A stretch of DNA of 63,485 bases, filler included, from Guillardia theta CCMP2712 (lineage: Eukaryota; Protista; Cryptophyta): assembly GCF_000315625.1 (NCBI RefSeq). It is 3 parts of 3 records of this genome, joined end to end, with 100 filler letters (N's around TTAATTAATTAA, not from the genome) between each part and the next. Parts side by side here need not be neighbours in the genome. Positions count along the whole stretch, not along the records: positions 36,152 to 63,485 come from NW_005434640.1; 2 more parts are not named here. One strand, given 5' to 3'. This document shows, one piece after another, positions 1 to 63,485 of the stretch. The notes beneath the pieces are model-generated. The model made no database searches. It had not been told where the DNA came from and worked only from the letters and a program-made list of their open reading frames with translations. The position numbers and the translations under genes were made by a program. Position 1 is the first letter of the stretch. Every line of letters starts with the position of its first letter.

Positions 1-159
1 GAGTCTGTGAGCCCTGACATTCCTCCCCTCCCTCCCTCCCTCCCTCCCCTCCCTCCCCTCCCTCCCCTCCCCTCCCCTCCCCTCCCCTCCCCTCCCCTCC
101 CCTCCCCTCCCCTCCCCTCCCCTCCCCTCCCCTCCCCTCCCCTCCCCTCCCCGCCATCC

Positions 160-4430
<4,271 letters not shown>

Positions 4431-5231
4431 CATGACGCATAATCTGCCGCAGCCTTCGCGGCTGGTTTGCCTGCCCTGAAAAGCGCATTTTGCCGGGCAC
4501 AGATCGAAGCTGGATACTAAAAGTATGTTTTAAATGTGTACCCTTGTTTTAAAAGATAATATTAAGAATCGTATGGTTCAAAGGTAGGAAACTTTGGTGG
4601 ATTTGGATTATGAAGAACTGAGGTGGTATGACATATAAACAACTTTTATATATAATTGGTACTATTTTCACAAATTTTCATTACTCATTTGAGTTTCAGT
4701 ACTCCATCTTGTAACGAACGGGGTAAGAAAAAGTTTTAGTATTTAAAAATATTGTTAAATCTTTAAGGCGGTGGCACCCCCCTCACACTATACTGATCTC
4801 GACAGCGGCGGCCCGCCCAGTGGCGCTGTATCGGAAGTCTCAGCGGGGCTCTGCCGCTTCCCGGGCGTCAACCTGGGGGCGCCGGGCCTGTTTCCGGGTG
4901 TGTGATGAAAATTAAACTCGGTTTGAGGTTGTGCAAAACTCGGCTTGACTATCCGATGATCAGCCTGTATTTTGACACTGTCAGTCACTGTGCTGCAGCA
5001 GCCGGGCCGCCCCCAAGTTGGCCGGGCCGGGGCCCGCCGCCGGCAGTGACTCGCACGGTACTACGGTAGCCAGTGCCCGCCCCCCGGGCCGGCGGACTCC
5101 CGAGTCCGGGACGGTAACGGGCCGGCCGGGGCTGCAGTTCGAGCAACGGTAGCCTGTAGTATGAAGACTGATAGAGGTACTGACTTTTAGTTATTAATGT
5201 TGAGTAAAGGATAGATTGTCTCTTCGGCAAA

Positions 5232-6730
5232 ATGTCGTACGGGACGATGGCACTGGGAGGAGGAGCAGGAGGAGGAGGAGAGAGGACAAGGAGAGTCGAC
5301 AACAGGAGCAGAGTGTTCGTTGCTCTTGCCTCAGTTGCTGCTGCCCTGCTCGTCGTGCTCGTCGTTCTTGCGCCCAGTCGCCGCACACAGCTCATGGCTG
5401 CTAGGACACAATCACTTGGGGAGGAAGCAGATTGGAAGCCTAGAAGGTGAGGGGATGCGGAGACGGACCAGTGAGATGCTCACGGTTTCATGCACAAGTT
5501 GGAGCTCCTCCCACGTTCGCACTGTCATGTCTCAGCACCTTGACGACCAAACTGTCAAGGTCGTTTCGGAGAAAGTTGTGTCAATTGCTGAAGTTCTGCT
5601 TTTCAGAACATTTGGCAACAGCCCGGGGAGGCCTGGAAAGGAATCGATGATATCCTCCCAACCACTGGAAAGTAAGGCTCTTCTTGCACTAACGATGAGC
5701 CAATTCCGACCTTCGATTGTGCAGGTATGCCTATCAAGAGAACCACGATCTAAATGCAAACGAAGCGAAGGTAAGTTCTTTTGGGCATAAGGATGCTCGA
5801 GTAGATCCATGACATCTTGTATCTAAGCTTCTCAACTACCTGCAACATGCTCGCAAGAGAATCCATCAGATTGAGAAGAGATTGCCTGAGAAGTTGCCAT
5901 CGGGAAAGCTTGGAAAAGAGGTTGAGAAGGTGAGTGCTGCCGGCAGCTCCCCGGGAGAACTTAGGGAGGACATGTTAGATGAAAGTCACGATGGAAGCTC
6001 AAGACAATGGCCTGTACTCTATTGAGCAGCAGGTGAGAGGATGGAGATGAGACAGAAAGGGAGAGGAGTGCTGACAACCTTCACAGCTCAGGCATGAGAA
6101 GGTGATCAAGGCCAAGGCCCCTTCCTCTATGCTTTCCCAGGTGGGACATAAACATCCTCATCGTTCTCTTCCTCTTCACCTTGCCGACTGAGGATGCGTT
6201 CACAGACAGCAACGCCCAAGGCATCAAGGAGGGTGTTCGTTGACGAAGCCATGTACGGGGAAGGGATCCAAGGAGACATCCGCTCTCAGGTACCCGCAGC
6301 CACCTCGTGCAAGTCCTTGTCCTTCTGATCTGGGATGTCCAGGGACATAAAGAGAGGAGCTGGTCGCGCAAGCAGGCTGCCAACGACATGAACAAGTGAG
6401 TTGGAGCGCGCGTGGGGACGTTTGGCCCTGATAATGCATTAACGTGTTGCAGGTACTTCAACAAGCTCAACAAGCAGATCTTGTCCAAATCAGGTTACAA
6501 GTGGTCGACCACCCAGAAGCCTGGGGAGATGGATCGGTACTTCAAGTTCTTGAATGTGAGTTGCTTTCTGTGGCAATCGTCCGCTGAGCCGTCGAGCAGA
6601 AGAGAGACAACAAGATCGAGTCACAGCACAAGAACATTCTGAGGCGTGAAGGGTGAGAGCATTCCGTCTAGTCGTGAGCTCACCCGTGGGCGTCAGGTAC
6701 TTCCAAACCCACCCGGACGAAGCCAAGTGA
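5232..6730 (+). CDS. Multi-exon hypothetical type-II membrane/secreted protein
   Basis: The first exon MSYGTM...VFVALASVAAALLVVLVVLA-PSRRTQL (one TM) ends at AG|GTGAG (~5446). Short downstream exons join via ~45-55 nt introns (RRVFVDEAMYGEG; QAANDMNK|YFNKLNKQ; GEMDRYFKFLN; YFQTHPDEAK*). No family recognised. Confidence 0.55.
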
Positions 6731-7112
6731 GACCCAGGAGTCTGACCCCGAAGCTGATTGCATGGGAAGAAATAGAGTTAGAACCTGATACGGTTTGATA
6801 GCAGAATGCCCAAATGAATCAAGTAACTGCCATATCTGTGTAATGAGGAATCGACCCGAGCACGGAACGATCAGTTCAAATATTCAATATTGTTGCAATC
6901 AGTTTAAAAGAGCACAGGAATCTTCACGGTTCAGAAGACCACAAAGTGATTTCAATCAGGCATCTTGGTGCACTCATTGATGACTCGAGCTCCTGAAGAA
7001 CCGTTTGAATGACATCAACTCTCCACCCTCAGTCACGCTACAGTCGATGTCTGCTTGCTGTGAGGACCATTCGAGGTCTCAAGCAGCACGAACGTTTCTA
7101 TGTCCGCCAGGC

Positions 7113-8596
7113 TCATCTCTGTCCTCTACATGGCGGGCAAACAGAGAAGATGATGATCATCAGCACAACGACGGTCACAATGATGATAATCGCCCAGAGC
7201 CTGCAGTTCTGCCACCACATCTTCCTGGCAAGCTGTGTCGCACCCTTCTTGAACTTGACGGCCTCTGATCGCATAACATCAGCCTTGTCTTCCAAGTCCT
7301 CAAGTTTCTCATGCTGGCGCAACATCTGCTGAACGTTGTCCTCCATCGTCATCTTCACATCATCCACCTGAAACAAACCCCTCAGCCATCTGCTGCATCG
7401 CAGGCACAACTCTTCACCTGAGCTTGAACTGCCGCGACCTTGTTCACTGAGGTCAAGTCATCGTACTTGGTGCAAGCCGCACTCATCCACTTCTTGACGG
7501 TCTTGCTCATGGAATTCTCCGTCGCCGACTCAGCCTGTGTCGCATCCTTGTCTGTGAAGTCCTTCCTGATCATCCTGAGTAGCTCAAAAGCAGTTCTCTC
7601 TGGGTATGATTTCTCCACAAAAACTGTTCAACAATGATGAGTAGATAGTCCAAACAACGTCAGGATGCAGTGGATACAACGTCGCAACACTCACCGATGT
7701 ACATGTACTTCTTGTCGGCTTGCATGAGGCAGCAGCTGTCTTCGACAGCATTGGGAACATTCGCACTCTGCTGAGATAGAACTTTATCGCTGCTCAGAAC
7801 TTTCTGTGCAACAGCAAGATACTGCAACAGGGAAGGTCAGACATGCAGGAAGCATCGAATGGAGGAGGGGCAAATCGCAGAAGATTGAGAAAGATTCAGC
7901 AAGCAGCTCCAACCTTGGCCGAGGGAGGGCCTGCAGTGAAGTGGTGGTAGGTAGCAACTAGCACTCGATCGGATATTCTCCCAATCGCCGCATATCTAAC
8001 GTTGCCTTTGCATCCATCCCCGGGCTGCGGGAAAGGGAAACAATCAGTCTCAGAGAACATGAGAGGATGCGCCACGCATTCCATGCCAAACAAAACTTTT
8101 GTGCACGAAGTACCAAGAGGGCTTACACGGAGTTGTATTCATACAGATTCCGTCGCAACGAAAACAGTTTTTAAAAATGCCTCACAACAGCATTCACAAT
8201 CAAGGCTCCAGATGAACCAGAATCATCAATAGGAATACAAACCCAGGAAAACGTCCAAGATGTGACATGAGGACAAAGTAACGGGGAATTTCCGACATGT
8301 AGAACCGCCATGCATGCATCAAAGTCGATCATATATGATATTTCCCGATGGAGGAAGAGGTCTCAACAAAGAGAGAGAGAAAGATAGCTGAAGGAGCGGA
8401 AGCCAGTGCAGACACTGCAGTGCGCTACAGGTGGGTAACAAGCCATAAAGAGAACGGAGCAGAAAAGATGGCATGGCATGTCAACAGAGGCGTTATGAGG
8501 AGGGAGGAAGATATTGCAAAAAGAAGGGAGGAAGGAGTTGGAGAGGACGGAGAACGCGAGGGAGAGGTAACAGACAGTCCATGCTTCGCTCACCAT
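7113..8596 (-). CDS. VAMP7: Longin-domain R-SNARE (VAMP7/VAMP72-like), 5 exons
   Basis: Longin-like N-terminus (VRYAAIGRISDRVLVATY...SYPERTAFELL), R-SNARE motif QAQ|VDDVKMTMEDNVQQMLRQHEKLEDLEDKADVM, and LARKMWWQNC plus a C-terminal TM. The first exon appears to be ATG alone (8596-8594) followed by GTGAG. Confidence 0.9.
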
Positions 8597-8619
8597 TGCG
8601 GCGGGATTTGGGGAAAAAG

Positions 8620-9370
8620 CCTTTGATGGGGGAGGGGGTGGGTATATGGGATTGTAGGGGTAAGCTGGAGATGGGGGGGGTGGGGGTGGTTGTGCTATGG
8701 GAATATCCTCCTATTGAAGGGGCTGCTGGAGGGGTTCTTTGAAAGTGGTGGGGTACGGTTCTTTAAGTACCGGTCACTAGTAGTGAAATAGAACCGAATC
8801 AATTAGAAAAAGATTCCAGGGGTAGTCGAGGTAAGGGGTAGAGGGTATGCGTTGATTTTGTTCTGGGAGGGGGTAGGGTAGGGTGGGGTAGTCATGGAGA
8901 GGGGTGTAGAAGCCATAACGGCAATAACGACATTGATGTGCTACATAACGGCAACAACGGTTGCATACACATTTACATACTGGGGTTCGAACCGACGAGT
9001 GAATGAATTGGCGGAATGAGGAGGATTCTACAATAATAAAAAAGGTAGGGGTGATATACACCTTGACCAGCCGCCGAGTTATAACTGAAGGTGCAGTAGC
9101 GATATATATAGAAAGAGATTTTTGAAATGGTCCTTTGCACCCCAAGCTAGAAACAAATAACTACCCCACCATCTATTGAACCTGTAGTACATCACCTACC
9201 CCCACATTCCATTGCAGTAGCTGGGGACACACCCCTTGATTGTGACGGAAAGTTCCTTTACAGTACCCCCTGAAGTATACTACCCTACCCTCAGAGGTAA
9301 ATTAATTATGTACCCCACCGCAAACATCTCCTCCTCGGTTGTACCCCACCCCACCACCACCCACCCAAAT
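8620..9370. promoter_or_regulatory. Candidate bidirectional promoter with mirror-image GGGGT / ACCCC clusters
   Basis: GGGGT(A) is dense at 8620-8910 (upstream of the minus-strand VAMP7) and (T)ACCCC is dense at 9135-9370 (upstream of the plus-strand TVP18). Function is inferred from position only. Confidence 0.45.
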
Positions 9371-9863
9371 GGAGTGGTGAGCAGTGAGGCGGACTCGGGG
9401 AGAAGAGGCGACGTAGAGGGGGGACGAGAAATGGAGGGAAGCTGAATGGGGAACAGTGAAAGTGAGAGGAGAGAGGACAAAAGAAGAGGGAGGAGAATGA
9501 AGGATGCTGAGACAATGATCTTGAAAATAAGGAAGAGGTTCATTGGTAGCGACCATTGCATCTGGTTATCCATGAAAAGCACTAACACATGATTCGATCG
9601 GATCTCGCGGGCCACAGAGGGAGTCGGTTGGTCAGAAAGGAGGAAGAGGGAGGAGACCCCTTTCTCACTAGCAAGCACGGTCTTCATTATAGAATTTTAT
9701 TTCTAGCTGGTCGGGCATGGAGTCTTTTTGTCTTCAGGCGTGATGGGGAAGTATGTTAGCGTGTTTGGTTGAATTTGATCGAAAAATAGGATCATTTGAT
9801 ATTGTCGTGTCGTTTGACTTTTCTTGACCAGTAGGGCTTGTCTGCCACCTTTGTCCTTTCAAC

Positions 9864-10488
9864 ATGCAAGGACTTCTAACCGAGGGAGGAGGAGGAGGAG
9901 GCTTCTTTGCGGATATCAAACAGAAATTTAAAGAAGGGCAATTCAAGACCTGGGCGAGATGGGGCGGTGTTTCCCTTGTATGCTTCACCATCTTCATATC
10001 TATCATGTTTTTCCTGTGAGTTTCCTCTCATCAACTTTACTCCACTCCCCTAACGCTATGCACAGGACCATGTTCCCCAGCAGCATTCTATTCATCCTGA
10101 TATCCATAGTGGTGGGAATTCTAGAGCTCCCTTTCTGTTGCACGTGCTTTCCTATCTGTCAGAAGATCCAACCTTTCATGGTGTGGTTTGAGATCTACTG
10201 GATCCGTGGGCTGCTCTACATCGGCATCAGCATCTTCACGTTCGTCGTTGCTACACAGCTGGGAGGAGGGATTTTCGGCATCTTGTTCGGGGTGTTCTAC
10301 TTCTTGGACGGGCTCATGTACATTCTCGCTCATATCAAGGGTGAGATAGAGGAGCTTGCTGTTCGACACTGAAGTTTGTCTTGCAAGGTGAAACTCACAC
10401 GGCTGAAGACAAGAATGCCAGCAGCCTCGGGATCAACACGACGCGGCTGAAAGCCAAGGCGGCAGCCACAGCCATGGGCATCGTATGA
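9864..10488 (+). CDS. TVP18 / calcium channel Flower family multi-pass membrane protein, 3 exons
   Basis: Spliced product MQGLL...TWARWGGVSLVCFTIFISIMFF|...ILISIVVGILELPFCCTCFPICQ...YWIRGLLYIG...LMYILAHIK|GETH...MGIV*. The E-x-PFCC motif and TM pattern match the Cg6151-P/TVP18/Flower family. Confidence 0.75.
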
Positions 10489-11146
10489 GGGTCGAGGAGC
10501 CAAGGCGGCGAGGAATGAGGAAGATAACTGGCGTTTTCGAAGTTTGCAGTGGAAAGGAAGGGAGAGAGTGATGTGAGGTGGGGAGGGTGAAACATGACCC
10601 TGGGCCGTATTTTGAGCCGGGGCAGAGCTTCAATCTCAAACTGCTGAAAGTTGTAGTGTAATGATCGTCACTTCGAAGAAGAACTCGGAACTTGATGTCC
10701 CATTGTCGCTCCTTGCCTGGACGCTTCCCTCGAATCTGTAAACGGTCCAGGCTCTGGGTGGCCGCCACTGTGGCCCGGGCACGGTAGTAGCCGGGCAGCC
10801 CACGCCGTGTAGGCTCTGCCACGTAATGGCGAGGCGAGCTCGTCCACCAGCAGCTCGCCTCAGAGCTATTGTTTGCCATGTACAACCCCTTGTAGGTTGC
10901 GACAGGACAGAGCAAGGGATAGAATAACGAAGAGGACAGGACAGGAGATGAGATGAGGAGAAAGGAAAGTTATGCAGGTTGCATGGAGCTCGAGCCGAGA
11001 TTCACAAGTAGCTACAAGAAGGAAGATGCAGATAGAGACAGAGTTTGAGGACGATGCTGATGCCTACACATCTTTGGTGAAGTCCTGCTGATTGACGCGT
11101 GAGTGCAGCGACAGATCGAACTTGGTGATAGGTTGTTCTCGGCACC

Positions 11147-12299
11147 ATGGGCAACTTGCTGGCCAAGAAGAAGCAAAAGAACCCCAAGATCAGTCAGGCT
11201 GACATGGCGATTGTGCTGCAAGCTTGCTGTGTGCTTTCTATTTGACTTGCTCATGTAGCTCGAGCTCAAGGGACAGAGAGATAAGCTGCTGCAGCATCAG
11301 AAACAAGTCACCCGCTGCCTTCTCGCTCCCAGCCTCTGACCTCCTCCTGGCAGATCCAGTCAGCTATCGATCAAGCACAGAAGGTTGCAGCAGCGTTGAT
11401 CAAGGTAGCTCGGGTGCAGGGCGAGGACGCTGGTGTGACGGACTGACAGGAAAAGAAGAAAGATCGCGCGCTCCTGGCGTTGAAGAAGAAGAAGCTGCAC
11501 ACTCGCCGCTTGACCAAGGTGTTGGATCAGGTGGGAGGGTAACGTAACGTAGTCGCTCGTCTGATGCGGTTTTGCCGGCCAGGTGATGCACATGGAGGAG
11601 CTGATCAGTGGCGTGGAAACAGCGCAGAGAGACAAGGAGGTGGGGCGTTACGAGCTGTTCCCCTCAGCCGCGTGACTGTCCTTCAGGTGTTCCTCGCCAT
11701 GAAGAAGGGGAGCGAAAGTCTGAAGGAGATCAGACAGGAGGTGAGGGAGGGGCTGAGCGGGAGGGAGGGCTGCCCCTGATCTCTTGCGTAGCTTTCGCTG
11801 GAGAATGTCGAGAACTTGATGAACGAGTCAGCTGACGCCGTCGAGAGTCAGAAGTATGGGGGGGGGGGGGGGGAAGGGCCAACGATCAGAGTCTGACCCT
11901 GGTGATACAGTCGGATATCTGAAATGCTGGCTGGAAACTTCGACGCGGAGGAGGAGGAGGTACGGCATGCGGGGTTCACTGGTCATGACAACTGATTGGG
12001 ATGACAAGGCTATGAACCGGGAGCTGGACTCCATGATGGGAGAAGCAGGAGTAACTATGGTGGGGCGAACCCTAAGGCTCCTTTCACTCGTGCTCATCCT
12101 CCTCGTCTCCTCCCTTTCCGTGCTCCTACCCTGGGGGCTGACGCTTGCTTCGTCTCAGGAGCAGTTGGAGCTGCCATCAGTGCCGAGCAAGGAGCCGGTG
12201 AGAGCGGTTCTCCTTGGTGATTTCCCTGACTTGTTCCTCGTTCAGACGCTGCTCGAGCAGAAGGGAGTCGGAGAAGGTGCAGCCCTTGTGTGCATGTGA
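11147..12299 (+). CDS. VPS20: ESCRT-III subunit VPS20/CHMP6 (Snf7 family), about 10 small exons
   Basis: Myristoylation-type start MGNLLAKKK, then ISQADMAI|LELKGQRDKL, DRALLALKKKK, VFLAMKKGSESLKEI, LSLENVENLMNESADAVESQK and ELPSVP, all typical Vps20 motifs. Confidence 0.88.
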
Positions 12300-12519
12300 T
12301 GACGTGCTATTGAGAATGATTCGTCAGCAGAGGAGGAGGAGGAGGAGGAGGAGGAGCCTCTACCCCCTCCAGCAGAGGCAGTTCCGGGGTAGGCAACAAG
12401 GCTCCCAGCCTCACGCTTTTGCCATGGCTCTCTCGCCAATTTTCCACGAGAAGGGACGGGAGTCTGTCATGGCTGTACATACTTCACTCTGCCTCGTCTC
12501 CCACTGTTGAATTTCTTTT

Positions 12520-13764
12520 TAAAAGTCGCTGCTCTGCTCATGGAGCTCTCTTCCCTTCAAACCGCCACTCGGATGCTCTGGGTGGAGCAAGAGTCCCTCA
12601 ACTGCTCGCACACGTCACGTCGCCCGACAGCACGAGCAGCACATGAAGATACCTTACGGATCTCCTGGACCAGGTCAGCTTGAAGGTTGCACACCCTTAC
12701 ATCCATCTGTGCGAACCTGCTCCGTCCAAGACACACTGATAGTCACTTCGCTCCTCAGCGCATCGCTGTAGCGCGCATGCTCCCCTCCTCATGTCTGCTC
12801 ACCTTGCCTCCATGTCTGCGGCCAGTTGCATCACCCTGTCCCTGTACATCTCACTTCGTTCGAAGCTGCTATCCCGCCCCTCGCTCTCCTCTGCCTTGCT
12901 CGCCGTAGTGTCTCCGGGACGTTCTCCCCCATTGGATCGTCTTCCCTCTGCCTTCTCAGCAAGGGCATGCATCAGTGTAGGAGGATTTCTGCCCTACCAA
13001 CCTCAAGTCGGAACATGCTCGGAAGCCTGAAAGACAGTCAAGTTATATCATTTCCTTCTCCTCACCCACCGCACCTACCACTTCATTCCAAGTCCGTCGA
13101 GCATGTCGAGCATGGCAGACACGCGCTTCTGAGTTGAGGAGGAGCGTGTGAGAGGAGGCAGAGAACATGCTGGTCGACCTTGAGAGACTTGCAACCGTCC
13201 TTCACCCGATGGATCCGCCATGATGCCATTCCGAACACTACGAGGTGGAAGGCGACCCGGACGAGAGCCAGCGTCGCCATGCCCCTCCTCTACACGACAA
13301 AGAAGCTTGTCAGCGTCGTCAGCCTCTCATGGACTCTCTCAAGAGACGTTGGAGATCTCAGCAACTTCGTGTAGCTGCTCCTGTAAGATGGCGATCTGCC
13401 GCTCGAGCTCGTTGTAACGGGACGATGAATCTCGCGACAAAGAATCTTCAGGGAACCATCAGAATCCGCTGCGGAGGGGACGGAAAGGACAGGAAGAAAT
13501 ATTTGCTATGAGAAGGCAGGCAGGAGGACACGAGATGAAGCATAGAGAGGAAGGCAGCACGGAAGAAATGGTGGCAGGACTACGCATCGCATACCCAGTC
13601 CCAGCAAACTCTCTGCTCCCGGAGCAAACCTGTCAAGTCCTGTCCAGAGAAGAAAGCCTGTCCATATCTCAGCTCGGCTCTACTCTCAGTCCAGCTCTAT
13701 CCCCACCTGCTCCCCCAGCAAGCGCTCCAACGATCCACCGCGTCCCCGATGTGAACAAGCCCAT
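12520..13764 (-). CDS. Multi-exon hypothetical protein (hydrophobic N-terminus, internal TM, coiled coil)
   Basis: MGLFTSGTRWIVGALAGGA then a GT donor. Later exons read YNELERQIAILQEQLHEVAEIS, MATLALVRVAFHLVVFGMASWR and RFAQMDVRVCNLQADLVQEIRK. The architecture is loosely reminiscent of DUF1664 proteins, but this is not established. Confidence 0.4.
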
Positions 13765-14506
13765 TGAGAAGCCGGGGGGTTGACTATACCCCACCCCTGT
13801 TTTGCATTTTTGTACCCCCTTGGGAATTACCCCTACCTTATATTTTATATGTAAACACCCCTACTTGTTGATATAATTGATCAACATTGTTTTTACCCCC
13901 ACCCCCTGCTTTCTCATCAGCACCCCTTCGTAATTGACCACCCTGCTTTGCCTATTCACTACCCACCTCTCCAAGCTTCGAAAGGCGTGTTGGAGATTTG
14001 AAATGGTAGGCCAGGAAGGCGGGGAGGAGAACGAGGGAGAAGGGGAGGGAGGAGAGAGACGAGAAAGTAGGCAATAAGGTTTTTCTGAAGATGCACAAGG
14101 AACTTTGAGTGGACGAGCCTTCAAATCTCTCTTCTTGTCAGGCTTGAAGGTTGTGAAGCAGCAAAAGCTAAGAAGTTGTAGCAGATAGAATGACAAGCAC
14201 TTGAAGGTTCTACATGAAAGAACAGGATAGCCCATCGCTGCATGTTGCGTTGGTTCAGAAAATTGTTTATGCCAACAACTCAAATCTTACATGATGTGAA
14301 TTGACTTGCTAAAACATACCAAGGATGATGCGTAGAGGTTGTTATGACGATCAGCAATGGGTGCTGTTCAATCCTCTCAATCGATTGAGAGGTTGCTGAC
14401 TGGGTGTTGATTGGTTGCAGGAGCTTTGAATTACATTTCATACAATCAGAAACTTCCCTGAGCACCATCGAGAAATCAAGTCGCCCTACGCTTCGAGCAA
14501 GGGGAG

Positions 14507-15211
14507 TTGACCGAAATGTCCAATGCGCAGGTCGAGGAGGAACTGGTCAATCGAACGCGGTGGTACGAGCAGGAAACAGCAACCATCAAGAACGAGCTGT
14601 CGTATGCCGGCCTCACGCAGTCTCGCATGATTCCCACCATCGTCTCTACTCTCAAGACTCTGAGCTCCTCGGCTTCTATCCTAGGAGTCGAAGAGTGCGA
14701 GGTCAGCTCCATGGTATCGGCATACAGCGAGATCGAACGGGAGATGGCGAAGTTGCGCCAGATCAAGACTCGAAAGGATGCAGAGGCTGCCAGCATGGAG
14801 AGGAAGACAGAGGGGATGATGGAGGTGCTCAGTGAGGTGCGATCCATCCGGGAGCGGTTGGTTGAGAGGGAGAAGCAGGAGCAGCAGGAGAATGTCTGCA
14901 AGCAGCGCGACATGGAGATCCTGGAGAAGAAGTCCATACAGTATAGGAACGAGATTGCGCGGCTCAAGGCCGAGCTCAAGAAGAATAACGTCTCCGATCA
15001 GATTTACCATCCCCGCCTCGTCCATGAATCCAACACGGTGAAGGCACTGCACGACCAGCTGCACCCGCTGCGCAAGAAGATGGAGGGATATCATGGGCTG
15101 CCGACAGACATGTACCTGGCGAAGCAGCAGGTGCGGGTTGCGAGGGCGAGGCTGGAGACTGTGGATCAGGAGTTGCAAGACAGCATAACCAACGTTGTGA
15201 TCGGTCAGTGA
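14507..15211 (+). CDS. HAUS1: HAUS augmin-like complex subunit 1 (main exon; extra 5' exons likely)
   Basis: Coiled-coil ORF with C-terminal LRKKMEGYHGLPTDMYLAKQQVRVARARLETVDQEL (HAUS1 Y-x-x-LP-x-D/N-x-x-LA signature) and SSASILGVEECEVSS. Confidence 0.75.
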   Translation: MTEMSNAQVEEELVNRTRWYEQETATIKNELSYAGLTQSRMIPTIVSTLKTLSSSASILGVEECEVSSMVSAYSEIEREMAKLRQIKTRKDAEAASMERKTEGMMEVLSEVRSIRERLVEREKQEQQENVCKQRDMEILEKKSIQYRNEIARLKAELKKNNVSDQIYHPRLVHESNTVKALHDQLHPLRKKMEGYHGLPTDMYLAKQQVRVARARLETVDQELQDSITNVVIGQ

Positions 15212-15401
15212 GCATCGTCCTTTCTGCAGAGCGCATGCAAAGACATGGATGTGACACAGCAAAAGTAAACTACTACTCTTTTCCTGCTTGCTCCTACCGA
15301 CGCACCATGTACAAGACAATAGAGGAAGCAAGCAAGCCCTTTCTTGTTGATTTCATTCAATACTTCTCAGTCTTGGTGCGGGGGATTTCATTCAATACTT
15401 C

Positions 15402-16431
15402 TCAGTCTTGGTGCTGTGGAGCTTTCTTCTTGCCCGGCATCAAGCTTGCGATCACCAATCCTATGAAGCTTCCGATGACCATCGACGCCACTGCCAAAAG
15501 AGCAAGAAGCACTGTGTGCGAGAGGGAGAACTCCTCTCGCAAATACTCGTACTTGTCCTGTAAACGATGAAAGAACTTAACACTATCCTGGAAACAAACC
15601 GCAGAGGATTCAACATCGACTTACGTGCAAGTATACGATTGAAGAGACCACCATCCCAAGTACTTTCCCCCTGTACACGCTTGTCACTCTACATTCTCCC
15701 CCTGGTAACGTGAGGTGGACGGCGCACCATGGCGAGAGCGGATTGATCAGCGAGGAGAAGGCCTCTGGCTCTTCTTGGTATCCAGACCCCGCGAACTTCA
15801 CCAGGGCCTCCCAGCTCCTTTCTCCAGAATACTTGCGGATCTTCTGGCCATGAATGCTGGACAGCACCCAACAAACTCAGCCACTGTCTTGTTCCCTCAG
15901 CAACTCACTAGAAGATTGTGGGGAAGCCTTGGATCGCGAATCGAGCTGCGAGAGCTGGAGGGCATGAGATCAGAGCAACAGCAGCACCCACAAAGAGCGC
16001 TTCAAGACCGTACATTTGTGCATTGACCCATCGATTCTGCCGACTCGGTAGCCTTGGGTCTTGAGGGAGGAAGCCACCTCCTCGTAGGCCGGTTCGAACT
16101 GCTTGCAGTACCCGCACCATGGTGCATAGAACTCGACCAACCACTGTCCTTCAGAGAGCAATCTTTCGAAGTTTGATGGATCAATCTCGATGACATGTGG
16201 CGATGCAATCTGCACGTTTATCAGCTCCCCGTGAGGTCCATGTAGTGGGTGAGGGGCATGGAGGAGGTTCGTGAGCGAGGCAAGGCTTCAGGTAGGCAGC
16301 CATCCTGCTTGCTCACAAGGGAGACATCGTCTTACCGCGCTTGTCCCGCTCATTGTCACCGCCATCATCATCGCCATCGCCATCAGCCTCCCCGCTGGCC
16401 TCCAACACTGGTGCATTGCTTTCCGAATCAT
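15402..16431 (-). CDS. Thioredoxin-related transmembrane protein (TMX/PDI family)
   Basis: Signal-like first exon, WLVEFYAPWCGYCKQ active site, AARFAIQGFPTIF, KYSGERS, then a C-terminal TM (VLLALLAVASMVIGSFIGLVIA) and a short basic tail KKKAPQHQD*. Confidence 0.85.
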
Positions 16432-17236
16432 CGTCAAGATTCAACGGATATGTAACGATTGAAACGATCAAGTAACGGATATTTGCAAGTCCGCCTCATA
16501 ATGATAAAAATTGACTTCGAGATTTCGTACACTTCCGTGGGCTTGGTAAGGGGTGGGTGGTGGAGGAAGGGGTGGGGTACTTATGGGGTGGGGTACTTAT
16601 GCGCGACATCAGGAAATACAAGTCAATCGAGGGGTGCGAAGGAGTTTTTGATAAGGGGTGGTAGGGGTAAATTCTTTCAAGGGGTGGGGTAATTTTGCAG
16701 ACCGTGGGTTCATTATCAAGAGTTAATCACACCGGTACTTTTGTAGTCGAAAGGAGGGGTACATGTTCACTATGGGGGTGCGGGAATATATGGGATATCT
16801 TGACTATGAGGCTTCATGATTGACCAATTTATGACTACAAGCATGCTGAATGCTTTGGTGGTGTCGCCCTACCAGGAGCGTGTGGAGGAGGGGAGCACAG
16901 AGCAGGGAGCAGGGTCGAGAGGAGCACGAGCAGGGCAGGAGATGAGCCAGGAAGACAGACGGACGGCCAGCTAAGTAGAGATGGGACAGAGAAAACCAAG
17001 AGTCGGGAAAGGGGGCAAAAAGTGAGAGAGGGGCGGGGAGAGGAAGGTAGAGGAAGGGAAGCGAGGGTATTTGGAAAGATGAAACCATGGATTCGATCCT
17101 TGTCTGACCCCCATTCTGCTTTTTCTAGGGGATTCCCCTGCCCGTCTAGCTGCATTGGGCAGTGACGTGCTGGCCAGGGAAGGGGGGAGGGGGTATGATC
17201 CAACCTAGAAGCAACCGTCCAGTGCGCTCATAGCCG

Positions 17237-19950
17237 ATGATTCATTCCCACGGGATGATGCTGGAGGCTGGTGAACGCCGTGTGGAACGGCGATACGCAT
17301 TCTATGGCGGGTCAGTCGGACTCGCCATTTACCTGGCGCTCGCCTGCTGGGCGCTCCTGCAGCCGCAGCCTGAAAGTTTCGATGCGGCGTTCCATGCTCA
17401 TCTCTCCGCGTCGGATCCTTCCATGCTCGCGGAGAAGGGGCAGGATGAGGCCTCGTGCTGTGAGAGGTACCCCTTCCTGTCGATGGACATCGAGCTGGCA
17501 TACGATACCATCCTCTACCGCGCTCCTGACCTGCGGGGCAAGAATTGGTGGTGCGAACAGATCGTGAAAGGGAGGGAGAGCGTTCCTTCGATGAGGATGA
17601 AGTTCTACAGGTCGGAGTGGAAGAGCGAGGCTGAGAGGTCGGCAAGGAACCTGCTCAAGGAGTTTATTGGCAAGGACGCGTCGTGGGGGGAGATCGTGAA
17701 GCTCGCGAACAAGATCAGGGCGGGGAAGGTGACTGGAAGGATGGTAGAGCACCTGAAGAGGTCGAAGAACCTGCAGGCAGTGGACATAGACATGAAGGAG
17801 CTGGAGGAGATGGAGGTGATCGACAACTTTCCCCACATGGAGATCATTCTGCGGGAGAGCATGAAACTGATCCTGGCGGGGGATGCTAACGTCATGCTGC
17901 TTGGGGACATCTTCACTCCTGGATCGGAGTTCTGGTTTCAGGCAGCGAGCGCTCTCGATCAGCAGTTTCGCGCATGCTACGCTCGCCTCCCCATCATCGA
18001 GATTGACTCGTCGGAGACTGAGGCGCAGAACAACAAGCTGCTCCTCGTCCTCTCCATGCAGGCGAACCCTGGGGACTTGTTTCAGAATTGTCCAGTCGAT
18101 AGGTAGTCACTCAGCCCTCGCTTCCTCCTCCTCCTTATGCCTATCCTCCTCCTCCTCCTGCCCATCCCTCTCCTCCTGCCCATCATCCTCTTCCTGCCGG
18201 CATCCTCCTGCTTCTTCTCCTGCTTCTCCGGCTTTTTCTCCCTCCTGCTTGTCCACATCCTCCTCCTCCCAAGTGTGCGCTGTCGGGTTCCAATCTTTCG
18301 CCGGCTTCATTTGTGTTCTCTCGCTGCATCCTTCACACTCCGTCCCCGTCCCTGGAGCGCCTTGATTGTTCTCTCCTCCTGCGCCTCCTCCTCTCTAATG
18401 CCCCCTGGACTCCAGCAGTAGGGTGACCTTTGTTCGCAGCGGGGACAAGGAGAGCGAGTTTGTGCAATACAAGAAGAGGATGGTCAGACACGCGATTCTG
18501 CTCAACGACGACCTGGCACGGAGCGAGTCCAACTACTGCCTGTGCTCCCTGCGGTACATCCACGAAACCTGCCGGAACTTCGTGGATTTTATCGAGCGCC
18601 TGATTCGGAGAGGGAAGGATATAGAGCAGAGGAGGAGAGGGGGGAACGAGGCTGCCAGGGTCGAGGGGGCACAGGAGGAAGAGGAGGAGGAGGAGAGGGA
18701 CAGGGTGAGGGCAGCGTTGTCTGAGATGAGGAGCATGGATGGAGAGACTCTGGAAGGAGCAGAAGCTCAAATCGTTGAGATCTTTGTTTCCTATCTCAAC
18801 AGAAAACCGTCGACTGGGGTGATTTCTCCTCCTCCTCCCCCTCTTCACCCATTTCCCCTCCCCATCTCGTTTCCCCGTTCGTTTGCTTCCTCCTCCCCCC
18901 TCTTCTTCAATCTTTCTCCTCCTCCTCCTCCTCCTCCTCCTCCTCCTCTTCCTCCTCCTCCTCCTCCTCCTCCTCCTCCTCCTCCTCCTCCTGTCTTTCG
19001 TTTCCTTGTGCCAGTGTCCCCGTGCCCTCTCTTGCTCCCTCCCTGTCACCTTCTCCTGCTCAACTCTTCGTCTCCTCATCCTCCCTGCAGGACATTTTGC
19101 ACTACCTCTCGGCCTACATGTGCTGGAAAACAAAGCTGGAGGACCTCAAACGCGCTATCCTGCACTCCCCTGAAGCACAAAGCTTCCGAGTGGTGAGAGG
19201 AGGAGAGAAGAGAGCCAGGGAGAGGGGAGCCAGGGAGCCAGGGAGAGGAGGGAGGGAGGAGGAGGGGGGGGGCGAAGAGAGGGAGGAAGAAAGTAGGGAG
19301 GGAGGGAGGGAGGGAGGGAGGGATGATTCCATGCTTCCAGCTCTCGCGGGTCGTGGAGGATGCACAAGTCATCTTCAATGTCTCTGGTGAGGGGCTGAAG
19401 GAGGACGTGCTGCATGCCCGCAGAATTGAAGGACGTGGGAAGGGAGAGGAAGGGATCAGCCGCTATCTGTTCTCCTCTATCGAAGTCCTGCGGGAGGAGG
19501 ACGAGGGGGATGGAAGGGGGAAGGAAGAAAACAAACGCAACTTTACAGACAGGCTCAGTGAGTTTGCTGGGATTTTTGAGAGAGCTTACACACAGAAGGT
19601 GAACGAAGCTTCTCCTGAATTAATTGCTACTGACCTGTTCTTCTCTTGCCATTCTATTCTCTCTGTTTCTTTGTACTGCCCCTCCTTTTCTTTTTCATTT
19701 TGATTTCTTCCTCTCCTCTCTCCTCTCTCCTCTCTCCTCTCTCCTCTCTCCTCTCTCCTCCCTCTCTCCTCTCTCCTCTCTCCTCTCTCCTCTCTCCTCT
19801 CTCCTCCCTCTCTCCTCTCTCCTCTCTCCTCTCTCCCCTCTCCTTGCATTTTCCTTCTGCATGCTTCATCTCCTTTTTCAGACAAGTCGTTTTTCGTACC
19901 AAGACGTTCATTTCCGTCGCAATACGCTACATCTGATGAGCAACGATGTG
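17237..19950 (+). CDS. Type-II membrane protein with DUF4214-like helical repeats; 3' end lost in the gap
   Basis: N-terminal TM (GSVGLAIYLALACWALL) and repeats IELAYDTILYRAPDLRGKNWWCEQIVKG, ARNLLKEFIGKDASWGEIVKLANKIRAG and IVEIFVSYLNRKPSTG|DILHYLSAY...LKRAILHSPEA. The last visible exon (~19882-19948) ends at a GT before the gap. Confidence 0.6.
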
Positions 19951-20080
19951 GTGGGTCGACCCTCAACCCTTCGCTTTTCCCCTCATTCTCTTCAATCTCT
20001 TGCTCCTCCTCCTCCTTCAAACCACCACCACTTCCTCCACCATCCTCCTCCATCATCATCATCATCTCCATCATCATCAT

Positions 20081-20180
20081 NNNNNNNNNNNNNNNNNNNN
20101 NNNNNNNNNNNNNNNNNNNNNNNNTTAATTAATTAANNNNNNNNNNNNNNNNNNNNNNNNNNNNNNNNNNNNNNNNNNNN
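20081..20180. other. Assembly gap with artificial TTAATTAATTAA spacer
   Basis: 44 N + TTAATTAATTAA (stop codons in all six frames) + 44 N. Confidence 0.95.
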
Positions 20181-23100
20181 GTAGTGAATATCTTTCAAGT
20201 CCCCGTAATCTGCAGGACAACAATCAGACGAAAGTACGATGCTTCTCACTACCTCTGATCCCACCTGCACCTCTGAACGAAGCTTCAATCTGCGACGTAC
20301 GTGTCAGAGGAGGAGGAGGAGGAGGAGGAGGAGGAGGAGGAGGAGGAGGAGGAGGAGGAAGAGGAGGAAGAGGAGGAGGAGGAGGATTCGTAAAGCCCTT
20401 CTTCCTCGATCAAATCACATATCTAGCTGCAATCTTTCTAGGGAAAGATTGACTCCATGTCCTCACAACAAGACAGAACATCAACATCTGACATGTATCC
20501 TTCGTTGAAGTGAAACATCAACTCCTTCTCACTCGTGTCAACTCACCGTGTATGCATTTCGTGTGAAGTTTCGCCACCCGAAGACTCGACTGCAGCCTTC
20601 TTTCCTGCGCGAAACTCTTTCGAGCGAAGAAAGTCACGTGAGATGATGGAGAAACATCAAGGAGAGGGTGAAAGCAAATGTCCAGATTGAGATGGGGAGA
20701 TTGAGATGAGAAGATTAAGATTTTTGATTTTGCAGCGAACACCATCAAGTTGTGAGGACGGAGGGTAGTCTGATATGATCAGCACAGAAAAGAAAGTTTG
20801 TGAAATGCTCAGCGCAACAAGAGAACACTTCTGATATGATCATCATGACAATATGATCTATGATCATCATGACTGATATGATCATCATGACAATATGATC
20901 ATCATGACGATGTGATCATTATGACAATATAATCATCATGACGATGTGATCATTATGACAATATAATCATCATGACGATATGATCATCATGACGATGTGA
21001 AGGATACTGGATGTGTTGTAGTCTCATGCTCACCGGAAGTTGCAGCTCTTGATGTCAAAGAAACTTGAGTTCATCGACAACAGTGTCTGATAACAAGCGT
21101 GAGGGTCAAAGTTGTCAAAGATCGCAGACAGACCGGCAAGAGCCTCTCAACGTAAGGACGAGACTTCTGGTCCATGGAACGATTCCTGTCCACCAGGGCG
21201 AGGAGAAGAGAGCAAGGAAAGATGAGAGATGGAAAGAGATCAGACTCAAACTTCTTCGATGACAGTTGACGTTGATTATCACCTGTCCGTGGACTCGAAG
21301 TTCCAATACCGACTGCAAGCATGAAGAGCATGAATTGCAAGAAAAAAAATCAGAAGAGGAGTTCACTACAAGAGGAGTAGTTGTTGTAGGATGAGGGAGA
21401 AAGCGGAGGAGGAGCGGGAGAGGAGGAGCGAGGAGTATGAGGAGGGTGTAGAAGGAGGAGAAGCTGAGAAAGAGGAAGAGAAGTTAAAAAGCTGCCGGTC
21501 TTCACCTGTCGCAACCATAACAGAAAATGTTGTTTTTCCTCGAATGTCCGTGGAGATCGATGAAGAGAACAATCTCTTTCTCTGATCGCATGTAACGCAA
21601 GTCAAGTAGAAACTTCATCGGATTTTGTAATGGATGTTCCTGACCTTTCGTGATCCTCTCGAGAAGAGATCTATAGTGAAAGATCGTTGGGTGAACAACA
21701 TCACTGTAGGAAAAGATGAAAGTCATGGGTAGAACGCATGTCACTTCTCCTCCTCCTCCTCCTCCTCCTCCTCTTCCTCCTCCTCCTCCTCCTCCTGCTT
21801 CTGATTCTCCTTCTCATTCTTCCTCTGCTCGTGCTCACCTTGGATTTCTCCATCGCCTGCAGACATTTGAATCACTAGATCGTAACATTGAGATTGACAT
21901 CACGTCCTTCCATACTAGTAACCATCATCTCTTACCACACTTTCATGTCTATCCTCCAGCACGTCATCATCTTCGCCTCTATCATCAACGACTCCATCAT
22001 CATCATCATCCTCATCATCGTCATCATCATCCAGTGATGTCATCAATCACAGCAAGCACAACATAGTCATCGTCATCATCATCATCATCAGCAGCAGCAG
22101 CAAACAAAGCGTATCATAAAGGTTTGGTGACGGTCTCACCTATTGAGATCGTTTCCTCCGAGCCCGCAGCGGTAATTCCCTACAGGGCGGAAGTCAGACG
22201 AGGGAGGGGAGGGCGAGGAGGAGGCGACGATAATCATCACCTATGATCACCCCATCCGGGTTGAGCATCGGAACAATCTTGAAGATGAAAGTGTCCAAGA
22301 GGTTGTCGGCAGTCTTTCATTATCGTCAGCCCCCATCAGGAAGAGAGGAGGAGGAGATAGGAAGGGGGAGGAGACGAGGAGGCGGCAGGAAGGGGGAGGA
22401 AACGAGGAGGAGACAACTCTGTTCGCACCTCGCAGCCACTGAGCAAAAAGTCCAGCAGGCCCTTCATCATCCAGGATGAGTTCGTTTCCCCTGCCATCGG
22501 ACTGGATCATCGAAACACCTCCAACCTCCTCCCTCCGTTCCTCAAACATGCACTCCCTCCTCCTCCCTCCCTCCATCTGTTACACCTACTCTTCGTCCTC
22601 CTGCCCACAACCGCCTCTTGCTGATCTCCCCATCTCACCCGGATGGACTCGGGCGCTAATCGCAATGACCTTCCTCGATCGGAGCACTTCAGGGTCTACC
22701 ACTTGAGATGTCAAGGTGAGGATCTGAAAACATTCTCAGCCTCCTCCATCTCTCCAGAGCTGTCGTTGAACCTCGCAGATGTTCCCAGCCTCGGTATCGC
22801 ACATCCTCTTCCTGCAGGACATGCGGGAAGTCAGGGAAAGGAGGAGACGTTTGAGCAGCAACGATGTCGCCAGACCTCCTGATCTTGCTCGCCTTGTTCG
22901 GATCTGACTGGATCTGGTCGATATGATTTCGGAGGTCTGCGGAGGAAACTCGTTGTGATGCACGGGGAAAGGAGGAGGAAGAAGAGGGATGACCTGTGAA
23001 GGTGAAGGGGTAGCAGTGAGCGATGTACACCCTGTCGCTCCATGTGAGTTGGGCAACACCAGCAGCCTCTGCTGAGAAATCACTTGTCGTCTTGATAACT

Positions 23101-25210
23101 GAACTTCATGGTGAAGGTCAGGGTGTAGAAGAACTTCTCCCCGTTGGCGCTTGTGCCCTCCTGTCCAGAGAGGAAACAGGAGAGTCAGAAGTCGACTAGC
23201 TGGTGACGGCGAGACCTTGTTGGCGCAGGAGGGAGCCGCTGTCTTCTTGACCTGTACGACCGAAAGAGCTCAGAAAGAGCAGACGAAAGACTGAAAGGAG
23301 ATGACAGCGAAGGAAAACGAAGGGAAGTGAATGCTTGTCTATGAAAGCATCGCCTTGCCTTCTTGTCCTTTCTCTTTGTTGTGTTCGGATAGTAGCAAAC
23401 GTTCTCTCCTGCTCTGTACCAACCTGACAGGAAGAACTTCAGCCGCTGGATATCTCATCCCGCAAAGATCTCGATGTCATGCTCACCGATTCCATCGCCC
23501 TCGGTCGATCGCTTCTCCGAGTACACGACAGGGAGGAGGCCGTGATTGTACAGACTGCCAATAAAGGTGTGAAGACATCTTCAACATTCGAAACATCGGC
23601 TCTGTCACCTGTCTGACTTGTAAAAGTTGATGATGTTGAACTGAGACCACATGTAAGAACTAGTGATCAACGTCCACACTGCTGCTGACAACCTTGTACG
23701 GCTGATCCTTGCGGGTGTTCGAGATGGAGAAGTAGAACCTGCGATCATGCATGTTTGACAAGCACGCAAACGGAAACTCCTCGCTCACCACTGGGTGTGC
23801 CCTCTAGTGTTGAAGTCCGTACTGAGCTCCAGATCATACTCCCACTCATTCACTCTGCATCAGCACGGAAATTTCAATGCTGGATTTTGCAGAAAGCCGC
23901 GAGAGGAAGAGCCCAAGGTCTCTTCCTTACCTCACTGCCTTCTCCAAGTTCCCGGACTCAAACCTTGACTCAAACACGAGAGTCGCATCTGGGGAAATGG
24001 TCGACCTCAATGCTTCGAGGGGAGGTGACATCATGTGTACCTTCTTCACCATTCAAGGTGTAGTATGGTTTGACATCCTGCTTCCTGACGTTCTGTCTGA
24101 CGTAGACGATGTCCTGGACACCATGATCAAACCTTACACTATACCTCCCTGACAACAAACCTGCATCGTCTTCGCACTCTGATCATGCGCCCGGTTCTGC
24201 CACGACATCAGACAAGCATGCTCTGTCGCAAACAAGGGAGTCATTCACGTTTGCAACGGCAATCTCATAGAGCGAGTGATCTTTCAACCCGTTGGGGAGT
24301 TTTTGCTGCAGGACGAGCAAAGTGTTAGAAATCCCGCGAAGGCCTTCAAGTGATGTCTGCATCCCCTTACCTTCAAGCACAATCCGATAGGCTCCTTTGG
24401 AGGGCAGCGGTGGACATGCACCGGGGTCCTGAGGGAGAAGAGCTTCAGAAAAATTCGCCTCGCAAGCATCGTGATCAACGGTGAGAGCAGCTGGCTTCCG
24501 TTCCCCGTCTTGATCACCTGTCAACTTCACGTCATCCTGTGAAGGTCACGGCGGCAACCGAGCAACCCACCAGCTCGTTGTCCTCCAATTCCCCCGGCGC
24601 GTAGTAGAGCGGCCTCGGAGTCAACCCTTGGATCACTTTCTGGAGGGCGCTGGTGGGGGAATGTGAGGCTGAGAAGATCTCGAGAGAACAGATGCTGCTG
24701 TACCTGGATCCTGCTTGATTGCCATCCGGAAGGCCTTTCCAGACATGAAAGCGTCAGCAACCTGTTGGGCCGGAGGAAGCAGAGGTGGAAGAGGATTGAG
24801 TGCACCGGAGGATGGAGAGGGAGAGGGAGAGAGGGAGAGGGAGAGGGAGAGGGAGAGGGGAGTGATAAAAAAGACGGAGAAGGGACGAGCACGCAGACAA
24901 AAAGCTGAGATCAGTGATCTCTCAACGAGCTATACCTTCCTCCCTGGAAGTAGCAAGTCAGCGGTCCGACGGGAGCAACGGGGAAGGATGCAGAGGTGAG
25001 TTCGAGCATGGCAGGATCATAACTTACGGGTTGCTGGCGTCGCTGCTAGAGTCAGAGTCTTGAGAATCGGTCTCGGACGCGTATCCGAACTCGTCGAGCG
25101 CTGGCAACGTCAACACCGAGTCAGCACATGGTTCTGATGGGACCGTGACACTCACTGCCGAAATCATCCGGGATCGATAATGCAGATGATGGAACAGTCT
25201 TCTTGATCAT
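20181..25210 (-). CDS. Cytosolic carboxypeptidase (CCP/AGBL/Nna1, M14D tubulin deglutamylase), many exons; 3' end runs into the gap, 5' end uncertain
   Basis: Motifs in order: FESRFESGNLEKAV, EYDLELSTDFNTRGHTQW|FYFSISN, FNIIN, FYTLTFT, VYIAHCYPFT, SARVHPGE (Zn ligands), LKIVPMLNPDGVI|GNYRCGLGGNDLNR, FIDLHGHSRKNNIFCYGC, FDIKSCNF, IEASF (catalytic Glu). Confidence 0.92.
20831..20998. repeat. Intronic degenerate minisatellite (ATGATCATCATGACGAT-like, ~15-nt unit)
   Basis: Repeated atgatcatcatgacaat / gtgatcattatgacaatataatcatcatgacgat units inside a CCP intron. Confidence 0.8.
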
Positions 25211-27671
25211 GGCGTCTTAAATCTTCATCCTAGATGAGAAGGATCAGAGCGAGGTATGCTTTCCTTTGCAAAGCAATTCGCAACGCCAATCAACGGCGTG
25301 AGGTACGATCTCGAAAGGTGGCACCCAATGCGTTGCAGTCAACAGAGATCTACACGGTAAACCCGAAAAACGAAATTTATGCCCTGCTAACGATCAAGAT
25401 GCGCAGAGTTGAGTGCGTCGTCAATCGATTCGAGTATGAAAGCACGGGTTGCAAATTTGAATTCAGGGAACAAGGACGTAACAGAATGCATTCGGATTTC
25501 AAACCAATCTCTCAAAGATGATGCAGATCTATGGACTTTGGAAGAAAGCCTCTAAACAACTGAAAGGTGAAGCTACTGACGACCGTGAAAAGCTTGAAAG
25601 CCACTAGGTTTCGTCAAGGAGGTCAATAGTCGGACAGAGCCATGGCTCCTCGCTGAACAGAAAAGATCCATAACAACCATCCGCAGCTGCTTGAACTCCT
25701 ACAGACATCATCTTATCCTCACTCCTCTTGATTCTTTATGTCTCCTCTCCTCTCTTCCCCCTCCCCTCTCTTCTCTCCGCTCCTCAGCATGGTTTTAGCT
25801 CATGGTTTTATCCCCCACTGCACTAACTTATCGGTTCCGCCACCCCTACCCCCCACCACCCCCATTATCCGCCCTCCTTCAGTATACTTCACTACCCACC
25901 CCTGCTGGTTCTGTCGTGAAAGTCAATATTAGCTGAGTACCCTACCCACCATAGCAAAGTGGCATTAAAGCCCAGGTACTCAGGCCAAGAAATGACTACC
26001 CCTCTGTTTACATTGCAAAATACCCCCTTCTGAATGGAAACACTTACCACCCCACCCTTCTTTTTGAGTCTACGGGACCCCATGTAATTATGAAAGACGA
26101 CCCGGTACCGTACAGTTGAGTGACCCCATACCACCACACTACCCTGACCTTTCTACACCCCTGAATCCCAGGTCAGAAGGGGGGTACAAGTGAGGTCAAT
26201 AGCACTTTGGTATCTCACATTTTTTTTTTGCCAACTCCAATCCTTTTTTTTTTCCAAAAAAAAACACAATGGACCCCCCTTATTCCCTCCAAATGTACCC
26301 CCCACCCGGTCGGGGGGGAGGGGGAACTTCCCGGAAATTGTACCCACCGGATATCCCGGTGTCCCGTGCTACGGTGCCATGTGCCGGCAGTGCCAGTAGT
26401 CGGAGTTGCTCGAGGCCCGGCGCGCGCGGCGGCGGCGGGGCCCCGGCGGCCTGGCGTAGCCGGGATGATCACCGGAAGCCTGAGCCTCTGAGTGAGCACT
26501 GGCCCAGCCCGGTGCCCGACCCACCGTGCGACACTGAAAAGTACAATTCACTTTCGGACCATGTGCGGAGCCTGGCGGGACCGTAACTGTGACGGACCGG
26601 CACGGTGGGGGACCGATGGCGCCCCAGCCTGTACAGTCGGACTGCCGCAGTGCCGCGCGGCCACCGGTTTGCGGCCGGGCCCGGGCCCGCCGGGCCCGGC
26701 CGGCCGACTCTCAGCCGCGATGCACTCGGAATCCCGGTAGTCAGGGAATCGCTTTTCTTGGCTCCCAAAATATTTGAAATTATCTGGTACCTTTTGACAA
26801 TTCACCTCGAAATTAATGGAGGGTTTTAATGAAATCAATGGAATATTGTACGTTACAGATGGAACCGTCAGTCCGCTGTCGGTCTTCCGCTTGAACCATG
26901 TCCTTCCCACAGAGCAACTGCATCTGCTCCTCCTCTCCTCTCCTCTCCTCCCTCCCTCCTGCTCCTCCTCCCTCCTCTTCTTCTATTTCGGAACTTCTGT
27001 TTCTACTTCTCTCCTCCAGCTTGTACACCTCTCCGTTGTGTTCGGCACACTTTCAATACTTCATTTTAGCATCGGTTTTTTAGATTCATTCGTTTTGCTT
27101 GTGGCTCGTGCTGCAATCTGCTGCATTCTAGATGAAGGCATTTGAATTTGTGCATATTTTCACATCAATCTTCTTGCCACATCAATCTTTCTTGTTATCT
27201 GTCAACGAGAACTTCATATAATGCAATACCTTGTCGCGTGCGGGCTTGAGTCGCTTCATGGAAATTGCCGTGAGAGTGACGAATCTGCAGAGCCTTTTGG
27301 TGACTTGTCCTATGACTGTTATGCATACTCTGATTTTGTACGTTCTTCTTACTGTGGTCGCAGGAGGCATCACAATCGCCCCTGTGCACCATTCGCGGGG
27401 CTTGTCAAGGAGGAAGAGGGAGTGATGAACCCTTAGGCTCTTGAGCTTCCTCCTCCCGCGCTGAGGGAAACTTATCCTTGGGGATTGAAGGATACAAGGA
27501 AGGCTGAGCAGAGCTGCTATCCCCTTGGTGCAGGTGTTGATCTGTTGTTGAACACTTCACCCGAGCACATACCAGTGTCTACATGCAGAGGTGCACTGTT
27601 GACTTGAAAGCGTTGTGAAGAACCTCGATACACTGTGTGCTTGGTAGCACCTGGATCAGAGCCCCTCGAAG

Positions 27672-30600
27672 ATGTTCTCAGCTCATGAGAAGCTCAAAGT
27701 GAGGAGCCAGAAGGTCAACCTGGACATCGACCTCGCCCAGAAGCAGGTGTCAGGAAACACCCAGGTAGAAATCCTTCAGAAGAAGATCGACCAGTCCATC
27801 ACCCTTCACGCTAGACAGCTGCATGTCAAATCGGTTTCTATCAACGGCGTTGCCGCAAGACATCACATGGTGCACAACACCCTGTTGGACAAGATCTGCC
27901 CGTCGGCCCATGACAACCACCGGGAGACCCGCGACCTTCTCAACTTCACCATTGCGTACAGGCGGGCGTATGAGAAGGCAGACAAGGGGGAGTTGTACAT
28001 TGAGATTCCTGCCAATGACCCAGCTGGAAACCCCTTGGTACCCAAAGAGCCAGGTGAGAACGAGACAGGAGCCAACGACGCGTCTATGGGGATCTGGAAG
28101 GTGGAAATCAAGTTCATGCTGAGGAATCCTCGGGGAGGCCTTATCTTCTCAGGGGGCCTGCCTGGTGACGTCCCAAGTCACTGCTACACTGACGGGCAGA
28201 TCGATTCCGCACGGATGTGGTTTCCTTGCTGGGATAGGCTCGATGTCAGCTATCCTCTGGAGGTTCGCGTGTCAGTCCCCGAAGGAAACATCGTGCTGTG
28301 CTCTCTGCCGGAGGTGGAGACGAGAGTGAAGAAGGGCAAACTGAGGTCGACGTTCATCAGTCAAGAAGGTTTCAACCTCCCCGTGCGGTCTCTGGCTCTG
28401 GCAGCGGGCCCATTCATCCGCCTCCCCGATCCAGGGATGTCCCAAAGAATCGTCCACTACTGCCTCCCACACGTCAACGCAGAGCAGGTAGCTCTTTGAT
28501 CCAACACTTGGACTTTGTTCGCTGACCAGATTGCATTGCTGCAGAGACTGGCGTTCTCGACTCAGTATGTCTCCCGCAGCGTGGAGCTGCTGGAGCAGAT
28601 GCTGGACTCAAGGCTCCCCAAAGAGCCCTACAAGCAGGTGTTCGTGTCGAGTCCGCCGCAGGACATCGACTCTCAACCGTCGCTGACTATCGCGTCCTCA
28701 TCCCTGCTCTTTGACCCGTCCAACCTCTTCCGGACGTTTGAGACTGTCCGCAAGCTCGTGCAGGCTCTGGTCTCCCAGTGGTTCGGGATCCACTCCTGGC
28801 TCCGACCTGACACTTGGCAAGACACATGGCTGCTCCTTGGGTTGGGGAGACATGTCACGAATCTGATCATGAAGAAGCACTTTGGCAACGCTTACTACCT
28901 GCATCACATCTGGGAAGAAACAGCCTACGTCTGTCAGACCGACGGAGCATCGATGAAACCGCTGTTTCACGACGCTCCCTCTCACCCCTCGGAGCACCTG
29001 GGCGACTTCAAGGCGAGGAAAGCAGCGCTGGTGATACGGCTGATAGAGAAGAGGATCGGGGAGGCGAATTTGAAGAAGGTGCTGGGCCACCTGCTGTCGA
29101 AGACGTGTCGAGGGCCGGAGTACATCAGCACGAAGAGGTTCTTCAAAGCGGTCAGGAAGTGTTCAGGGCAAGACATCGAGTCGCATCTGTCTCACTGGAT
29201 CTTCGGGACTGGGTGCACAACGATGACCGCGAACTTCAACCTGAACAAGAAGAGGAATCAGATCGAGATAGCAATGAGGGTGAGCAACGAGCAGCTCAGG
29301 GCTAAGTGCAAGCAGGACAGCGTCACCATCCGAGTGCACGAGACTGAAGTGACGTACGACCGGACGGTGAAGATGGAGGCCGACGAGTTCCTTGTGGACG
29401 AGTTTGCGCACCAGTCGAAGTGGAAGAAGACGAAGAAGGAGAAGGAGGCAGAGCGAGAGGGGGAGGACGAGATCATCGCAGAGATCGTGGAGAGAAACGA
29501 CACGCCTCTCCTCTGGATTCGAGTGGACCCAGAGCTGCACTGGATACGCAAAGTCGAGATGACGCAGACGGACTACATGTGGATCTATCAGCTGTACAAG
29601 GACCGTGACGTCGTGGCGCAGATGGAGGCGATCGATGGGCTGTGCAAGCAGTTCATCAAGCCGATAGTGGGGCCCGACGGGGAGATCCAGCAGACGAGCG
29701 AGTACATCAAGTCGTTGGTAGTCCGCGTACTCGTGGCGACGCTAGAGAACTCTCAGCTGTTCCATCAAGTGCGCGGCCATGCTGCCCTCGGTCTGGCAAG
29801 GCTCCGGGTAGTCGACCCGGAGAGCGGGTCCCTGAACTTCATGGGGGTGGAGCAGCTCCTGGCGTGCGCGAAGAAGTTTTGCTTCGAAGGTGACACGGAG
29901 CTCCCGAGACTGAACAACTTCTCGAAGCTCGACGACTACTTCGTCATCCTCCAGGTAGAAACGTTGCTGTGCTGTCCTCCACAGGCCCTGACAGGCTGAC
30001 TGCAGGTGATCAACGCGCTAGCTGTGTGCCGGGAGGAGGCTGGTGGGACGTCGGAAGGGTCTGAGGCGACGAAGGAAGTCTTTACCACCCTCTACCTCCT
30101 CCTCAAGTACAACGACAACTCGCAGAACGAGCTCTCGGACGGGGAGTACTTGGCCACTCTTATCCTCGCCCTCGGCCGCGCCACCTCCTCGCTGGAGGGT
30201 GAGGCCGACAAGACCCAGAAGATCGTGGCGAGGTACCTGCAGAGAGACCAGCTGATTCCTTCCTACTGCCATGCTGTGACCTGCTCGTCCCTGTTCACTC
30301 TGCAGAGGCTGCAGGCCCGGGGCCTGATCCCCATGGACCTCGAGATCTTCGAGACTCACTGCAAGGTGGGGCACAGCATCGACGTCAGGTGCGCAGCCTT
30401 CCGCTGCCTCGTCCGGCTCTCTCAGTTCAAACCGTCGCTGATCAAGCTGATCTTCACGGTCCTCCACCTCGAAAGGTCCTACCGTATCCGGAGCTGCGTT
30501 CTAGCCGAGTATCTTGACGGGCCTGCTTTGAAGATCAAGGCGAGCAGGGCGCTGGTAGCGAGCAACAGGGACAACCTTGCGATAGTCGATGAGATCTGGA

Positions 30601-33600
30601 AGTTCCTGAATGAGTCTACAGCGTACGATGTCAGTTGCCGGTTCCAGACAGCGAGCTTGTACTTCGTCCTGTTCGGCAACGGGATCCCCGAATGCCTCGT
30701 AGACAATCCATGGGCTGCTGACCTGAAGCCGATCCCTGGGCAGAAGGAAGTTGACTCGTTGCGATGGGACCCCAAGAAGCAGGAGCTCAAGGTCAAGTTT
30801 CAGATCGGCAGGAAGGACGCCAAGGTTGCCAAACGGCATCACTACCAGCAGGAGGAGCCTGTTCCCAGCCCCTTCCAGCCGTCCCCTCCAAAGAAGGCCA
30901 AGGGCATGCAGGCTCATCAGATGTCTGAGGAAGCCATGCGGCTCGCTCTGGAGAAGAAGGCTCGGAAAGAGCAGGAGGAGCGGGAGATGCGCGCGCGCGA
31001 GCGCGAGATCGGCCGTAACGTCCGCGAGCAGTACGAAGGGGGAGAGGTCGCCCAGTCGCCGTCTGCTCCCCGCGTGGTGTTCAACTGGCCTCCTGGCCGG
31101 GCAGTGACGAAGACCAAGTACGTCAGGTTCAACTTCGTGTGCACTCCTCCTCCCGGCCGCGGCTCCACTCCGGAGCCTCCCGAGGGCTGGGCGAAGCCCA
31201 TAGTGAGGAAGCCGAGCTCGGGCAAGAAGGAAAAACCGCCCAAGATTCGCTCTTCCGACGCTCCCAGGGTGCATCTCGATCACTATGCTGCCCCGGCGCT
31301 GGCCTCGGCCCCGGCTGCTGCGTCCTCTGCCGCTGCCCCAGCCCCTGCTGCTCACGATCAAGTGCCCGTGAGGCAAGCAGAAGCTCTTCCTGCTGGTGCT
31401 CTAGATATGTCGGCAGAGGAGAAGGCGAACGCAGGCCAGAAGCTGATCAAGCCGATGCCAATCTTCAACTGGCCTCCTGGAAACGTTCCCAAGCGCAAGC
31501 ACGTGAAGTTTCACTTCTTCTGCTCTCCTCCCGCGGGGTATCAGGGCAATGCCGTGTACGACGAGGTTGCACACCTTGACTCGCTGTTCCACGTCAACAG
31601 CATCTTGGAGGTGTTCACCTGCGACGACTGGTACAACGCCAAGATCACCCGCATCGACGTGTGCAGGGCGCTGGGGAGGGCGAAGATCGAGGTGCTGTAT
31701 GAGCAGGAGCCCGGGGTGTTCGGGTGCCAACCCAACGACGAGACGAGCTTCGAGATCTGCAAGAACATCGATGGAGTCTGGAGCAGCAGGGTGATGAGGC
31801 GACTGGTTACCGAGGAAGCTCGAGCCGCCCCCCTCCCTCCTCAGGCCCCCCAGGCCTCACAGGAGGTCAAGCCCCCGACAGAGGCACACGCGGACAAAGC
31901 GGTGGCTGAAGTTGCCAAGGATGCTTCCAGCTCTCCCCTGAGCAAGGCTATGGAGGAGAAAGAGGGAGAGAGGGAGAGGGAGAGGGAGAGGGAGAGGGAG
32001 AGGGAGAGGGAGAGGGAGAGGGAGAGGGTGGATAAAGAGAAGGAGAGAATGGATAAGGAGAGGGACAAGGAAAAAGAAAAAGCGAAAGAGAAGGAGAAGG
32101 AGGACAAGGACAAGGAGAAGAAGGAAAAGGAGGAGAGAAAGGAAAAGGAGAAGCCCAGTCAGGAGTGTTCGCTCGTCAAGGGACTCGTGGAGTCTCTCGG
32201 CAAGGGAGACGTCGCAAACCCTTCAGCAACTCCTGAGGCTTCTTCCCAGCTCGCATCCCCCCAGTCCGTTGCCGAGGTCCACATCCCGAAGCCCAGCGAG
32301 TGGACGTCGAACAACCCCTGCCTCTGGCCCCTCTACTACACCCGGCTGGAGGGCATCAAGATCGTGTTCCATCGGGTGAAAGACTACCCCCACGAGTACA
32401 AGAGGGTCAGCGTCAAGTTGGACCGCAAGGAGGACTGGAGAAGGGATCTTTCCCAGGAGGCCCTCAGCAGGTCCGGCCAGTCTCCGATGCAGCAGGACGG
32501 CGACAGCTCTCGGTCCACCCCGACCATCACCCCCTCGCCTTCTTCGCTTGTCCCTTCCCCCAGCCTCTCCACGATCTCTCTCCCTCCGAAGCTCGTCGGC
32601 TCGCACAACCAGATCGACGAGGCAGCGTTCCAAGGGATGCCGGCGCCGCAGCCCGACCGCCCTGCCTCTAGTGCGAATGTAGGGGAGAGGAGGCAGGAGA
32701 AGACGCAGGAGCAGGGGGAGAAAGAGGACAGGAAGGCTGGGAAGGGACTTTCTGAGAACGGAGAGCATCGAGAGAGCTCAAAGACTGAAGTGGAAGGGAA
32801 GGAAAAGAACCGCAAGGATGGCGAAGCGGCGGGGCGTTCGGTCTCACCGAGTGATGCTGGAAGGAGCAGCGCGACCCCTGGCGCACGAAAGGAGGAGAAG
32901 CGTTCGAGCCCCAGTGGTGGACAGGAAGAGAAGCAGGAGAAGGAGAAGGAGAAGGAGAAGGAGAGGGAAAGAGTATCTCCCAGCCTGAGTGATCAGGGGC
33001 AGGACCCGGAGGAGATGAGGATGAAGATCATTCACGCGCTCGCTCTCAAGGACATGACAAGGAACGAACTGGCTGACTTCCTCCAGCTGGAGGGCAAGAT
33101 CTCCAAGAGCCTCTGCAAGAGGGTCGCGACCCCCGTGCAGGGCGACGGGGAGGCCAGGAAGTACAGGCTGAGGGACGAGTGCTGGGAGTCAGTCCGGGCT
33201 GACGGGTGCGGGTTCTACAGCGAAGACGACAGGAGGGCCGTGGAGGTGAAGCTGTCGGAGAGGAGGGCGACGACTGCGGGCCTGCTGGCGGCCGCCCAGA
33301 CGTCGTTGGGGGACAAGGAGGAGGCGAGCGAGGGAGCGAGCGCGATTGCCAAGGGAGGAGGGCCAGGCTCCGCCTTCAAGCCTCCCAAGGGTGACGCGGC
33401 AAAGGTCAAGAAGGAGCCACCAGCTGGGGAGGGCGCAGCAGATCGCTCGAAGAGTCCAGCTGGGGTATCAGGCGGGGAGCGAACTAAGAGTCCAGCTGGG
33501 GTGTCAGGTGGGGAGCGAACTAAGAGTCCAGCTGGGGTATCAGGCGGGGAGCGAACTAAGAGTCCAGCTGGGGTGTCAGGTGGGGAGCGAACTAAGAGTC

Positions 33601-35073
33601 CAGCTGGGGTATCAGGTGGGGAGCGAACTAAGAGTCCTGCTGAGGTGTCAGGTGGGGAGCGAACTAAGAGTCCAGCTGGGGTATCAGGTGGGAAGGGGCT
33701 GGGGAAGGAGGCGGGCAAGGTGAGCCCGTCGAGCATCGGGGCGGACAAGCTGGCGAGCATCGCCATCCCGAAGAAGAAGAAGAGTGAGGAGGGAGAGAGC
33801 AGGTCCGTCACTCCTGCGTCCTCGAGCCCTGGGGAGAAGAAGAAGCGCTCGCCCGATGAAGGCTCCGGAGCTGTTGAGGCCCAGCTGAGCAAGAGGACGA
33901 AGGGAACAGACGGGGAGGAGAAGGCAGCGAGCAGGAAGAGGGACGGGGAGCAGGAGGTGGGCGAGGGCAAGGTCTGCTCCTCTTTTCCTGCTGGGTGTTG
34001 AGCTGATATTTTCGATTTTTCTTTCTGCCCTTCTCTGCCATATTCCCTTCCCTTCCCTTCCCTCTGCCTCCCCCCTCTCCCTCCTTCTGTCTCTCGCTCC
34101 CTCTCCTCCTCCTTGTTGTGTTGCCTGCTCTATCAGGTGGGTCAGAGCGAGCCCAGCGAAACTTTGCCACAAGTCCGAGTGAAGGAGGAGAAATCTTCTC
34201 CCTCCTCCCCCCCCTGCCCTTCTCCTCCTCGGATTCTCGCCGGGAACTCCAACTTAGAGGTCGAGCTTGTGATGTTGACCGTATGTGAGAGTGACATGAA
34301 CGAGGCAGACAAGCAGGGCCAGGCAGGAGGATGAAGACGAGAAGGAGAGGAAGGAGAGAGAGAGGAAGGAGAAGGAGAGGGTGAGGGAGGAGGAAGTCAA
34401 ACGCAAGGAGAAACAGTCGGATCGAGGAAAGGAAGCGACTGAGAGGGAGGAGGGGAAAGCACCAGAAGATCCTCCGAGCTTCAAGGCAAAGGAAGTCAAA
34501 ACAGAGGACAGAGACAATCTGCCAGACAAAGGCGAGCAAGTCAAGGAGGGCAGGCGAGACAAGCCGGAGCAGCAAGAGAGGAAGAGGGATTCTGTCAGCC
34601 CCTCGAATCCTGAGCCCTCCATGGGCGATCGGGAAAAGTCCCGCCCTCAGTCGCGGGAGGGAGAGGCGGGTGGGAAGAGGAAGAGGGAGAAGTCAGACGA
34701 GCCAGAGGCCAAGGAGAAGAAGAGGAAGAGAGAGGAAGGAGGGTCCAAGTCCAAGAGCCCCGACAAGAGCGGAGACGCCAAAGAGACTTGTGGCCAACAG
34801 CCTGCGGACAGCAGCGGAAGGTGGAGACGAGATCATGGCTGTGCTTCCTTTTCTCCGTCCTCCGTCCTCGCATCACGCTCCTCCCTTTCTGTCCCCCCTT
34901 CCTCACCCCCTTCTTTGACACATCCTCCCAACGTATCACGTTCTCTTGCTCCTCAATGTCGACTCTACTCCCCTCGCTCGCCTGCCTGCCTGCCTGCCTG
35001 CCTGCCTCCTCCTCCTCCTCCTCCTCCTCCTCCCGTCCTCCCCGCCTCTCCTTCACCCACCACCTCTTGCTGA
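27672..35073 (+). CDS. TAF2: Transcription initiation factor TFIID subunit 2 with a very long C-terminal extension
   Basis: Aminopeptidase-like fold (ITLHARQL, ARMWFPCWD, LVSQWFG) plus the TAF2 signature LLWIRVDPELHWIRKVEMTQTDYMWIYQLYKDRDVVAQMEAIDGL, NNFSKLDDYF and LLKYNDNSQN. Exons at ~27672-28486, 28545-29954, 30006-~33971 and ~34325-34820; the 3' end is approximate. Confidence 0.93.
33441..33692 (+). repeat. Coding 36-bp tandem repeat x7, encoding (E/D)R(T/S)KSPAGVSGG
   Basis: Seven in-frame units of gagcgaactaagagtccagctggggt(a/g)tcagg(c/t)ggg within the TAF2 tail. Confidence 0.95.
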
Positions 35074-35383
35074 CTAGCACTGCAGTGTTTCCCATCTCAG
35101 AATCCCCTCCCCGGAGCTCCCGGACTCGGACTGATCTTGTAGATACGAGAGCCCCCAACTTGTATATGTTAAATCAAAACTTAATCTCCTCATCTCGTTA
35201 ACGCCTCCCACCCCCGTCGACCCTGGACCCAGTTCGCTGCCCTACTTCATACCCCTCCTCCCTCCTTCACCCCCGCCTCTCTCGCTCTCAAACCCTCCTC
35301 GTCCCTCCTCCCTTAGCTCACATCTCCTTCTTGGCGCAGTACCTTCAACTCCCTCAGTCTCTCTCCGCACGACATCAGTCCCC

Positions 35384-37463
35384 TTACCCGAACGTCTGCG
35401 CACAGAGGGAAGCAGCCGCCTTTCTCTCCTCCTCCTCCACCTTCTCCTCGTTCGCGTGCTGCGTCAAGACCTCCAGCATCTTCTCCTCATCAGCCTCCCA
35501 CATGTCCATGCAGACTTCGTGGTAGACGTCCGGGAGGTCATCGTGCCGGGTGTAGCTGCAGCCATGGCCGTGAGCTGATGGGCCGGAGGAGGAAGGAGGA
35601 AGAAGAGAGGAGGGAGGAGGGAGGAGGGAAGAGGGAGGAGGGCTGTCTGCGGGCGGGCGTTGGGGGGGGGGGACGGGGGGTGTGGGGCGGGGGGGGGAGG
35701 GGGTGGTAGGGACGTCTCGACGCACAAGTTCTCGAGGTGGCATATTGATGGTTGATGCCGTCACGCTCAAATCAGGTACTTAGTCCACCTCTTTGGAACC
35801 ATGAAGGTCGTGTTGATGCAGGATCAGGCTTCCCTCAACTCCTGTGTCATTCAACACACTTCGTTTGTGACTGGGTGAAGAGTTCCGAGTCCGAAAAGAG
35901 TCACGTCATACATCACTTCGAAACCCACGTTCTCCAATCGCAGTTTGTACCCGCTACTTGGCAAAGGTTCCCTCAACCTCGCCCTGATGTATTTGGAAGG
36001 GTCCAAATCGGATGGACATCAGGTCCTGCCCGATGTTGCTCAACCTGTAGGNNNNNNNNNNNNNNNNNNNNNNNNNNNNNNNNNNNNNNNNNNNNTTAAT
36101 TAATTAANNNNNNNNNNNNNNNNNNNNNNNNNNNNNNNNNNNNNNNNNNNNACCTGCTCCTACCCTGCCGTTACCCTCCCCTTGGCCCCCCTCCTTTCCT
36201 CCCTCCCTCCCTCCCTCTCTCTTCCCGTCCTCTTCCTGTTCGATCTCCCTCACCGAAACGCAGTTTCCTCCCTCTCCGCAGCCTCCTTCAACATCGCTTG
36301 CATGCTCTCAGTGAGCTGCTTGATCTCCTTGTCCTGCTCCTCTGTCAGACTTCCAACATCTCCACCATCTCCCTTCACCTTCTGCCGTGTCAACTGCCTC
36401 GCGCCCTCAGCCATCTCCTCAAGACGCTGCTGCTGCTGCCTCTGCAGCTGCTCCACCACCTCCGCAGGGACCATCCTGCTTGCAAGGGATGCTCGTCAAG
36501 AGGACGGGAACCAAGGGGCACATCTCATCTCTCCTCTCCTCCTGCACATTCAGCCTCCTGTCCTCTCCTTTCCCCCTCCTCTTTCGTTCTTTCCTGCCTT
36601 CTGTTCCCCTTGACTCCCACTGCGCTCCTGCTACTTCGCTCCACCTTGCTCCTGTCTCCTTCGTCCTCCTCTCCTCTGCCCTTACTCTTTCTCTACCTAG
36701 CTCTAGCATCCTCCTCTCCCTTCTTCCCTCGTCTTTCATCTCCCCACGACCTCCTCCCTTCTGCCTCATGCATGCGGTACCTCGTGTGTGCAGGGCTGAG
36801 CGGAGGAGAGCTCTTCCCCGCAGCATCCTGCCATGCTTCGCCTTCCCCTCCCTGGCATGGGCGAAGTTCCGCCTCAGGGGTCGGAGAGCCGCATGCTTGA
36901 CTGTCAGACAGCTGATGGGGCGGTCGTTGAAACGACGGGGCCTCCTCGCCGCCCATGGCCTTGCCGTCGAGGATGCTACCGACTATCTCCCGCGCATGCT
37001 CAGACGCCAGGGACAGCTGAGACATGATCGCTGACGCGCTGCCTCCCTCTCTCGACCTGCGGCTCGTCTCCGTGCTCCGCACCATCCTCCTGGCATGCTC
37101 AACTGAGAGAGCCCCGACTTTCTCCAAGGAGGCGGCAAGAGGATCAGGAGGAGGCTTCCCCGTGGCAGCTTCATGAGGAAGTAATGAGCTCTCTCTGTTT
37201 GTGGTCTCTTCATCCTCCATCATCCTCGGAAGGAAGGGATCTCCTCCCCTCTCCCCTCTCTCCTTTCCCCTGGGCCCCTGGGCCCTCCCTGCCCTCCCTG
37301 CCCCTGCTTCTACCTCGACCCCCCCAGGGCCTCCCTCCCTACTGGCTCTTTGGTCCCTCCTTCTTCGTTCTTTGTCTTCTGCCTTTGGCCTCGCCTCTCC
37401 CCTCCCTTAGCCTCCCTGAATCCCCTCTCTGGCCCTTTCCCGCCACTCTTTCGCTCTCCCGCA
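35384..37463 (-). CDS. Multi-exon hypothetical protein spanning an assembly gap
   Basis: Coding-like exons at 36780-37223, 36250-36474 (coiled coil, ends TTTCG|GTGAG) and 35384-35580 (YHEVCMDMWEADEEKML). No family recognised. Confidence 0.45.
36052..36151. other. Assembly gap with artificial TTAATTAATTAA spacer
   Basis: Same 44N + linker + 44N structure as 20081-20180. Confidence 0.95.
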
Positions 37464-37831
37464 TGCCCGCCGCTACTGCCCGTCGCTCTCCGACATAAAG
37501 GGGTTTGAGCGGGGATGTGGTGAAAGCGCTTTTCGTACTTGAAGTAGAGCAGGAAAGCAGCTGAGACGGGGGAAGGGGAGGAGGAGAGAGGAGAGGGGAG
37601 AGCAGAGAGGAGAGAGGAGAGGGGAGAGGGGAGAGGGGAGAGGGGAGAGCAGAGAGGAGAGAGGAGAGGGAGAGCAGAGAAGGGAGGGGAGAGGGGAGAG
37701 CAGAGAGCAGAGAGCAGAGAGCAGAGAGCAGAGAGCAGAGAGCAGAGAAGGAGGGGAGAGGGGAGAGGGGAGAGCAGTGAAGAGCAAGCGCACAAGAAGG
37801 TCCTTGGGTTGAGGCCAGGGGGCAGCGATCT

Positions 37832-39549
37832 ATGGCTGAGACCAGCGCAGAGTTGCAGCTTCCCGAGGCCTGCCTGTGCCCCATTACCAGATGCGTCATG
37901 CAGGACCCCTACATGCTGGTCGACTCCGGTCACTCGTACGAGGGAGCAGCGATCCGCAAGTGGCTGGAGCGGAACTCCAGCGACCCATGCACGAACACCG
38001 AGGTGGGCAGCGAAGCAAACATGGTGCCGAACCATACTCTGAGGAGGCTCCTTGCGGACCTGCAAGATAGGATGCAGATGCAGAACTGGCTTCTCAGGAG
38101 AGAGGCGCAGGGAGCAGAAGGGTTGGTGATGGCAGATGCCCTCAAGAAGACGGAGAGGAAGGGAAGGAGGAGTAGAAGGGGAGGGGACAGCAGTGTCCCT
38201 TCCTTGGTGTACATCATAGTCGGTCAGATTTGCACTCTGACGACGCTGGTGCTGCACGAGGCGCTGCAGGCCCTGGCAGAGGAGACGATGAGCAGGAGAG
38301 TCGTTATCGTTCTCCTCCTGTTCCTCAACACGGCCGTGACGCTCCTAGTCGTGTGGCTGGTAAAGATCCTCGTCTTCCTCTTCCGCATCTTCCTCGATTA
38401 CCATGATAGCAAGGATGCGCAGAGCTCCAACGCCATAGCAGGAAGGAAGACTGAGGAGCTGGGAGGAGGAGAAGGAGGAAGGGTGGAGGCAACGAGGCGG
38501 CTGAGATGCTTGAGGACGATCAAGATGGAGAGCGGAGGAGGAGGCGTGCGGTCGTTGGGTGTCCGAGGAACGCGGTTGATCAGCATGGACAGCAAGTTCA
38601 ACATCAGATTGTGGGACCTGCGGACTTTTTCCTGCCTGCAGGAATTGAGGGGGGCAGCGAAGAGGTGTGGGCGATGGCGACGAGGGGGTCGAAGATCTTC
38701 CATGGAAAGTTTCTTCACAGGGTCCAGCTGCTGGACGGGGAGAAGGCGATGGGAGGAGAGGAGGAAGAGGAGAGAGGGAAGGAGGGGACGGGAGGAGGAG
38801 GGGGAGAGAAGAAGAACCAGAGTGGGGGGGAGGCGGGAAAGAGGAATCTGAGCAGACCCCAACCACTGGAAGCTCGTCCGCTGCCTGTGGTGTGTGGAGG
38901 AGGGTTCTACTTTGTGTCTACAGTGGATTGCAAGGTAGCAGTGCACCTGCGCTACGAGGCTTTCAACAGGCGGATGCAAGAGCTGCAGGGCCACGGGGGG
39001 TGGGTGAGAACGATCCTCTTCCTCCGATGTGGACATGGTTTGCTCGATCTGCAAGCTGGAGGAGAAGAGGAGGTCAGGTGGAGCGCGGATGAAGAGAATG
39101 AGGATGAAGGAGGACGAGGACGAGGACGAGAAGGGGGAGGAGGAGGAGGAGTGAGAATGTTGTTCACGGGCTCGGATGATGCCACGGTGAGGACCAGCTT
39201 GAACTGTGCTGCTGACGCTGACGAATGTCAGGTCCGCGTGTGGTACTTGGAGGAGGAAGAGGAGGGGCTGGTGATGAGGGACATGTGGCAGGCAGTAAGG
39301 GACGATAGAGGAAGGTCAGTCGTGCTGAGGGGACATCGGGGAGCTGTGCTGGGGTTGGCGGCGGCGGGAAGGTATCTGCTCTCGAGCTCTTACGATGGGA
39401 GCGTCAGGGTGTGGGGGATGGCGGCGGGGTGGGAATGCTTGCAAGTGCTGGAGGGGCACCGGGGGGCAGTGAATGAGGTGATAGTGCATGAGGGGATAGT
39501 GGTGAGCGGGTCGGAGGAGAGGGAGATCAAGGTGTGGGGATGGGTGTGA
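37832..39549 (+). CDS. U-box E3 ligase with hydrophobic/TM segment and WD40 repeats (one apparent frameshift near 38650)
   Basis: U-box LPEACLCPITRCVMQDP...SGHSYEGAAIRKWL...PCTN...MVPNHTLRRL; hydrophobic VVIVLLLFLNTAVTLLVVWLVKILVFLF; WD40 units IRLWDLRTFSCLQEL, LQGHGGWV, LFTGSDDAT|VRVW, LRGHRGAV...LLSSSYDGSVRVW, LEGHRGAV...VSGSEEREIKVW. In-frame 45-nt intron at ~39187-39231. Confidence 0.85.
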
Positions 39550-39780
39550 GGGAGGGAGGGGAGGAGGAGGGCAGAGGAAAGGAGAGCAGAGCAGAGCAGA
39601 GCAGAGCAGAGCAGAGCAGTGGAGGGGCTGGAGGTGTGTGTACGATCATTTGAATTTTATATATTTTCATGCTTGAAAGGCATGACAAAAGAAAAGAAGT
39701 TTATCTACATCTGAGCAAGAAACATCCGAGACAAGACGACACCTCATCACATTTATACATTACACGACATCTCTTTCCCC

Positions 39781-39977
39781 TCAGTCTCGATGGAACTTCT
39801 TCAGAGGGTGTTTGACAACTGATTGTATGATCTGATGATCGAGAATCTGCCAGCAAGTGAGGGACATCTTGCAGAGGGAAGGAGCAAACTCACGAAGTGA
39901 ATGAAGGGGAGGACGAAGAAGTAGAGGAAGACCCAGGTTGCGAGGATCTGGTTGAGGAACGATCAGTTCAAGAACTC

Positions 39978-40015
<38 letters not shown>

Positions 40016-42554
40016 GCGGCAGAAGCAGAAGCAGCAGCAGAAGCAGCAGCAGAAGCACTAAGAAGACATCTTGAAGTGCAAAGGGAACAACAAGGCGTGC
40101 AAGGAGGGATCTGAGACAAGAGAAGCGTCATGGAACAAGTAAACCTCTCACCTGGATCCAACTGAACTTGGCGACCTCTATGAAGGTCGGGACGTACCAG
40201 ACCTTCTGGTTGGGGATCTTGACTTTGAGCCGGATGACAAAGTTGCATTTGCTGCACCAGCTGGTCAGAACGAGACAATGAAACCAGAGACGGCAGGGCG
40301 AGAACAGGGAGGAGGGGGGAAGGGAGGTAGAGGAGGGGAGGAGGAAGGTAGACGAGGGAGGAGGCGGCTGAAGTGAGAGCGAGGAACGTAAAGGAAGTGA
40401 GGGTGGGCAGGCAAGTCAAAGTGGAAGAGGAGAGGGAGTGGGTGGTCGCACGACGGGGGAGGAGGGGGGCGAGAGGTGGAGGAGGGATAAGGATTGGAGT
40501 AGAAAGCTGAAAACGAGAGGACGGAGCGAGGGAGAATAGAGGACGCTTACGGGTTACATCCAACCATGGCAACATTCCAGGTCGAGACCGCTGGCTCTAG
40601 AAGGAACGTGTCGTTCCTAGCAGCAACCTGCGAGGAGGAGGACGTGGAAGAGGAGCAGTAGCAGAAGGAAGAGGAGCAGGACCAGGACCAGGACCAGGAC
40701 CAGGAGGAGGACCAGGACCAGGGGGAGGAGGAGGAGGAGGAGGACCAGGAGGAGGGAGACGAAATTCAGAAATTCTCGTGAAACATTTGTGGTTGACCTT
40801 GTCGACGAGGCTCGTCATGGTGACTTCTGACGACGAGAGGGTCCTGAGATGTCAGCGTGAGAAAGCAGGTCGACGGATTAGCAGGGCAGGCAGGAAGCCG
40901 TGAAGGAGGTAGAGGAGAAGAAGGTCGGAGGGACAGGGAGGGAGGGGGTAGAGGTGAAGAGCGAGGGGCAGTGGGAGGGAGGGCAGGAGGGAAGGAAGGA
41001 AGCGGGGAAGGAGAAATAGAGAGGAGGGAAGGAGGAAGAGGAGATGAAGGAAGCGAGGTGTAGGAGCGGAGTAGAGGATTAGAGGAGGATAGGAATTGTC
41101 TTGTTCCTGACCTGTTGGTGGGGAAGAGCGGGTCCCTGGTTGTGCGAACAGACGGGAGGACAGGAAGAGCGTTGGCGAGGCTCAGGGAAAGGCTGCCAAG
41201 AAAACGAGTTACCACTCCCACCTTCCACTTCTTCTCCCGCTCCTAATTCCCTTCTTGTCCTGCAATCCTCATTCCACTCCTTTTTGTCTGCGCAGCTCAC
41301 TTTGCTTGCTTGCTCTTCCTCGTACTTGCTTCTACTTTATTCCTCCATTCTCTCCTCTCCTTCGCTTTCCCTCCCTCAACCCTCAGCCTTCACTCTCCCG
41401 TTGCAAACTTTACCCTCCATCCACATTCCCTCCCTCCCCTCCCCTTTGTTCCCCTCGAACTCTCCTTCTTCTCCCTCCCTATCCCCCTCCCCCTCTCTCC
41501 TCTCCTCTTCTCACCTCCCAGACACGAAGAGTTCTCGCCCGGCCACTCCCCCCGTGTGCGACAGCAGCACAGGAGCCTCCACGTTGAGCCTCACGCGGTT
41601 CCTCAGCATGTAACTGAACATGAAGATCCCTTCTACCCGTTGAACCTGCTCCTCCTCCACGACGGGGAACGTGGCAGAGAGTAGAAACTGGTCGGTGATA
41701 CCGTCGCCGTTGATGTCTTCATGCCGAACACGAATGTCGGGATACCTGACGAGAACGGTCACGACAAGCCTGGGGAGTGACGAGTGGAAGACCAAGACAG
41801 CGAAAGAGAATGAGAGGAGGATGTCAAAGAGGAGAATGTCATTCTAGGATACCATGAAGATGGCAACGAGGAGGAAGAGAACATGGAGGGACGAGTAAGA
41901 CGAAGAGAAGACGAAGGAGATGGTCGTTAGCAGGGAACAGCATCAAAGGGCAGAGCATGGAAAAATCAAAGAAGAGATGAGGAGCTGGTGATCGAAGGAC
42001 AGGGGATCGGGCTACAAGGGGCAACAAAAACAGAAGATAGCACTCGTTCTGCACGGGCAGCTCCCCGAGTTGCATTCAAGGAAAAGGCTACTAACAACTC
42101 ACCTCAACACATCGTTGTTGATGAGATTGATCTGCTCAAAGGAGCTGAAGGCGGGCAAAAGTCAGCTCGAAATCCTCCTTGTCCTCCTCCTCCTCCTCCT
42201 CTTGCTCCCAGCGTCTCACACCTGTACTTGAGCTCGAAGGGTTTACCAGACGTTGAATTGGTCCCCATCAGCTTCAGGAAGTACTGATCCCTGTAAGACA
42301 CGATGGGTTGCTCCCTGTAGAAGCTCTCCTTCAACCACAATCCTGCTTGCGCTGCTCAGCAACAGGACATTTGGACTGGCTCGCCCCCCCCCCCTCCCCC
42401 CCCTCCATCCTCTCTCCTCACCGTGCGAGAAGTAGGCTATCAGAAATCCGAAGATGATCACGGACACATGCGCAAGGAACACGAACAAGGTAGCAGAGGA
42501 GAAGAACGGAGCAACAAAACGAATCTTGACGGGGTGGGTGTGAACGCAGAACAT
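39781..42554 (-). CDS. TMEM231: Ciliary transition-zone transmembrane protein 231
   Basis: MFCVHTHPVKIRFVAPFFSSATLFVFL...LIAYFSH|GLWLKESFYREQPIVSY matches the TMEM231 N-terminus. Later exons read HEDINGDGITDQF and PQQTVWYVPTFIEVAKFSWIQ (TMEM231 K-x-x-W-I/V-Q motif). Confidence 0.85.
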
Positions 42555-43162
42555 TGCTGGTTTGCTGAATTCTCAGGTTGTCTTCAAGACCTCTACAATC
42601 CCAACTTGCTGGTAGCGGATCAACACATCACTTGCACGACCTTCCTGCGCACAAGAGATGAGAGGAGAATTGAGAAAATGGCGGGGCAGTCATCGCATGT
42701 GCCGAGAAGTTATCCTCATAGAGATCTCCTGAGCTTCTACCTTCTGACTGCTCTGTAAATCAGCCTACTTCATCTCCGTCCCTTTTCACAACCGCTGGTC
42801 AAAGTTAACTCCTTCATGCTTTCTTCTCTACGAACTTGTCTCTGCACTAAATTACATCCTGGCCTATCCTCTTGCCTTGTTTCTTTGCCCCGTTTCTTTC
42901 TCCTCCCTTCCCCGCTTTCCCGTTTCTCCTCTCTCCTCCCTCCTCTCTCCTCCCTCCTCTCTCCTCCCTCCTCTCTCCTCGCTCTCTCTCTCCATCCTCC
43001 GCATTATTGGCCCGTCTTTCCCTCCAATTTTTTCAACCGACTACCCTACCACCCACCATACCTCCTGACTATTCAATTTCAGATTGTACCCCCTTATATG
43101 ACCGCAATGATGGGGGTACTTTGGAATCCTGGGGTAGGGTGGGAAACCCTGAAGAAGAAGAA

Positions 43163-45110
43163 ATGGCAGGGGAGGCGGCGATGAGAATGGCAATCCTATG
43201 GGCGTTTGCGATCATGACAGGGTGAAGTCTTGATGCTATCATGTTCGAATCATCTTGAAACCTCCTCTTCCTTTCTGTGATCCCTCCGCCGATCTTCCTG
43301 CTTCTCCCCACAGTCTCGCTCACTCCTCGTCTGATGGAGAGGGTTTGTCGGATGACGATAGGGCAGGCTATCCACAGAGAGCTGCGGGAACGAGAAGATC
43401 GACATTGCGTTTGTGTTTTATTATATCCCAGACAGGTCCATCTCGCAGATTGTGACATTTTCCTCAAGACGCCTCTGAGCATTCTAAACAGCAATACAGA
43501 ACTGTCAAGATCACCATACTGGCATGATCCCGGCATGCCCGTCAAACTTACTGCGCACTTGAGACTTTCTCATTCTCTTTTTCTACCATCAGGGTTTCGT
43601 CGAGCCCTGGAGCTGCTGGAGCAAGAACATGCCATGATTGTCCATCGTTTCAACATAGCTGACGAACAGGTCCGACCTACTCTAGAGCAGGTGAAGAAGC
43701 TCCTGCCCTTGCTCCTGACTTGACGCTCGTGTATGGAGAGCAGGAGATATCCAGAAAGCGATTCTCCTTCATCTTTGCCAAGGGCTGCTGGCACACACCT
43801 GTGGGTAAGTCAGGGTTCCCCGCTGCTCACGGGGCGTGACGGGATCCAAGACAAGTACATGCGATCGAGGATACTGCGTTTGAAGCCCAAGTCGATGAAG
43901 GAAAAGAACAACACGATTGTCGCATGTAGTTGTTGCTGATGAGATGCCCTTGCAGGCAGGACTGTTTCCCGCGTGCTCGAGCGCTCCGCCTCCCGACGAG
44001 GTTCGCGTAGCGCGTGGGCCCAGCAACTCGGGATGACCTGAGGACAGGAGACTGGAGAGCCGATATCACTGGTCTATGACGTCATCTACTACGACAAGTG
44101 AAAGATGAAGTTCCGTTCTCTTCCCCTCTGATCCCTCCCATCGTCAGGCTCTGGTTGAGAGGGACTTTCTCGCACCATCCACTGGCGGTGAACGACACTT
44201 GACCTGACCGTTCGTCCTGCGGTCATGTTGGTGAAGCTCTCTCAGATCCATGCCTTCGGTGTGGATGCAGGAAAGACGTTCAGAGCCTCAGGTGGACGGC
44301 GAGGGCTCCCCTCCGGTGATGACATGCCTGCAGGGAACCAGAGGAGCGGGGGACCAAAACTCTTCGACTACGTCAGCGTTGGTATCTTCGCGCCGTGGAA
44401 GAGACATGAAAACATCCTGGTTGCTCCTCCACCCTATGGATGGAAGGATGATTGTGATGTGACGGTCAGGACAAGAACGGCAGCAGGCTGGTAGTGGGGT
44501 ATGGGTGGAGGCCGCAAGAGTCGAGCGAAGTGATCTCGGCACTGTGATCTGCAAACGAGGAAATAGATGTTGCTGCTGATGCTCTCGTGCTTGCAGATTC
44601 TCCGGGGGTGTTGCCGTCTGGCAGAATCTGCACCCATCCAAGATGTGCCTGCTCTACATGTGCTCGCTAGCCTTGCGCTGCTCTCTTCAGAGGAAGGAGC
44701 TTACCTCGCGACAGGAACACCGAGAAGCTGCTGATGGCGGCCAATGAGCTGGGAGGAGGAGAGAGAGTTATCCTAGAAGCAAGGGCTTGCGGGCTCCCTG
44801 CGCAAGTACTGCCTGCCTGGTGTGGATGGGGGAGGAGGTGAAGGCGTCAACGCAGGATATAGAGGTCGCAGCTGACAATCACAAGATCCTTGAGTTCCTC
44901 GACGGCCCCATCTACAACGCCTCCTACTACTCCTCCCAAGTTTGAAGCAAGTCAAGCCTCTGCTGCACCTGACATGCTCGATAGATCGCCCTAGGGGTCC
45001 GGAAGTCCCTCGGAGCTGCTAGCACGGCCGCACACAGTGACGGTAATCAGCCAGCGGTGGCGTCGTCAGGTGAGCACCTCGAGCCCTTCACTGTCAAGAT
45101 TTCAGCATGA
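43163..45110 (+). CDS. Signal-peptide-bearing GT-B (GT4-like) glycosyltransferase, many tiny exons
   Basis: Hydrophobic N-terminus MRMAILWAFAIM, then WHDP|GFRRALELL, VYDVIYYD, IHAFGVD, FDYVSVGIFAPWKRHE and LLMAANELGGGERVILEARACGLP (resembles the GT4 E-x7-E / LEAMACG motif), followed by DNHKILEFLDGPIYNASYY. Confidence 0.65.
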
Positions 45111-45832
45111 GACTGAGCCTCGGAACATTGATCGGAAGAGCCTCGAAGGGGGATAGGATACTGTATTTCCATGGCAGCCATCATGAATGAAACACACAAT
45201 ATACAAATATACCATGTCTTGTCACTACCGTACGGAAGCCACGCAAGTCCAACATTACCGTAACTTAATGAGTGACACCGGGCCCCCCACACCGGGCCCC
45301 CCACCGCCCGGCCGGGCCAAGTCCGGTGATCGGAGGCTCCGTACGGGCCGGGTATCCGCCGGCCGGCCGGCCCTCGACCGCCGGAAGTTGGCCGCGGCTC
45401 GCGGCCCTCCGAGTCAGCTTTACTCAAAGTCAGCCCGTCGGAGTCGCCCGGGATCTGCCGAGGCCTCCGAACTGGGCCGTCGTAACGGTCAAGTCCGGCC
45501 CGGAAATGCCTGGCGCGTGTATGAGGGGGATGCGCGAGTTCCTGTAGTAAACTTGTGTTGAGTGAAATATGGGCGGTAGTTGCCAGATCCGCACACTACT
45601 GGGGTAAACAAAAATCGCTAATGGGCGGAGGGAGGATGGGGTACTGACGGCAAGCCAAGCTCCTCCCCTGCGTCGATCGTTCTGGTTGGAGGGAGACAGC
45701 GAGCTTCAAGGAAGAAGCAGAACCACATACCAGGGCAAAGGCAGGGACTTGGGGAGGGACAAGACGCTGAGGCCGAGGTAGTAGCAGGAGGAACGGGAAT
45801 AGCACAGCGATTTTGACGACGATTCACCAGCC

Positions 45833-48800
45833 ATGATCGATAGGCCGGTGAGGTTTCCGATGCCCTCCTGGCGCTTTTTTATCCTGCTGGTACTGCTGAC
45901 GCTGTGCCAATCGGGAGTGAGAGTGAAATCCATGACGACATGGGTGCGGAGGTCAGACGCAAGGAATCTGTTGCAAGACATTGAGAAGGATGTTTGCAAT
46001 GGACTCTGGTTCGACTTTCGCTACCTGATAGGTGAGGGTCCCAAACATGAGTGAGTGTAGATGTATCTGATTTGTTGGGGTCAGGGAGGACGTATGAAAG
46101 CCTCTACGGGCCCTACGTGCTTTTTGAAGACGAAAAGACAACTTTCAAGCCATTGGAGAATGCTTCATTTTGTTCCATATTGAGCTTTGTAAAGGACTTT
46201 CTCATCACTTTTCCTTTCACTGACTTTGTTCTCACAGGCTGGAGTCAATTGCGATCCCATGAACGAGTTGGAAGGGATCAACAGGATAGTCGACAGCAAC
46301 CAGTGCTCCCTGATATTCAAGTACCTCCAGAGGCATCTGAACATGCACAAGATCAACCGGTGGCTCGAGTTATCTTCATGTGCAGCAGAGATGCACTCAA
46401 CTGAAGTTGTCGGCGACAAGAATCTCGAGATGGTGAAGTTCGAGCTCTCAAGGCATATGATGAGCTACCTGGTCCTTGACACCGACGTGAACGTGCCGCT
46501 GCTCTGCGGACTGTTCCATTCGCTCGTAGAGGATCCGGATTTGGAGCTCATTCCCAAGGACCAGGATGTTGGTGTTTGCAACAAGTCTGGCTCATATGCT
46601 TGCGCACCCAAGGACTGGCGGTGGTGCGACAATGCCACGTCATCAGAGAAGTCGTCAGTTGAGGTCATTTACTCCGACCTGCTGCAGTCCCAGCTGCAGA
46701 ACGTCAGAGACAAGATCCAGCAGTCTGTTGAAAAGTCCCTGAGGTCCCTGGTAGACGATGCTTTCTCGTGGGTGCTGGAGCGGGATCCCTCGGAGCAGGA
46801 GGAGGACTCGCTCGTGGCCCTGCTGCAACAAGGGAAGGATTTCAAGTACCTTGTACAGTACCTGCACTCCACCAAGGAGTACAGGATCAAGTGCGCAGCG
46901 GCATTCTGCACGGCCAACAGCAAGAAGGCGGTTGACAACGTGTTCCACGAAGTGCTGCTACGTCCCGCAGACCCGGTAGCACTCCGCAGGTACACGGACA
47001 TGCTGCACGATGGTTTCCATACCACGACGCTCCGCAAGATTCTCAAGGAGTCGGAGGAGTACAAGACCCTCTGCCTCAGAGACGGACTTTCTGTCTGCGA
47101 CAGCGCCCGCTCCATCGTCCGGATGATGTACCTCAAAGTGCTGGGACGGCACCCGGACCTCGGCGGGCTGACGGCGTACTCGCGGCAGCTCGTCCTGGGG
47201 AAGTTCACTGAGAGCCAGCTGCAGAACGAGCTGGAGAAATCAGATGAGTTTGTCAACGGGGCAGGGCTGAGGAGGAAGGCACTTTCCATCGTGGAGACGT
47301 TGAAGAGAGGGTATCAGGAGTGCTCCGACGCTCGCTTCACTGAGAACCCCTACTGGAACGGGCGATGGTGCGACAGGAGTGGGTGCGACGACAACTCCAG
47401 CGTTCCCTGCACGACTTTCCCTCTTGAGATGTACGCGCAGACTGAGATGGAGCTGGCGGGGGTCAACCCTTCGCTCCCCGCCAGTGAAGTGCGGAAGTTC
47501 GAGGAGCTGGTCAAGGTCGTGACCGAGGGCTACGTCCGCCTGCTGGGACGATACCCCGATCGAGGCTTCTTGATCTCCAACATGGGCAAGTACATGACGG
47601 GCGAAGCGTCCACGGACGGTCTGCACGATCAGTTGCTGTCGAGCCAGGAGCGTCAGGACAACCTCCAGCAGCGGTCGGAGGGGACGGCGAGGGCGGGTTG
47701 GATCGACAAGATCAACATACTCTCTAAGCTCATGATCCGCTACAACCTCTCCTTCCCGGAGGAGGTCGCCCACTGCTTCCGCTTCCAACCCCAGGGCGAC
47801 GTCACCTCTGACACCATCGCAGAGTTCATGGACTCCAGCACCAGTGATGGCAAGCTGCCCTGCCACAGCATCGGGAAGGTGCTCTCGACGCTCCAGGAAG
47901 CCTGGAACCAGCACGGCCCGCTGCTGGGCCTGCAGCAGGAGGAGGAGCCGATGCTCCCGATCGCCATGTACGTCAACGAGCGACCGCAGTACTTCCTGCA
48001 GGTTGTCAGGAGCCTGCAGGCGGTCCACAACATCCGCAAGGTTGCGGCGATTGTCATCTCGATGGACAGCGTCAAGGAGGAGATGCTGGACATTGCCTTG
48101 AGCATCGACTTTGCCCCTTCCGCATCATTTTCCACCCTGTCAACGAGGACCTGCTCAAGAATCAGCCTCTCCTCGCCATCAAGGTAATTGTGGTCGAGCT
48201 TGAACAACCCTCCTGATCCCCTTGCCATCTTCATCTTCTCTTTTCTCCTCCCCCTCCCTCTCTCATCTCATCTCATCTCATCTCATCTCATCTCATCTCA
48301 TCTCATCTCATCTCATCTCATCTCATCTCATCTCATCTCATCTCATCTCATCTCATCTCATCTCTTCCCCTCCCCTTCCATTTTCCTATCCCTCCACTCA
48401 ACTCATCTCCTCTCTCTTTCCATCCTATCCCCTTCTCTCCCCCCCCTTCACCTCCTCTCCCCTTCTCTCTCCCCTCTGACTCATCAACTCGCAGCTCCAC
48501 TGGATCTGGTTGCAGGACATGCTGTGGAACAACATTGCCGAGACGAGAGGATGGAAGGGAGACATCGCTCTGCTCGAGGAAGATCACGTGGTCTCGTCCG
48601 ACTACCTGGACTTGCTCAGCCACCTGGTCTACCTCAAGCAGCATCACTGCCCAAGGTGCTGGGGGGTGACTCTGCGCTGGGCTTGCATGCACTCCGATGA
48701 TGAGGACGGGACGAAAGTCTGCCGCAGTCACTCGGTGATCAACACCGGCATCGCCTTCAACCGATCCACGTCAGTATCCTCCCTCCTCCCTTGCCCTCCC

Positions 48801-49918
48801 TGCTGGTCCTCAGTGTTTCTGCCTCCCTCAATCCTTCTTTCCTCCTCTTCCTCTTTCTTGGCTGCCTGTTCCGCCTCAATCTGCTCGCCTTCCTTCTTCC
48901 CCTCTCTTCCCGGTTTTCTTTTTTAGCCTCTCTCTCATTGAGATTCTATTGATCTCCCTCTTCACGTTCTACATCTGCTGATCGTTTGCACCAGATACCT
49001 TGCAATCAAGAACAGCAACTTTGACTTGTTTGCTGATGGTTGGGACTGGTCTTTATTCCATCTCGCACAGGTAAACCCATTTAATCTCCTCCTCCTCCTC
49101 CTCCTCCTCCCTCCCCTCCCCTCCCCCCCCCTCCCCTCCTCTCCTCATCTTTCTCTCTCTCCTCCCTCCTCCCACCACACTATCATCCGCCTCCTTCTCT
49201 CCCTCCCTGGTCCATCCTCCTCCATCCTCCATCCTCTTCCTTCGGCAGCACATCTCACGGCAAACACATCAGACCGGGCAGATGCCTCCCATGATGATTG
49301 GCCCGGCTCTCTCGCGGGTTCGCAACGTAGGAAGGGAGGGAGTCACCGTTACTGAGAAAGGTCCCACCTGTTGCTCTTCCTCCTTCCTTTCCCCCCTCCT
49401 TGCTCTACCCTCTTCTGCCGTCTTCCGTCTGTTTCTCTTCCCCGCCTCCTTCTCTCCTCTCCCTCCACTGCCTGCTTCCCCTCCCCTTGTCTTTCCTCCC
49501 CCTCCCTCGCAGCGTCTGAGCTTCACCTCCAGGGGACGAGTTCTTGCAGCGACAACTTGAGTATGCAGTAGCCAAGAACTCCCAAGATTCTCTTCCTCTT
49601 GATCATCTTTGGATTGACAAGAAGGTTCCTCCTCTAACCCTGCTCCTCCTCCTCCCCCATCTCTCCTCCTCTCCTTCACTGCCTTACCTCGTTCCGTATC
49701 CGTCCCCTTCATCCGTCCTCATCCTCCTCATCCTCCTCCTCTCCCTACCTCCCTTCTCTTCCCCTCCCCCCTCCTTATTCTTGATCGAATCCTTGACGCT
49801 CTTCTCAGGATCGCAACCAGTTCACCCCTCCCATGTGGGAGCCCCTCTACCTGGGAGCAGGCATTGGGTTCCTTGCTCCTCAGGCGTGAATTTGCCGCCA
49901 CCTCACAAGACGCAGTGA
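45833..49918 (+). CDS. Type-II membrane protein with 4 DUF4214-like repeats fused to an MGAT2/GnT-II (GT16)-like domain (apparent frameshift near 48115)
   Basis: N-terminal TM WRFFILLVLLTLC; four repeats in the 46240-48183 exon; then PIAMYVNERPQYFLQVVRSL, IVISMD, IDFAP(FRIIFHP), K|LHWIWLQDMLW, IALLEEDHVVSSDY, LKQHHCPRC, NTGIAFNRS and DGWDWSL, colinear with MGAT2 motifs (VHNRPEYL, HHWWWK, LFLEEDH, CPEC, NMGLA, YNWDWTL). Confidence 0.82.
48262..48362. repeat. Intronic (TCTCA)n microsatellite
   Basis: Perfect pentamer run in the MGAT2-like gene intron 48184-48494. Confidence 0.95.
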
Positions 49919-50724
49919 AAGGAAAAGGTCTATATGACATGTTATGCTAGTCAAGTCAGGTTATCATATTATCAAGTTAAATTCACTTAACAAAAAGTAA
50001 GTTTCCACCCCGGTGTTGAACACTGACTGCATGGCGTTCGCTTGTTGGTTCTGCTACGCCGTAGTACGAGCAAACCGTCGGACGGTCAGTAATGGCCATC
50101 ATGAGAGTCTTCCCGGCCAGCCGCCAAGTTGACCCTGACACAGTCGCACTGAGGCCATGCGATGAGAGTGAAGACAGAGACTCAGGACAACCCTTCCTCC
50201 TTGCTTCAATCCGAACGGCCCGCGGCCGGGCCGCCGGGCCCGCCGGGCTGAGTGACAGGGCGGCCAGTCCGTCACTAGAGACTCCGGGACATCCAACTAA
50301 CGACCTGATCTATTCCCCCACCCCAGCAAAGAAGGGGAAAATTACAAGAATGTACCGGTAGTCCTCTGTGGAGGCCAATGATCCGCAAACTACGATGGTC
50401 GAGGGGAGGAGGGAGGAGGGAGGAGGAGGAGGAGGAGGAGGAGGAGAGATGGTGAGGAGGAATAAGATGCAGCAAAGACAGCAGAGAGAAAGACAGGAAG
50501 TGTAGAGGAGAAGAAGAGCACATGAGATATAGTAATGTAAGAGCAACGCCCTGGATCCCATGACAAAGTGTCCACGAAGCAAGAGTTTCGGAGCAAGAGT
50601 ACATCTGCCGCTGTTGAGAGATGAAGTTTGTATGTGTCTGTATGATGTATGCTCAAAATTACCGCAATGATATCTCTCTGGTTGAAGGTTGTAGAAGAGA
50701 TTGAACAGCTGTCCCTGGCAGAAC

Positions 50725-53509
50725 ATGGTAGTCAAGACAAACATCGTCGTGGCACTTGATTGGACTCCAAACACTAATCACATCGGTGACATGTCCTTTC
50801 CTGATCCTCTCACTATGTCCGGAATCTCTCTGCTCTCATCCTCCCATTTCCTTGTTTTGCTGCCTTACTCCTCCTCGTCCCTCACTTCCCTTCCCTCCCT
50901 CGCCGTGTCCACTTTCCTCTTCGTCCTCCCTCCTCTTCTTCCTCTCTCCTCTTCTTCCTCTCTCCTCCTCTTCCTCTTTTCCTCTCTTCCTCTCTTCCTC
51001 TCTTCCTCTCTCCCGCTCTTCCTCTCTCCCGCTCTCCCTCTCACTCGCTTCTAAACTATCCGCAGGCATCTTTGTTGCTCAGTCCCTAGGGCTCTACGAC
51101 AAGGCCAACCTGCAGGCAGCGAGCTGTCGAGGGTCCAGGTAGCAACTGACGCCCATGTCCAGGTGGACGCGATCTCCCCGGATGCTGACTCTTACGCCAA
51201 GACGCCGAGGAGGAGGTAGTGCGTTGCTCCATGGTTGTGCTGAGACGACGATGATGTGTTCCTGTGGGAAGGGTCGAGGAGAGGACGGCGCACTTTGGGG
51301 TCTGCCCGTCGGAGACTGTTATCAGCTGCCATGCACATGGCGAAGGAGGGGCGGGAGCGTCGAGGATCGTGGCTGTGGCTGCGATCCTGCAGCAGCAAAC
51401 CTCGGCGATTGTCACATTGAAGGTGGGGAGAGGTTGAGGGAGAGAGAGGAGGCAGAGGAGAAGGGAGGAGAGGAAAGGGAGAGAAAGGGGAGAGAAGAAA
51501 GAAGGGAGATGAGGAGAGAAAGGGGAAACAGGAGATGTGAGGCGAGGAGAAAGGAGACAGAAGCTAAGGCGGCAGTGGCTGTGACGGTGATTGCTGTAAA
51601 GGAGAAAGGAAGGACAGTCTTTAGATTGAGACTTTTCAGGCGCTATCATTCTATTCGCCCTCCGACCTCCTCTTGATCAAGTTCTCTCTCCCTCTCCCTC
51701 GTGCTCTTCCTCGCCCTCGTGTCATTCTCGTCCTTCCTCTCCTCTCCTGCCCTGCCTTTCTCCTCCTCTTTCCTGCACTTCACTGATCTTCTCCTGCAGT
51801 CGAGTGGAGTGGACAGGCCTGCAAAGCTGGATGGACGGAAGTACGCGTCCTACGAAGGGAGATTCGGTGACAGGAAAGGATCTTTCACTCTTCCTCTGAT
51901 GTGCAGCTTGCAGAAATGGATATCGTGCGGCAGCTGATTTGCGATGATGGCGGGAAGGGAGAGGTAGACTCCGATCCTGTCCTCTCCTCTCTTGGGTCCT
52001 GTCTTGTCTATACCTCCCCTCTCTCCCACTCCCTCTCCCTCTCTCTCTTCCTCTCCCTCTCCCTCTCCCTCACCCTCGCCCCTCCTTTACTCTCTTAGCA
52101 GTTCTTTCAAAGCTCTACAGGTGGAGGAAGTGAGGCATGGTGAACATGGACTCGGAATCTTCAACACCCTTGTTCAACATCCTGAGGTCTTTCGCTTCCT
52201 CCTCCGCCTCCTCCTTTTTCCTTCCTCCTCCTCCTCCTACTACTACTACTACTTCTCCTCCTCTTCCTCCTCCTCTTCCTCCTACACCTCTTCCTCCTTC
52301 TCCTCCTCCTCCTTCTCCTCCTCAACTTTCGCCTCCTCCTCCTCCTCCTCCTCCTCCTCAACTTCTTCGTCCTCCTCAACTTCCTCCTACACCTCTTCCT
52401 CCTTCAATGTGAGCTTGTGCTTCAGGTCTACGACGCTACATGGGTTTTCATGCCGTGGGAAGGAGTGATTGCAAGACAGAGTGGCATCGAGCTTAACGTA
52501 GGAGAGAGGAGGAGGTGGAGGAACTTTCACCGAGGGATGGAGAGTGGAAGGAGACGAGGAAAGTGAGCAGGAACAGGAGGATGGAACTGTAAATATGAGA
52601 ATGAAAACAGCTGGGACGAGGACAAGGAGAAGAAGGGAGAGGAGGACAAGGACAGCGAGGAGGACAACGAAGGAGGAAGAGGAAGAGGAAGAGGAAGAGG
52701 AAGAGGAAGAGGGGCAGGGAGAGGAAGAGGGAAAGGGAGAGGAAGAGGGAAAGGGAGAGGAAGAGGAATGGGTCGCTCATCCTTTGGCAGGTTTTCGGTC
52801 TGGAGGATGTTCCCTACGGCTACACCCCCATCCTCATCTCTCATCTCGACACCCTCGCTGAGCTGGGAGAAGACGCTCGGCGTTTCCTCAAGGTCCTCCT
52901 CTCCCACCCCCCACTTACGAAACATTCTCACACCTCCCTCCTCCCTCCTCCCTCCNNNNNNNNNNNNNNNNNNNNNNNNNNNNNNNNNNNNNNNNNNNNN
53001 NNNNNNNNNNNNNNNNNNNNNNNNNNNNNNNNNNNNNNNNNNNNNNNNNNNNNNNACTTTACCTTCCTCCGTCCCTCCCTCCCTCCCTCCTCCCTCCTCC
53101 TCCTCCTCCTCCTCCTCCTCCTCCTCCCTCCTATTCGCCACGACAGCGTGGGGGGAGATGAAGCTGGAGAAATGGAAGGCTTTTACCGACTGGCTAGAGA
53201 GCAACAATATCATCAAAGGTAAGGAGATGGTAGACGGCCTGAAGGGGAGGTGGCGAGGTCGGAGAGGAACAGCAACAGGAGCAGAGAGGAGAAGAGGAAG
53301 AAGGGTTTGGGAAGGAGCAACAGAGCAGGAGAGGGAAAGAAAGCAGGAGAGAGGACTGAGGAGGTTGGGAAGGAGGAGACTGGGAAGTTTTGAATAGGAG
53401 AAGAGGAGGGAGAGGAGGGAGGGATGAGACTGATTCAGCTTCAGATCGAGAAGGAAAAACTCTCCCTGCTCCGGATCCAAAGCTTCTCTTCACCAACGAC
53501 TACCTGTAG
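50725..53509 (+). CDS. NMT1/THI5/SsuA-like (ThiY-type) pyrimidine-precursor binding protein; contains a gap
   Basis: IVVALDWTPNTNHIG|IFVAQSLGLY, ISPDADSYAKTP, VAVAAILQQQTSAIVTL, RPAKLDGRKYASYEGRF|EMDIV, DATWVFMPWEGV, VPYGYTPIL, WGEMKLEKWKAFTDWL and LFTNDYL*. Confidence 0.88.
52956..53055. other. Assembly gap (100 N) inside the THI5-like gene
   Basis: Run of 100 N. Confidence 0.95.
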
Positions 53510-53782
53510 GCTGTCGCACGATGTTTGACCAGAGAGAGTGAAGCAAGGTGTGTAAGAGAAGAGGGCAGGAAGGAGAGGAGGAGAGAAGGAGGAGAGTCAA
53601 TGTCAAGATCCGGAAGTAGATTCTTACACCCTCTACACTTCCATACACGTTCGACTGTTTTATTTTAACCACATCGTCTCAACTTGATAGCTCTCTATCC
53701 CTCTCCTCCCTACTCCTCCTCCTCCTCCATTCATTTCTTCTACTCCTTCCCCTCCTCTCCTCCTCCTCCATCTCTTCCTCCT

Positions 53783-54283
53783 CTAGGTCGGCTCGAGCTC
53801 CCCGAGGTAAATCTGTTCACGTCCAGTCAGGCAGGCGGAGGCTTCAGCGTCCCTCACCTTCTTGTCGGAGCTAGCGGATGCAATGATGGGTTCAAAGGGA
53901 TGAAAATCAACCTCGTTGACACATCCTGCGTGCCCCGGCAGCTTGTACCTGCCATGGCACCTCACCAACATGCTCGACGGCAGCACTCCTCCACTCACTG
54001 CAGCTTCCCGTGCTCTGCGTCCCACACATACACCATCTTGTCTGCACTGCCGGATCCGACGCGCGCGGCTGCTTCCTCGTCAGCATCCTCGTCCTCGGGG
54101 CACCCACTCACCGTCCGGGGACCAAGCGCATCGGATCAGATTCTTCTCGTAGTTGTGCATGTGACCTCCCATGACTAGCTTACAGCGCGATCCTTCGACG
54201 AAAGGACGAGTGTCCCACACTCTGACGCTGAGAGGAACGAGTGAGTGACCCCATGACAAACTCCCCTCCTGCTCCTGCTCCTA

Positions 54284-54370
<87 letters not shown>

Positions 54371-55362
54371 TGCCTCTTCCTGTCATTCCACCTCCCTTCT
54401 GATTCTCTCCTATCAATGCGCATCCCTATCTTTCTAATCTTCATCCTCCTCTCCCGAGGGCGAGCGCTTACGTGTTGTCCATGGCGTTGGACAAGAGCAT
54501 CTGACCGTCAGGACTCAACCGCAACCCTGTGAGAGTGTCGGTATGGCCAGACCTGCGCTCCCGTCACGACCACTCCAGCTCCTCCTCAGCATCCACGACA
54601 GAGATTGGCGCAGCAGCAGAAGCAGCAACAGCAGATGAAGTCAAAAAACACGATGGAAGAACTGTAGCACCAGCACCAGCACCAGCACCAGCACCAGCAC
54701 CAGCACCAGCACCAGCACCAGCACCAGCATGCTCGCAGAGCATTCAACTCACATTGTCAGCTCGATCTCTTCCTTTCGGAGGTCCCAGATCTTGATTTCG
54801 TTGTCGAGGCCACCCGAGAACACCCTGTTGCCGTCGTCGCTCAGCTCCACCGCCGTCACCTGAGCGACAGCATCAACAGCACAGCACAGGAACCCGAGCT
54901 CCTCCTCACCTGGTAGCTTTCCTCCAGCGACGTGACTGCGTTGCGGACTCTGGGGTCCCAAACTTTGATCGTACCGTCATCAGACGCACTGGCTCCGATC
55001 AGAACGCCACGGCGAGTGCAGCAGCAGGAGTTCACAAAGCTGCTATGACCGGAGAATTTCTTTATTCTCTTTCCAGTCTCCGCGTCCCAGAACATGACCA
55101 TCTGTCATCCAGGGAGAAAACTTCATCATCAAAGAGGACGACGAGAGCAGAGGAGCATATAACATAAGAAAGAGTAGAGGAGAAGGTGGAACCAATAAGA
55201 GCAGGGCAGGAGAACGAGCAAGAGCAGGAGCAGGAGCAGGAGCAAGATGACCACGGTTTTCTCTCCTCACCTTATCAGCTGCGCAAGACCACAAGTTACT
55301 CCCATCAAATGACCACTGCAGTTGCAAAACAGCCTGGAGCATGTGTCAGGAAGCCTGCGGAA

Positions 55363-55429
<67 letters not shown>

Positions 55430-55862
55430 AGAGTTCTGACCTGCTTGTGTCCCTTCAACACCCCATAATTCACGCAGTCTCCGTAGACCTCCCATAGGAA
55501 AATATCCTTGTCATGCCCTGCAGATGCAAGGTACTTCCCGGTGGGATCGAACCTTACAGTCAGAACCTGCGAGCTCGTCATTCAACGTAGGTGCATGTTC
55601 CACATATGATGCCATGATGACAAGACTGCAAGACACACGATCCTCCCCCGCCCTCCTCCCCCGCCGAGTACAAGCATCAACAGGAGAAGCCAACGGCAGG
55701 AAGCTCGTCACTACTCACCTCTCCGCCATGACCCTGAAGGAGCATGATGGGAGCAAGGAGGGCAGATGTTCTGTGCTCTTCCTTCTCATCTCCCTTGCTC
55801 TTCTTCGCCACCAGCGCATCCTCTCCCGTCGGGCTCCTAGGCCTTTTCGCTACCAGCGCCAT
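53783..55862 (-). CDS. SNRNP40: U5 snRNP 40 kDa WD40 protein
   Basis: RTSALLAPIMLLQGHGGE|V, LWEVYGDCVNYGVLKGHK, WDAETGKRIKKFSGHSSFVNSC, MLLSNAMDN, HNYEKNLIRCAWS, YKLPGHAGCVNEVDFHPFEPIIASASSDKK|IYLGELE. Confidence 0.95.
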
Positions 55863-56372
55863 GCCCCTCCTCGTGCCCTTTGACTACAGACCCGTTTATT
55901 CAAACCACCCCTTGCCGTTCTTTGCTGGTCGATGGCATTCAAGGTGCACGAAAGTATATATGTAGTCAAATTAAATAATTTGATCCTCGTACCTTTGTAG
56001 TGCAGGGATTGAAATAAGGGGTGGGGTAGTGATCCAATTTCACTATTTGGGCGGCTCTGGTCCTCTGACACGGATATAGTAAAGCGTAACCACAACAATG
56101 GATGATCACATGAAACGGTTCAACGGTTCTCAACCAATCTGTAACGTTCGGATCGAGGGGACAGCCCAGAGGGGGTAGTCTATTATGAAAAAGACAGGGG
56201 TGGGTGTCGAACATGAAGCAACGAAGCTTCAAAGGTGGGGGTCATTTCATGATGAAATTAGGGGTAGTTTTTGAACAAAGGGTTGTTGTACCCACCGGTT
56301 ATGTTGAATCAGACACGGATGCAGGATTAGATGGGGGTAGGGTTCTAGTTCACCCGAAATAGCTTAGGCGGC

Positions 56373-57778
56373 ATGGCAGAGCTGGTGGCGCCTGGCAGGC
56401 GATCGGAGGGCCGCCGATGGCGGGACGGCCTGGCAGCCATGGCGGCAGGATCTCTCCTTCTCCTCTTGGCTGCGAGCATGCACTCTAGCTCCTCCTCTTC
56501 CTCCTCCTCTGCTTCTGTTCTCTTGAGCCCCCTCGAGGTTGGACGGTATGCTGTTCGGGCTGAAAGGCAGAGCAAGGACTACGACGAGAAGGCGGAGAGA
56601 CAGATCGCCTTTGCCACTGACAGCGATAACTCGGCTACGAGCGAGAGAGAGCTTGCAGCCAAGGAAGAGAAGCGAGCAAGAGAGTCAGCCTACCTTGCAG
56701 CTGATATTAAGTCAAGGATCGACAAGATTCTTGAGGCTGGAAGGGACCAGGTGAAGTCTTTGCATCTTGCCGTGTTCTCTCATGCCTTCTATTTCTTGTT
56801 GTCGTTGTGTCCCTCCCCTTGAGTTGTGTCCTGATTGTGAGCTCCATAATTGTCACGATCCCCCCTTGTGTTGTTTTACCTGGTGTAGTTATTGCTCGTT
56901 TCTTATCCTGCACGACTTGTAGGTCAATCAAGCAACCAAGTTGAAGGCTAAAGCTGGAAGACTTCAGGAAGAGGCAGCAGAGATCCTCAAGAAGGCCTCG
57001 TTGGAGAAGGATGACGCCGGTTCCTTGAAAGAGAAGTATTACAAGACCATGGACACTTATGGAGAGGCCGTGAAGAAGATCGATTCAGCTACCCAGAACG
57101 CGCAGGCGATCCTTGACCAGATGAATGCTCAGTCACTCGTGCTCGCTCAGATCGCCACCGAGTATGGAGTCGCAACCGACCATGGAAAGAATCCCGATGC
57201 AAGCACCGCCGAGGCTCTCCGCTCCCAGCTCCTCCAGGCCCAGAAGGACCTTGCTGCCATCACAGCAAAGAAGGCGCAGGTGAGACATGCTGATACATGC
57301 TGCCCGAGCGTCCTGTGGGCTGATGTGAGCGATGCAGGCGAACGAGGACACGGCGACTGCTCGCAAGCTGGCTGACGAGTACCAGCCCATGATCATCCAG
57401 GCGGAGAAGGACAAGAGAGAGTCTGACTTCCACTTCCAGACCTTCGCTCAGCTCACGCATCAGGCTGATGTGCTGCAGAACAGAGCAGACGCGCTCCTGA
57501 AGCGTGCGGACAGCACTGATGGGCTCATCGACGTGACTCAGGAGAACCTGAAGAAGAAGCGGGAGCAGTTCGAGCACTACAAGAACCGTGCTCAGACTGA
57601 GATGGCGATCTCACTACAGGCTGAGGACAAGGAGGCTGAGCTGAGGAAGCAGGCGAGAGAGGCTCGACTTCGTGCCGCCAAGCTCTCCGATGAGGCGCGC
57701 AGACTTCGTGCTCTGGCGCAGAAGGGAGTCAACAATGTGCTCGCAAGTGCTAAGGAACCCGAGACGCAAGAATCGTGA
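56373..57778 (+). CDS. Hypothetical secreted/type-II membrane coiled-coil protein, 3 exons
   Basis: Hydrophobic N-terminal segment GLAAMAAGSLLLLLAAS followed by Ala/Lys/Glu/Gln-rich helical exons 56373-56750, ~56923-57279 and ~57338-57778 joined by GT-AG introns. Confidence 0.65.
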
Positions 57779-58054
57779 GCACAGACAATCGTCCGACGCG
57801 TTTTGTGTGACTTAGTCTCCTCATGCTTGTTTAAACGTGATGCTCTCAGCTATGATATTGTTTGGAGAGATGTGTTAAATAAACCGCCATTTCATGAAGA
57901 TCGCCCTTACTACATTTCAACTCTACCTCCCCCTGTTCATGATTGTCTCTTCTATGTAACATGAAACCTCACACCAAACCTTGTCGCGTCCTCATCGCCT
58001 GCAATTCTTCCCTCAATGATCCCCGTCCTGGCGACGCTGAGCCCTGCCGATCCG

Positions 58055-60463
58055 TTACAATCCCTCATCAACATCCAACTCGCTTACCATCCCCGTCCAT
58101 CCCGCTAGCCTCTGTTGCTCTCCTCCGTTAACCATCGGAAGTGAGAAAGCAGAGCCTGATCCCCTGCTCGCAAAGAGAGGAGGAGAAGCAAAGGCTCCCA
58201 ATCCCGGCAGACTCTTCAGAGCAAGCTTTGGCTGCATCGCCTGCCCTTGGTGGAGAATCGGGGAGGAGTAGAGCCCGCAGCGAGCGACCGAGCTCGCCAG
58301 CATGTCCTCCATGTCGGTAGCAAACGACTGGACCTGGGCTTCGGCATAGTCCTCGACGAGCTTCATGTCCGAGTCAGACAGCATGTTCCCCACCTGCACG
58401 CCCTGAGAGCGGTAGACTGCCATCTTCGTCTCGAAGCGCGACACCAAGTGATCCACCAGCTGACAGTTGCCCCCCGCAAATTCCAGGTCGCGCGTCAGGT
58501 GCTGCATCAGGACAATCACCGAGTCCACCAGCTCCTTCGCTCGCTTCAGGGGAGACAGCGAGTAGCTGCTGCCAGCGAACATGTCGGGCGACTCCTCGTC
58601 ATAGGGGGCCGAGTAGTCCAGGTCGTCAGGAGAGGAGAGGTGGGCACGACGCCATGGCGGAAGTGAGTAAGGGGAGAAGTCGCTAGCGTCTCGCCAGTTG
58701 TAGGTCGTCCATGCCGGAGCATCTGTCAGAGCTTTCAGCTTCAGCCTTCACCGTCAACCTCCTCCTCACCAGGGTCTCCGCGGATGACATCGCCTCCTTT
58801 AACCTGCCCCGAGTATCTCGCGAACTCTCGAGCATAGCGAGCATACCGCAGCGCCAAAATGCCAGCCTGTAGAGATCTCTGCTCCCCCATCATCGCACCA
58901 CTCGATGCTGATGCCGCGCGCTCAGCCTCCTCGTGCGCTCTGGCCTCCCACTGCGCCGCCATCCAGGCTTCCTGGCGGGATTTCTGCAAGCAAGAGTTGA
59001 GCAGACAGGACGGCAGGGAAGAGAGTGAGAACCTTCAAGTTCTTCTTCACCTCAGCCTCCTCCTTGCGGATCCTCGCTGCAGTGCCATGGGCATCGGTCT
59101 CATCCAAGTGCATCTCCTTCATCACGGCTGCTGAGGCCTGCGGGTGCTTTCAACTCAACTCGAGCAAGTTTGTGAGAGGTACAAGACTGACCTTTCTCAC
59201 GGCCTTCTGATCATGGAAGATGTTGTTCAGATATCTAGCAACTGCTTGAGAAGCAGTGGTAACGAATCCCGCGTCTTGCGCCACAGCTTTCGCAGCATGA
59301 GTGTTATAGTCGACAATCTGACTGCTCTGCTGGAGAGCAGCTCGCATCGCGTCTCTTGCTTCGGCAGTTAACTTTGCTGCCTCGACTATGCGATCTGCAT
59401 CCTTCTCTGCTTGCTTTGCTATGTCACCAACCTGCCCAGCAACATGCTGCGTATAGCCCAGAGCATGCTCGGCTGCGTCAGCAGCGTCGCGGGTGGTTCT
59501 GGCAGCTTCTATGCCGGCTTCAACACTCCTGAGATGTCGGTGGACGAGAGCCTTGAGGTCCCTGAGGATGTCTGAGTCCAGACTATCTGTACTGTTTCCA
59601 TCCGGCATCAGCGAACTGATGTTCAGATCCAGCGCGGCCTGCGAGACGTTTCCTTGTGAGGCCCCTTGTTTGAGTTGCCCCCATGCTTGTTGGTAGATCT
59701 TCTGGTTGAGGTTGGCGATCTGATCATTCTGAGAACCGGCAGATGACTGTGAAAAGATTCTGTTCGCAAGATCCTTGAAGCCATTTTTCTGCTAAAACCG
59801 ATCAGTCAGCACGAGTTGATGAATGTCAACATCATCGTTTCCATAGCAGTCCACACGCTGCACATCACACCCCATTCTCACCTGTGCAAGTTTTGGAGAA
59901 GTCAACAAGGATGACTTGATGGCCGCTTTCTTCTGCTGCGGCTTAACGATCTTCTCTACATTCATGATTCTCTTAACGAGGTCATCCCTTGCCGCATCCA
60001 TATGAGACATCTGGATTAAAGCTGTCATGTCGGTTCTACATTACTCTTTAGCATTGATGTCTGACCTCCTTCGACAGTTCCTTCTCTATCACTTTCACTT
60101 TTCCTTGCAAGAAGTCAACCTTGCCCTTAGCTTTGTCATACTTGAGCTTGCTCGTCTGCAAAAGGTTCAGGACGTTGCGAGTAAGAACAACAGCAAAACC
60201 TTCAAAGCAATCGCTGTTTGGGCATCCTTTTGAAAATTTGACGCTTTGCTTGACTGGAGCAATGACCGCTCTCCAGGCGGGAAAATATTTAAGGCACAGT
60301 ACAAGCAAATGCATAACATCGTTGATCCAACAAGAATCATCCGCCATGGCCTCTGTCAGGATCGTTACGAACATGCCAAGGGAAGATTGTGCAAAGATGC
60401 CTTGAATGAGATCTTCGCAACTCCCCCCTCATGCGAGTTGATACCATACTCGGAGACCGTCAT
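58055..60463 (-). CDS. Hypothetical multi-exon type-II membrane coiled-coil protein
   Basis: Inferred start MTVSEYGINS..., TM (MILVGSTMLCICLYCALNIF) and ERSLLQ, followed by helical exons at 59880-60030, 59190-59790, 58770-59135 and 58055-58720. Confidence 0.55.
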
Positions 60464-62007
60464 GGAGGGATCAATGCCAGCTCTGGAACAAGACAGTCAG
60501 GGACAGAAAATTTGAGAAGTACACTTCAAATCATTCCAAGTGAGAGGCTCTTTTTGAAACATATCAATTGCCAAATGGAAATCATTCATCATGAGAGATA
60601 GAATAAATTTTCAATGCTACTCTTCTTCGTGTCATCAGAGAAGAATGAGAATTCACAATTCTCTGTGTTAAGGTACCATTACTGCTCATGGAAAAATATG
60701 CACTATCGTAACAAAACTGCATTCAGCTCTTCAAGAGCGAACTTTCTTCAGCGTTCACATGTTCATTGATGCGCAGGCAATCTTTTAGCCTCCACCATCA
60801 CACCATAACTCCCATCACTCGCGTACCTCCTTGCGGCTTCGTTCGTCTCCCCCATTGCCAAGGGGGAGCTACCGCAAATAGAGGTGATTGCCGATTATAG
60901 ATTATAGATAATTCTTCTACTAAATATCATAATTCTACACCCGGAGTCCGCCCGTGCCGCTGGGCCGGGTCGCCGGGTCGCCGGGTCCGCCGGCCGCCGG
61001 GCCCCCGCTCTGTCTCCGAGGAGGCTCCGCCGCGCGGGCCCACTCGCCGGACCGGGCGGCGCCACGGCAGCCGCGAGCGGGCCGAGCTTCACGTTAACTG
61101 AGCTGCTACTGACTCAGTGAGTCACTCGGACTAGCCGCGGCGCGCTGACTCACAGAGTCAGCAGCGGGCCGCAGAGAGTCCGGCGCTGGCACCGGCCGGC
61201 CGCCCGGCCGCCGGAAGTATCGGGATAGGAACTTGAAGATAACTGAGAGACCGGGAAGGCCGATAGAAGAAAGGAAAAAGTTTACTAAGAGCATGATAGC
61301 GAGAAAGGAGAGTGACTCTGTGAGAAGAGAGAGAATGAGAAGAGAAAGAAAGAGAGACAAGCCTGAAGAGTGATGAAGAGAGAGAGGAAGACTGAGAGAG
61401 AGGAAGAGAGAGAGAGAGAGATAGAAGACAGGACCCCATGCTTATATACTAGCGCAGAACCAGGGGTAATGTCCGCCCCGAGGATGCGGAAGTTCCTCTG
61501 GTCATTCCATCGAATAGTCGGAATAGAGTACCGTACCGTTCCAGAACAGTTACGATTTCTCAGTTTAGGGCTCGGCAAGTCTGGGCTCTAATATAAGATC
61601 AATGTGATCCGTCACACCCGCACTGCAGTCAACTGACCGCGAATCTGCAGTGCTGAGACAATGCCGGATCATGACTGCTCAGTCGGCGAATCAGCCGCTG
61701 TGAGCCTGAGCCCGTTGGCCCATGTGAAAGTGACTCCTCTACGCGTCTACGTGGCTCAGCCGCCGCCGCACTGCCGCACTGAGTTTTATTGGCTTGAAAC
61801 GATAACAATCACCGGCCATCTTATTTGTGACTGATTTTCCCACCCGGGGACTCGGAAGCCTCAGTTACAGTAGGACTGGCGTGGGTGAAAAGCTGAGAGG
61901 ACTGTGGTTAGCAGAGTCAAGGAAACTGTCCGGTCCGACGGAAACCAACTGTCAAGGGAAGACGACCAGAAGCCTCTCCTCTAGGACCTCGCGCTGACGC
62001 CGCACCT

Positions 62008-62539
62008 TCAGTCCATCAACATGGTGTTGGGCACACCTGAAGCAGCCTTGGACGCTTCCAAGTGCAGAACGATCTCCTTGGCTTTCGCATAGTCGCCACT
62101 CTTGATGGATTCGTAGGCACTCTGCTTCATCTCCTCGAGGTTGCCCTCCCCAAAGTTCCTTCCGGCTGCATTGACAACCGCAGCACCCGAACGCTCTCCT
62201 TTCTTCGGGCCCATCAGCGTCATCCCACACAGCTCAATGAAGCAGGGATTTGGAGGAAACTGAATCAAGCTGTAGATGCAGCAGAACTTGTTGCTGTACA
62301 AGACGCATCCGTCCGGACCGAAGGGTTCGATGCAATCTCCAGTTCCAGTGGTCTTGTAGCAGCACATCTTTCCTTGAGTGTCGCAGAGGTGGGGCTCGGT
62401 GACACTGGTACATCCATATCCCTCGCAGCAACAGTACACCAAGAACACTCTGGAAGGCAAACAGTCAATGTGACGGACCGGGTGACAACGAATCTCACGT
62501 CTCGTCCAAAACCTTCAACGTACTTCCTGATTTCGCCAT
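62008..62539 (-). CDS. Small cysteine-rich hypothetical protein, 2 exons
   Basis: MAKSGSTLKVLDE, a ~50-nt GTGAG..CAG intron, then VFLVYCCCEGYGC...KMCCY...KFCCIYSLIQFPPNPCFIELCG...MLMD*. Confidence 0.65.
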
Positions 62540-63312
62540 GATTTGCTCCACTGCAACCACACCGAACAAGGTTAGTTGACCGCCACTTTCGCATCTCAAC
62601 TCTGCGTTCTTTTGTGTTATGACCATGTGAAGCAACAAAAATTCTAGGAAAGAAACTAGGAAAGAAACAGATTTCTCAAGGAATGAAAGGCATTCTACGT
62701 TCGTGGATGGAGGATGTCACTGTGTGAAGGTATTACACAAGAAATTACTTCCTCAAAACACACATGTGATTCAAACACTTCCAATACAACAGTCGTCGGG
62801 ATGGGACGTGGAAATTTTATGATCTCATGACGATGAACGATCGCCCGACAGAAAGTCAGGAGGGATCTTCAGCATGGGCAGTAATACAAAGATGTCTTCT
62901 CCGGCATGAGCAGGGATCAGTGACGATGTTGTCAGGAGATGCAATGCTGCGCAATCATGGTGGGGCGAGCGAAGGGCAGTCTGCCGGCGAAGCGGGGGGG
63001 GCCAATATATGAACTTCTGCCAAGGACAATGTTAACTTCACAGGGTGGGGGTGCTTGTCTTCGTAGTAACGACTAGATTTATTAGGCACGGTGGGGTACT
63101 GTGTAAGGTCAAAATGGGGGTTAGATGGTTGGTAATTTCGGTAGAAGGGGGTACAAGGGTACCGTAGAGGGTCGTAAATTTATCCGTAGTAAAACTTAAT
63201 AGTAATAATAGTTGGTAATAAAGTTAGTGATTGTAACAGTAATAATTACTAAAGACTTCGGTACTCATCAGTTGTTATATAAACCTTCAGCCAAAGGCTT
63301 TCGGGTCACTAC

Positions 63313-63431
63313 TCTTTACTCAAAGTTAAGTTAAAAATCAGTACGAGGACGATCAGGAGAATAGAGAAGAACCAACCGGGCCTAATCCTGATTGTCCTCG
63401 TACTGATTTTTAACTTAACTTTGAGTAAAGA
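63313..63431. repeat. Long inverted repeat (46-bp arms, 1 mismatch, 27-nt loop)
   Basis: 63313-63358 TCTTTACTCAAAGTTAAGTTAAAAATCAGTACGAGGACGATCAGGA is the reverse complement of 63386-63431 except for one position. Confidence 0.95.
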
Positions 63432-63485
63432 ATCCGGACCACTGCTGCGGCCGGGCCGCGACCGTACCCGGCGCTCGGCGGGCGC

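What the first reader, a model, noticed from the sequence alone, without database searches (positions are those of the whole stretch)
33015..33250. ELL-like winged-helix domain embedded in the TAF2 tail
Seen: within an uninterrupted 1331-aa TAF2 ORF and flanked by disorder lies MRMKIIHALALKDMTRNELADFL...LCKRVATPV...KYRLRDECWESVRADGCGFYSEDDRRAVE. Known: the second N-terminal winged helix of Pol II elongation factor ELL has the pattern R-x-R-x-IHLLAL(K)...EL...VA...Y-x-L-K/R-D...W-x-x-YS-x-x-D-R. Animal and budding-yeast TAF2 lack such a domain. Inference: a fusion linking the initiation factor TFIID to an elongation-factor module.
Basis: partly seen in the sequence, partly recalled or inferred. 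Interest (0 to 1): 0.7.

Follow-up and report, generated by a model that had tools for sequence, protein, structure and literature searches.

The report
ELL-type winged helix inside TAF2 tail
A general transcription factor gene (TAF2) of a probably cryptophyte alga carries, in its very long floppy tail, a small folded domain otherwise known from the elongation factor ELL; this is a real, conserved but lineage-restricted domain arrangement whose function is still unknown.

Summary
Window 33006-33284 (+) encodes a ~90-aa winged helix in the last exon (30006-34001, 1331 codons) of a three-exon, 2073-aa TAF2 gene.

- **ELL homology.** Cut out, the segment passes Pfam's ELL cut-off (32.6 vs 22.9 bits, profile positions 186-279 of 282). 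Its only significant sequence matches among solved structures are human ELL2 and ELL. An alignment-based AlphaFold model (pLDDT 81) matches the ELL/ELL2 N2 domains best (Foldseek E about 1e-4; Z 9.9).
- **Transcription.** Spliced RNA contigs confirm two tiny introns (57 and 51 nt). They cover the tail without any joint and break only at low-complexity repeats.
- **Relatives.** An exhaustive search of 1.84 billion proteins found seven related environmental clusters with the same tail. On four contigs from three of these lineages a TAF2 core lies directly upstream on the same strand. It also found one stand-alone cryptophyte ELL-like protein.
- **Absence elsewhere.** Human and Komagataella TAF2 lack the domain.

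Only ELL's winged-helix subdomain is present. The EAF-dimerisation/Pol II-binding part and the occludin-homology domain are missing. The same fold also occurs in UBR1. This is a new domain arrangement of known parts. A link to elongation is speculation.

The parts
27672..28487 (+). TAF2 exon 1 (272 codons, starts at ATG; Peptidase_M1_N-like)
   Evidence: ORF from ATG 27672. Pfam Peptidase_M1_N 4.4e-10. Spliced contigs in two runs, GT at 28488.
28488..28544 (+). intron 1, 57 nt, GT..AG, holds an in-frame stop
   Evidence: Joint 28483>28541 (cut +4) in contigs of runs X1 and X2. Sequence read.
28545..29954 (+). TAF2 exon 2 (470 codons: Peptidase_M1-like, TAF2 Ig-like domain, start of TAF2 TPR repeats)
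   Evidence: Pfam TAF2_3rd 6e-24, TPR_TAF2_C, Peptidase_M1. Human TAF2 is the best PDB match, E 1.6e-44.
29955..30005 (+). intron 2, 51 nt, GT..AG, holds an in-frame stop
   Evidence: Joint 29951>30003 (cut +3) in contigs of X1, X2 and X4. Sequence read.
30006..34001 (+). TAF2 exon 3 (1331 codons plus stop): end of the TAF2 TPR domain (30072-30704), then a ~1100-aa tail
   Evidence: ORF. Pfam TPR_TAF2_C 4e-32 at residues 23-233. RNA contigs cover 30003-31951, 32137-32920 and 32978-33479 without joints.
33006..33284 (+). ELL N2-type winged-helix domain (the finding); sequence core 33015-33266
   Evidence: Pfam ELL 32.6 bits, above cut-off. PDB hits are ELL2/ELL only. AF2 model pLDDT 81 with helices and strands at residues 11-103 of 32976-33290. 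Foldseek and VIA best hits are 2e5n and 2doa. 20 invariant columns in 8 TAF2-tail copies.
31074..31211 (+). conserved tail island 'NWPPG...GRGSTPEPxxGW', copy 1
   Evidence: Aligned with five relatives, many invariant columns. No Pfam family.
31458..31538 (+). second, shorter 'NWPPG...KHVKFxF' copy, seen only in the window
31575..31805 (+). conserved tail island, possibly Tudor/Agenet-like (VEVFT..DWWNA(K/R)I..YEQ.PG)
   Evidence: 20 invariant columns in 7 sequences. No PDB or Pfam sequence match. Atlas feature hits to Tudor/Agenet at 0.83-0.87 are a lead only.
32310..32456 (+). conserved tail island 'PC.WPLYYTR...YPH.YKRV.V...W.RDL'
   Evidence: 19 invariant columns in 7 sequences. No PDB or Pfam match.
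31968..32153 (+). coding purine-rich hexamer repeats (ERER.../EKEK...) where RNA contigs break
   Evidence: Tandem repeats. Skipped repeat 31952-32136.
32935..32968 (+). coding AGGAGA repeat (EKEKEK) just upstream of the domain; second contig break
   Evidence: skipped repeat 32921-32977.
33450..33692 (+). 36-nt tandem repeat, 6.8 copies, coding SPAGVSGGERTK, downstream of the domain

Best explanation
The segment is a genuine ~90-residue winged-helix domain homologous to the N2 (second N-terminal) domain of elongation factor ELL. It is built into the long, mostly disordered C-terminal tail of a bona fide TAF2 (TFIID subunit 2) of 2073 aa. It is one of several folded or conserved islands strung along that tail, and the whole arrangement is kept in a set of related, so far only environmental, eukaryotes. 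It is therefore a stable lineage-specific accretion, not an assembly or annotation accident. The source is probably a cryptophyte near Guillardia. Shown: homology, fold, reading frame, transcription and conservation. Inferred: the domain works as a tethered docking module, more likely for a protein partner than for DNA because its net charge is about zero. It would give promoter-bound TFIID an extra contact surface. It does not bring ELL's elongation activity, because the EAF-pairing/Pol II-lobe-binding part and the occludin-homology domain of ELL are missing.
For: TAF2 identity: Pfam Peptidase_M1_N, Peptidase_M1, TAF2_3rd and TPR_TAF2_C; human TAF2 at E 1.6e-44. Same frame and transcript: a 1331-codon ORF from the TPR domain through the domain; spliced contigs from three runs join exons 1-2-3 and run on to 31951; contigs of similar depth cover 32137-32920 and 32978-33479 with no joint. 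ELL homology: Pfam ELL 32.6 bits vs cut-off 22.9; ELL2 and ELL are the only significant PDB sequence hits for the single sequence and for a TAF2-tail-only profile; the AF2 model (pLDDT 81, pTM 0.73) hits 2e5n and 2doa first in Foldseek (E 1.2e-4, 2.8e-4; the next hit is E 0.02), scores Z 9.9 in VIA, and matches a chordate ELL cluster at TM 0.80 in the Atlas. Conservation: an exhaustive phmmer found seven environmental clusters at 36-40% identity, all with the ELL match limited to profile positions ~185-280 and with collinear tail islands; contigs L001, L003/L004 and L005 hold a TAF2 core directly upstream on the same strand. Charge: net -3 to +3.
Against: No RNA contig bridges the two low-complexity repeats (31952-32136, 32921-32977), so continuity of a single transcript rests on the open frame and equal depth. 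The only true raw-read RNA run gave one read. The ELL match is missing in the whole-ORF Pfam scan. The alignment used for folding had only 12 rows, including three or four cryptophyte ELL-like rows. The UBR1 winged helix is structurally nearly as close (Z 9.3), and Atlas features point to PF22960. No experiment bears on function. Neutral charge is weak evidence against DNA binding.
Confidence: 0.8

Rival explanations
1. One reading: the domain physically couples TFIID to Pol II or the early elongation machinery, using the same partner as the winged helix in ELL. On this view TAF2 carries an in-cis piece of elongation-factor function.
For: The domain is specifically ELL-like by sequence. In ELL2 it lies inside region R1 (residues 7-350), which is needed for elongation activity and Pol II binding (PMC11586470).
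Against: The contacts seen by cryo-EM are made by the ELL2-EAF1 dimerisation domains on the Pol II lobe, plus contacts to the external 2 and protrusion domains (PMC10716050). The dimerisation part is absent here: the Pfam match covers positions 186-279 only. No EAF-binding or OCEL part is present. I found no separate function reported for the winged helix.
Confidence: 0.12
2. It is a member of a broader ELL/UBR1-type winged-helix superfamily and was not derived from ELL itself. The ELL label is then only the nearest named family.
For: Pfam PF22960 (UBR1-like winged helix) is the second hit at 19 bits. Atlas feature hits are PF22960 clusters. Yeast Ubr1 residues 909-1012 align at Z 9.3 over 98 residues. 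Fungal ELL1 clusters themselves partly carry PF22960, so the two families overlap.
Against: PF22960 is below its cut-off (19 vs 27 bits) while ELL is above its own. No Ubr1 chain appears in either PDB sequence search at E up to 10. A reciprocal hit goes to a protein with winged helix plus OCEL domain, the ELL architecture.
Confidence: 0.1
3. The domain binds promoter DNA and extends TAF2's known contact with initiator and downstream promoter DNA.
For: Winged helices often bind DNA, and the lower-ranked fold matches are MarR/ArsR/PadR repressors. The human TAF2 tail is reported to touch promoter DNA non-specifically (bioRxiv 10.1101/2024.02.05.578926).
Against: Net charge is about zero in all copies. 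The matches to DNA-binding repressors are much weaker (Z 6.5 or less) than those to ELL and UBR1, whose winged helices are not known to me as DNA binders.
Confidence: 0.12
4. Gene-model artefact: the tail, or the domain, belongs to a separate transcript or is removed by splicing hidden in the repeats.
For: Contigs break at 31952-32136 and 32921-32977. In the relatives the core and the tail were called as separate ORFs.
Against: There is one open frame of 1331 codons with no stop from the TAF2 TPR domain to beyond the domain. No joints appear in the tail in three runs, and depth is similar on both sides of the breaks. The breaks coincide with hexamer repeats that de Bruijn assemblers cannot cross. 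Separate ORFs in the relatives come from a gene caller that ignores introns. Order and strand are conserved.
Confidence: 0.04

Closest known systems
ELL / ELL2 N2 domain (human; PDB 2doa, 2e5n; Pfam PF10390 positions ~186-280)
   Same: Same fold and detectable sequence homology, with 23-30% identity in the structural alignments. Shared motifs are IH(L/A)LAL, Y-x-L-(K/R)-D and W..YSE.DRR. The length and the closing long helix also match.
   Different: In ELL the domain follows an EAF-pairing, Pol II-binding N-terminal part and is followed by a Lys-rich region and an occludin-homology domain. Here it stands alone between disordered stretches at residue ~1750 of TAF2.
Stand-alone ELL-like protein of the cryptophyte Guillardia theta (XP_005828860.1, 378 aa; P0021/P0009)
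   Same: Its winged helix is 30-33% identical to the TAF2 copy. It comes from the lineage the window probably belongs to.
   Different: It has the ELL architecture, a winged helix at 179-276 followed by an OCEL domain. Its own winged helix is further from human ELL2 (E 0.62) than the TAF2 copy is (E 0.0012).
Human and yeast TAF2 C-terminal tails
   Same: A C-terminal disordered, charged, Ser/Lys-rich tail follows the TPR/HEAT-like domain. The human tail is an interaction platform (nuclear speckles, SRRM2, non-specific DNA contact; bioRxiv 10.1101/2024.02.05.578926).
   Different: The human tail is about 200 aa with no folded domain reported. Human (1199 aa) and K. phaffii Taf2 are not hit by the domain profile. 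Here the tail is ~1100 aa with at least four conserved islands.
UBR1 winged-helix domain (Pfam PF22960; yeast Ubr1 residues 909-1012, PDB 7mex)
   Same: Nearly equal structural similarity (Z 9.3, 98 residues aligned).
   Different: The sequence match is below the family cut-off (19 vs 27 bits). There are no UBR box, ClpS-like or RING parts.

Membership tests
TAF2 (TFIID subunit 2) | Aminopeptidase M1-like N-terminal domains | tested here: met
   Pfam Peptidase_M1_N 4.4e-10 (exon 1) and Peptidase_M1 9e-8 (exon 2).
TAF2 (TFIID subunit 2) | TAF2 Ig-like third domain and TAF2 TPR/HEAT-like C-terminal domain | tested here: met
   PF25316 at 6e-24; PF25577 at 2.8e-10 (exon 2) and 4e-32 (exon 3). Best PDB match is human TAF2, E 1.6e-44.
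TAF2 (TFIID subunit 2) | Incorporation into TFIID (binding TAF8/TAF1) | not testable with these tools
   No partner sequences of this organism are at hand.
ELL N2-type winged-helix domain | Sequence match to the C-terminal third of Pfam PF10390 above the curated cut-off | tested here: met
   32.6 bits vs 22.9, profile positions 186-279. Five relatives pass in whole-protein scans.
ELL N2-type winged-helix domain | Winged-helix fold closest to solved ELL/ELL2 N2 structures | tested here: met
   Foldseek 2e5n E 1.2e-4 TM 0.64 and 2doa E 2.8e-4. VIA Z 9.9 for both. Atlas chordate ELL TM 0.80. The model comes from a 12-row alignment, pLDDT 81.
ELL elongation factor (whole protein) | N-terminal EAF-dimerisation / Pol II-lobe-binding part (PF10390 positions ~1-185) | tested here: not met
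   The Pfam match starts at profile position 186. Scans of the tail pieces 30708-31925 and 32223-32585 found no ELL match, and the whole-ORF scan listed no ELL match at all.
ELL elongation factor (whole protein) | C-terminal occludin-homology (OCEL) domain, PF07303 | tested here: not met
   No PF07303 match in exon 3 or in the piece downstream of the domain. It is present in the cryptophyte stand-alone ELL-like protein.
ELL elongation factor (whole protein) | Stimulates Pol II elongation | not testable with these tools
   Needs a biochemical assay.
UBR1-like winged helix (PF22960) | Sequence match above the curated cut-off | tested here: not met
   19 bits vs cut-off 27. No Ubr1 chain in the PDB sequence searches.
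UBR1-like winged helix (PF22960) | Structural similarity to the Ubr1 winged helix | tested here: inconclusive
   Z 9.3 vs 9.9 for ELL, a tie within 1 unit. Atlas TM 0.71-0.72 vs 0.80 for ELL. The two families overlap in fungal ELL1 clusters.

The most novel reading that the evidence does not exclude
In cryptophyte-like algae TFIID has acquired, on the TAF2 tail, a set of reader/adaptor modules: an ELL-type winged helix, a possible Tudor-like domain and two unknown conserved islands. The ELL-type winged helix would contact the same surface on Pol II or an elongation partner as it does in ELL. That would make a direct hand-over from initiation to early elongation, built into a general transcription factor.
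Probability: 0.1. Interest if true: 0.7.

Novelty: new variant of a known kind. Interest (0 to 1): 0.45.

Why it matters
TAF2 tails are regarded as disordered interaction platforms, and what they recruit differs between lineages (in humans, SRRM2 and nuclear speckles). A conserved folded ELL-type winged helix in a TAF2 tail is a domain arrangement I found in no paper of the searched library. It offers a natural experiment on what ELL's poorly understood N2 domain binds, because here it is uncoupled from the rest of ELL. It also shows that the TFIID of a little-studied algal lineage has a greatly enlarged TAF2 of 2073 aa with several uncharacterised conserved modules. The practical weight is modest: one lineage, no functional data.

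Tried and rejected
- **Word-index searches found nothing useful.** The domain region found nothing. The TAF2 TPR region found nothing. The Guillardia ELL-like protein found only its own cluster, because low-complexity words filled the candidate list. These blanks say little.
- **Single-sequence AlphaFold was useless** (pLDDT 50). It was replaced by the alignment-based model.
- **P0006 was rejected as a relative.** This 1409-aa hit of the exhaustive search is a repeat protein with many weak partial matches.
- **The true RNA raw-read run X19 gave one read only**, so it says nothing about strand, ends or level.
- **No sequence identification of the other tail islands.** Pfam scans of the tail pieces and PDB profile searches of the two islands tested (Tudor-like and PC.WPLYYTR) found nothing.
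- **Flanking sequence is uninformative.** Ten flanking ORFs have no Pfam family, and there are no Rfam matches in the piece.
- **No complex prediction was run,** because I claim no specific binding pair.
- **The three exons were never joined into one sequence.** All searches were done exon by exon by reference, and the length of 2073 aa is arithmetic from the exon coordinates.
- **Whether the same genome has a stand-alone ELL could not be tested,** because only this piece is available.
Full report
**Gene and transcript**

The piece 20181-36051 holds one recognisable gene on the + strand. ORFs at 27672-28499, 28515-29999 and 30006-34001 lie in the same frame. They match the Pfam families that define TAF2: Peptidase_M1_N, Peptidase_M1, TAF2_3rd and TPR_TAF2_C. 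Exon 2 hits human TAF2 at E 1.6e-44 among solved structures.

Contigs from three public runs, laid on 28300-34250, skip 57 nt and 51 nt with GT..AG ends. These runs therefore contain RNA, and the gene has two tiny introns. Read from the sequence, they are 28488-28544 and 29955-30005. Each is a multiple of three and holds an in-frame stop.

The exons are 27672-28487, 28545-29954 and 30006-34001. All searches were run exon by exon by reference.

Its first 233 residues finish the TAF2 TPR domain, and the remaining ~1100 residues are the tail.

In the tail the RNA contigs cover 30003-31951, 32137-32920 and 32978-33479 with no joint. They break only at two coding hexamer repeats, ERER.../EKEK.... 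Depth is similar on both sides of the breaks (407, 388 and 298 in run X2). The domain at 33015-33266 lies wholly inside one unspliced contig.

Continuity across the two repeats is therefore inferred from the open frame and the equal depth. It is not shown by a bridging molecule.

**The domain**

| Test | Result |
|---|---|
| Pfam on a 145-aa piece | PF10390 (ELL) 32.6 bits vs curated cut-off 22.9; profile positions 186-279 of 282 only |
| Pfam second hit | UBR1-like winged helix PF22960, 19 bits, below its cut-off of 27 |
| phmmer vs all PDB sequences | only ELL2: 2e5n at E 0.0012, and 7okx |
| Profile of the eight TAF2-tail copies alone vs PDB | ELL2 7e-6, ELL2 in 7okx 9e-5, ELL (2doa) 2e-4; next rows (two designed proteins) at E ~0.04, nothing else below E 0.5; no TAF2 chain |
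| AlphaFold2, single sequence | failed, pLDDT 50 |
| AlphaFold2, 12-row alignment | pLDDT 81, pTM 0.73; order helix, helix, helix, two strands, short helix, long C-terminal helix |
| Foldseek vs PDB | 2e5n (E 1.2e-4, TM 0.64) and 2doa (E 2.8e-4); all other hits are generic winged-helix repressors at E 0.02 or more |
| VIA-align | ELL Z 9.9, ELL2 Z 9.9, yeast Ubr1 residues 909-1012 Z 9.3; everything else 6.5 or less |
| ESM Atlas by shape | chordate ELL cluster TM 0.80 (96 residues, rmsd 2.3); fungal ELL1 and UBR1-type clusters at 0.66-0.72 |

Some fungal ELL1 clusters themselves carry PF22960. The ELL and UBR1 winged helices therefore look like one superfamily. By sequence this copy falls on the ELL side.

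The ELL match was not listed when the whole 1331-aa ORF was scanned, probably because of the low-complexity tail. Five relatives do pass the cut-off in whole-protein scans.

**Relatives**

An exhaustive phmmer search of 1.84 billion representative proteins with the 105-aa piece gave nine hits.

- **P0006** is a false hit, a repeat protein.
- **P0009** belongs to a cluster that includes Guillardia theta XP_005828860.1. This is a 378-aa protein with the winged helix at 179-276 followed by an occludin-homology domain, which is the ELL architecture.
- **The other seven** (P0001-5, P0007, P0008; 36-40% identity) come only from metagenomes or run assemblies. Their ELL match is likewise limited to profile positions ~185-280.

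These seven share the whole tail plan with the window, in the same order:

1. an NWPPG...GRGSTPEPxxGW island;
2. a VEVFT..DWWNARI..YEQ.PG island;
3. an HPCYWPLYYTR..YPH.YKRVRV island;
4. DSNKSSP..APPVLSH..LLAPQVVR;
5. the winged helix;
6. GSAF.DVK;
7. a basic IPRKR stretch.

On the contigs that encode them, a TAF2 core lies directly upstream on the same strand. In L003/L004 this is Peptidase_M1, TAF2_3rd and TPR_TAF2_C. In L005 and L001 it is TPR_TAF2_C. tblastn with the three window exons shows collinear matches at 47-54% identity in the core. In those contigs the core and the tail were called as separate ORFs, but by a gene caller that ignores introns.

The arrangement 'TAF2 core plus tail with ELL-type winged helix' is therefore conserved across fairly distant relatives. 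Within the domain, 20 columns are invariant among eight copies, while the flanks cannot be aligned.

**Who lacks it**

Full-length human TAF2 (1199 aa) and the Komagataella phaffii Taf2 chain (1756 aa as deposited) are among the PDB sequences searched. The domain profile does not hit them even at E 10. Other lineages such as plants, SAR groups and haptophytes could not be surveyed properly. The single-sequence exhaustive search found no TAF2-like hit outside the seven clusters, but a profile search might reach further.

**Source organism**

The source is not stated. Three things fit a cryptophyte:

- introns of 51-57 nt;
- the nearest stand-alone relative of the domain is a cryptophyte protein;
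- the tetranucleotide signature correlates at 0.92 with a Guillardia theta scaffold (L006), against 0.49-0.71 with the other loci.

The Guillardia ELL-like gene also has introns of about 49-85 nt. Together this points to Guillardia or a close relative. It is suggestive, not proof. If it is right, the same genome also has a stand-alone ELL-like gene, and the TAF2 copy is an extra winged helix rather than a relocated ELL.

**What it probably does**

Nothing here tests function. In ELL2 the winged helix lies inside region R1 (residues 7-350), which is needed for elongation activity (PMC11586470). The contacts seen by cryo-EM, however, are made by the ELL2-EAF1 dimerisation domains on the Pol II lobe, with further contacts to the external 2 and protrusion domains (PMC10716050). 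The TAF2 tail has none of the dimerisation part and no occludin-homology domain.

All copies of the domain are close to electrically neutral. That fits a protein-docking role better than non-specific DNA binding. My best reading is a tethered docking module on a long flexible tail. It would be one of several modules that enlarge the interaction repertoire of TFIID in this lineage, much as the short human TAF2 tail recruits SRRM2 (bioRxiv 10.1101/2024.02.05.578926). The idea that it couples initiation to elongation is possible but unsupported, and I give it about 0.1.

**Verdict**

This is a new domain arrangement of known parts, conserved in a narrow lineage. I found no paper describing an ELL-type domain in TAF2. 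Interest is moderate.

Noticed in passing
window 31074-31211 and 31458-31538: A conserved motif, NWPPG..(K)TK.VK..F......GRGSTPEPxxGW, opens the tail in all relatives. The window has a second, shorter copy about 125 residues further on that the relatives lack. No Pfam family matches.
   Followed up: partly
window 31575-31805: An ~80-aa conserved island (VEVFT..DWWNA(K/R)I...YEQ.PG.Y...DE.E...DG.W) with 20 invariant columns. It has a beta-rich look, and weak Atlas feature hits point to Tudor/Agenet families (0.83-0.87). It may be a histone-mark reader in the TAF2 tail.
   Followed up: partly
window 32310-32456: A conserved island, (H/N)PC.WPLYYTR...K.YPH.YKRV.V...W.RDL, with 19 invariant columns and no Pfam or PDB sequence match. 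Its fold and function are unknown.
   Followed up: partly
window 33450-33692: A near-perfect 36-nt tandem repeat (6.8 copies, 93% matches) codes SPAGVSGGERTK just downstream of the winged helix. It is absent from the relatives, so it is probably a recent expansion.
   Followed up: no
window 28488-28544 and 29955-30005: Both introns are tiny (57 and 51 nt), multiples of three, start GTAG and end TGCAG, and each carries an in-frame stop. All three exons lie in one frame.
   Followed up: yes
window 20181-36051 vs L006 (Guillardia theta scaffold JH993020.1): The tetranucleotide signature of the piece correlates at 0.92 with a Guillardia theta scaffold. That is higher than the correlation between the two halves of the piece (0.80) and far above the other loci. 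This hints at the source organism.
   Followed up: partly
P0021 / L006:6001-7723: The winged helix of the cryptophyte stand-alone ELL-like protein is further from human ELL2 (E 0.62) than the TAF2-tail copy is (E 0.0012). The related representative P0009 (93% identical) gets no Pfam ELL match at E 0.01, only the OCEL domain.
   Followed up: partly
ESM Atlas clusters: Fungal ELL1 clusters (PF28522) partly carry the UBR1-like winged-helix family PF22960. The Pfam families for the ELL and UBR1 winged helices therefore overlap and are probably homologous.
   Followed up: no
window 20181-27600 and 34100-36051: No ORF of 100 aa or more beside TAF2 matched a Pfam family, and no Rfam family was found. 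Neighbouring genes, if any, remain unidentified. GC falls from ~0.60 in the TAF2 exons to 0.45-0.50 upstream.
   Followed up: partly
window 33970-34001; ends of P0007, P0008, P0011: The protein ends ...SSFPAGC. The relatives show ...SPG.SF..CC at the matching place, and some ORFs run on beyond it. This may be a conserved C-terminal Cys motif or an unrecognised intron boundary in the relatives.
   Followed up: no

What the first reader, a model, noticed from the sequence alone, without database searches (positions are those of the whole stretch)
45833..49918. GnT-II (MGAT2)-like glycosyltransferase with a long luminal stem of bacterial-style DUF4214-like repeats
Seen: between the N-terminal TM and the GT16-like domain are four ~45-aa helical repeats: VDDAFSWVLERDPSEQEEDSLVALLQQGKDFKYLVQYLHSTKEY, VDNVFHEVLLRPADPVALRRYTDMLHDG...ILKESEEY, VRMMYLKVLGRHPDLGGLTAYSRQLVLG...LEKSDEF and VTEGYVRLLGRYPDRG...LLSSQE. 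Known: the V-x-x-x-Y-x-x-V/L-L-G-R-x-P-D...S-x-E-Y/F pattern defines DUF4214, found in bacterial surface-layer proteins and glyco/methyltransferases, and resembles the LLGRAP...SxEY motif of the phycobilisome linker domain. Canonical MGAT2 has only a short stem. Inference: this is an unusual Golgi-type GlcNAc-transferase carrying a repeat interaction module of possible bacterial or cyanobacterial origin.
Basis: partly seen in the sequence, partly recalled or inferred. Interest (0 to 1): 0.75.

Follow-up and report, generated by a model that had tools for sequence, protein, structure and literature searches.

The report
Cryptophyte GT16 glycosyltransferase carrying DUF4214 repeats
This is a real, expressed gene of the alga Guillardia theta that joins four helical DUF4214 repeats, otherwise mainly bacterial in the matches here, to an MGAT2-like (GT16) sugar-transferase domain. 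The fusion is conserved in cryptophyte algae, but the enzyme lacks two hallmarks of true GnT-II, so its substrate is open.

Summary
Window 45833-49889 (+) is an 8-exon Guillardia theta gene whose 953-aa product matches an MMETSP transcript exactly, apart from one codon. That codon is broken by a 1-nt deletion in the window's C-run at 48114-48117; DNA and RNA runs all carry the extra C. RNA-derived contigs splice exons 1-3 and run from the repeats into the catalytic domain, so it is one transcript.

The four repeats are homologous DUF4214 units. Pfam hits repeats 2 and 3 directly; profile comparison links repeats 1 and 4 (probability 98%). The C-terminal domain is a GT-A fold closest to human MGAT2 (Pfam 97 bits; Foldseek E 1e-16). 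It keeps the EED motif and the catalytic Asp. It lacks the MGAT2 loop-helix-loop insert, has Asn where MGAT2 has the Mn-binding His, and falls in a clade separate from canonical MGAT2.

That clade holds the DUF4214 fusions (two Guillardia paralogues, Hanusia and a metagenomic cryptophyte) and a partial Baffinella-cluster fragment whose full-length member scores below the DUF4214 threshold. The phycobilisome-linker resemblance is suggestive only. No close bacterial donor was found.

Best reading: a secretory-pathway GlcNAc-type transferase with a non-catalytic DUF4214 binding or scaffold array. GnT-II function is unproven.

The parts
45833..46031 (+). Exon 1: start ATG, N-terminal hydrophobic segment (h-region 45875-45907, 11 residues) and the start of the conserved Cys-rich N-terminal domain
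   Evidence: The MMETSP ORF P0155 starts here. RNA contigs X4 and X6 skip 46032-46084, GT..AG. The exact translation matches.
46085..46188 (+). Exon 2 (104 nt), part of the N-terminal Cys-rich domain
   Evidence: Both flanking introns (53 nt and 49 nt, GT..AG) are skipped in RNA contigs X4 and X6 but not in DNA contig X1. The region is conserved in the Hanusia transcript.
46238..48183 (+). Exon 3 (1946 nt in the window, 1947 in reads): rest of the N-terminal domain, all four DUF4214 repeats, a helical linker and the first part of the GT16 domain
   Evidence: RNA contigs run unbroken from 46238 to 48183 and then jump to exon 4. Pfam finds DUF4214 and MGAT2 on this exon.
45947..46726 (+). Conserved Cys-rich N-terminal domain of unknown fold (P0001 residues about 30-255; the span includes introns 1 and 2)
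   Evidence: It is conserved in P0002, P0003, P0004, P0009, P0028 and P0069. It has no Pfam match, no PDB sequence match and no Atlas match above noise.
46745..46897 (+). DUF4214 repeat 1 (degenerate in G. theta)
   Evidence: hhalign against the repeat-3 profile gives probability 98.1%, E 7e-14. Orthologous repeats hit Pfam DUF4214 in 4 of 7 relatives. The model shows a 4-helix unit with pLDDT 85-93.
46925..47077 (+). DUF4214 repeat 2
   Evidence: Pfam DUF4214 gives 17 bits for this repeat alone. hhalign against repeat 3 gives probability 98.0%.
47111..47269 (+). DUF4214 repeat 3 (best match)
   Evidence: Pfam DUF4214 gives 30.1 bits, E 5e-7, for this repeat alone.
47282..47512 (+). Helix plus Cys-rich segment (conserved W-x-G-R-W-C-x-R-x-G-C motif) between repeats 3 and 4; fold unknown
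   Evidence: It is conserved across relatives. Model pLDDT is 37-53 over most of it.
47513..47665 (+). DUF4214 repeat 4
   Evidence: hhalign against repeat 3 gives probability 98.1%, E 1e-13. Region HMMs cross-hit.
47672..47941 (+). Helical linker and N-terminal helices that pack on the GT domain
   Evidence: It is conserved in the family. It is modelled as helices, with pLDDT 83-95 for the first 30 residues and 60-66 for residues 31-60.
47942..49886 (+). GT16 (MGAT2-like) GT-A catalytic domain, spread over exons 3-8
   Evidence: Pfam MGAT2 gives 97-102 bits. phmmer against human MGAT2 (5vcm) gives E 4e-13. The AF2 model has pLDDT 87 and pTM 0.89. Foldseek gives 5vcs/5vcm at E 1e-16.
48114..48117 (+). 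C4 run that is C5 in all reads: a 1-nt deletion in the window that breaks codon Pro728 and shifts the frame
   Evidence: read laying reports 'put in behind 48113: C' in DNA contig X1 and in RNA contigs X4 and X6. The flanking translations match P0155 exactly and leave one Pro with only CC in the window.
48495..48769 (+). Exon 4, with the EED (DxD-type) motif at 48576-48584
   Evidence: The loose ends of RNA contigs after 48183 read the first letters of this exon. E and D are invariant in 45 GT16 sequences. Translation checked.
48995..49070 (+). Exon 5, with the W-D-W motif at 49041-49049 (Asp equivalent to the human MGAT2 catalytic base D347)
   Evidence: Alignment to 5vcm. D347 is described as the catalytic base in PMC7014118. 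Nearly invariant W275/D276.
49273..49360 (+). Exon 6; Asn at 49324-49326 occupies the position of the human MGAT2 Mn-binding His374
   Evidence: Alignments. Canonical MGAT2 rows have His there; the whole fused clade and its insert-less relatives have Asn.
49533..49624 (+). Exon 7
   Evidence: Exact translation match to P0155. Colinear with the intron-less homologue P0003.
49809..49889 (+). Exon 8 and stop codon TGA at 49887-49889
   Evidence: Exact translation match to the end of P0155.

Best explanation
Shown:
- Window 45833-49889 is one expressed 8-exon nuclear gene of Guillardia theta CCMP2712 with a 953-aa product.
- The product has, in order: an N-terminal secretory signal (signal peptide or short anchor); a Cys-rich domain of unknown fold of about 220 aa; three consecutive DUF4214 four-helix repeats; a Cys-rich knot; a fourth DUF4214 repeat; a helical linker; and a C-terminal GT-A glycosyltransferase domain of CAZy family GT16.
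- The catalytic domain keeps the EED metal/UDP motif and the catalytic Asp. It lacks the MGAT2 loop-helix-loop insert and has Asn instead of the C-terminal Mn-binding His.
- The gene belongs to a clade of DUF4214-GT16 fusion paralogues, distinct from canonical MGAT2. Every member whose source could be identified is a cryptophyte.

Inferred:
- The protein works in the lumen of the secretory pathway or at the cell surface. The evidence is the signal sequence, 24 Cys and 6 sequons.
- It is probably an inverting UDP-sugar transferase, most likely a UDP-GlcNAc beta-GlcNAc-transferase acting on a mannose-type acceptor, like its three nearest solved relatives MGAT2, GnT-I and POMGNT1.
- Its acceptor recognition differs from GnT-II.
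- The DUF4214 array is a non-catalytic module that binds or scaffolds the substrate, probably a glycan or surface glycoprotein. This would be analogous to the lectin stem of POMGNT1 and to bacterial DUF4214 modules attached to extracellular carbohydrate-active enzymes.
For: Identity and expression:
- Cluster members name G. theta fragments GUITHDRAFT_152628 and GUITHDRAFT_152629 and a 953-aa MMETSP ORF.
- RNA-derived contigs of about 3.1 kb splice introns 1 and 2, run through exon 3 and continue into exon 4. The DNA contig is unspliced.
- The spliced exons equal P0155 apart from the broken codon.

Domains:
- Pfam finds MGAT2 and DUF4214. The repeats are homologous to each other. The stem model shows a 4-helix unit per repeat.
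- All 10 listed Atlas rows (one per domain set, out of the 30 nearest models) are DUF4214 proteins, mostly with another domain: cellulase, amidase, hexosaminidase-associated or RTX domains among them.
- The GT model is closest to human MGAT2, then GnT-I and POMGNT1.
- EED and WDW are conserved; the LHL insert is absent; His is replaced by Asn.

Family:
- Proteins in which a DUF4214 repeat was detected lie in one clade of 10 rows, SH-aLRT 95, apart from a 26-row canonical clade that includes a millipede and a dictyostelid MGAT2.
- Members passing both Pfam thresholds: two Guillardia paralogues, Hanusia, and P0003, whose contig carries a neighbouring gene closest to Rhodomonas and Hemiselmis. 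The Baffinella protein P0196 has MGAT2 at 97.5 bits but DUF4214 at only 17.2 bits, under the threshold.

Literature:
- MGAT2 uses insertions in HV1 and HV3 for acceptor contacts (PMC7948508). I infer that HV1 is the LHL insert.
- POMGNT1 has a lectin domain N-terminal to its catalytic lobes (PMC7014118).
- The RTX-DUF4214 protein Psh binds LPS O-antigen (bioRxiv 10.64898/2026.09.02.748959).
Against: - No biochemical data exist for any member of this clade. Donor and acceptor are inferred from homologues with only about 20% identity.
- Loss of the LHL insert and of the His does not prove a different acceptor. From memory, not checked here, GnT-I has no His at that position and is active.
- The ligand-binding role of DUF4214 rests on analogy. 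In the one preprint on its function, the role of the DUF4214 part is the authors' suggestion, not a demonstrated binding site.
- The repeats could be a rigid spacer or an oligomerisation device instead.
- I could not check whether G. theta has a separate canonical GnT-II, a GnT-I or a Man II.
- Signal peptide versus signal anchor was judged by eye and by hydrophobic-run length, not with a dedicated predictor.
Confidence: 0.55

Rival explanations
1. It is the cryptophyte orthologue of GnT-II (MGAT2). It adds the second beta1,2-GlcNAc to the alpha1,6-mannose arm of N-glycans in the Golgi, and it merely has an unusually long, decorated stem.
For: - Pfam MGAT2 is the only catalytic family hit (97 bits), and human MGAT2 is the best structural match.
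- The EED motif and the catalytic Asp are conserved.
- UniRef names the fragment L1JAI0 and the paralogue L1JC85 as this enzyme.
- Algal GnT-II with a large N-terminal fusion has a precedent in the diatom Man II/GnT II protein (PMC12507850).
Against: - The domain falls outside the well-supported canonical MGAT2 clade.
- It lacks the loop-helix-loop insert, and the review PMC7948508 lists HV1 among the acceptor-contacting insertions of MGAT2.
- It has Asn for the Mn-binding His.
- The clade holds several groups (a second Guillardia paralogue, a branch with the Baffinella-cluster fragment), which is unusual for a single-step housekeeping enzyme.
- The database names are automatic.
Confidence: 0.25
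2. The DUF4214 array has no ligand. It is a rigid helical spacer or oligomerisation stalk that holds the catalytic domain away from the membrane or assembles the enzyme into multimers.
For: - The model shows a regular array of small helical units.
- Golgi glycosyltransferases commonly have stems that mediate oligomerisation (general knowledge).
- No conserved pocket or binding residue has been identified.
Against: - The repeat motifs are conserved between proteins that share only 26% (BLASTP) to 38% (alignment) identity.
- In bacteria the module recurs on secreted enzymes that act on polysaccharides or cell walls and on an O-antigen-binding protein. This suggests more than a spacer.
- In the cryptophyte members the N-terminus looks like a cleavable signal peptide. 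There may then be no membrane to stand away from.
Confidence: 0.15
3. The fusion is an artefact: two neighbouring genes (a DUF4214 protein and a GT16 enzyme) wrongly joined, or a pseudogene, as the frameshift in the window and the fragmented NCBI models might suggest.
For: The window has a frameshift at 48114-48117. NCBI annotates only two partial pieces.
Against: - All runs laid over this place, DNA and RNA-derived, carry the missing C.
- Repeats and the start of the GT domain lie in the same exon.
- RNA contigs cover the whole ORF.
- The intron-less homologue P0003 has the same colinear architecture in a single ORF.
Confidence: 0.02
4. The repeat module was acquired recently from bacteria or cyanobacteria, for example from a phycobilisome linker gene, by horizontal or endosymbiotic transfer.
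For: - The DUF4214-only neighbours that could be placed look bacterial: Atlas clusters with recorded taxa are all Bacteria, and one of two contigs inspected (L004) has a bacterial-looking gene neighbourhood; the other (L003) was not informative.
- Foldseek ranks phycobilisome linkers first.
- Relatives give sub-threshold PF00427 hits.
Against: - The word-based search of the repeat region found only the protein itself and Hanusia.
- The fusion is shared by divergent cryptophyte paralogues, so it is old.
- PF00427 does not hit this protein. PDB linker sequences reach only E 0.18.
- In an unbiased structural search, linkers (Z 4.3-5.2) do not stand above unrelated helical bundles.
Confidence: 0.05

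Closest known systems
Human MGAT2 / GnT-II (CAZy GT16; PDB 5VCM, 5VCR, 5VCS)
   Same: Same Pfam family (PF05060) and the best structural match (Foldseek E 1e-16, about 20% identity). It shares the GT-A fold, the EED motif, the K/H-W-W helix and the catalytic Asp in W-D-W.
   Different: The G. theta domain has no loop-helix-loop insert (human residues 181-224) and has Asn instead of His374. It sits in a separate clade. It carries about 650 aa of folded N-terminal domains instead of a short stem.
POMGNT1 (GT13) with its N-terminal lectin stem domain (PDB 5GGI)
   Same: It is a GT-A beta1,2-GlcNAc-transferase of the same structural superfamily (Foldseek E 6e-12). Its catalytic domain is preceded by a non-catalytic lectin domain (PMC7014118). 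This is the closest functional analogy for a binding module followed by a catalytic domain.
   Different: The accessory domain has a different fold (a lectin domain, versus helical DUF4214 repeats). POMGNT1 belongs to the GT13 family, not GT16. The analogy is an inference, not homology of the accessory parts.
Diatom bifunctional Man II/GnT II (Phaeodactylum tricornutum, 1453 aa)
   Same: It is an algal GT16 domain at the C-terminus of a long fusion protein expressed as one transcript (PMC12507850).
   Different: The fusion partner there is a GH38 mannosidase with an obvious pathway logic, and the GT16 part is reported to keep the human GnT-II catalytic residues. Here the partner is a repeat module of unknown function.
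Bacterial DUF4214 proteins: RTX-DUF4214 Psh of Pseudomonas putida, and DUF4214 fused to cellulase, amidase or hexosaminidase-associated domains
   Same: Same Pfam repeat (PF13946), and these are the nearest predicted structures (all 10 listed Atlas rows). The module is attached to secreted enzymes or surface proteins that deal with polysaccharides. Psh binds O-antigen.
   Different: These proteins are prokaryotic, carry different catalytic partners and are exported by other routes such as T1SS. No eukaryotic or GT16 fusion is discussed in the papers found.
G. theta paralogue GUITHDRAFT_138613 (UniRef L1JC85, 840 aa) and the Hanusia phi and Baffinella frigidus homologues
   Same: Same family. 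The Guillardia paralogue and Hanusia pass both Pfam thresholds; the Baffinella protein has MGAT2 at 97.5 bits and DUF4214 at 17.2 bits, under the threshold. Hanusia shares 68% identity; the paralogue's GT part shares 45%.
   Different: The paralogue has three detectable repeats and a truncated model. None of these proteins has been studied, and their names are automatic.
Phycobilisome linker domain (Pfam PF00427)
   Same: One DUF4214 repeat superposes on the C-terminal half of the linker domain (Z 4.3-5.5, rmsd 2.0-2.8 A over 56-62 residues). They share L-G-R-x-P and S-x-E-Y-like motifs. Relatives give sub-threshold PF00427 hits.
   Different: This protein gives no PF00427 hit, and the similarity is not above background in the unbiased search. 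From general knowledge, not tested here: cryptophytes have no phycobilisomes. No functional link is implied.

Membership tests
GT16 / MGAT2 (Pfam PF05060) | Profile match above the curated threshold | tested here: met
   97.1 bits against a threshold of 27, E 1.5e-27. Profile positions 23-80 and 136-314 are matched.
GT16 / MGAT2 (Pfam PF05060) | GT-A fold closest to solved MGAT2 | tested here: met
   The AF2 model has pLDDT 87 and pTM 0.89. Foldseek gives 5vcs/5vcm/5vcr at E 1e-16 to 1e-15, ahead of GnT-I (7e-13) and POMGNT1 (6e-12).
GT16 / MGAT2 (Pfam PF05060) | EED (DxD-type) metal/UDP motif | tested here: met
   L-L-E-E-D-H lies at 48576-48584. E and D are invariant across 45 sequences.
GT16 / MGAT2 (Pfam PF05060) | Catalytic base Asp (human D347) | tested here: met
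   The Asp in G-W-D-W aligns with the Asp of N-W-D-W in 5vcm.
Canonical GnT-II (functional MGAT2) | C-terminal His that coordinates Mn2+ (human H374) | tested here: not met
   Asn occupies that position (49324-49326). The canonical rows shown in the alignment have His; the fused-clade rows and insert-less relatives shown have Asn. That H374 is the Mn ligand is from my own knowledge; the primary paper was not held.
Canonical GnT-II (functional MGAT2) | Loop-helix-loop insert (human 181-224), the GnT-II-specific element (PMC7014118). HV1 insertions contact the acceptor (PMC7948508). | tested here: not met
   Pfam profile positions 81-135 are unmatched. The alignment shows no insert between the H-P strand and the K-x-H-W helix.
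Canonical GnT-II (functional MGAT2) | Placement inside the clade of known animal and amoebozoan MGAT2 | tested here: not met
   The canonical clade has 26 rows with support 96. The query lies in the other half, in a 10-row clade with support 95. The tree is midpoint-rooted, built with the quick method, and has no GT13 outgroup.
Canonical GnT-II (functional MGAT2) | Transfer of GlcNAc to the alpha1,6-Man arm of GlcNAcMan3GlcNAc2 | not testable with these tools
   This needs an enzyme assay.
DUF4214 (Pfam PF13946) | Profile match above the curated threshold | tested here: met
   39.6-41.8 bits against a threshold of 23.2. Repeat 3 alone scores 30.1 bits.
DUF4214 (Pfam PF13946) | All four proposed units are homologous repeats of this type | tested here: met
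   hhalign gives probability 98% for repeats 1, 2 and 4 against repeat 3. Repeat-1 orthologues hit PF13946 in 4 of 7 relatives.
DUF4214 (Pfam PF13946) | Predicted fold like other DUF4214 proteins | tested here: met
   All 10 listed ESM Atlas rows (one per domain set, out of the 30 nearest models) carry PF13946. TM-scores are low (0.22-0.34) because the repeat arrangement differs.
Phycobilisome linker (Pfam PF00427) | Profile match above the curated threshold | tested here: not met
   This protein gives no hit. Relatives P0028 and P0045 score 18.9 and 16.6 bits against a threshold of 28.7.
Phycobilisome linker (Pfam PF00427) | Structural similarity that stands above background | tested here: inconclusive
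   Foldseek's top matches are nearly all linkers, but with E of 0.01 or more. VIA gives Z 4.3-5.5 over one repeat. In the unbiased search, unrelated helical proteins score the same.
Type II Golgi membrane glycosyltransferase | N-terminal signal-anchor transmembrane helix | tested here: inconclusive
   The uncharged hydrophobic run is 11 residues here, 9-12 in P0002, P0006 and P0028, and 20-22 in P0003, P0009 and P0011. No dedicated signal-peptide predictor was available.

The most novel reading that the evidence does not exclude
The DUF4214 array is a lectin-like, glycan- or surface-polymer-binding module. It would direct a GT16-type GlcNAc-transferase to a substrate other than the N-glycan core, for example glycoproteins of the cryptophyte periplast or cell surface. 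Cryptophytes would then have expanded a GT16 subfamily with a new acceptor specificity. The fusion would also give the first eukaryotic, experimentally tractable handle on what the widespread DUF4214 domain, and perhaps its phycobilisome-linker relatives, binds.
Probability: 0.2. Interest if true: 0.6.

Novelty: new variant of a known kind. Interest (0 to 1): 0.4.

Why it matters
- DUF4214 is a widespread domain whose function is poorly characterised. A conserved fusion to a well-understood catalytic fold gives a testable guilt-by-association clue that it binds glycans or a substrate.
- For algal glycobiology, the automatic 'GnT-II' labels in cryptophytes hide a divergent, expanded GT16 subfamily. 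It lacks an MGAT2-specific insert that probably contacts the acceptor. N-glycan pathway predictions based on BLAST hits to GnT-II would therefore be unsafe for this lineage.
- The finding exposes a homopolymer error in the G. theta reference, which may be why the public annotation holds only two fragments of the gene.

Tried and rejected
- The primary MGAT2 structure paper (PNAS 2018) is not held. Residue roles come from two reviews and, for His374 as Mn ligand, from my own knowledge.
Only 45750-48255 was laid, so introns 4-7 have no direct read evidence. They rest on exact identity to the MMETSP ORF and on colinearity with the intron-less P0003.
- Raw RNA run X22 gave only 3 reads, so nothing can be said about expression level.
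- The word-based search of the repeat region found only the protein itself and Hanusia. This is a limit of that tool and does not show that relatives are absent.
- The N-terminal domain has no PDB sequence match and no Atlas feature hit above noise (0.78).
- The unbiased VIA search did not single out phycobilisome linkers, so I lowered that claim.
- Literature searches for Guillardia N-glycan enzymes found nothing specific.
- I did not type or submit a joined spliced model. Exons were searched by reference. Full-length analyses used the database proteins P0001 and P0155 returned by the tools. Exon joining was only checked locally against P0155, with the broken codon left out.

Full report
**What is there**

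The finding lies in a eukaryotic, intron-containing stretch. A 653-codon open frame (46226-48187) holds the quoted repeats. On that exon Pfam finds DUF4214 (41.8 bits, threshold 23.2) and the start of MGAT2. The next exon gives a further MGAT2 piece.

A word-based protein search returned three proteins:
- P0001, a 944-aa JGI protein identical to the exon;
- P0002, a Hanusia phi transcript product with 68% identity;
- P0003, a 1072-aa metagenomic protein with 26% identity by BLASTP over 94% of the query (38% in the full-length alignment).

All three were precomputed as PF05060 plus PF13946.

Cluster look-up identifies the organism as Guillardia theta CCMP2712. NCBI holds only two fragments of this gene: GUITHDRAFT_152628 (partial) and GUITHDRAFT_152629 (UniRef L1JAI0, auto-named MGAT2). 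An MMETSP transcript encodes the full 953-aa ORF (P0155), starting at the ATG at 45833.

**Gene model and expression**

The exons are 45833-46031, 46085-46188, 46238-48183, 48495-48769, 48995-49070, 49273-49360, 49533-49624 and 49809-49889 (stop TGA at 49887-49889). All introns are GT..AG. Joined, they translate exactly to P0155 except for one codon, Pro728, for which the window has only two letters, CC.

Laying public runs on 45750-48255 gave three results:
- Two RNA-derived contigs (3155 and 3093 nt, from different studies) skip introns 1 and 2. They run unbroken through exon 3 and then continue with the first letters of exon 4.
- A DNA contig from an independent 2021 run has no such joints.
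- All three carry one extra C behind 48113.

The window, that is the reference assembly, therefore has a 1-nt homopolymer deletion. The gene is intact. Repeats and catalytic domain are on one mRNA; indeed the repeats and the first 80-odd residues of the GT domain share one exon.

Introns 4-7 were not covered by reads, because the intron-3 microsatellite blocked the first request. They rest on the exact match to P0155 and on colinearity with P0003. P0003 is encoded by a single uninterrupted ORF on its contig.

**The repeats**

- Taken alone, repeat 3 scores 30.1 bits and repeat 2 scores 17 bits against Pfam DUF4214. Repeats 1 and 4 are not hit.
- I aligned each repeat position across 7-11 relatives and compared the profiles. 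Repeats 1, 4 and 2 match repeat 3 with probability 98% and E 7e-14, 1e-13 and 2.5e-13.
- Orthologues of repeat 1 hit PF13946 directly in 4 of 7 relatives, best E 6e-7.
- An AlphaFold2 model of residues 250-580 (14-row alignment, mean pLDDT 77; 85-93 over repeats 1-3) gives each repeat as a four-helix unit: one long, one medium and two short helices.
- The segment between repeats 3 and 4, with a conserved Cys-rich motif, is poorly modelled.
- In the ESM Atlas, all 10 listed rows (one per domain set, out of the 30 nearest models) are DUF4214 proteins, and all 9 with recorded taxa are bacterial. Most carry a further domain, among them a cellulase, an N-acetylmuramoyl-L-alanine amidase, hexosaminidase-associated domains and RTX repeats.

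**Phycobilisome-linker resemblance**

Evidence in favour:
- Foldseek against the PDB ranks PF00427 linker structures almost exclusively at the top, but with E of 0.01 or more.
- VIA-align superposes one repeat on the C-terminal half of the linker domain, with Z 4.3-5.5 and rmsd 2.0-2.8 A over 56-62 residues.
- Two relatives give sub-threshold PF00427 hits.
- A repeat-3 profile finds four linker chains among six weak PDB hits, best E 0.18.

Evidence against:
- In an unbiased search of 48,161 chains, linkers (Z 4.3-5.2) do not stand above unrelated small helical bundles.

The relationship is plausible. A preprint lists DUF4214 proteins under the Gene3D phycobilisome-linker superfamily. It is not demonstrated here.

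**The catalytic domain**

- The full protein scores 97 bits on Pfam MGAT2, but only over profile positions 23-80 and 136-314.
- phmmer finds human MGAT2 (5vcm, E 4e-13) and, weakly, POMGNT1.
- A model of residues 575-944 (45-row alignment) has pLDDT 87 and pTM 0.89.
- Its best PDB matches are human MGAT2 (E 1e-16), GnT-I (7e-13) and POMGNT1 (6e-12).
- The EED motif and the Asp aligned with the human catalytic base D347 are conserved.

Two MGAT2 features are missing:
- The loop-helix-loop insert is absent. The review PMC7014118 describes human residues 181-224 as specific to GnT-II. PMC7948508 lists HV1 insertions among the MGAT2 acceptor contacts. That HV1 is this insert is my inference.
- The His aligned with human H374 is Asn.

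Both differences are shared by the fused-clade rows and the short insert-less GT16-like rows shown in the alignment, for example one from Ancoracysta twista.

**Family**

An exhaustive profile search found 1755 hits at E below 1e-3. Region-specific HMMs sorted the top 150 into three groups:
- full or fragmentary DUF4214-GT16 proteins;
- GT16-only proteins;
- DUF4214-only proteins with many repeats, one of which sits in a bacterial-looking neighbourhood.

A maximum-likelihood tree of 55 GT16 domains puts the proteins in which a DUF4214 repeat was detected in one clade of 10 rows with SH-aLRT 95. That clade is separate from a 26-row canonical clade (support 96) containing a millipede and a dictyostelid MGAT2. 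The 10-row clade also holds three short fragments and one 546-aa protein with no detected repeat. The tree is midpoint-rooted and has no GT13 outgroup.

Members with an identifiable source are all cryptophytes:
- Guillardia, with two paralogues, the second being GUITHDRAFT_138613 (L1JC85);
- Hanusia;
- Baffinella frigidus (955 aa; MGAT2 97.5 bits, DUF4214 only 17.2 bits, under the threshold), whose cluster is represented in the tree by a 278-aa fragment;
- P0003, on whose contig the neighbouring aspartate-semialdehyde dehydrogenase is closest to Rhodomonas and Hemiselmis.

Another member, P0157, lies on a compact eukaryotic contig next to lipin and MTP18 genes.

**Topology**

The N-terminal uncharged hydrophobic run is 11 residues here and 9-12 in Hanusia, the paralogue and P0028. 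It is 20-22 residues in P0003, P0009 and P0011. In Hanusia the run is followed by A-R-A-Q-S, which looks like a signal-peptidase site (reading). I take the cryptophyte proteins to enter the secretory pathway, supported by 24 Cys and six N-x-S/T sequons. I leave open whether they are anchored or soluble.

**Interpretation**

What is shown is an expressed, conserved fusion of a DUF4214 repeat array with a divergent GT16 catalytic domain. The function is inferred.
- The three nearest solved enzymes all transfer GlcNAc in beta1,2 linkage to a mannose. A UDP-GlcNAc, mannose-directed inverting transferase is therefore the best guess.
- Without the insert and outside the canonical clade, the GnT-II acceptor cannot be assumed.
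- For the repeats, the bacterial contexts point to a binding or scaffolding role towards glycans. These contexts are secreted polysaccharide- and wall-active enzymes and the O-antigen-binding RTX-DUF4214 protein Psh.
- The lectin stem of POMGNT1 is a precedent for such an arrangement in this enzyme superfamily.
- The diatom Man II/GnT II fusion shows that algal GT16 domains do occur in long fusion proteins.

**Novelty**

None of the ten papers that mention DUF4214 appears to concern eukaryotes or GT16, judging by titles and abstracts; only one was opened. No paper was found on cryptophyte GT16 enzymes. Databases already tag the paralogue and this protein with both Pfam domains, so the architecture is recorded but undescribed. 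I rate it a new variant of a known kind, of moderate interest.

Noticed in passing
window 48114-48117: The reference sequence has C4 where an independent DNA run and two RNA-derived assemblies have C5. This 1-nt homopolymer deletion creates a false frameshift in the GT domain. It may explain why NCBI annotates only two fragments of the gene (GUITHDRAFT_152628 and GUITHDRAFT_152629).
   Followed up: yes
window 48184-49808 (introns 3-7): Introns 3-7 are 79-85% C+T on the coding strand. They contain a perfect (TCTCA)x21 microsatellite at 48261-48364 and CTC-rich arrays at 49086-49172 and 49709-49738. This explains the strong negative GC and AT skew of 48-50 kb. Introns 1 and 2 are tiny (53 and 49 nt) and are not skewed in this way.
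   Followed up: partly
window 37832-39546 (+): The upstream neighbour encodes a U-box domain (E 4e-10) followed by WD40 repeats, with the Prp19 WD40 model among the hits. It looks like a Prp19-type splicing/ubiquitin ligase gene. The two ORFs overlap in different frames, which suggests an intron or another assembly indel.
   Followed up: no
P0019 (Closterium sp. Naga37s-1, CAI5516046.1, 1481 aa): A charophyte protein carries two tandem GT16 domains with the canonical insert, followed by a long C-terminal region of another kind. It is a different, unrelated GT16 fusion.
   Followed up: no
L003 663-5189: A metagenomic contig has two adjacent genes for multi-repeat DUF4214 proteins, with faint or weak Sulfotransfer_2 and PBS_linker_poly hits. 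This is another pairing of DUF4214 with a carbohydrate-modifying family.
   Followed up: no
P0013 cluster (546 aa; contigs up to 64 kb): A member of the fused clade has no detectable DUF4214 repeat. It has a low-complexity, Pro/Arg-rich insertion of about 200 aa in the middle of the GT16 domain. This could be a mis-called intron or a real insertion.
   Followed up: no
window 50836-51142 and 50914-51042: Downstream of the gene lies another C+T-rich (TTCCTCTC)n array. It produces long spurious ORFs on both strands and is not part of this gene.
   Followed up: no
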